A stretch of DNA of 20,156 nt, from positions 158,941-179,096 of the forward strand of contig JAHQJS010000001.1 of NCBI GenBank assembly GCA_019057385.1. Reading direction: 5' to 3'. The notes below the pieces were generated by a model. That model was not told the origin of the DNA, did no database searches, and saw only the letters and a program-made list of their open reading frames with translations. This DNA is from Candidatus Borrarchaeum weybense (GTDB taxonomy: Archaea > Asgardarchaeota > Sifarchaeia > Borrarchaeales > Borrarchaeaceae). Each line of letters opens with the position of its first letter. Positions within the stretch are counted from its first letter, which is position 1. The translations under genes were made by a program, and so were the position numbers. Shown here one piece after another: positions 1 through 20,156 of this stretch.

Positions 1-180
1 CTCTTCATACCAGGATAAATAATCATCAAGACACTTAATCTTTTTAGGAAGGAGTTCTTGGCAAGTGGTAAAGTATGGAGGATCAGTTACTATTAACTTG
101 ATGCTTTTATCTGGAATTTTAGGCATCAGGTCAATGGAATTTCCTTTGATAATTTTATTAGTAAACTTGTCTATATCCAT
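1..180 (-). CDS. DNA adenine/N4-cytosine methyltransferase (beta class), N-terminal part; runs off the window
   Basis: Manual translation from ATG at 180: MDIDKFTNKIIKGNSIDLMPKIPDKSIKLIVTDPPYFTTCQ...; has the 'I..G.S...M..IPD.SI.LIVTDPPY' motif IV signature of N6_N4_Mtase. Confidence 0.88.
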   Translation of the reverse strand, partial: MDIDKFTNKIIKGNSIDLMPKIPDKSIKLIVTDPPYFTTCQELLPKKIKCLDDYLSWYEE

Positions 181-314
181 CCCAAAACCTGAAGAAGGGC
201 GACCTCTATAACTACTAAAGTGCAGATAAATTCGGTGCTTCCTATTCCATGTACAGGATCATTCATCCATTCCGTCCAGTTTACTTTCCTTAGTTTTCTT
301 ATTATATGCCGCAT
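171..314 (-). CDS. small hypothetical membrane protein (47 aa)
   Basis: Not in the ORF track. MRHIIRKLRKVNWTEWMNDPVHGIGSTEFICTLVVIEVALLQVLGWI*; AAGGAG RBS; hydrophobic C-terminus; stop overlaps the MTase start. Confidence 0.6.
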   Translation of the reverse strand: MRHIIRKLRKVNWTEWMNDPVHGIGSTEFICTLVVIEVALLQVLGWI

Positions 315-328
315 ATCGTCTCCTTTAA

Positions 329-1819
329 TTATACAATTGATACGCTGGAACTCTTATGGAAATCCCGAATGTACTCCATAGTTTCTTGCACAAGATTAAA
401 CCTAGGACCACGCCGTTCAATCACTCTTTCTTCCATTGAATTTTCTAAGACAAAGTCAACAACTAAACACTTCTTCGTTTGCCCCTTTCTACGAATCCTC
501 CCAATGCATTGCTTTCTCATCTTTGGTGAGGAAAATGGAGAGAAGAATATAACCACATCAGCGACATAGGCATCAAATCCTTCACTCGCAATTGTAGCTT
601 GTGATAAAAGAACCTTATCTTTTTTATCTTCAGAAAAACGAGTAATCTCTTCTTCTTTTCTTATGTCTCCCTGTCCTCCATAAACAGAACAGAAAGGAAT
701 TTTCGCTTTTCTAAGAGCCTTTTCAATTATTTCTCTTTCTTCAGTATACCAATAAAACAAAACTACTTTTGAAGCAGTATCTTCAAGAAAATCAAGGAGA
801 GCTTCGATCTTTGGATTTTTTGATAATCTAAGAACAGACTTATTCTCACCATAATAAATAAATCCGCTTGGTAGTTCTCGCAATGCATGAGCCTTAGCTT
901 TTATTTTACCACCAATTTTAACATTGGTTCCAGGAATTCTTAAAGGTTTGTTAGTTATGATATCTTCTTGAACTTGAAGGAATTGATCCGAAGGATGCAA
1001 ATACCTAACAATTTCGTTTACCTCAGGCAAATCAAAGCATTCCTCCATATCAAAACTAAGAGTAACATCAGAGATCCTATCCAGTATTTCTTCTTCGCAT
1101 CCTTCTTTGAGTATCCATTCAGGCCACTTTCTTCCGTACTTACTTCCCTGCATTATTTTATCAAAGTATTTGTAACGATAACTAAAGAAATTCGATCCAA
1201 GTGACTTTCCCAAGTCAATAGCTTTGAATATATTGAATAACTCTAGATAACTCTTATCAATAGGAGTTCCTGTTAAGCCAATAACATGATCGGCTCTTGC
1301 AGATATAGCACAACATAGAATAGATTGAAGAGCATCATAATTCTTACATTTATGTACTTCATCCAATACTAGTCCATCAAATCCATGAATGAATGAACTC
1401 TCTATCATTCTCCATCCAACTTTCTTAAATAGTTTCGCGTAGATGGTCTTCAATCCTTCAAAGTTAATCACAAACACATCCTTTTTCTTCTTGAGTAGTT
1501 TTTTCCTATCCCGGCCTCCTCCTATAAGAAACTCATAGGAAAAGTCTGTATGATATCTTAAGTCTCTTCGCCAGGAACTAAATGCTGAGGATGGGCATAC
1601 TACCAGAGTCTTCTGACAATCCCAGAGTTTGAGCGTATGCAAAGCAGTCAGAGTCTTTCCAGTTCCAACGTCATGGAAAAACGCTACTCGGTCACGCTTA
1701 GCAGCAAAAGCCAGAGAGACTAGTTGGTGCCACATGGGCTCAAGAGGAAAGTCTATATCTGAAAAGATATACTGTAGTTCCTCTTTTGTCAGAGATTTAT
1801 AATCAAGAGTATCTATCAT
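329..1819 (-). CDS. SNF2/DEAD-box superfamily 2 helicase
   Basis: Motif I DVGTGKT, Ia VVCP, II LDEVH, III LTGTP, C-terminal EGFD and QCIGRIRRKGQ (motif VI). Confidence 0.93.
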   Translation of the reverse strand: MIDTLDYKSLTKEELQYIFSDIDFPLEPMWHQLVSLAFAAKRDRVAFFHDVGTGKTLTALHTLKLWDCQKTLVVCPSSAFSSWRRDLRYHTDFSYEFLIGGGRDRKKLLKKKKDVFVINFEGLKTIYAKLFKKVGWRMIESSFIHGFDGLVLDEVHKCKNYDALQSILCCAISARADHVIGLTGTPIDKSYLELFNIFKAIDLGKSLGSNFFSYRYKYFDKIMQGSKYGRKWPEWILKEGCEEEILDRISDVTLSFDMEECFDLPEVNEIVRYLHPSDQFLQVQEDIITNKPLRIPGTNVKIGGKIKAKAHALRELPSGFIYYGENKSVLRLSKNPKIEALLDFLEDTASKVVLFYWYTEEREIIEKALRKAKIPFCSVYGGQGDIRKEEEITRFSEDKKDKVLLSQATIASEGFDAYVADVVIFFSPFSSPKMRKQCIGRIRRKGQTKKCLVVDFVLENSMEERVIERRGPRFNLVQETMEYIRDFHKSSSVSIV

Positions 1820-2743
1820 TTAATAATTTGAGGTGATAGTTAGATGGAAAGGATCAGAGCACTCATTTCTTCTATTCCATAAATAGGAATCTACTTGCTC
1901 ACAACTACAGTCCGCAAGATCCGCTATCTCCTTACAGGCTACTATAGTAGCGGCTCTAATTTCACATTCACCTGGACTGTTTTCAGGAAGGTGCAGATTA
2001 TTGTCCACCATATCAGCTAAGTTATGGGCATATCCAATACATCCCAACATTCTCAATATCTTCGGCACTTGATAATCTGCTGGAACAGGTACTTCCTTTA
2101 TCCCTTTATCAAATATTCCGATCCTTCTATGCATTTGCATGATAAACAAGAAGGTGCGCTTCAAGAACAAATCCCTTGAGAATCCCGGGAATGAAGTTAT
2201 AATGTAGTCAAGCCATTGATGAATATTATAATCCTCCCTTTGAACAGATATCTCAATCATGGATAATAGATCGAATTTCTTTAATATTTCTGTAAGATGT
2301 CTTATCCTTTGGTCTATCAAAGGAAAGCGTTCTCTACTTATTCGCTCACAAAAATCTCCAATAATTATTTCCAATTCATGATGCGGATGATACTGCGCCT
2401 TTTTCTTCAATTCCATTAGATAAAGAAAGCTCGCATCCAAGAGATCATACATCTTAGAAGAGTTTGCTCCAATAGGACGTATGGTATGTTTACCAAACCA
2501 ATAGCAGTAGTTAACTGAACTAGCTATGAGCTCATACAAAAATAATGTTTTAACTGCGTCTTTGCTCTTTGGATTAATACACTTTGGATACCAATTAGCA
2601 ATTTGATGTTTCTTCTTTTCCTTTATCCATTTTTTAACAGAGTGAGCCACAACATCAATGCCTGTATCACTAATAGATACAAACTCAGCATTGGCCACAA
2701 ATTCATGTGCTAAAGATAATGTATCTTCAATTATCTTACTCAT
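1820..2743 (-). CDS. qng1: queuosine 5'-phosphate N-glycosylase/hydrolase family (Qng1/DUF2419, Q-salvage)
   Basis: Family motifs in the correct order: SVNYCYW (LNFCFW), FLKR (FYKRAQ), PADYQVPKILR.LG.I.Y (ADY..P..L..LG...Y), ECEIRAATI, VDSYLW, PFHLTITSNY C-terminus (PYHRTRTIFY); GGAGGAG RBS. Confidence 0.85.
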   Translation of the reverse strand: MSKIIEDTLSLAHEFVANAEFVSISDTGIDVVAHSVKKWIKEKKKHQIANWYPKCINPKSKDAVKTLFLYELIASSVNYCYWFGKHTIRPIGANSSKMYDLLDASFLYLMELKKKAQYHPHHELEIIIGDFCERISRERFPLIDQRIRHLTEILKKFDLLSMIEISVQREDYNIHQWLDYIITSFPGFSRDLFLKRTFLFIMQMHRRIGIFDKGIKEVPVPADYQVPKILRMLGCIGYAHNLADMVDNNLHLPENSPGECEIRAATIVACKEIADLADCSCEQVDSYLWNRRNECSDPFHLTITSNY

Positions 2744-2758
2744 TAAACTCCTCCAAAC

Positions 2759-2841
2759 TACTCCCCAGTAATTTGAACCCGCACGTTCCTATCGAACAAA
2801 GAATTTTGAATCCTTCGCGTCTGCCATTCCACCACTTGGCC
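2759..2841 (-). pseudogene. tRNA-Leu(CAA) pseudogene, broken after the T-loop (probable chimera with the 3' end of another tRNA)
   Basis: GGCCAAG-TG-GTGGAATGGCAGACGC-G-AAGGA-TTCAAAA-TTCTT, long variable arm (GTTC/GAAC), GCGGG-TTCAAAT; then TACTGGGGAGTA instead of the expected CCCGC-CTTGGCC-A, so the T stem and acceptor stem cannot form. Confidence 0.8.
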
Positions 2842-2843
2842 AA

Positions 2844-2914
2844 GGTGACCAACGGGATTTGAACCCGTACTCGCAGGATCACAACCTACTGTGCTACCCT
2901 TACACCATGGCCAC
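2844..2914 (-). tRNA. tRNA-His(GTG)
   Basis: Full cloverleaf: GTGGCCA/TGGTCAC acceptor, GTGT/GCAC D stem, GTAGG-TTGTGAT-CCTGC anticodon arm, ACGGG-TTCAAAT-CCCGT T arm, C73 discriminator; no encoded CCA. Confidence 0.93.
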
Positions 2915-2916
2915 AA

Positions 2917-2988
2917 CGGGTCGCCAAGGATTCGAACCCTGAACAACGGATTTGGAATCCGTTATGATAACCATTTCACCAACGACCC
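2917..2988 (-). tRNA. tRNA-Trp(CCA)
   Basis: GGGTCGT/GCGACCC acceptor, GTGA/TCAT D stem, ACGGA-TTCCAAA-TCCGT anticodon arm, CAGGG-TTCGAAT-CCTTG T arm, G73; no encoded CCA. Confidence 0.92.
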
Positions 2989-2995
2989 AGTTATC

Positions 2996-3292
2996 CTATA
3001 CCTCCGGGTAATCCACCATAGATAGAATTTGATCTAACTCTTCTAAACTCGAGTTCCGCATCTGCATCCCACGAACTTTATTATACTCAGATAAAAACTT
3101 TTCAGCTTCGTTTCTATCATTCCACAATCCAAGCATATCCTCAGGCTTCTGAGTAATCATCCCAACAAAAATTTGAATTTTCCCATCTCTGTGGAGAAAC
3201 CAGCCCGAGGTAGAAGAATTCACCTCAACTTCACGTCTATCTACAATACAATAAAATCCCGGATGTTTTTTATACTCTTCAACTACAAACAT
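2996..3292 (-). CDS. hypothetical phage protein
   Basis: 98 aa ORF coupled to the upstream gene by a TAATG overlap, GGAGG RBS. Confidence 0.7.
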   Translation of the reverse strand: MFVVEEYKKHPGFYCIVDRREVEVNSSTSGWFLHRDGKIQIFVGMITQKPEDMLGLWNDRNEAEKFLSEYNKVRGMQMRNSSLEELDQILSMVDYPEV

Positions 3293-3990
3293 TAATCCTC
3301 CGAAATATCGAATTTTCTAAATTTTTCAGGATGTTCTTTATACTCCTTTTCCACCTCTTCAGCTCTTCCCACAATTTCTTTCAACTTTCCATCCCTCATT
3401 TCAGGAGTACCACAAAAACTAATCTCATCTAAAACAGCTGAAATCAGCTCGTATAAAGTAATATCTACATCTCCCTCAACATGCTTCTTATAATATGCCC
3501 TTCCTTGAGGAGGCGTGACCGTTTCCCCTAACTCAAAATGATTATTTATCTTAAGAGGTAAATCTTTTAGTTCATTCAATGGAGTAAATTCTACAGCATA
3601 AGAAGTAATGCCATGTTCATCCTTCTTACCAATTCCGTGAAAACCTAAAAATATATCAATTGAGTTGTTAAAATCCCAACGTTCTGCTCCTCTTGATACT
3701 TCTAAATATTCTATCTCTTCTTCCTCTTTCTTATTCTCAACAGACCTTTTCATATCATCTATATACAATTGCAAATCGTAGTGACCAAGTTGTGAATCAA
3801 AAAGCATATCAAAATATGTTTTCTCTTTCTCAATCCAGCGAAAAAGATCTCCTAATGTAAAATCATCACTGAGCGCAACCACGTTATTGAGATATGGAAT
3901 AAGATGAGGCACTTCCCATTCCTTATATCTTTCTTCGTCTGGCTCAAAATCATTCGTTCTTATAATTCTATCTTTTGTTAATTTGATCAT
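3292..3990 (-). CDS. hypothetical acidic phage protein
   Basis: 232 aa ORF in operon, no recognised motif. Confidence 0.8.
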   Translation of the reverse strand: MIKLTKDRIIRTNDFEPDEERYKEWEVPHLIPYLNNVVALSDDFTLGDLFRWIEKEKTYFDMLFDSQLGHYDLQLYIDDMKRSVENKKEEEEIEYLEVSRGAERWDFNNSIDIFLGFHGIGKKDEHGITSYAVEFTPLNELKDLPLKINNHFELGETVTPPQGRAYYKKHVEGDVDITLYELISAVLDEISFCGTPEMRDGKLKEIVGRAEEVEKEYKEHPEKFRKFDISED

Positions 3991-3991
3991 A

Positions 3992-4171
3992 CTACTTTCC
4001 TTTTACAGATAGTTTGAAATCACATCCACAAACTCCACACTCAACAGGGATGTGAGGTAAGCTATACGCCTGACGCAACTTATCTATTGGATCTTTCCAA
4101 GTAACATGCTCCTCCCCGCAGGATGGACATGTCCAATGATAAGCTTCCACTATTTCCGCAATAATCTTCAT
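3992..4171 (-). CDS. small zinc-ribbon protein (59 aa)
   Basis: Not in the ORF track. MKIIAEIVEAYHWTCPSCGEEHV...VECGVCGCDFKLSVKGK*; two CxxC pairs; ATGA overlap with the upstream stop; fills the gap exactly. Confidence 0.75.
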   Translation of the reverse strand: MKIIAEIVEAYHWTCPSCGEEHVTWKDPIDKLRQAYSLPHIPVECGVCGCDFKLSVKGK

Positions 4172-4389
4172 ATTCCAATTCCTTCCTCAACGAAACAATC
4201 ACCAGGCCCCTCTGCCCAGCTATCCAAATACGCTTGAGCTACTTCCTCATCCTCAAACTGTACTGGTTGTAAATCTGGAGGAAGCGTTCCATCTTGTTTA
4301 TGGTACTCAAAGAAACCAAATCCCAGACATTCTCCCATGAATAATCCCAAAGATTCTGAACGAATATAATATACCACTTTAGCTATCAT
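4168..4389 (-). CDS. hypothetical protein
   Basis: 73 aa ORF with ATGA overlaps on both sides. Confidence 0.7.
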   Translation of the reverse strand: MIAKVVYYIRSESLGLFMGECLGFGFFEYHKQDGTLPPDLQPVQFEDEEVAQAYLDSWAEGPGDCFVEEGIGI

Positions 4390-4745
4390 TTATACCAAAT
4401 TATTAAACCGGCCAAAACAATAAAATGTGCTAACTGGTCCATGTATAGGCACGCTTTCCAGCTGCGTGATCCTTCTTTCGCCTTCAACTTCTCAATTTTT
4501 CTGCATTTCCAAACGTCAATAATCCAATGCGAACCAAGCAAGAGTAACAAACCAAAGTAAGGAAAGTTAAAAGGATTCGTCCAACCTAACAATACCCATC
4601 CAACAACTCCGGTGTAAAGGATACAATGAGCAAGCATATAATACCATTCACGTCCTTTGTTCGCAGCTATATAAGATGATTTAAATGCGAAATCACCAAC
4701 AAAATGAGCGAAAATCATCAACCATACAAATACCTCAAAGGTCAT
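4386..4745 (-). CDS. DUF3307-family membrane protein
   Basis: AHFVGDF ... AHCILY ... SHWIID ... DQLAH motif pattern with intervening TM helices. Confidence 0.8.
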   Translation of the reverse strand: MTFEVFVWLMIFAHFVGDFAFKSSYIAANKGREWYYMLAHCILYTGVVGWVLLGWTNPFNFPYFGLLLLLGSHWIIDVWKCRKIEKLKAKEGSRSWKACLYMDQLAHFIVLAGLIIWYK

Positions 4746-6115
4746 TGCTGTTCCTCCTCATCAAACCTCAATGGCCAGCAATCTAAACACAACTGGCCAA
4801 CTTTAAGATTTCTACTTACTACACAACCAAATTTTTGTGGTCCTGATCTATTAACAAGCACAAAGGCTTGCATAAGGCCATGTCTTGCCTGTCTCTTATC
4901 CGCTCCAAAGAATAAACCCAGATCAATGTTGCCTAACTTCCTAGCATCCTCCGCAGCGGCTCCAGCTTCACTTATATTTTTCTTTTCCAACCAGGCCGTC
5001 TTAATCTGACTTGCTGTTACTACAGCTATGTTGCGCTCATCAGCTATTCGCTTCAACTGAATATATGCCTCATTTATTTGATCCCTACCTTGACTAGCCG
5101 GAGGCATATTCATCTTCTCAACATAATCATTTATAAGTATATCCGGAACAAATCGCTTAAAAGTTTCGAGATAATCTAGATATCTTTCAATCTCTCCAAT
5201 GGTACAAGATCCCATTGGATACTTCTTAATATACGCTCTTCCTCCAAATCTTCTTACTCTATCCCGAACTTCTCCAACAGCTTCAAGATTCCATATAGTA
5301 TCTCTAATTATCGAAGACGATTCTAAATATTTTCCCTCATTATCATAGATCTTGAATTCTACCTCTTCCTCATGCTCTTCACTAGTTAAGCTTCCGAACA
5401 TCATATCGTGTCTCTGTTCATATTCTTCCTGAGACGCCTCATGAGAAATTTCTACTATATTCCTTCCTGCTATAATACCCTCTTTAGCTATCTGGCAACA
5501 ACCCCAAGTTTTTCCAACTTTGAAACCCGCGAAGATGCAAATAAGCTGAGACCTTTTTATTCCTTTAATCCCGTTATCTATAATCGGAATTCCCGTTGGA
5601 CAAATAATCTCCTTAAATCCTTCATTATGATATGACGGTGGAAAATTCCCAGGATACTCAATTCCTTCTTCCTCTGAGGGAATTCCGGCTTTGAGAGCTT
5701 TTTGAAGCATCGCTCGAGCTTCGTCAAATTGCCCTCTCTCAACTAACGGTGCCGCATCAATTAAAGTCGCCTGAAGTTCCTGTGCTTGAATAAATTTGCT
5801 GAACTTCGCCATAACATACTTCTTGTTTGGCGGCTCCATGTTACATACACGTTCAACATAATTATAATATCGACTCCTCTTCTCCTCATCAGCTTTATGT
5901 AAAAATCCAACTAATTCATCCCAAAAATGATCTCCGGGAGCAACATGGAATTGGTCATAGCAGTTATAACAAAGATTCATCACGTCTCTTGTTACTTGCG
6001 AACCAAAGTATGGGATTTTAACAGCATACCGAGCCATTTTAAGAAAGTCGGTATCAGTTATTGACAGGAAAACAAAACAGTCCTGAAGGTGCTGCGAAAC
6101 AACTTTTTCATTCAT
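4742..6115 (-). CDS. DnaB-like replicative helicase (phage SF4, T4 gp41-like architecture)
   Basis: CPTGIPIIDNGIKG, Walker A variant AGFKVGKT, ISHE (H1a), INDYVEKM (H2), VVTASQ (H3), NRSG. Confidence 0.85.
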   Translation of the reverse strand: MNEKVVSQHLQDCFVFLSITDTDFLKMARYAVKIPYFGSQVTRDVMNLCYNCYDQFHVAPGDHFWDELVGFLHKADEEKRSRYYNYVERVCNMEPPNKKYVMAKFSKFIQAQELQATLIDAAPLVERGQFDEARAMLQKALKAGIPSEEEGIEYPGNFPPSYHNEGFKEIICPTGIPIIDNGIKGIKRSQLICIFAGFKVGKTWGCCQIAKEGIIAGRNIVEISHEASQEEYEQRHDMMFGSLTSEEHEEEVEFKIYDNEGKYLESSSIIRDTIWNLEAVGEVRDRVRRFGGRAYIKKYPMGSCTIGEIERYLDYLETFKRFVPDILINDYVEKMNMPPASQGRDQINEAYIQLKRIADERNIAVVTASQIKTAWLEKKNISEAGAAAEDARKLGNIDLGLFFGADKRQARHGLMQAFVLVNRSGPQKFGCVVSRNLKVGQLCLDCWPLRFDEEEQQ

Positions 6116-6140
6116 TTTTTATTCCTTTGAGGGATACAAC

Positions 6141-6389
6141 TTATCCTAAGTCTCCAAGCAACTTCCTAAGGTATTGGTTTTCTCTACGAGTTGCTTCAAG
6201 ATCAAAAAGAAGATATTTGATACACACCCGAAGATAATCAAGTGATTCTTGTAGTTTGTTGATGCTCTTCTCGAGCTTCTCACGATTTTCCTGTGCTTGC
6301 TTCGCGAGCTTCGCATGTTGAGAATTTGGTGTGTTTTCAAACTCTTTAATAATCTCGTTGAGGCTATCTTCAATGTTTGATTCATCCAT
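6141..6389 (-). CDS. coiled-coil hypothetical protein resembling a conserved Planctomycetota small protein
   Basis: LQESLDYLRVCIKYLLFDLEATRRENQYLRKLL matches a conserved motif I recall from planctomycete hypothetical proteins (not verified by search). Confidence 0.7.
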   Translation of the reverse strand: MDESNIEDSLNEIIKEFENTPNSQHAKLAKQAQENREKLEKSINKLQESLDYLRVCIKYLLFDLEATRRENQYLRKLLGDLG

Positions 6390-6627
6390 TGCTTTTCTCT
6401 CCTCTGATTAGTAGAATTCCCAGTTTATAAATGATGTAAGAGTATATCAAAACAGCTATGGGGCCTATCGCCCAGGTAACGAGACACACGAAAAAAGCGT
6501 TGCCGAGTTCTGGATCAACTAATTTTCGTTTTTCCGCAAACCCGAAGAGAATGCCCATGAGCACTGTTTCCATTAAAGCTGTTATACAACATGCTCCCCA
6601 AATATTTCCGATCATTTTCCACCTCAA
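6382..6627 (-). CDS. small two-TM membrane protein
   Basis: Two hydrophobic stretches; overlaps neighbours in operon style. Confidence 0.6.
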   Translation of the reverse strand: MRWKMIGNIWGACCITALMETVLMGILFGFAEKRKLVDPELGNAFFVCLVTWAIGPIAVLIYSYIIYKLGILLIRGEKSNG

Positions 6628-6983
6628 TATCCAAGTAGTTCTCTTGCTCGATTCAATATATCTATCTCGTTATCTTTCGTTCGTGAGTAGCCTCCAGGAA
6701 ATTTTCCTTTTTGGATGTACTCTAAATCTCCCATCACAGGATTTTCAAGACCCATTATTTTTAGAATATTAGTAGCCCCGCGAATCCATTTAACAGCTTT
6801 GCATTTTTCATCAACATGTTTTTCAAGTATCTTTTGCACTTTATCTGGATCTTTCGACTCAAACTTCTTCCCACACAAGTCACACTTAGTCTTATAGATG
6901 ACCTCTACTTCAAGACCCAAAGATTTAAGCTTCTCAAGCTTCTCTGGAGAAAGTTGCTTAATTTCCATTCTTTTCCTTCTCAT
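6624..6983 (-). CDS. zinc-finger hypothetical protein
   Basis: CDLC ... H....C pattern. Confidence 0.7.
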   Translation of the reverse strand: MRRKRMEIKQLSPEKLEKLKSLGLEVEVIYKTKCDLCGKKFESKDPDKVQKILEKHVDEKCKAVKWIRGATNILKIMGLENPVMGDLEYIQKGKFPGGYSRTKDNEIDILNRARELLGY

Positions 6984-7170
6984 CTAGCTTCCTGTAATCA
7001 GTTTGATAAAATCCAGAACCTCTAAAAATAATTCCCGAACCTGCTCCAATAAGTCGGGTTAGTTTGTTCTTCTTACATTTTGGGCATCTCTTCTTGGGCT
7101 TAGCCGTTATCTTTTGAAAAGCTTCGAACTTATGCCCGCAGGAATTACACGCGTACTCGTACGTCGGCAT
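6958..7170 (-). CDS. FmdB-family zinc ribbon protein (CxxC_CxxC_SSSS)
   Basis: MPTYEYACNSCGHKFEAFQKI...CPKC...LIGAGSGIIFRGSGFYQTDYR is the canonical family signature. Confidence 0.93.
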   Translation of the reverse strand: MPTYEYACNSCGHKFEAFQKITAKPKKRCPKCKKNKLTRLIGAGSGIIFRGSGFYQTDYRKLDEKEKNGN

Positions 7171-7591
7171 TCTCTACCTCTTCTGCCTTAGAGTTTTTAC
7201 GTGCATAATCCTTAGGCCACTGCCCAAAGGTTTCACGAAACTTATTCCATATCTTTGTGCGGCATTCTTTGTTGAGTTTAGCGCCCTCTTCACTAAGGGC
7301 TTGCCAAAACCATTCTCTCGCATCTGGAGTTTGAAGTGCACGATCTAAGGCGAGCTTCTTACCCAAAACCTTATCATATTTGTCTCCGATGTATTGCTTA
7401 ACTGTAGCGGAGCACACAACAGTGCCTTTAGCAAGGCTGACATCCTTGAAAATCTTTATGGTACACATAGTATCTATAAGAGTAACCTCTACCATTTTCT
7501 TCGGGTCAGTTTTGCTCCTTTTAGTAGTCTTGTGCGGTATCTTGGTAAAATAAATAACATAGGCCAAATCATCATCTACTCTGACTATCAT
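7145..7591 (-). CDS. hypothetical phage protein
   Basis: 148 aa ORF; 'D.YDKVLGKKLALDRAL...R.KIW..F' motif of a common small phage family; AAGGAG RBS. Confidence 0.75.
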   Translation of the reverse strand: MIVRVDDDLAYVIYFTKIPHKTTKRSKTDPKKMVEVTLIDTMCTIKIFKDVSLAKGTVVCSATVKQYIGDKYDKVLGKKLALDRALQTPDAREWFWQALSEEGAKLNKECRTKIWNKFRETFGQWPKDYARKNSKAEEVENADVRVRV

Positions 7592-7940
7592 ATCGTCTCC
7601 TTTTCATTTTTTCATTTTCTTCAACTCTCTCAACCAGGTCTTCTACTTGTCTTTTATACATAACCCCTGAGAGCTCAATTATAATATCATGAATTTTTCT
7701 ATCCTGAATATCTAGTGATTCCTCTTTCTTTGCTTCCTCGCGGACAACATCGTCCACAATATTCTTAAGACTTTGAGGAAAACCTACACGCTTTGCTATC
7801 ATATGTCCCCAAACAAGACTAAATATGTCTGCCCATTCAACACCACAAATACGAAGAACAGCGATAATATCCACGTCGCTCACCGATGTTGATGTTAACA
7901 TTTTTAATACCTCCTCAGGATCATATCCAGACTTAAACAT
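7572..7940 (-). CDS. hypothetical protein (start probably MFKSG at 7940 rather than 7997)
   Basis: ATG at 7940 overlaps the TAA of the upstream ORF (ATGTTTAA), with GGAG upstream. Confidence 0.65.
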   Translation of the reverse strand: MFKSGYDPEEVLKMLTSTSVSDVDIIAVLRICGVEWADIFSLVWGHMIAKRVGFPQSLKNIVDDVVREEAKKEESLDIQDRKIHDIIIELSGVMYKRQVEDLVERVEENEKMKRRRYDSQSR

Positions 7941-8700
7941 CTTCCGCTTTTCTCCAGCAATCACAAACTCCATCCCAACGCCAAAGTATTTCATCATTTC
8001 CCTTACTTCCAGTCAGCTTAACAATAACTGAGTAGTTATCCCGCCCTGGAATTTCGAGGCAATCTCTTTCCTTTTCAAAAGGCCCGTGCCACATTCCAAA
8101 TGAACCTCCACCATGGTCTTGGCCGATGCCGTATCTAATCTCATCAGCTTGAGCTGAGATTGATACATCCGGTTCAGGTTCAGGCCTTGCACTAACATGC
8201 GGTCTTGTATGCATGTTATAGAACATAACGAAACAAAATTATATCCCCGCCTCTTTGCGGTATGAACTGTATTGCCAGGCCGCTCAGGGTTGATATCAAC
8301 TTTCGCATTGTCCCAGGCTTTCCAATGATCACCCGGCCTGGAATTTTCCCAAGCACCATCCGAAAGCTGGCCAAGAAGTTCATTATGCCAAAGTGCTTGC
8401 TGCATTTCATTTTCAAAGTAAATAGTATTTGGTTTAAGCTTCCTTTCCTGTCCCCCTTTTTATAGTCGTAACTATCCTTACGTTCTTTCTCTCCAATCCA
8501 TCATATTCGTATACCACAACTCGGTATTGCTTAACCTTAAACTTAGCACTCAAATTAAGAGCTTCCTGCCGGGCTGTTTCATACTCCTCAAATCCCTCAC
8601 CAGGAATATTATCCGGCATCCATCCAGCTGCCAGCACACCCTTGGGTATCCTGACTTCTATTCCATACTCGGCACCAAAATTTCTATTTTCTCTTGTCAT
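7933..8700 (-). pseudogene. probable single multi-module phage gene split by two opposite frameshifts (ORFs 8434-8700, 8013-8405, 7933-8226)
   Basis: Only the first ORF has a clear RBS/start. The middle frame stays open back to the A5G5 run at 8452-8461 (KPNTIYFENEMQQALWHNELLGQLSDGAWENSRP). The third ORF is in the same frame as the first and reads PEPEPD...YGIGQDHGGGSFGMWHGPF. Confidence 0.5.
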
Positions 8701-8731
8701 CTTAAATACCTCTTCTTCTTCCTTTATATAA

Positions 8732-8760
8732 AGTATAAGGGATTTTGATAGGATTCACAA
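8732..8760 (-). promoter_or_regulatory. sigma70-type promoter for the 8700 gene
   Basis: TTGTGA-N17-TATACT followed by TTATATAAAG; same architecture as promoters at 16526 and 19799. Confidence 0.7.
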
Positions 8761-8793
8761 GAAAAAGTGGATAATTTTCTCTAAAATAATCAT

Positions 8794-8823
8794 AAAAAGG
8801 GCGGGCTGGTTTTCCCGCCCTTT
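8794..8823 (-). terminator. rho-independent terminator
   Basis: AAAGGGCGGG-8 nt loop-CCCGCCCTTTTT on the minus strand, downstream of the 8858 stop. Confidence 0.85.
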
Positions 8824-8857
8824 GCCTTAAGCCTGTGGGTTTAGTCACACACGTCTC

Positions 8858-9091
8858 TTACCTATCCCATATCATATGTTTAACCCAGTTTTTCGCCCTG
8901 CTGTTAGCCTCCTTCTCAGGTTTACCTGATTCAACATATCTTTTCGCTACCTCCTGCACAATCTCCTCATCCTTCTTACCCTGTGCTTTAAGCTCTCTGC
9001 ACAGCTTGGCTAATCCCTTAACCTTTGGAGAAATGCTCTTCTTGGCCTTCTCCTGCTTGTCCTTACCGGATGTGTCATCCAGCTTTTCCAT
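8858..9091 (-). CDS. small basic hypothetical protein
   Basis: 77 aa Lys-rich ORF, GAGGT RBS, followed by the terminator. Confidence 0.75.
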   Translation of the reverse strand: MEKLDDTSGKDKQEKAKKSISPKVKGLAKLCRELKAQGKKDEEIVQEVAKRYVESGKPEKEANSRAKNWVKHMIWDR

Positions 9092-9144
9092 ATATTACCT
9101 CTCATCTCGGTTAATAAAATTAACATCCACAAAGTGGATACAAA

Positions 9145-10224
9145 TTAACTAACTCCCAAACTTTTAAGATACTGGGGCATATCATTAAGCCAGGTTTTAT
9201 CACTGCAGAGATGTCCTGGACTGATAAGATCTCCCGAATTTCCATATCTGTCATCAAGATACTCAAACAGGTCAGTAATCCAAACCTCTACATCTTGGCA
9301 TGGTTTTCCTTTATAAAAGTCCATCATCCTTTTCGTCGCCTCAACAAACTTCGGGAATTCATGAGGCAAAGGTGTGTAATCTCTACGACCAATGTACAAG
9401 CCATATCTTCGGATAATCTTCTTTGTCAGTTCTGGATTTGGTCCAACAAGATCTGGATCTGGTAATTCCTTTCTATTCTCTCTGCGAAGGTACCTGGACT
9501 TCATGAAATTCTCAGGCAAGAATTGCCACCACTTCTTTGGGCCATCCTTTCTCTTTTCATATTTTACGGTAAGGAAGGTTGATAGCGGCCAGATATGATC
9601 CCAGAAGTACTCCTCCTTTTGTAATACCGTTGCGTAGTTATCTATCGCCGCACAAATATCTTCCCGGGAATAAGACTTGAGGTTTTCCATGATGGCGAGA
9701 ACCATGTCGTGTGTAAGTTTTCTATGGCTTTGCCATCTTCCTGTAGATTTATAGGAGTTCCAAAATTCAAAAATTACTTCAACAGCTTCCTTATTCTTAG
9801 AAGGATGAGGCTCATTTGAAGTATTATTATCTACTTTAGTATTTCCTTTAGTATTATATTTATTATTATATTTAAAGATTTCTTTATTCGGTATTAAAGA
9901 TTTCTTTAATGGGTCTTCAAGATTTTTTAAATCGGTATTATAAGAATCTTTAATATATATGCACCTGATATTTCCTTTATCCACTTCTGTTTGTATATAC
10001 CCTCTTTCTGCTAAAGCAGAAATCCATGTTGAGACCGAAACCTTGGTAACTCCATATAGCTCGGCAAAGTATTTGTTGCTTGCCCAGCAGTACCCCTTCT
10101 GGTTGCATAAAGCCGTTATCTCACCATAGAGCAGCTTCGCGTTTGGCGGAAGCGAAGCATCATACCTCACATCCGCGGGTATTATAGCATAATAACTAGG
10201 CTGGCTTTCCTCTTTTTTATTCAT
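9145..10224 (-). CDS. phage replication initiator (N-terminal HTH_36, lambda O / DnaD-like layout)
   Basis: YYAIIPADVRYD..LPPNAKLLYGEITALCNQKGYCWASNKYFAELYG...VSTWISALAERGYI; low-complexity N/K/T linker holding iterons; ATG at 10224 has a GGGGAG RBS. Confidence 0.88.
   Translation of the reverse strand: MNKKEESQPSYYAIIPADVRYDASLPPNAKLLYGEITALCNQKGYCWASNKYFAELYGVTKVSVSTWISALAERGYIQTEVDKGNIRCIYIKDSYNTDLKNLEDPLKKSLIPNKEIFKYNNKYNTKGNTKVDNNTSNEPHPSKNKEAVEVIFEFWNSYKSTGRWQSHRKLTHDMVLAIMENLKSYSREDICAAIDNYATVLQKEEYFWDHIWPLSTFLTVKYEKRKDGPKKWWQFLPENFMKSRYLRRENRKELPDPDLVGPNPELTKKIIRRYGLYIGRRDYTPLPHEFPKFVEATKRMMDFYKGKPCQDVEVWITDLFEYLDDRYGNSGDLISPGHLCSDKTWLNDMPQYLKSLGVS
9821..9955. repeat. replication origin: four 22-bp-period iterons plus AT-rich region inside the initiator gene
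   Basis: TTAAAGATTTCTTTA at 9872, TTAAAGATTTCTTTAA at 9894, TTCAAGATTTTTTAA at 9916, TTATAAGAATCTTTAA at 9938; adjacent AT-rich tract 9821-9870. Confidence 0.8.
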
Positions 10225-10395
10225 GTTTTCTCCCCTTCTTATATTCATTATAAGCTTTCTGTAGATTTATCCATGCTTGAAAATGCTCTGAATAAACCGA
10301 ACAGTTCGAATATTCTTTACATCTATGGCAGACCTGCCGGAAATGATCTCCCATACATTTTGTTAACTTCTTCTTCGACTCAATATAAAGGAAAA
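10217..10395 (-). pseudogene. 5'-truncated remnant of a Cys-rich gene
   Basis: Open frame ...SKKKLTKCMGDHFRQVCHRCKEYSNCSVYSEHFQAWINLQKAYNEYKKGRKHE*; its stop overlaps the initiator start; no upstream start/RBS in this frame. Confidence 0.45.
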
Positions 10396-10536
10396 CAGAC
10401 CGGATTCCAGGTCGAGTCCGTCCATTCGATTTTGCTTTTGTACATCGGATTTCTCCTCAACTATCTCAGTGATTTCTCTGCCACACCAGTAGCAATACTT
10501 CATACCGTTATACGTCCAGATACATTTCTCACTCAT
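10363..10536 (-). CDS. small Cys-containing hypothetical protein (57 aa, possibly internally deleted)
   Basis: MSEKCIWTYNGMKYCYWCGREITEI...; overlaps the upstream stop, GGAG RBS. Confidence 0.5.
   Translation of the reverse strand: MSEKCIWTYNGMKYCYWCGREITEIVEEKSDVQKQNRMDGLDLESGLFSFILSRRRS
10380..10445 (-). pseudogene. N-terminal remnant of a phage Gp37/Gp68 (DUF5131) gene
   Basis: GAGGAG RBS then MYKSKIEWTDSTWNPV-CFPLY*; 'SKIEWTD.TWNPV(TGC)' is the family N-terminus, and the rest is missing. Confidence 0.75.
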
Positions 10537-10765
10537 CGGCTTGCTCCTTTGCTATGAGGGCGTCCACAATATGCTCTATAGGTTTTTTGCCTGCTATTTT
10601 CCCGTTGTGCAGTCTGAAGGCAAGGTCGGCCATGCAGCAAATTTCCTTCCCATTATACAAACAATAAAAAGCATTTAGTTTTCTTTCCCAGACAAGAGGC
10701 AGATTCTTTTCAAGCCGATCCCACTGCTCATTCTCGCTCATATCCAATAGTTTTTCAATATCCAT
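10529..10765 (-). CDS. hypothetical protein
   Basis: 78 aa ORF with TAATG coupling. Confidence 0.65.
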   Translation of the reverse strand: MDIEKLLDMSENEQWDRLEKNLPLVWERKLNAFYCLYNGKEICCMADLAFRLHNGKIAGKKPIEHIVDALIAKEQADE

Positions 10766-11622
10766 TATTCACCGCCTTTCAGGTCTTGCTCAATTCGCCT
10801 GACAATTTCGCTTCCTATTTCTGCGGCGAACATAGCTGATTTCTCCTTCAGCCGCTCTATCTCCTTCTTTGCCTCGGCAAGCTGCTGTTGGAGTTGCTCA
10901 TATTCTTGGGCTACTTTTATATCGCTTTCGTGCTCATTAGTTAGTTTTTCGGTTAATTGTTGCATATCCACAAGAGCCGCCTGTAATGCTTTTCTATCCG
11001 CCCCGGCCTGTGCGAGCCGGTCGCAAGCATAATCCTTAAAACCCTGTAACTTAAAGGAACATTCAGGACAAATCTTACAACATTCAAATAGCTCCGTTTC
11101 AATATCCCAATCCTTTAACTCGTCCTGTGGCTCTGGCTTGAGCAGGGCAAGGACTTCACGCATTTTCTTCCATCGAACCAGTTCTGCTTCTGCCGCTTCG
11201 AAGCGGTCGCAGAGTTCTTCCACTTTATTTAGATAGTCTGTCATATTGTAATACGGATGCTCGACATGACCTTCTCGGAATCTCAAATCATAATGGATAA
11301 ATTTATGTTGTTCTAAAAACTTTTTCACAAACTCACTTGCCTCTGGCTTGTCTGTGCAGTCGGAGCAGTCCCATTTGTTTCCCTCTCCTGTTATTGGGTT
11401 AGGTATTTCCTTCGTTCCCCCGCAAGTCCCGCAGGGCTTCTTATCTAAATGCCTTAAGTCGCTTGGCCCAATTATTATTCCTTTGCCTCGTAAATTGCTT
11501 TTGCAGGGCTTGAGCAGGGCTTCTAAATGCTTTAGTATTAAATCTCTATGTGGCTCTAAAGTGTCCCAGTAATGGTCTTTTGCCTTTTCCAGCAACTCTC
11601 GTATCTTTTCAGCGTCTTTCAT
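10765..11622 (-). CDS. mosaic hypothetical protein with CxxCxGx zinc-finger motif, internal duplication and C-terminal coiled coil
   Basis: CGTCGG...CSDC; repeated ALLKP, KPE and CDR motifs; ATG at 11622 with AGGAAGG upstream. Confidence 0.75.
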   Translation of the reverse strand: MKDAEKIRELLEKAKDHYWDTLEPHRDLILKHLEALLKPCKSNLRGKGIIIGPSDLRHLDKKPCGTCGGTKEIPNPITGEGNKWDCSDCTDKPEASEFVKKFLEQHKFIHYDLRFREGHVEHPYYNMTDYLNKVEELCDRFEAAEAELVRWKKMREVLALLKPEPQDELKDWDIETELFECCKICPECSFKLQGFKDYACDRLAQAGADRKALQAALVDMQQLTEKLTNEHESDIKVAQEYEQLQQQLAEAKKEIERLKEKSAMFAAEIGSEIVRRIEQDLKGGE

Positions 11623-11688
11623 TTCCGGCCTTCCTGTTCTCTGCAAATGTAATTATTTAAGGTATTGAATCACTTGGCTCACCAAAAA

Positions 11689-12132
11689 TTATTCTTTAAC
11701 TTTTTCTTCTTTCCATATCTGGCTTATCGTTTTGCCACATATTTTACATATAACTTCTTGTGTAGGTTGCAAATGAGACTGTATATGCTGAACAAATATT
11801 TTACCCGCCTCAACATCATCAGCTTTCATAGGTTTATATAACGGCTCTCTTCTTTCACAAACAGGCTCTTTCCAATTATTAGATGTGCTGAAACCGTTAG
11901 ACCAATGGACAATGTAACCTTTTTTCAGGTCTTTAGCTACGTGCATAGGAATACCCACTAAGTAAAATACTTTCATTGTTTGTCTGTCATATTTGCCCTC
12001 TGTTGTTCCTTCCCATTGTTTGATACAATCATTGTACGTTTCTAAGCTTGCGGAAATGGATACCGCCATGACATCATCCTTCTTTTTTTTGTCCATTTCC
12101 TCTAATAGCTCAGTCATTAAAAGTCTGCTCAT
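11689..12132 (-). CDS. hypothetical protein with C-terminal CKIC motif
   Basis: Start MSRLL at 12132 overlaps the upstream TGA (ATGA), GGAG RBS. Confidence 0.7.
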   Translation of the reverse strand: MSRLLMTELLEEMDKKKKDDVMAVSISASLETYNDCIKQWEGTTEGKYDRQTMKVFYLVGIPMHVAKDLKKGYIVHWSNGFSTSNNWKEPVCERREPLYKPMKADDVEAGKIFVQHIQSHLQPTQEVICKICGKTISQIWKEEKVKE

Positions 12133-12524
12133 CTTTGTTCTCCCAAAATAAAATCTTTCTCTTTCCAATCATCAACAAGGGAAAATAAATTTGCTAATGC
12201 TTGGGCTGCGTCTGCTGTAGGCGAATTATATGTTTCGCCACTATCATTTATATCTCTACAAATAACTATTGCTTTTCTTAATTTTGTTAATTCTGACTCT
12301 GTAGAATGTTGTGGAGTAATGTCATAATGTTCATAAAAATTTAATCCATATATTTCTTCCAAAGCTATGCCACACCTTCCGCACCAAGGTTGATTTATTC
12401 TGGTCGGTATTCTATGGCCGAATAAACGACATAATACTTGACCTTTCCAAAACCACCATGCTCTCATGCGTTTTAATGAAAAGTCGTGAAATGTTCTTTT
12501 GGCTTTTATATCATCTTTCTTCAT
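12129..12524 (-). CDS. hypothetical protein with a CRLFGH...CGRC zinc-binding motif
   Basis: 'LCRLFGH....CxRC' is a common phage DUF1660-like signature. Confidence 0.65.
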   Translation of the reverse strand: MKKDDIKAKRTFHDFSLKRMRAWWFWKGQVLCRLFGHRIPTRINQPWCGRCGIALEEIYGLNFYEHYDITPQHSTESELTKLRKAIVICRDINDSGETYNSPTADAAQALANLFSLVDDWKEKDFILGEQR

Positions 12525-12577
12525 TTTTCTACCTTTGGTGCGTCAAGTGATTTATTGCCTTCCTTTAATAATTGTTT

Positions 12578-12829
12578 TTATATGCAGCTTTCGCTCTCAA
12601 CTTTAACCTGCTCCCAATCTTCACGCATCTCAACAAACTTACCAAGCTTTTTTGCTTGAGCAGGAGTTTTAGCTGTTCTAATCTCCCATTGATCTTCGAG
12701 ATGTTTTACCTTAGCCGCTTGATAGGCATGCTCAACTGTAGGCCAACAAAATCCATTCCAGACAAAAGGAGAAGGATAAAAATTACTCAGAAATCCATAC
12801 TCATCTTTGAAGTAAGTTATTGACCTCAT
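12578..12829 (-). pseudogene. C-terminally truncated NADAR (YbiA/DUF1768) family gene
   Basis: FLSNFYPSPF...PTVEHAYQAAK...IRTAKTPAQAKKLGK...REDWEQVKV, then an abrupt stop; the C-terminal half (AKF.Q...L.E....D..WG) is absent in all three downstream frames. Confidence 0.8.
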
Positions 12830-13488
12830 TTTCTCCTAAACTCGTAAACGAACACAGGATCATTTCTATTCCAAGCCTCTCTACCATGGAGTTTATTCCA
12901 AAGTTTTTCGAAATACCATTTAGCCCTTGTCACTGAACCTTCATTTTTATAAGTTGATGCTGATGTAATAGCTACACAACCCTCTGCAATAGCATCTTTC
13001 TCAGTTATCTGTTGAATCCTCTCGACTCTAATATTAGTTATTTCAAGAAAGATTCGAGCAAGAGACTTGTACATAAAACGGCCAGGAGTTCGTGAATATG
13101 GCCTAACTCTGTGCGCCCACTTTCTCCATTCCTCATCAGTAAGTTCAACTGTAAATTCTTTCTCATCTGCTAAGTATATTCCTTTAGCAGTTGTACTTCC
13201 AATCGGCACTTCACATATCTGATATCCCTCAGCCACATATAGTATATCTCCGATATGATACTTAGCCTTATAATATACCGGATCTTCTGGATTTCCAAAT
13301 CCCGCCCAGGTAAAACCTTCTGATGCCGGAAAGCCCAGATTATCAAGAATATTAACAAATTCACCTACGGGTGGTTTTCCTTTTAAGTTGATTATTCGTC
13401 TTGATTGAGTTTTGTGTCCTCTAAGAATAGCTTTAATCATTTCAGAAGAAAACACTATTGGTTTGCTATATGTCATAATGCTTCGCAT
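12826..13488 (-). CDS. ASCH/PUA-like phage protein
   Basis: KPIVFSSEMIKAILRGHKTQSRR...GDILYVAE...FMYKSLARIFLEITNIRVERIQQITEKDAIAEG...FEKLWN...WNRNDPVFVYEF. Confidence 0.82.
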   Translation of the reverse strand: MRSIMTYSKPIVFSSEMIKAILRGHKTQSRRIINLKGKPPVGEFVNILDNLGFPASEGFTWAGFGNPEDPVYYKAKYHIGDILYVAEGYQICEVPIGSTTAKGIYLADEKEFTVELTDEEWRKWAHRVRPYSRTPGRFMYKSLARIFLEITNIRVERIQQITEKDAIAEGCVAITSASTYKNEGSVTRAKWYFEKLWNKLHGREAWNRNDPVFVYEFRRK

Positions 13489-13693
13489 TCCGCACCCTTT
13501 CTAAGTAGATTTTCTGCACCCACTCTGGGAGTTCCCACCAAAAATCTCTAACGTCCATACCTCCAGCAGTATCTTTACAATAGAGAGACCATGCCGCTTC
13601 CTCTTGTGATGTTAACTCAGGACAACTAACTCCTGAACTCTCGGGAAGACCTCCGCCAAAGTATTCTGGATAGTATTCATCTAATAAGCTCAT
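13466..13693 (-). CDS. hypothetical acidic protein
   Basis: 75 aa ORF, GAGG RBS. Confidence 0.65.
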   Translation of the reverse strand: MSLLDEYYPEYFGGGLPESSGVSCPELTSQEEAAWSLYCKDTAGGMDVRDFWWELPEWVQKIYLERVRNAKHYDI

Positions 13694-13735
13694 AACAATC
13701 CTCTATTATCATTATACAATTTCAACTTCTATACC

Positions 13736-13897
13736 TCAGTTATTTTGTATAGACCACCTTTTTACACTTCTTGCATGCCTTAATATGAATACCACTATCC
13801 TCCCAAACATGTTTTTGTCCTTAGCTTTTGGGCATTTAGTCTTCATTTGTTTCAACGCCGCCTCGAACGCGAAGCCCGCCGGAAGACAATCACTCAT
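13736..13897 (-). pseudogene. small zinc-finger gene with an apparent frameshift at A5 (13812-13816)
   Basis: AAGGAG RBS, MSDCLPAGFAFEAALKQMKTKCPKAKDK; the -1 frame continues KHVWEDSGIHIKACKKCKKVVYTK*, which completes a C..H..CxxC pattern. Confidence 0.5.
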
Positions 13898-13925
13898 TTT
13901 GACTCCTTCCAATTTTTAATTCGCC

Positions 13926-13965
13926 TTCTACATCCATTCTACAATCTACTACATTCCTACTACAA
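13926..13965. repeat. four helically phased TWCTACAW direct repeats
   Basis: CTACA cores at 13928, 13939, 13949, 13960 (spacing 11, 10, 11) in the intergenic gap. Confidence 0.65.
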
Positions 13966-13992
13966 CTAGTCAAACTATGAAGAAGGTCTTCT

Positions 13993-14967
13993 TTATTTAA
14001 TCCGCACAATATCCTGCATACTAAGACCTGACTTTTCGTATGTCTCATCTTCTAATTCTTCCAAGAATCTCCAGCCATCTGTCCAATATCCAGCTGTAGG
14101 TTTCAACCCGGGCTGTAGCTTCATGAAGTATTCGTTCATGCGCTCTAATATCTTCTCTCTAATATACTTCGCCACCATTGAGGCTAAAGCCACTGGGAAA
14201 TATTTATTATCTGCTTTTACCTCGAATCGTATATCTAACTCTATTTTTCCTGAGGATAAAAAATATCTGGAGCATGTAGTCGATTCATCAGCTGGAAATT
14301 GAACGCCATCCAACTTCACATCGGGCAAAGTTTGTAATAAATCCCCATAAAACTTTCTACCTCCGAGCCTGTCAACATAAATTACTATTCTTTTCGCTGC
14401 ACAGAAAATAGCGATGGATAGGATTTGTTGAATCAGTTTGAGCACGGAAGAAGTAATCACCGAAGCTTTATTATCCGTGGTACTAACTATCCTATTAAAT
14501 TCTTCAGCATCTATACAAAGACATCGGAAATCCAGAAATTCAACTCCCTCTTGTTTCATATTCTCAGTTAGAGCTTCTGATACATCTTGACTTATCTCGG
14601 GAAGATAGTCTTTATATAAGGATGGATACCATGGATACTTCTCGGCTTGTTTTATGAGGTCGTTGGATATTATTGGGAGCAAGCTGGTAAATGTTGCTCT
14701 ATCCACACCAAGTTGATTGATAAAACCTTTTATAGTTCGCTCGAGATGGTTAGTTTTAGCATTTCGATTCCAAGCTTTTTTGCTATCTGTAACTAACAAC
14801 CTGCTACCAAGACCCTGCTTAAATTTGCCAACGCTATTTTGAAGTCGATACCATAAATCAAGATCCTCAGTATTTTCTCTAAGCAGAAAGATAGAAGAAG
14901 CCACAACTAGCGGGCCAAGGATTGGACCATATCCGGCCTCGTCAATTCCAGCTACAATTGTGAGCAT
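13993..14967 (-). CDS. rnhB: ribonuclease HII-family protein (long variant)
   Basis: AGIDEAGYGPILGPLVV, DSKK, VDRLGGR, KAD..YFPVALASMVAKYIRE, PTAGY; AAGGAG RBS. Confidence 0.88.
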   Translation of the reverse strand: MLTIVAGIDEAGYGPILGPLVVASSIFLLRENTEDLDLWYRLQNSVGKFKQGLGSRLLVTDSKKAWNRNAKTNHLERTIKGFINQLGVDRATFTSLLPIISNDLIKQAEKYPWYPSLYKDYLPEISQDVSEALTENMKQEGVEFLDFRCLCIDAEEFNRIVSTTDNKASVITSSVLKLIQQILSIAIFCAAKRIVIYVDRLGGRKFYGDLLQTLPDVKLDGVQFPADESTTCSRYFLSSGKIELDIRFEVKADNKYFPVALASMVAKYIREKILERMNEYFMKLQPGLKPTAGYWTDGWRFLEELEDETYEKSGLSMQDIVRIK

Positions 14968-14978
14968 TTGTTTCTCCT

Positions 14979-15626
14979 TTAAGAATTAAAATTTAACAAC
15001 TTTTCCGAGAGGCTTTCTAAGTCATCAAGTTCATGCTCCCAGATGATTAAAGTTTGGTATCCGTACTTGGCGAATAAATTTGTCCTTTTTTCTTCCTCCT
15101 CAGGTTCGTGCCAGTAATCTCCGTACAGCTCTATGATTTTCTTCTGTCCATTGACATTTACAAAATCAGGACACTTACCAGCAAGAATGAATTGTCCATT
15201 ACCTACATATTTCCATTCGTTTGGAAGAAGTTGATGAAGCAGCTTAGTTAGAAGTTTTTCCGATTTGTTTGGATAAACATTTCTGGCTAACATCTGCTTA
15301 GCAATAAAATCGGCGTCTTTCCATTGTTTTTTCTTAGCTTCGCTTATCTTGTCCCTTGATGATTTAGAATGATGCTTTCCAAGCATTCCTTTATGAGATT
15401 TACTCATTCTTTCACGGGTTTCTATAGAAACGACTTTTCCTTTATTTCCTTTACCTATTTTTTCTCGAGTTTTCTCGGTTCGCTTCTTTCCATAGTGAGG
15501 AGCATTTACACCTTTAGTTTCACCTCTCTTCGCTTTGCAATAACAACACCTACAATTTATCTTATGCGATATTTTCCGAGCTTTCCTCAACCGTTCCCGA
15601 GTTTCTTTAGTAGGTATCCAACCCAT
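14979..15626 (-). CDS. free-standing homing-type endonuclease: NUMOD3 DNA-binding repeats plus Vsr-like PD-(D/E)xK nuclease domain
   Basis: Repeats GKKRTEKTREKIG, GKVVSIETRERMS, GKHHSKSSRDKIS; C-terminal CPDFV...IIELYGDYWH...GYQTLIIWEHEL. Confidence 0.82.
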   Translation of the reverse strand: MGWIPTKETRERLRKARKISHKINCRCCYCKAKRGETKGVNAPHYGKKRTEKTREKIGKGNKGKVVSIETRERMSKSHKGMLGKHHSKSSRDKISEAKKKQWKDADFIAKQMLARNVYPNKSEKLLTKLLHQLLPNEWKYVGNGQFILAGKCPDFVNVNGQKKIIELYGDYWHEPEEEEKRTNLFAKYGYQTLIIWEHELDDLESLSEKLLNFNS

Positions 15627-15667
15627 ATTCGCCTTTGTATAGAAACCATCAAAACTACTTATTACTT

Positions 15668-15695
15668 ATTATACAATACTTGTACATCTATTCAA
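15668..15695 (-). promoter_or_regulatory. leftward sigma70-type promoter
   Basis: TTGAAT-N16-TATAAT on the minus strand, upstream of 15626. Confidence 0.65.
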
Positions 15696-15726
15696 AGAAA
15701 AAGTTGTCAAAATTTTCATATTTTTC

Positions 15727-15754
15727 TTGGAATTTTCTAAGGATATATTATAAT
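15727..15754 (+). promoter_or_regulatory. rightward sigma70-type promoter
   Basis: TTGGAA-N16-TATAAT with A/T tracts upstream; back to back with the leftward promoter. Confidence 0.6.
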
Positions 15755-15795
15755 TTAAATGTATAATAACTGATCAAGACCTATTGGAGGCTAAG

Positions 15796-16077
15796 ATGGC
15801 AAATTCATTACATGTAGATCTTAAAGTGGGACAGCTGGTCGTGCTTAAGAATGGAATGTTGGTTCGCTGCAGAGGAGGCTTTGGTATGGCTTCCTTTACT
15901 ATGGGTACTGCACTTTTAGTTGAGGATATGCAGGGAAACACCGCTCGGGTTGATGGATACGATATAGAGCGAGCTGTAAGTGAGGAACAGCAGACACAGC
16001 TGGATGATACATTAAAAGCGATTACAGAACTTAAAGACCTGGCCACAAAATACCAAGATGATATAGAGGGACAATAA
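15796..16077 (+). CDS. hypothetical early protein
   Basis: GGAGG RBS before ATG 15796; 'CRGGFGM..FTMGTAL' motif; TAATG coupling to the next gene. Confidence 0.75.
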   Translation: MANSLHVDLKVGQLVVLKNGMLVRCRGGFGMASFTMGTALLVEDMQGNTARVDGYDIERAVSEEQQTQLDDTLKAITELKDLATKYQDDIEGQ

Positions 16078-16487
16078 TGGCTATGACAAAAGAAGAGATT
16101 ATTGAGATATATGAAGAACGAATCAGAATTCTTCAGGGGCAGCTGGATGACCCGGAAAATGATGCTGATGACATTCGGCACTTTGAGGCTCAAATAAGAG
16201 AAGCTCAATATATCATCTCACGTGTTGAGGCCGGAACCGCCCGTTGGAGTCCTGATGGTAGAAAATTGGAGGTGTGGAATATCATCAATCCGCCGAGAGA
16301 GCCTGACTATTATCCTGTGCCTAATCCACGGGAAGGGCATGAATTAATCTGCAGATTGGCAGATGACCAACTCACTATGGATTGGATTGTGTCCAATGCC
16401 TTTGGCCTTGAGGTGTTTGAAGAGGGCAAATGGTCTGAATGGTACAACGAGGATGGTGAGGATGTTGATCAGGTATTTGGCGAGTAA
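16077..16487 (+). CDS. protein with a C-terminal domain resembling P22 gp17 (anti-exclusion) family
   Basis: LEVW...PP..P...PV..P.EG..L...LA.....NAFGLEVF...WSEWY..DGED resembles the recalled Gp17 pattern LRVW..PQVP.KP...V....EG......LA...NA.GL......W.DWY. Confidence 0.55.
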   Translation: MAMTKEEIIEIYEERIRILQGQLDDPENDADDIRHFEAQIREAQYIISRVEAGTARWSPDGRKLEVWNIINPPREPDYYPVPNPREGHELICRLADDQLTMDWIVSNAFGLEVFEEGKWSEWYNEDGEDVDQVFGE

Positions 16488-16568
16488 AAAGTTGATAAAA
16501 AGTTGATAAAAATCATGATTTTTACTTGTAAAACCTTTCAAAATATATTATACTTTATATATAAGAGG
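16485..16568 (+). promoter_or_regulatory. repeated promoter/operator module, copy 1
   Basis: (TAAAAAGTTGA)x2, perfect palindrome TAAAAATCATGATTTTTA at 16507-16524, TTGTAA-N17-TATACT, TTATATATAAG. Confidence 0.8.
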
Positions 16569-16575
16569 TAAATAA

Positions 16576-16788
16576 TTGAAAGGGTTTTTGATGGACATTC
16601 AGAATAAAGTCAAAAGTATCAGCAAGATGCTTAAGAAGCATGAAAAGGATTTTGCCGAGCTGAAGAAGATGATGGATGAGAAGAGAATACCCAAGAAGCA
16701 AGCCCATGGCATTATTAATCAGATGATAGTAAGAACCGAGTCGCTTTGGGCTCGGCTGCGTTCATTAGGTCGTGCATTGGATGAGTGA
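16576..16788 (+). CDS. small basic hypothetical protein
   Basis: ORF directly after the promoter, GAGGT RBS before TTG (alternative ATG at 16591). Confidence 0.7.
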   Translation: MKGFLMDIQNKVKSISKMLKKHEKDFAELKKMMDEKRIPKKQAHGIINQMIVRTESLWARLRSLGRALDE

Positions 16789-16795
16789 GGATAGT

Positions 16796-16912
16796 ATGAA
16801 GAACTTATGCAAAAAAATGGAAAAGTTCTATTACGAAACATGGATTCCATTCACGTTTAACAAGAAGCGAATCCTAATCCTCTCAATAGCGAGCTATATT
16901 GCATTATGCTGA
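16796..16912 (+). CDS. small protein with hydrophobic C-terminus (38 aa)
   Basis: Not in the ORF track. MKNLCKKMEKFYYETWIPFTFNKKRILILSIASYIALC*; GAGG RBS; fills the gap. Confidence 0.5.
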   Translation: MKNLCKKMEKFYYETWIPFTFNKKRILILSIASYIALC

Positions 16913-16918
16913 GGAGAT

Positions 16919-17131
16919 ATGATGGTTAAAGTAAAATGCGAAACGCGTACATCTTATATCTGGACATGTCCGAAATGTTGTCATCAGAACGAAGTTCCTG
17001 AGAATCAACGAACGGATATCTGCTATCATTGCAACGAAGAAGTAAAGCTCGTACATTGTAGCAAGAAATGTGCTATAACCAATGTTGCATTATGCGGGAA
17101 ATTTGGTGGTTGCCCAGAGGAGACGAAATGA
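16919..17131 (+). CDS. Cys-rich zinc-ribbon protein
   Basis: WTCPKC...CYHC plus further Cys; GAGGAG RBS. Confidence 0.7.
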   Translation: MMVKVKCETRTSYIWTCPKCCHQNEVPENQRTDICYHCNEEVKLVHCSKKCAITNVALCGKFGGCPEETK

Positions 17132-17328
17132 TTGCACAAAGTGCGGTAAGAAAAATGACCTGGCCAAACATTTCCAGTGGACTGCATGAAGTCAATGCTG
17201 TTTATCATGAACTTGCTGAACTTGTAAGAGAAGAGGAAGAGATTTGGCAGGACAAGTTATTGCAAACGATTCTCTGGCTTATAGGGAATGTGGATCATAC
17301 TAAAGGGGAATGGAGCAAACTCCGCTAA
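17128..17328 (+). CDS. hypothetical protein, possibly frameshifted at G4 (17305-17308) and extending to 17422
   Basis: ATGA overlap and GAGGAG RBS give the start MIAQSAVRK; the +1 frame continues GNGANSAKTRGQMLNDIRDMIKEKG...*. Confidence 0.6.
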   Translation: MIAQSAVRKMTWPNISSGLHEVNAVYHELAELVREEEEIWQDKLLQTILWLIGNVDHTKGEWSKLR

Positions 17329-17399
17329 GACTCGCGGGCAAATGCTTAATGATATTAGAGACATGATCAAGGAAAAAGGAATAAAAGTTGAGGGGATAT

Positions 17400-17576
17400 A
17401 TGGCAAATACGCGAAAAGATAACAAGAACAAAATTAAGGATCTCTTGGTATCCATCCCAACATCAGTCAAGAGAAGAATGTTGGGTTCTAAAAGATACAA
17501 AAGAATGACCGGCTACTGGAATAATCGTAAAAATTTCAGCTTCAAGCCAAAGAGATGCCCCAGAAAAGATAAATAG
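17400..17576 (+). CDS. small highly basic protein
   Basis: GAGGGG RBS, MANTRKDNKNK..., K/R rich. Confidence 0.55.
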   Translation: MANTRKDNKNKIKDLLVSIPTSVKRRMLGSKRYKRMTGYWNNRKNFSFKPKRCPRKDK

Positions 17577-17588
17577 CACGAGGATGCA

Positions 17589-17846
17589 ATGAGCGAGAAT
17601 GATAAAGATCAGATAGATATTGTCTGCCCCAGTTGTGGGACAAAGCAGAAAATGGATGCGGATGCAAGCTCAAAGGTTTGCAAGAGTTGTAAGGAAATAA
17701 TTTGTGTGGAGGATATTTGGGCTGCTCAAGAAGATGAGTATGATGACTATTTCGACTATGATGACAATGATGATTTCTATGAACCTGAGGAGTATGAAGA
17801 AACTTGGCCAGACTGGATAGAAGACGAAGAGGAATTTGATTATTAA
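17589..17846 (+). CDS. zinc ribbon protein with very acidic aromatic C-terminal tail
   Basis: CPSC...CKSC then EDEYDDYFDYDDNDDFYEPEEYEETWPDWIEDEEEFDY. Confidence 0.75.
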   Translation: MSENDKDQIDIVCPSCGTKQKMDADASSKVCKSCKEIICVEDIWAAQEDEYDDYFDYDDNDDFYEPEEYEETWPDWIEDEEEFDY

Positions 17847-19606
17847 TGAGTGACTTAGCCAAAAGAAAGAAGCTATCTCCTGCTGCCAAGAGAGAACTTG
17901 AGAAGCATGGATTAGATATCCAGGTGGGCGATGTTTTTGTTGATCCCCACTATGATGGCCAAGTTCTCCGTATCAGCAAGATCACGAAGAAGAAAATCCA
18001 TTATGATCGTCGATGGAGTTCAGGAGAATGGTCACCTTATGGGACGTCCTCCCCGGAAGAATTTTCAAAAGAGGGATATATTAAAATTGATAAGCCAATT
18101 GAAGAAGTTGAGCGAGAGATATTAGACAAAGTAAAAAACTTGGATAAGGAAATTGAGGAGTATGAAGAAGGAGATCCAGAAACCACCGCATTATCTCGTG
18201 CAGGAGATAAAGAATTCTTTCTCAAATGTGAAAGTGATTTAGTGCAGAAACAAAGACACTTCGCATTGATGAGGGCTATATTAGATAGAAAAAGGAGCGA
18301 GCTATCTAACTATATGCATGAACTCGGCGAGAAGTTAGAACATATCAGAAAAGTCTTAGGCGTAGTAGAATTATATCTTGGAATTCATGAAGAGATTATT
18401 CAAATAAAAGAGGGAGAACCCATGCCGGCTAATTTCCCGATATATATCCGGCAGCAGCTACTTTACATGGATGAAGAAGTTGGAGATCCATCTGATGGTG
18501 GATTAGATTTCCGAAGCTTAGAAGATTTTGATATCTGGCTAACAGATCCTGAACATCTTCAACAAGTCCTGCCAGAGGAAAAAGGAATAGTCGCTTTCAG
18601 GGTAAGAAGACGTGACAAGAATTACATTGGTGTGCATCCTTTTGTAGCTTGCGAAATGAACGCCAAGAATATGCGTACCTACTTTTTAATTAGGAACGGC
18701 GAAAACCTCTACCGCATTTGGTCAAATGTTACGGTTGATCCAAGACTATTCCCGAGAAGAGATGAATTCAAACCTAAAATAAGAGAAGATCCATTCTGGG
18801 AAGGTGATGCTAAGAAGGCGGAGTTTCAGTACAAGAAATATGGATTGATGATTCAAGGTCTTATCCATAGAACCCAAATCCTTCATCCTATTGATACAGA
18901 GATAAACATATTCAAACCTGAAACTTGGAATGACCGGATAGTGTTTATCCGGGATGACGAGCAGTTACTACCTTCTGGTAGGCTTCCTTGGAGAGAATGG
19001 CAAAAGGAAATCAATTCTAAGATCAAAGTGGGCTCGAGAATATTATATGAATATCCTGGATGGTATAATGGATATATGACCAGCAGAGTAGCCTACCATT
19101 TAAAACATGTACGCCATCCAGCTTCAGGAGTATATGCAGTTATTCCAGGACCACGAGGCGAAACTGATCTTGAAAGGCTGAGATTTCTATATCAACCAGG
19201 TGATGAAGTTTGGCATGAACATGATTACTGGGATGACAGAAGAAGTGGATATCAGCCACGCAAAAATAGAGTGGGCTTCCAATTTAGCTCGAATGAAGTT
19301 CTGAACTATGACCAGATATCCTTAGAGGATATTGAGTTCTACCTGGGCAGCAGAGTGGATAGAGGAAGCTATGTCCACATGATTCCTTTACTTTGGCAGC
19401 TGAAAAAGCAAAGGCGAGTGGAGCTTGAGAGAGAAAAGCATTTCGTTAGCCTGGTCGCTGGAAGGAATAAGGTGGTGGAGGAAGAAGTTTGGAAGGCTGT
19501 GGAATGGTGGAAATATAAGAATAAATGGAAAAGACCGCTGGAGCAGGATGATGCCAAGGCCTTAAGAATGATAGAAAAAAAGCTGAAACGAAGAGGTGAA
19601 CAATGA
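17846..19606 (+). CDS. large phage hypothetical protein with coiled coil (586 aa)
   Basis: Long intact ORF with TAATG coupling; conserved-looking blocks IRQQLLYMDEE, GGLDF, VLPEEKGIVAFRVRR, LIRNGENLYRI; function not recognised. Confidence 0.85.
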   Translation: MSDLAKRKKLSPAAKRELEKHGLDIQVGDVFVDPHYDGQVLRISKITKKKIHYDRRWSSGEWSPYGTSSPEEFSKEGYIKIDKPIEEVEREILDKVKNLDKEIEEYEEGDPETTALSRAGDKEFFLKCESDLVQKQRHFALMRAILDRKRSELSNYMHELGEKLEHIRKVLGVVELYLGIHEEIIQIKEGEPMPANFPIYIRQQLLYMDEEVGDPSDGGLDFRSLEDFDIWLTDPEHLQQVLPEEKGIVAFRVRRRDKNYIGVHPFVACEMNAKNMRTYFLIRNGENLYRIWSNVTVDPRLFPRRDEFKPKIREDPFWEGDAKKAEFQYKKYGLMIQGLIHRTQILHPIDTEINIFKPETWNDRIVFIRDDEQLLPSGRLPWREWQKEINSKIKVGSRILYEYPGWYNGYMTSRVAYHLKHVRHPASGVYAVIPGPRGETDLERLRFLYQPGDEVWHEHDYWDDRRSGYQPRKNRVGFQFSSNEVLNYDQISLEDIEFYLGSRVDRGSYVHMIPLLWQLKKQRRVELEREKHFVSLVAGRNKVVEEEVWKAVEWWKYKNKWKRPLEQDDAKALRMIEKKLKRRGEQ

Positions 19607-19770
19607 CCTGGGAAGAATTTTTTGAAAAAGCAGAAGAAGCCGGCTTGGAGGGTGATTGTAAAATTGACGCGATTGAACCCGGAACAGGTGAAGGCAATGC
19701 TAAAGGATTCTCAATATGTTATACAGATTCCACCGGATATGAGGGTGTAGTCGAAATTAGAGGTGACTAA
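19603..19770 (+). CDS. small acidic hypothetical protein (55 aa)
   Basis: Not in the ORF track. MTWEEFFEKAEEAGLEGDCKIDAIEPG...VEIRGD*; GAGGTG RBS, ATGA overlap. Confidence 0.7.
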   Translation: MTWEEFFEKAEEAGLEGDCKIDAIEPGTGEGNAKGFSICYTDSTGYEGVVEIRGD

Positions 19771-19840
19771 AAAAGTTGAAAAAATCTTGATTTTTTACTT
19801 GTAAAATCCCTCAAATATATTATATTTTATATATAAGAAG
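19768..19840 (+). promoter_or_regulatory. repeated promoter/operator module, copy 2
   Basis: TAAAAAAGTTGA, near-perfect palindrome AAAAAATCTTGATTTTTT at 19779-19796, TTGTAA-N16-TATATT, TTATATATAAG. Confidence 0.78.
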
Positions 19841-19867
19841 CAATTAAAGTTAAGGTGGAGAATAAAA

Positions 19868-20156
19868 ATGCCGAAGTTAAAAGAAACAAAAATGAAGCCG
19901 AAACCCAATGTTTTTGCCAATGCAAAGGCGATTAATAAGCCTGAGCCGGAGAAGAAAAAATCCAATGGCAAGAGCAAAAGAGAGGTTCAGCTCGGCGATG
20001 CATTAGATGTTTGTGCCGCAATTGGCGCTTTAACAGATGCATTGGCGGCAGTCAAGGTCACGATGGAGGACGATATTAAGGAAAAGATGACCGAAGAATT
20101 CGTAGCCGAAGCCATCGAGACACACCGAAGGCCGGAAAGTTTCAGAGGCACAGGTG
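19868..20156 (+). CDS. hypothetical phage protein, runs off the window
   Basis: GGAG RBS, MPKLKETKMKPKPNVFANAK...RRPESFRGTG, open to the end. Confidence 0.75.
   Translation, partial: MPKLKETKMKPKPNVFANAKAINKPEPEKKKSNGKSKREVQLGDALDVCAAIGALTDALAAVKVTMEDDIKEKMTEEFVAEAIETHRRPESFRGTG

Follow-up and report, generated by a model that had tools for sequence, protein, structure and literature searches.

A predicted Qng1-type nucleotide N-glycosylase of large uncultured phages, encoded alongside genes for 7-deazaguanine DNA modification

Enzymes of the Qng1/QNG1 family (DUF2419, Pfam PF10343) are queuosine-5′-monophosphate N-glycosylases, described from Sphaerobacter thermophilus (StQng1) and from human C9orf64 (PDB 7u07, 7uk3, 7u91 and 7ugk; PMC9881137). 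The key residues of StQng1 are K199, D231, Y232, D298, W302, H316 and the terminal Y323, the carboxylate of which completes the active site, contacting the ribose 3′-OH and closing the site around the mononucleotide (PMC9881137). Queuine is also freed for salvage by QueK, a queuosine nucleoside hydrolase of Clostridioides difficile (PMC9881137, PMC11130926), but the fold and mechanism of QueK are unrelated and its substrate is the nucleoside, not the 5′-nucleotide. As functional parallels, DNPH1/Rcl, MilB and BlsM have been cited, all of which convert a modified nucleoside 5′-monophosphate into base and sugar phosphate (PMC9881137). Modification of phage DNA with 7-deazaguanines, in turn, has been described as the work of DpdA1–4 together with FolE, QueD, QueE and QueC, and the two papers on these systems make no mention of DUF2419, of a glycosylase or of a salvage enzyme (Hutinet 2019, PMC6884629; Cui 2023, bioRxiv 10.1101/2023.04.13.536721).

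The locus described here lies in a window of 20,156 nt, the terminal portion of a 179-kb myovirus scaffold that was binned with an Asgard archaeon assembly. The scaffold encodes a tail sheath, baseplate, major head and portal and is syntenic with phage-like contigs of 111–156 kb, confirming the view of the first-pass annotation that this is phage DNA and not host chromosome. Its tetranucleotide correlation with the other contigs of the assembly is 0.91, as against at least 0.98 among those contigs. A comparison of the scaffold with the other contigs revealed no spacer-like or att-like match, the only match being 86 nt long at 74% identity. The features of the locus are collected in Table 1.

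Table 1. Annotated features around the Qng1-like gene (positions in the window).
Feature	Position	Strand	Basis or remark
N6/N4 DNA methyltransferase gene, 5′ end	1..180	(-)	runs on across a 100-N scaffold gap
SNF2-family helicase gene, directly downstream of the Qng1-like gene	329..1819	(-)	Pfam SNF2-rel_dom and Helicase_C; phrog_62
Qng1-like (Q_salvage family) nucleotide N-glycosylase gene (predicted), 307 aa	1820..2743	(-)	Pfam PF10343, profile, AF2, VIA
Shine-Dalgarno-like GGAGGAG, 4 nt 5′ of the ATG	2748..2754	(-)	direct sequence reading
Truncated tRNA-Leu(CAA) remnant	2771..2841	(-)	register-by-register comparison with the intact tRNA-Leu(TAG) of the scaffold
tRNA-His(GUG), discriminator C73, no encoded G-1 (T at -1)	2844..2914	(-)	ARAGORN and Rfam, 57.4 bits; base 2915 read directly
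tRNA-Trp(CCA)	2916..2989	(-)	ARAGORN and Rfam, 56.9 bits
c3 (232 aa), upstream neighbour without recognised family or fold	3292..3990	(-)	without Pfam or PHROG match

The open reading frame had been reported as intact and as carrying six Qng1 motifs, and both statements stand. The frame is open throughout from the ATG at 2743–2741, preceded by its Shine-Dalgarno-like sequence, and its translation contains NYCYW (residues 78–82), FLKR (193–196), PADYQVP (221–227), EIRAAT (261–266), DSYLW (285–289) and FHLTITSNY (299–307). The protein matches Pfam Q_salvage with 64.7 bits against a cut-off of 25 (E 1.3e-17; 62.6 bits in a genome-level search), covering model positions 8–269 of 285, and has metagenomic homologs of up to 62% identity (E 1e-121). 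Since both the family match and these homologs exist, the ORF is not a product of chance. A profile of the clade finds StQng1 in the PDB at E 1e-28 over residues 10–320 of 323.

The assignment to Qng1/DUF2419, proposed from the motifs, also holds at the level of structure. The AF2 model (pLDDT 94.5) matches StQng1 in Foldseek (TM 0.74/0.71), and in VIA it aligns over 278 residues with 7u07 (Z 26.8, rmsd 2.9 Å), model residues 2–306 pairing with chain residues 5–323, so that the predicted model has the full-length Qng1 fold; human QNG1 follows at Z 26.0. The next-best fold is that of AGOG at Z 14, helix-hairpin-helix (HhH) DNA glycosylases as a whole scoring Z 8–14. Our search found no fused or longer forms of the protein, a result that counts as weak evidence only. 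With about 23% identity to Qng1, the phage protein belongs to a separate branch that was found only in uncultured viruses.

The seven key residues of StQng1 align, in the order given above, with K195, D223, Y224, D285, W289, H300 and Y307 of the phage protein, which ends in SNY. All of these but W289 are the same in each of 50 homologs. Among 247 full-length homologs, the catalytic Asp (D223) is kept in 244 and the catalytic Lys (K195) in 246, the ribose-stacking Y224 in 246 and the base-anchoring D285 in every one; the lid position, W289, is Trp or Phe in 242, and the exact C-terminal Tyr is found in 246. In StQng1, tagging the C-terminus inactivates the enzyme. The phage branch thus shares with Qng1/QNG1 not only the fold but the catalytic pair, the ribose-stacking Tyr, the base-anchoring Asp, the Trp/Phe lid, the His-Glu network and the strictly C-terminal Tyr. 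Fold, catalytic residues and terminal Tyr can be seen directly, and the chemistry would follow from them: taking family and chemistry jointly, the gene product is very probably an active, monomeric Qng1-type enzyme with a helix-hairpin-helix glycosylase fold.

The structural neighbourhood raises the question of whether the substrate might be a polymer instead, with the protein removing bases, as a DNA glycosylase, from the 7-deazaguanine DNA of rival phages, or countering host defences based on deazaguanine (Dpd, Qat and type IV CBASS among them). Host defences do include HhH-fold glycosylases directed at phage DNA that contains 7-deazaguanine (bioRxiv 10.1101/2025.10.29.685425), the anti-phage Dag1 and Dag2 likewise recognising 7-deazaguanine; Qat and type IV CBASS use deazaguanine bases; and archaeal AGOG/Ogg glycosylases, the next-best structural matches, have the HhH core in common with our model (Z 11–14). 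However, AGOG/Ogg and Dag1/Dag2 act on DNA duplexes and are without the N-terminal extension of Qng1 and without the C-terminal Tyr plug, the elements that close the Qng1 site around a mononucleotide; a site closed in this way would not accommodate a polymer. Moreover, the phage's own DNA is itself probably modified with 7-deazaguanine (see below), and the gene lies outside any defence or anti-defence island. We therefore give a role in conflict or on polymers a very slim chance.

Several positions around the position-7 substituent and the phosphate, by contrast, appear to differ from StQng1. By alignment, Y93 of the cyclopentenediol pocket of StQng1 is kept as Y99, but the W94 position is polar in the viral branch (D/E/K/Q) and the W299 position is occupied by a small residue (T/G/S/D/N); the loop with P46, W48 and H53 aligns poorly, H53 not being kept, although an aromatic-Pro motif is present (F/W50, P53). 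The phosphate contacts likewise appear to differ in the alignment: K233 of StQng1 corresponds to Q225 (Gln in 219 of 247 homologs), R80 to a non-basic position and Q306 to K/N/H293, while R89 and R292, near the phosphate-contact positions in sequence, are conserved, together with K/N293. As far as sequence can tell, then, the position-7 substituent pocket of the viral branch is different from that of cellular Qng1, and for this reason the preferred base may be a smaller, preQ-type one rather than queuine.

The idea with which the locus was first singled out was a link between the gene and a Q-family tRNA. The tRNA-His(GUG) itself is real, being called by both ARAGORN and Rfam, with U33-G34-U35 in its anticodon loop. 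The spacing of 16 nt between array and gene is correct when measured from the presumed end of a third tRNA, but this third member is the tRNA-Leu(CAA) remnant, which runs from the acceptor 5′ strand through the T-loop and lacks both the 3′ side of the T-stem and the acceptor 3′ strand; it is called neither by ARAGORN, relaxed settings included, nor by Rfam at E≤10. The end of tRNA-His, the last intact member of the array, lies 100 nt from the ATG. Since no promoter-like site was found in the minus-strand stretch that separates the gene from the array, co-transcription of the two is plausible. The link does not extend to relatives: in 39 of 47 related loci there are no tRNAs within 10 kb, a His, Asp, Asn or Tyr (GUN) tRNA occurs within that distance in none of the 47, and in the closest relatives the corresponding spot leaves no space for tRNAs. 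The adjacency to tRNA-His is local and not conserved, the array here ends in a truncated tRNA, and the proposed association is not supported.

Classical queuine salvage would have queuine freed from the Q-5′-monophosphate of degraded host tRNA and placed as Q in GUN tRNAs, the phage tRNA-His and tRNA-Tyr among them. It is the sole demonstrated activity of the Qng1 family (PMC9881137), and it would suit both the position of the gene after tRNA-His(GUG) and the occurrence of jumbo-phage homologs near Ro60/TROVE genes of RNA quality control. Against it stand the missing GUN tRNAs in relatives, the StQng1 cyclopentenediol-pocket residues that, by alignment, are not kept, and the lack of a partner: there is no Pfam TGT-family match on the scaffold, all four TGT matches of the assembly being on other contigs, nor on the 29 viral contigs that carry the Qng1-like gene. 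Most bacterial TGTs, besides, use preQ1 and not queuine. We consider salvage of this kind quite improbable, and the earlier suggestion that the phage recycles queuine for its own tRNAs loses ground with it.

What the scaffold does contain is the gene set of phage 7-deazaguanine DNA modification, a DpdA-like transglycosylase and genes for preQ0 synthesis. The DpdA-like gene (phrog_887, E 6e-40; C1 135546–136532 in scaffold coordinates) lies beside a QueC-HAD gene; FolE, QueD (PF01242), a QueE-like gene (phrog_2076) and two QueC-like genes, including QueC-HAD, are also present, with a phosphoribosyltransferase gene adjoining QueD. For QueF the scaffold yields only a sub-threshold cross-match inside FolE. 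The DNA of this phage is probably 7-deazaguanine-modified. The cellular pattern of queuine salvage, with TGT present and FolE/QueDEC absent, is not matched here: Qng1 accompanies a queuine-type TGT in an organism without Q synthesis, whereas the phage gene accompanies a de novo preQ0 pathway and a DNA transglycosylase. The suggested connection to a DpdA-type DNA modification receives genuine support from the scaffold, and it recurs in the closest relatives, where the order Qng1-like gene, SNF2, methyltransferase, FolE is kept and FolE is two or three genes downstream. In our scaffold the methyltransferase matched by tblastn with the L002/L005 protein spans C1 158341–159108 and is followed by FolE at C1 157739–158320.

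The order Qng1-like gene–SNF2 is kept in L002, L005 and L031–L033, and c3 adjoins the Qng1-like gene across the whole lineage. The AF2 model of c3 is confident (pLDDT 88.6). An Atlas hint (score 0.88) that c3 is restriction-endonuclease-like did not hold up, since this model has no PDB match in Foldseek or in wide VIA (best Z 3.6). In L071, an independent lineage at 27% identity, the arrangement is FolE-x-QueD-...-QueC followed directly by the Qng1-like gene and a helicase. The Qng1-like gene is therefore found in or beside a 7-deazaguanine cluster in two distant lineages. QueC-family matches occur in 10 of the 29 viral contigs with the gene, eight of them at E≤1e-19, a count taken over carriers only, and all SNF2-anchored loci that have both the gene and downstream DNA also have FolE.

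The branch as a whole comprises 148 clusters at E<1e-30 and 42 IMG/VR contigs, from uncultured viruses only. It is absent from isolate phage collections (no INPHARED match to the gene by megablast or tblastn), from PHROGs and from the viral fold library BFVD, where no Qng1-like fold was found and the best hit was EndoIII at E 0.23. A clade-motif scan of 185,579 species genomes returned only three short MAG contigs. No prior description was found in the literature on Qng1 or DUF2419 with phage, on PF10343 or in the main phage deazaguanine papers, in agreement with the first-pass annotation, which knew of no characterised phage copy.

Presence of the gene is not uniform. Eight related FolE-positive loci are without it and one more retains a remnant of 102 aa, which indicates that it is dispensable and optional in the phage lineage. 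Homologs also occur on two complete jumbo-phage contigs of 548 and 461 kb, near Ro60/TROVE and an AAA ATPase, and on these contigs there is no FolE, TGT or phrog_887 match and only weak, partial QueC-family similarity (24 and 17.8 bits). Given relatives without the gene on the one hand and carriers without a clear pathway on the other, the gene is best described as accessory. In another lineage it sits beside ribonucleotide reductase. Three synteny groups lie in replication or nucleotide-supply modules: DnaB/SNF2, ribonucleotide reductase/UvsX and UvsW/clamp/gp32.

These modules, the enclosed mononucleotide site and the conserved terminal Tyr would suit an enzyme that cleans the nucleotide pool, destroying 7-deazaguanine (deoxy)nucleoside monophosphates before they can be re-phosphorylated and incorporated at random into DNA or RNA, the base being a by-product. 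DNPH1 provides a parallel in its removal of hydroxymethyl-dUMP, although DNPH1/Rcl, MilB and BlsM differ from the Qng1-like enzyme in having a nucleoside 2-deoxyribosyltransferase-family fold and pyrimidine substrates. Pool cleaning would also account for carriers without a deazaguanine pathway of their own. However, harm from such nucleotides to these phages is a supposition, the gene is often lost, and the idea overlaps with recycling to a degree that sequence cannot separate; as the main role, we regard it as unlikely.

A further reading, which we hold to be doubtful, is that the viral branch is not a queuosine enzyme but an arm of phage 7-deazaguanine DNA hypermodification, acting on preQ0-type (deoxy)nucleotides. 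In one version, the enzyme, the phage phosphoribosyltransferase and DpdA could together close a base–nucleotide–base cycle; in another, a 7-deazaguanine base could take the place of guanine at the nucleotide level, giving nucleotides that would then enter DNA during replication. For such base exchange on (d)GMP, via a covalent Asp-ribosyl intermediate and with modified dNTPs incorporated at replication, one may point to the retaining mechanism with a possible covalent intermediate proposed for Qng1, to the location of the gene in replication and dNTP-supply modules, and to the phosphoribosyltransferase and the fusion of QueC with a HAD phosphatase on the scaffold, both suggestive of steps at the level of nucleotides. 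Against this, it has been argued in print that every known case of 7-deazaguanine modification in phages takes place after replication, by way of DpdA, and a DpdA-like gene is present here; no transglycosylation has been reported for Qng1, and the gene is dispensable in relatives. Base exchange is accordingly very improbable.

The best explanation overall, to which we give about an even chance, is an accessory recycling step in which a nucleotide N-glycosylase feeds 7-deazaguanine bases back into the free-base pool. As for Qng1, the substrate would most likely be one free 5′-mononucleotide with a 7-deazaguanine base. The enzyme's own C-terminal tyrosine carboxylate would enclose the bound nucleotide, and Asp223, helped by Lys195, would cut the N-glycosidic bond, giving the free base and (deoxy)ribose 5-phosphate. 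The phage would make preQ0 itself, and its DpdA-like DNA transglycosylase would use the free base. The mononucleotides might come from the breakdown of modified DNA or of host tRNA carrying Q, with the phage phosphoribosyltransferase as a further possible source. By returning the bases to the free pool the enzyme would at the same time keep such mononucleotides out of the nucleotide pool. That accessory recycling of 7-deazaguanine mononucleotides to free base is the physiological role is a more tentative proposition. Since the free base is the direct product of de novo preQ0 synthesis, there is no obvious need for a nucleotide hydrolase; the dispensability of the gene, its jumbo-phage carriers and the ribonucleotide reductase-linked lineage also speak against such a role.

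So far Qng1 has been associated with micronutrient salvage in eukaryotes and in a few bacteria. Our results add a sizeable branch, catalytically intact as judged from its residues, that is found only in large uncultured phages, repeatedly beside genes that place 7-deazaguanines into phage DNA. The published gene set of that pathway contains no glycosylase. If the enzyme handles 7-deazaguanine nucleotides, it would represent a new step, be it recycling, pool cleaning or exchange, in a DNA-modification pathway that protects against restriction, and it would offer a natural variant from which to learn how the Qng1 pocket selects the position-7 substituent. The base-exchange version, if true, would run counter to the prevailing opinion that such modification always follows replication.

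The 307-aa translation carries every Qng1 motif quoted in the first-pass annotation, and the proposed identity is confirmed by both family profile and structure. The protein scores 64.7 bits against Pfam Q_salvage (threshold 25), and a profile of 50 homologs matches residues 10-320 of the 323 in StQng1, the Sphaerobacter thermophilus enzyme (E 1e-28). Its AlphaFold model (pLDDT 94.5, pTM 0.92) overlays StQng1 end to end (Z 26.8, rmsd 2.9 Å, 278 residues) and human QNG1 almost as well (Z 26.0); the next-best fold is that of archaeal 8-oxoguanine glycosylases (Z 14). In StQng1, D231 is the nucleophile, K199 orients the ribose, Y232 is also among the defined residues, D298 and W302 hold the 7-deazaguanine, and the C-terminal Y323 uses its carboxylate to seal the site at the ribose 3'-OH (PMC9881137). 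The counterparts of D231, K199, Y232, D298, W302 and Y323 in the phage protein are D223, K195, Y224, D285, W289 and Y307, the last being its final residue. Among 247 full-length homologs the Asp is kept in 244, the Lys in 246, D285 in all 247 and the terminal Tyr in 246. Conservation of the catalytic set and the terminal Tyr argues for an active enzyme that closes around a single nucleotide in the manner of Qng1, rather than a DNA glycosylase; action on polymers is highly improbable.

The phage branch departs from StQng1 at other positions. In the alignment, W94 and W299 of the queuine pocket are matched by residues that are polar or small, the loop with P46/W48/H53 is not reliably alignable, and the phosphate contact K233 is Gln, with other basic residues conserved. 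Given these differences, the substrate may bear a substituent at position 7 other than that of the queuosine nucleotide. Classical queuine salvage is distinctly unlikely as the role of this enzyme.

The gene lies on scaffold C1 (G000:C1; 179,096 bases in nine pieces with 100-N gaps, the window being the entire last piece), part of a 4.18-Mb assembly attributed to an Asgard archaeon. C1 encodes virion proteins (tail sheath, baseplate wedge, major head protein, portal and protease) and a replication set (DnaB, replication initiator, family A polymerase, RecA-type recombinase, gp32-like protein and clamp loader), and related contigs of 111-156 kb have proteins that map in the same order across the N gap separating the window from the piece before it. 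Because of these structural genes, the replication set and the collinear contigs, we conclude that C1 is a virus, a large myovirus scaffold, and not a stretch of host chromosome in which qng1 was passed down vertically. Its gene content resembles that of a bacteriophage, with replication genes bacterial in type. The tetranucleotide correlation of C1 with the other contigs is 0.91, versus at least 0.98 among those contigs themselves; no spacer-like match was found between C1 and those contigs, and the DNA traces to metagenomes of sediment from two or more studies. C1 is probably mis-binned, although it may instead infect the archaeon.

Several further features of C1 were recorded. The family A DNA polymerase (131791-134469) begins with a domain of the uracil-DNA-glycosylase superfamily (Pfam UDG, 80 bits). 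A gene for an N6/N4 DNA methyltransferase (window 1-180 plus G000:C1:158338-158840) is split by a 100-N scaffold gap, and its paralogs on C1 lie at roughly 107-109 kb and 137.6-138.3 kb. An 83-aa NADAR-domain ORF (window 12578-12829, minus) may be a truncated copy, the version in the related contig L002 having 177 aa. At window 13993-15626 (minus), an RNase HII-like gene (324 aa) adjoins a NUMOD3/DUF559 homing-endonuclease-like gene; the deazaguanine cluster of the distant lineage L071 is likewise broken up by homing endonucleases.

The Qng1-like branch belongs to uncultured viruses. Exhaustive searching returned representatives of 1,008 clusters at E<=1e-3, 148 of them at E<1e-30; 42 IMG/VR contigs, with sizes including 223-548 kb, encode the family, and the nearest ESM Atlas cluster is labelled mainly Uroviricota. 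The family was not found in 50,697 deposited phage genomes, PHROGs or BFVD, and in 185,579 species genomes the clade motifs matched on three short MAG contigs only.

Features of the Qng1-like locus and 7-deazaguanine genes of scaffold C1
Feature	Position	Strand	Basis or remark
Qng1-like ORF, 307 aa, intact	window 1820-2743	minus	ATG start
Ribosome-binding site GGAGGAG	4 nt upstream of Qng1-like ATG	minus
Truncated tRNA-Leu(CAA)	window 2841-2771		between tRNA-His and Qng1-like ORF; comparison with the scaffold's intact tRNA-Leu(TAG)
tRNA-His(GUG)	window 2844-2914	minus	ARAGORN + Rfam
tRNA-Trp(CCA)	window 2916-2989	minus	ARAGORN + Rfam
Second QueC-like gene	C1 about 10995-11612		Pfam QueC matches
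QueD	C1 about 120238-120600		Pfam PTPS, 102 bits
Phosphoribosyltransferase, adjoining QueD	C1 120811-121383		Pfam PF00156
DpdA-like transglycosylase	C1 135546-136532		phrog_887, E 6e-40
QueC fused to HAD phosphatase	C1 136567-137580		Pfam QueC; phrog_1550
QueE-like radical SAM	C1 150918-151808		phrog_2076
FolE	C1 157739-158320		Pfam GTP_cyclohydroI, 209 bits

The link to 7-deazaguanine genes is real but partial. The genome search proposed in the first-pass annotation recovered DpdA-like, QueC-like, QueD, QueE-like and FolE genes on C1; QueF is absent from the scaffold, and no Pfam TGT-family match was found on it or on 29 carrier contigs. The suggested tie to DpdA-type DNA modification receives real support from C1. 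The gene order in this lineage is DnaB, c3, Qng1-like, SNF2 helicase, methyltransferase, FolE; in a distant lineage (27% identity) the Qng1-like gene directly follows QueC, closing a FolE-QueD-QueC cluster, with a UvsW-type helicase next. QueC-family matches occur on 10 of the 29 carrier contigs (eight at E<=1e-19), most of these contigs being fragments. Other loci argue against a strict tie: eight FolE-positive related loci lack the Qng1-like gene, one more keeps a 102-aa remnant, and two complete jumbo-phage contigs have no FolE, TGT or phrog_887 match and weak, partial QueC-family matches (24 and 17.8 bits). On these two, the gene lies near Ro60/TROVE and an AAA ATPase, an RNA quality-control setting without a clear deazaguanine pathway; in one further lineage it sits beside ribonucleotide reductase. 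In the jumbo-phage group L034, L037, L038, L039, L045 and L058, whose contigs reach 548 kb, the Qng1-like gene is 2-3 genes distant from those for a Ro60/TROVE-vWA protein, an AAA ATPase and a protein with ankyrin repeats. The conserved upstream neighbour c3 (window 3292-3990, minus; 232 aa) is modelled with confidence (pLDDT 88.6) but falls into no Pfam or PHROG family and resembles no fold in the PDB (best Z 3.6); it persists in relatives that lost the Qng1-like gene. On C1, a phosphoribosyltransferase-domain gene lies directly beside QueD (G000:C1:119638-121383) and the QueC-HAD/PNKP-like phosphatase fusion directly beside the DpdA-like gene (G000:C1:135546-137580), placements that may point to reactions on intermediates of phosphorylated or nucleotide form in the phage deazaguanine pathway.

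The claimed linkage to a Q-family tRNA did not generalise. Both complete tRNAs lie directly upstream of the ORF on the same strand, but no tRNA for His, Asp, Asn or Tyr occurs within 10 kb on each side in any of 47 related loci, and 39 of these are free of tRNAs altogether; the closest relatives have the conserved upstream gene directly against the Qng1-like gene, without space for tRNAs. Position-by-position comparison shows that window 2841-2771 matches tRNA-Leu(CAA) from the 5' strand of the acceptor stem up to and including the T-loop; the 3' strands of both the T-stem and the acceptor stem are missing. This stretch is called by neither ARAGORN nor Rfam and was rejected as a true tRNA gene; the last member of the array, where it meets the Qng1-like gene, is therefore a truncated tRNA. 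Since relatives carry no tRNAs at the equivalent spot, the block seems to have been inserted recently, with its last tRNA cut. The phage tRNA-His (window 2844-2915) has discriminator C73, and because position -1 is T instead of G, its gene does not supply G-1. A Thg1-type tRNA-His guanylyltransferase on the same scaffold (G000:C1:153567-154259; Pfam 90 bits; phrog_4717, E 5e-75) adjoins an RNA ligase; the tRNA looks to travel with the phage's own G-1 adding or repair enzyme.

In agreement with the first-pass statement that no characterised phage Qng1 is known, literature searches turned up no paper that treats Qng1 and phages together in any substantial way, and two papers on phage deazaguanine systems (Hutinet 2019, PMC6884629; Cui 2023, bioRxiv 10.1101/2023.04.13.536721) mention neither a glycosylase nor DUF2419. 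The phage protein combines the Qng1 fold, an intact catalytic set and the conserved terminal Tyr with a phage location and a preQ0 pathway and DpdA-like gene on the same scaffold. Base exchange at the nucleotide level is a very unlikely function for it, and pure nucleotide-pool cleaning an unlikely one. We favour an accessory recycler, because DpdA-type enzymes use the free base: the enzyme would hydrolyse a 7-deazaguanine 5'-mononucleotide, produced when modified DNA or host Q-tRNA is turned over, to free base and sugar phosphate, and the bases would thereby return to the free-base pool and stay out of the nucleotide pool.
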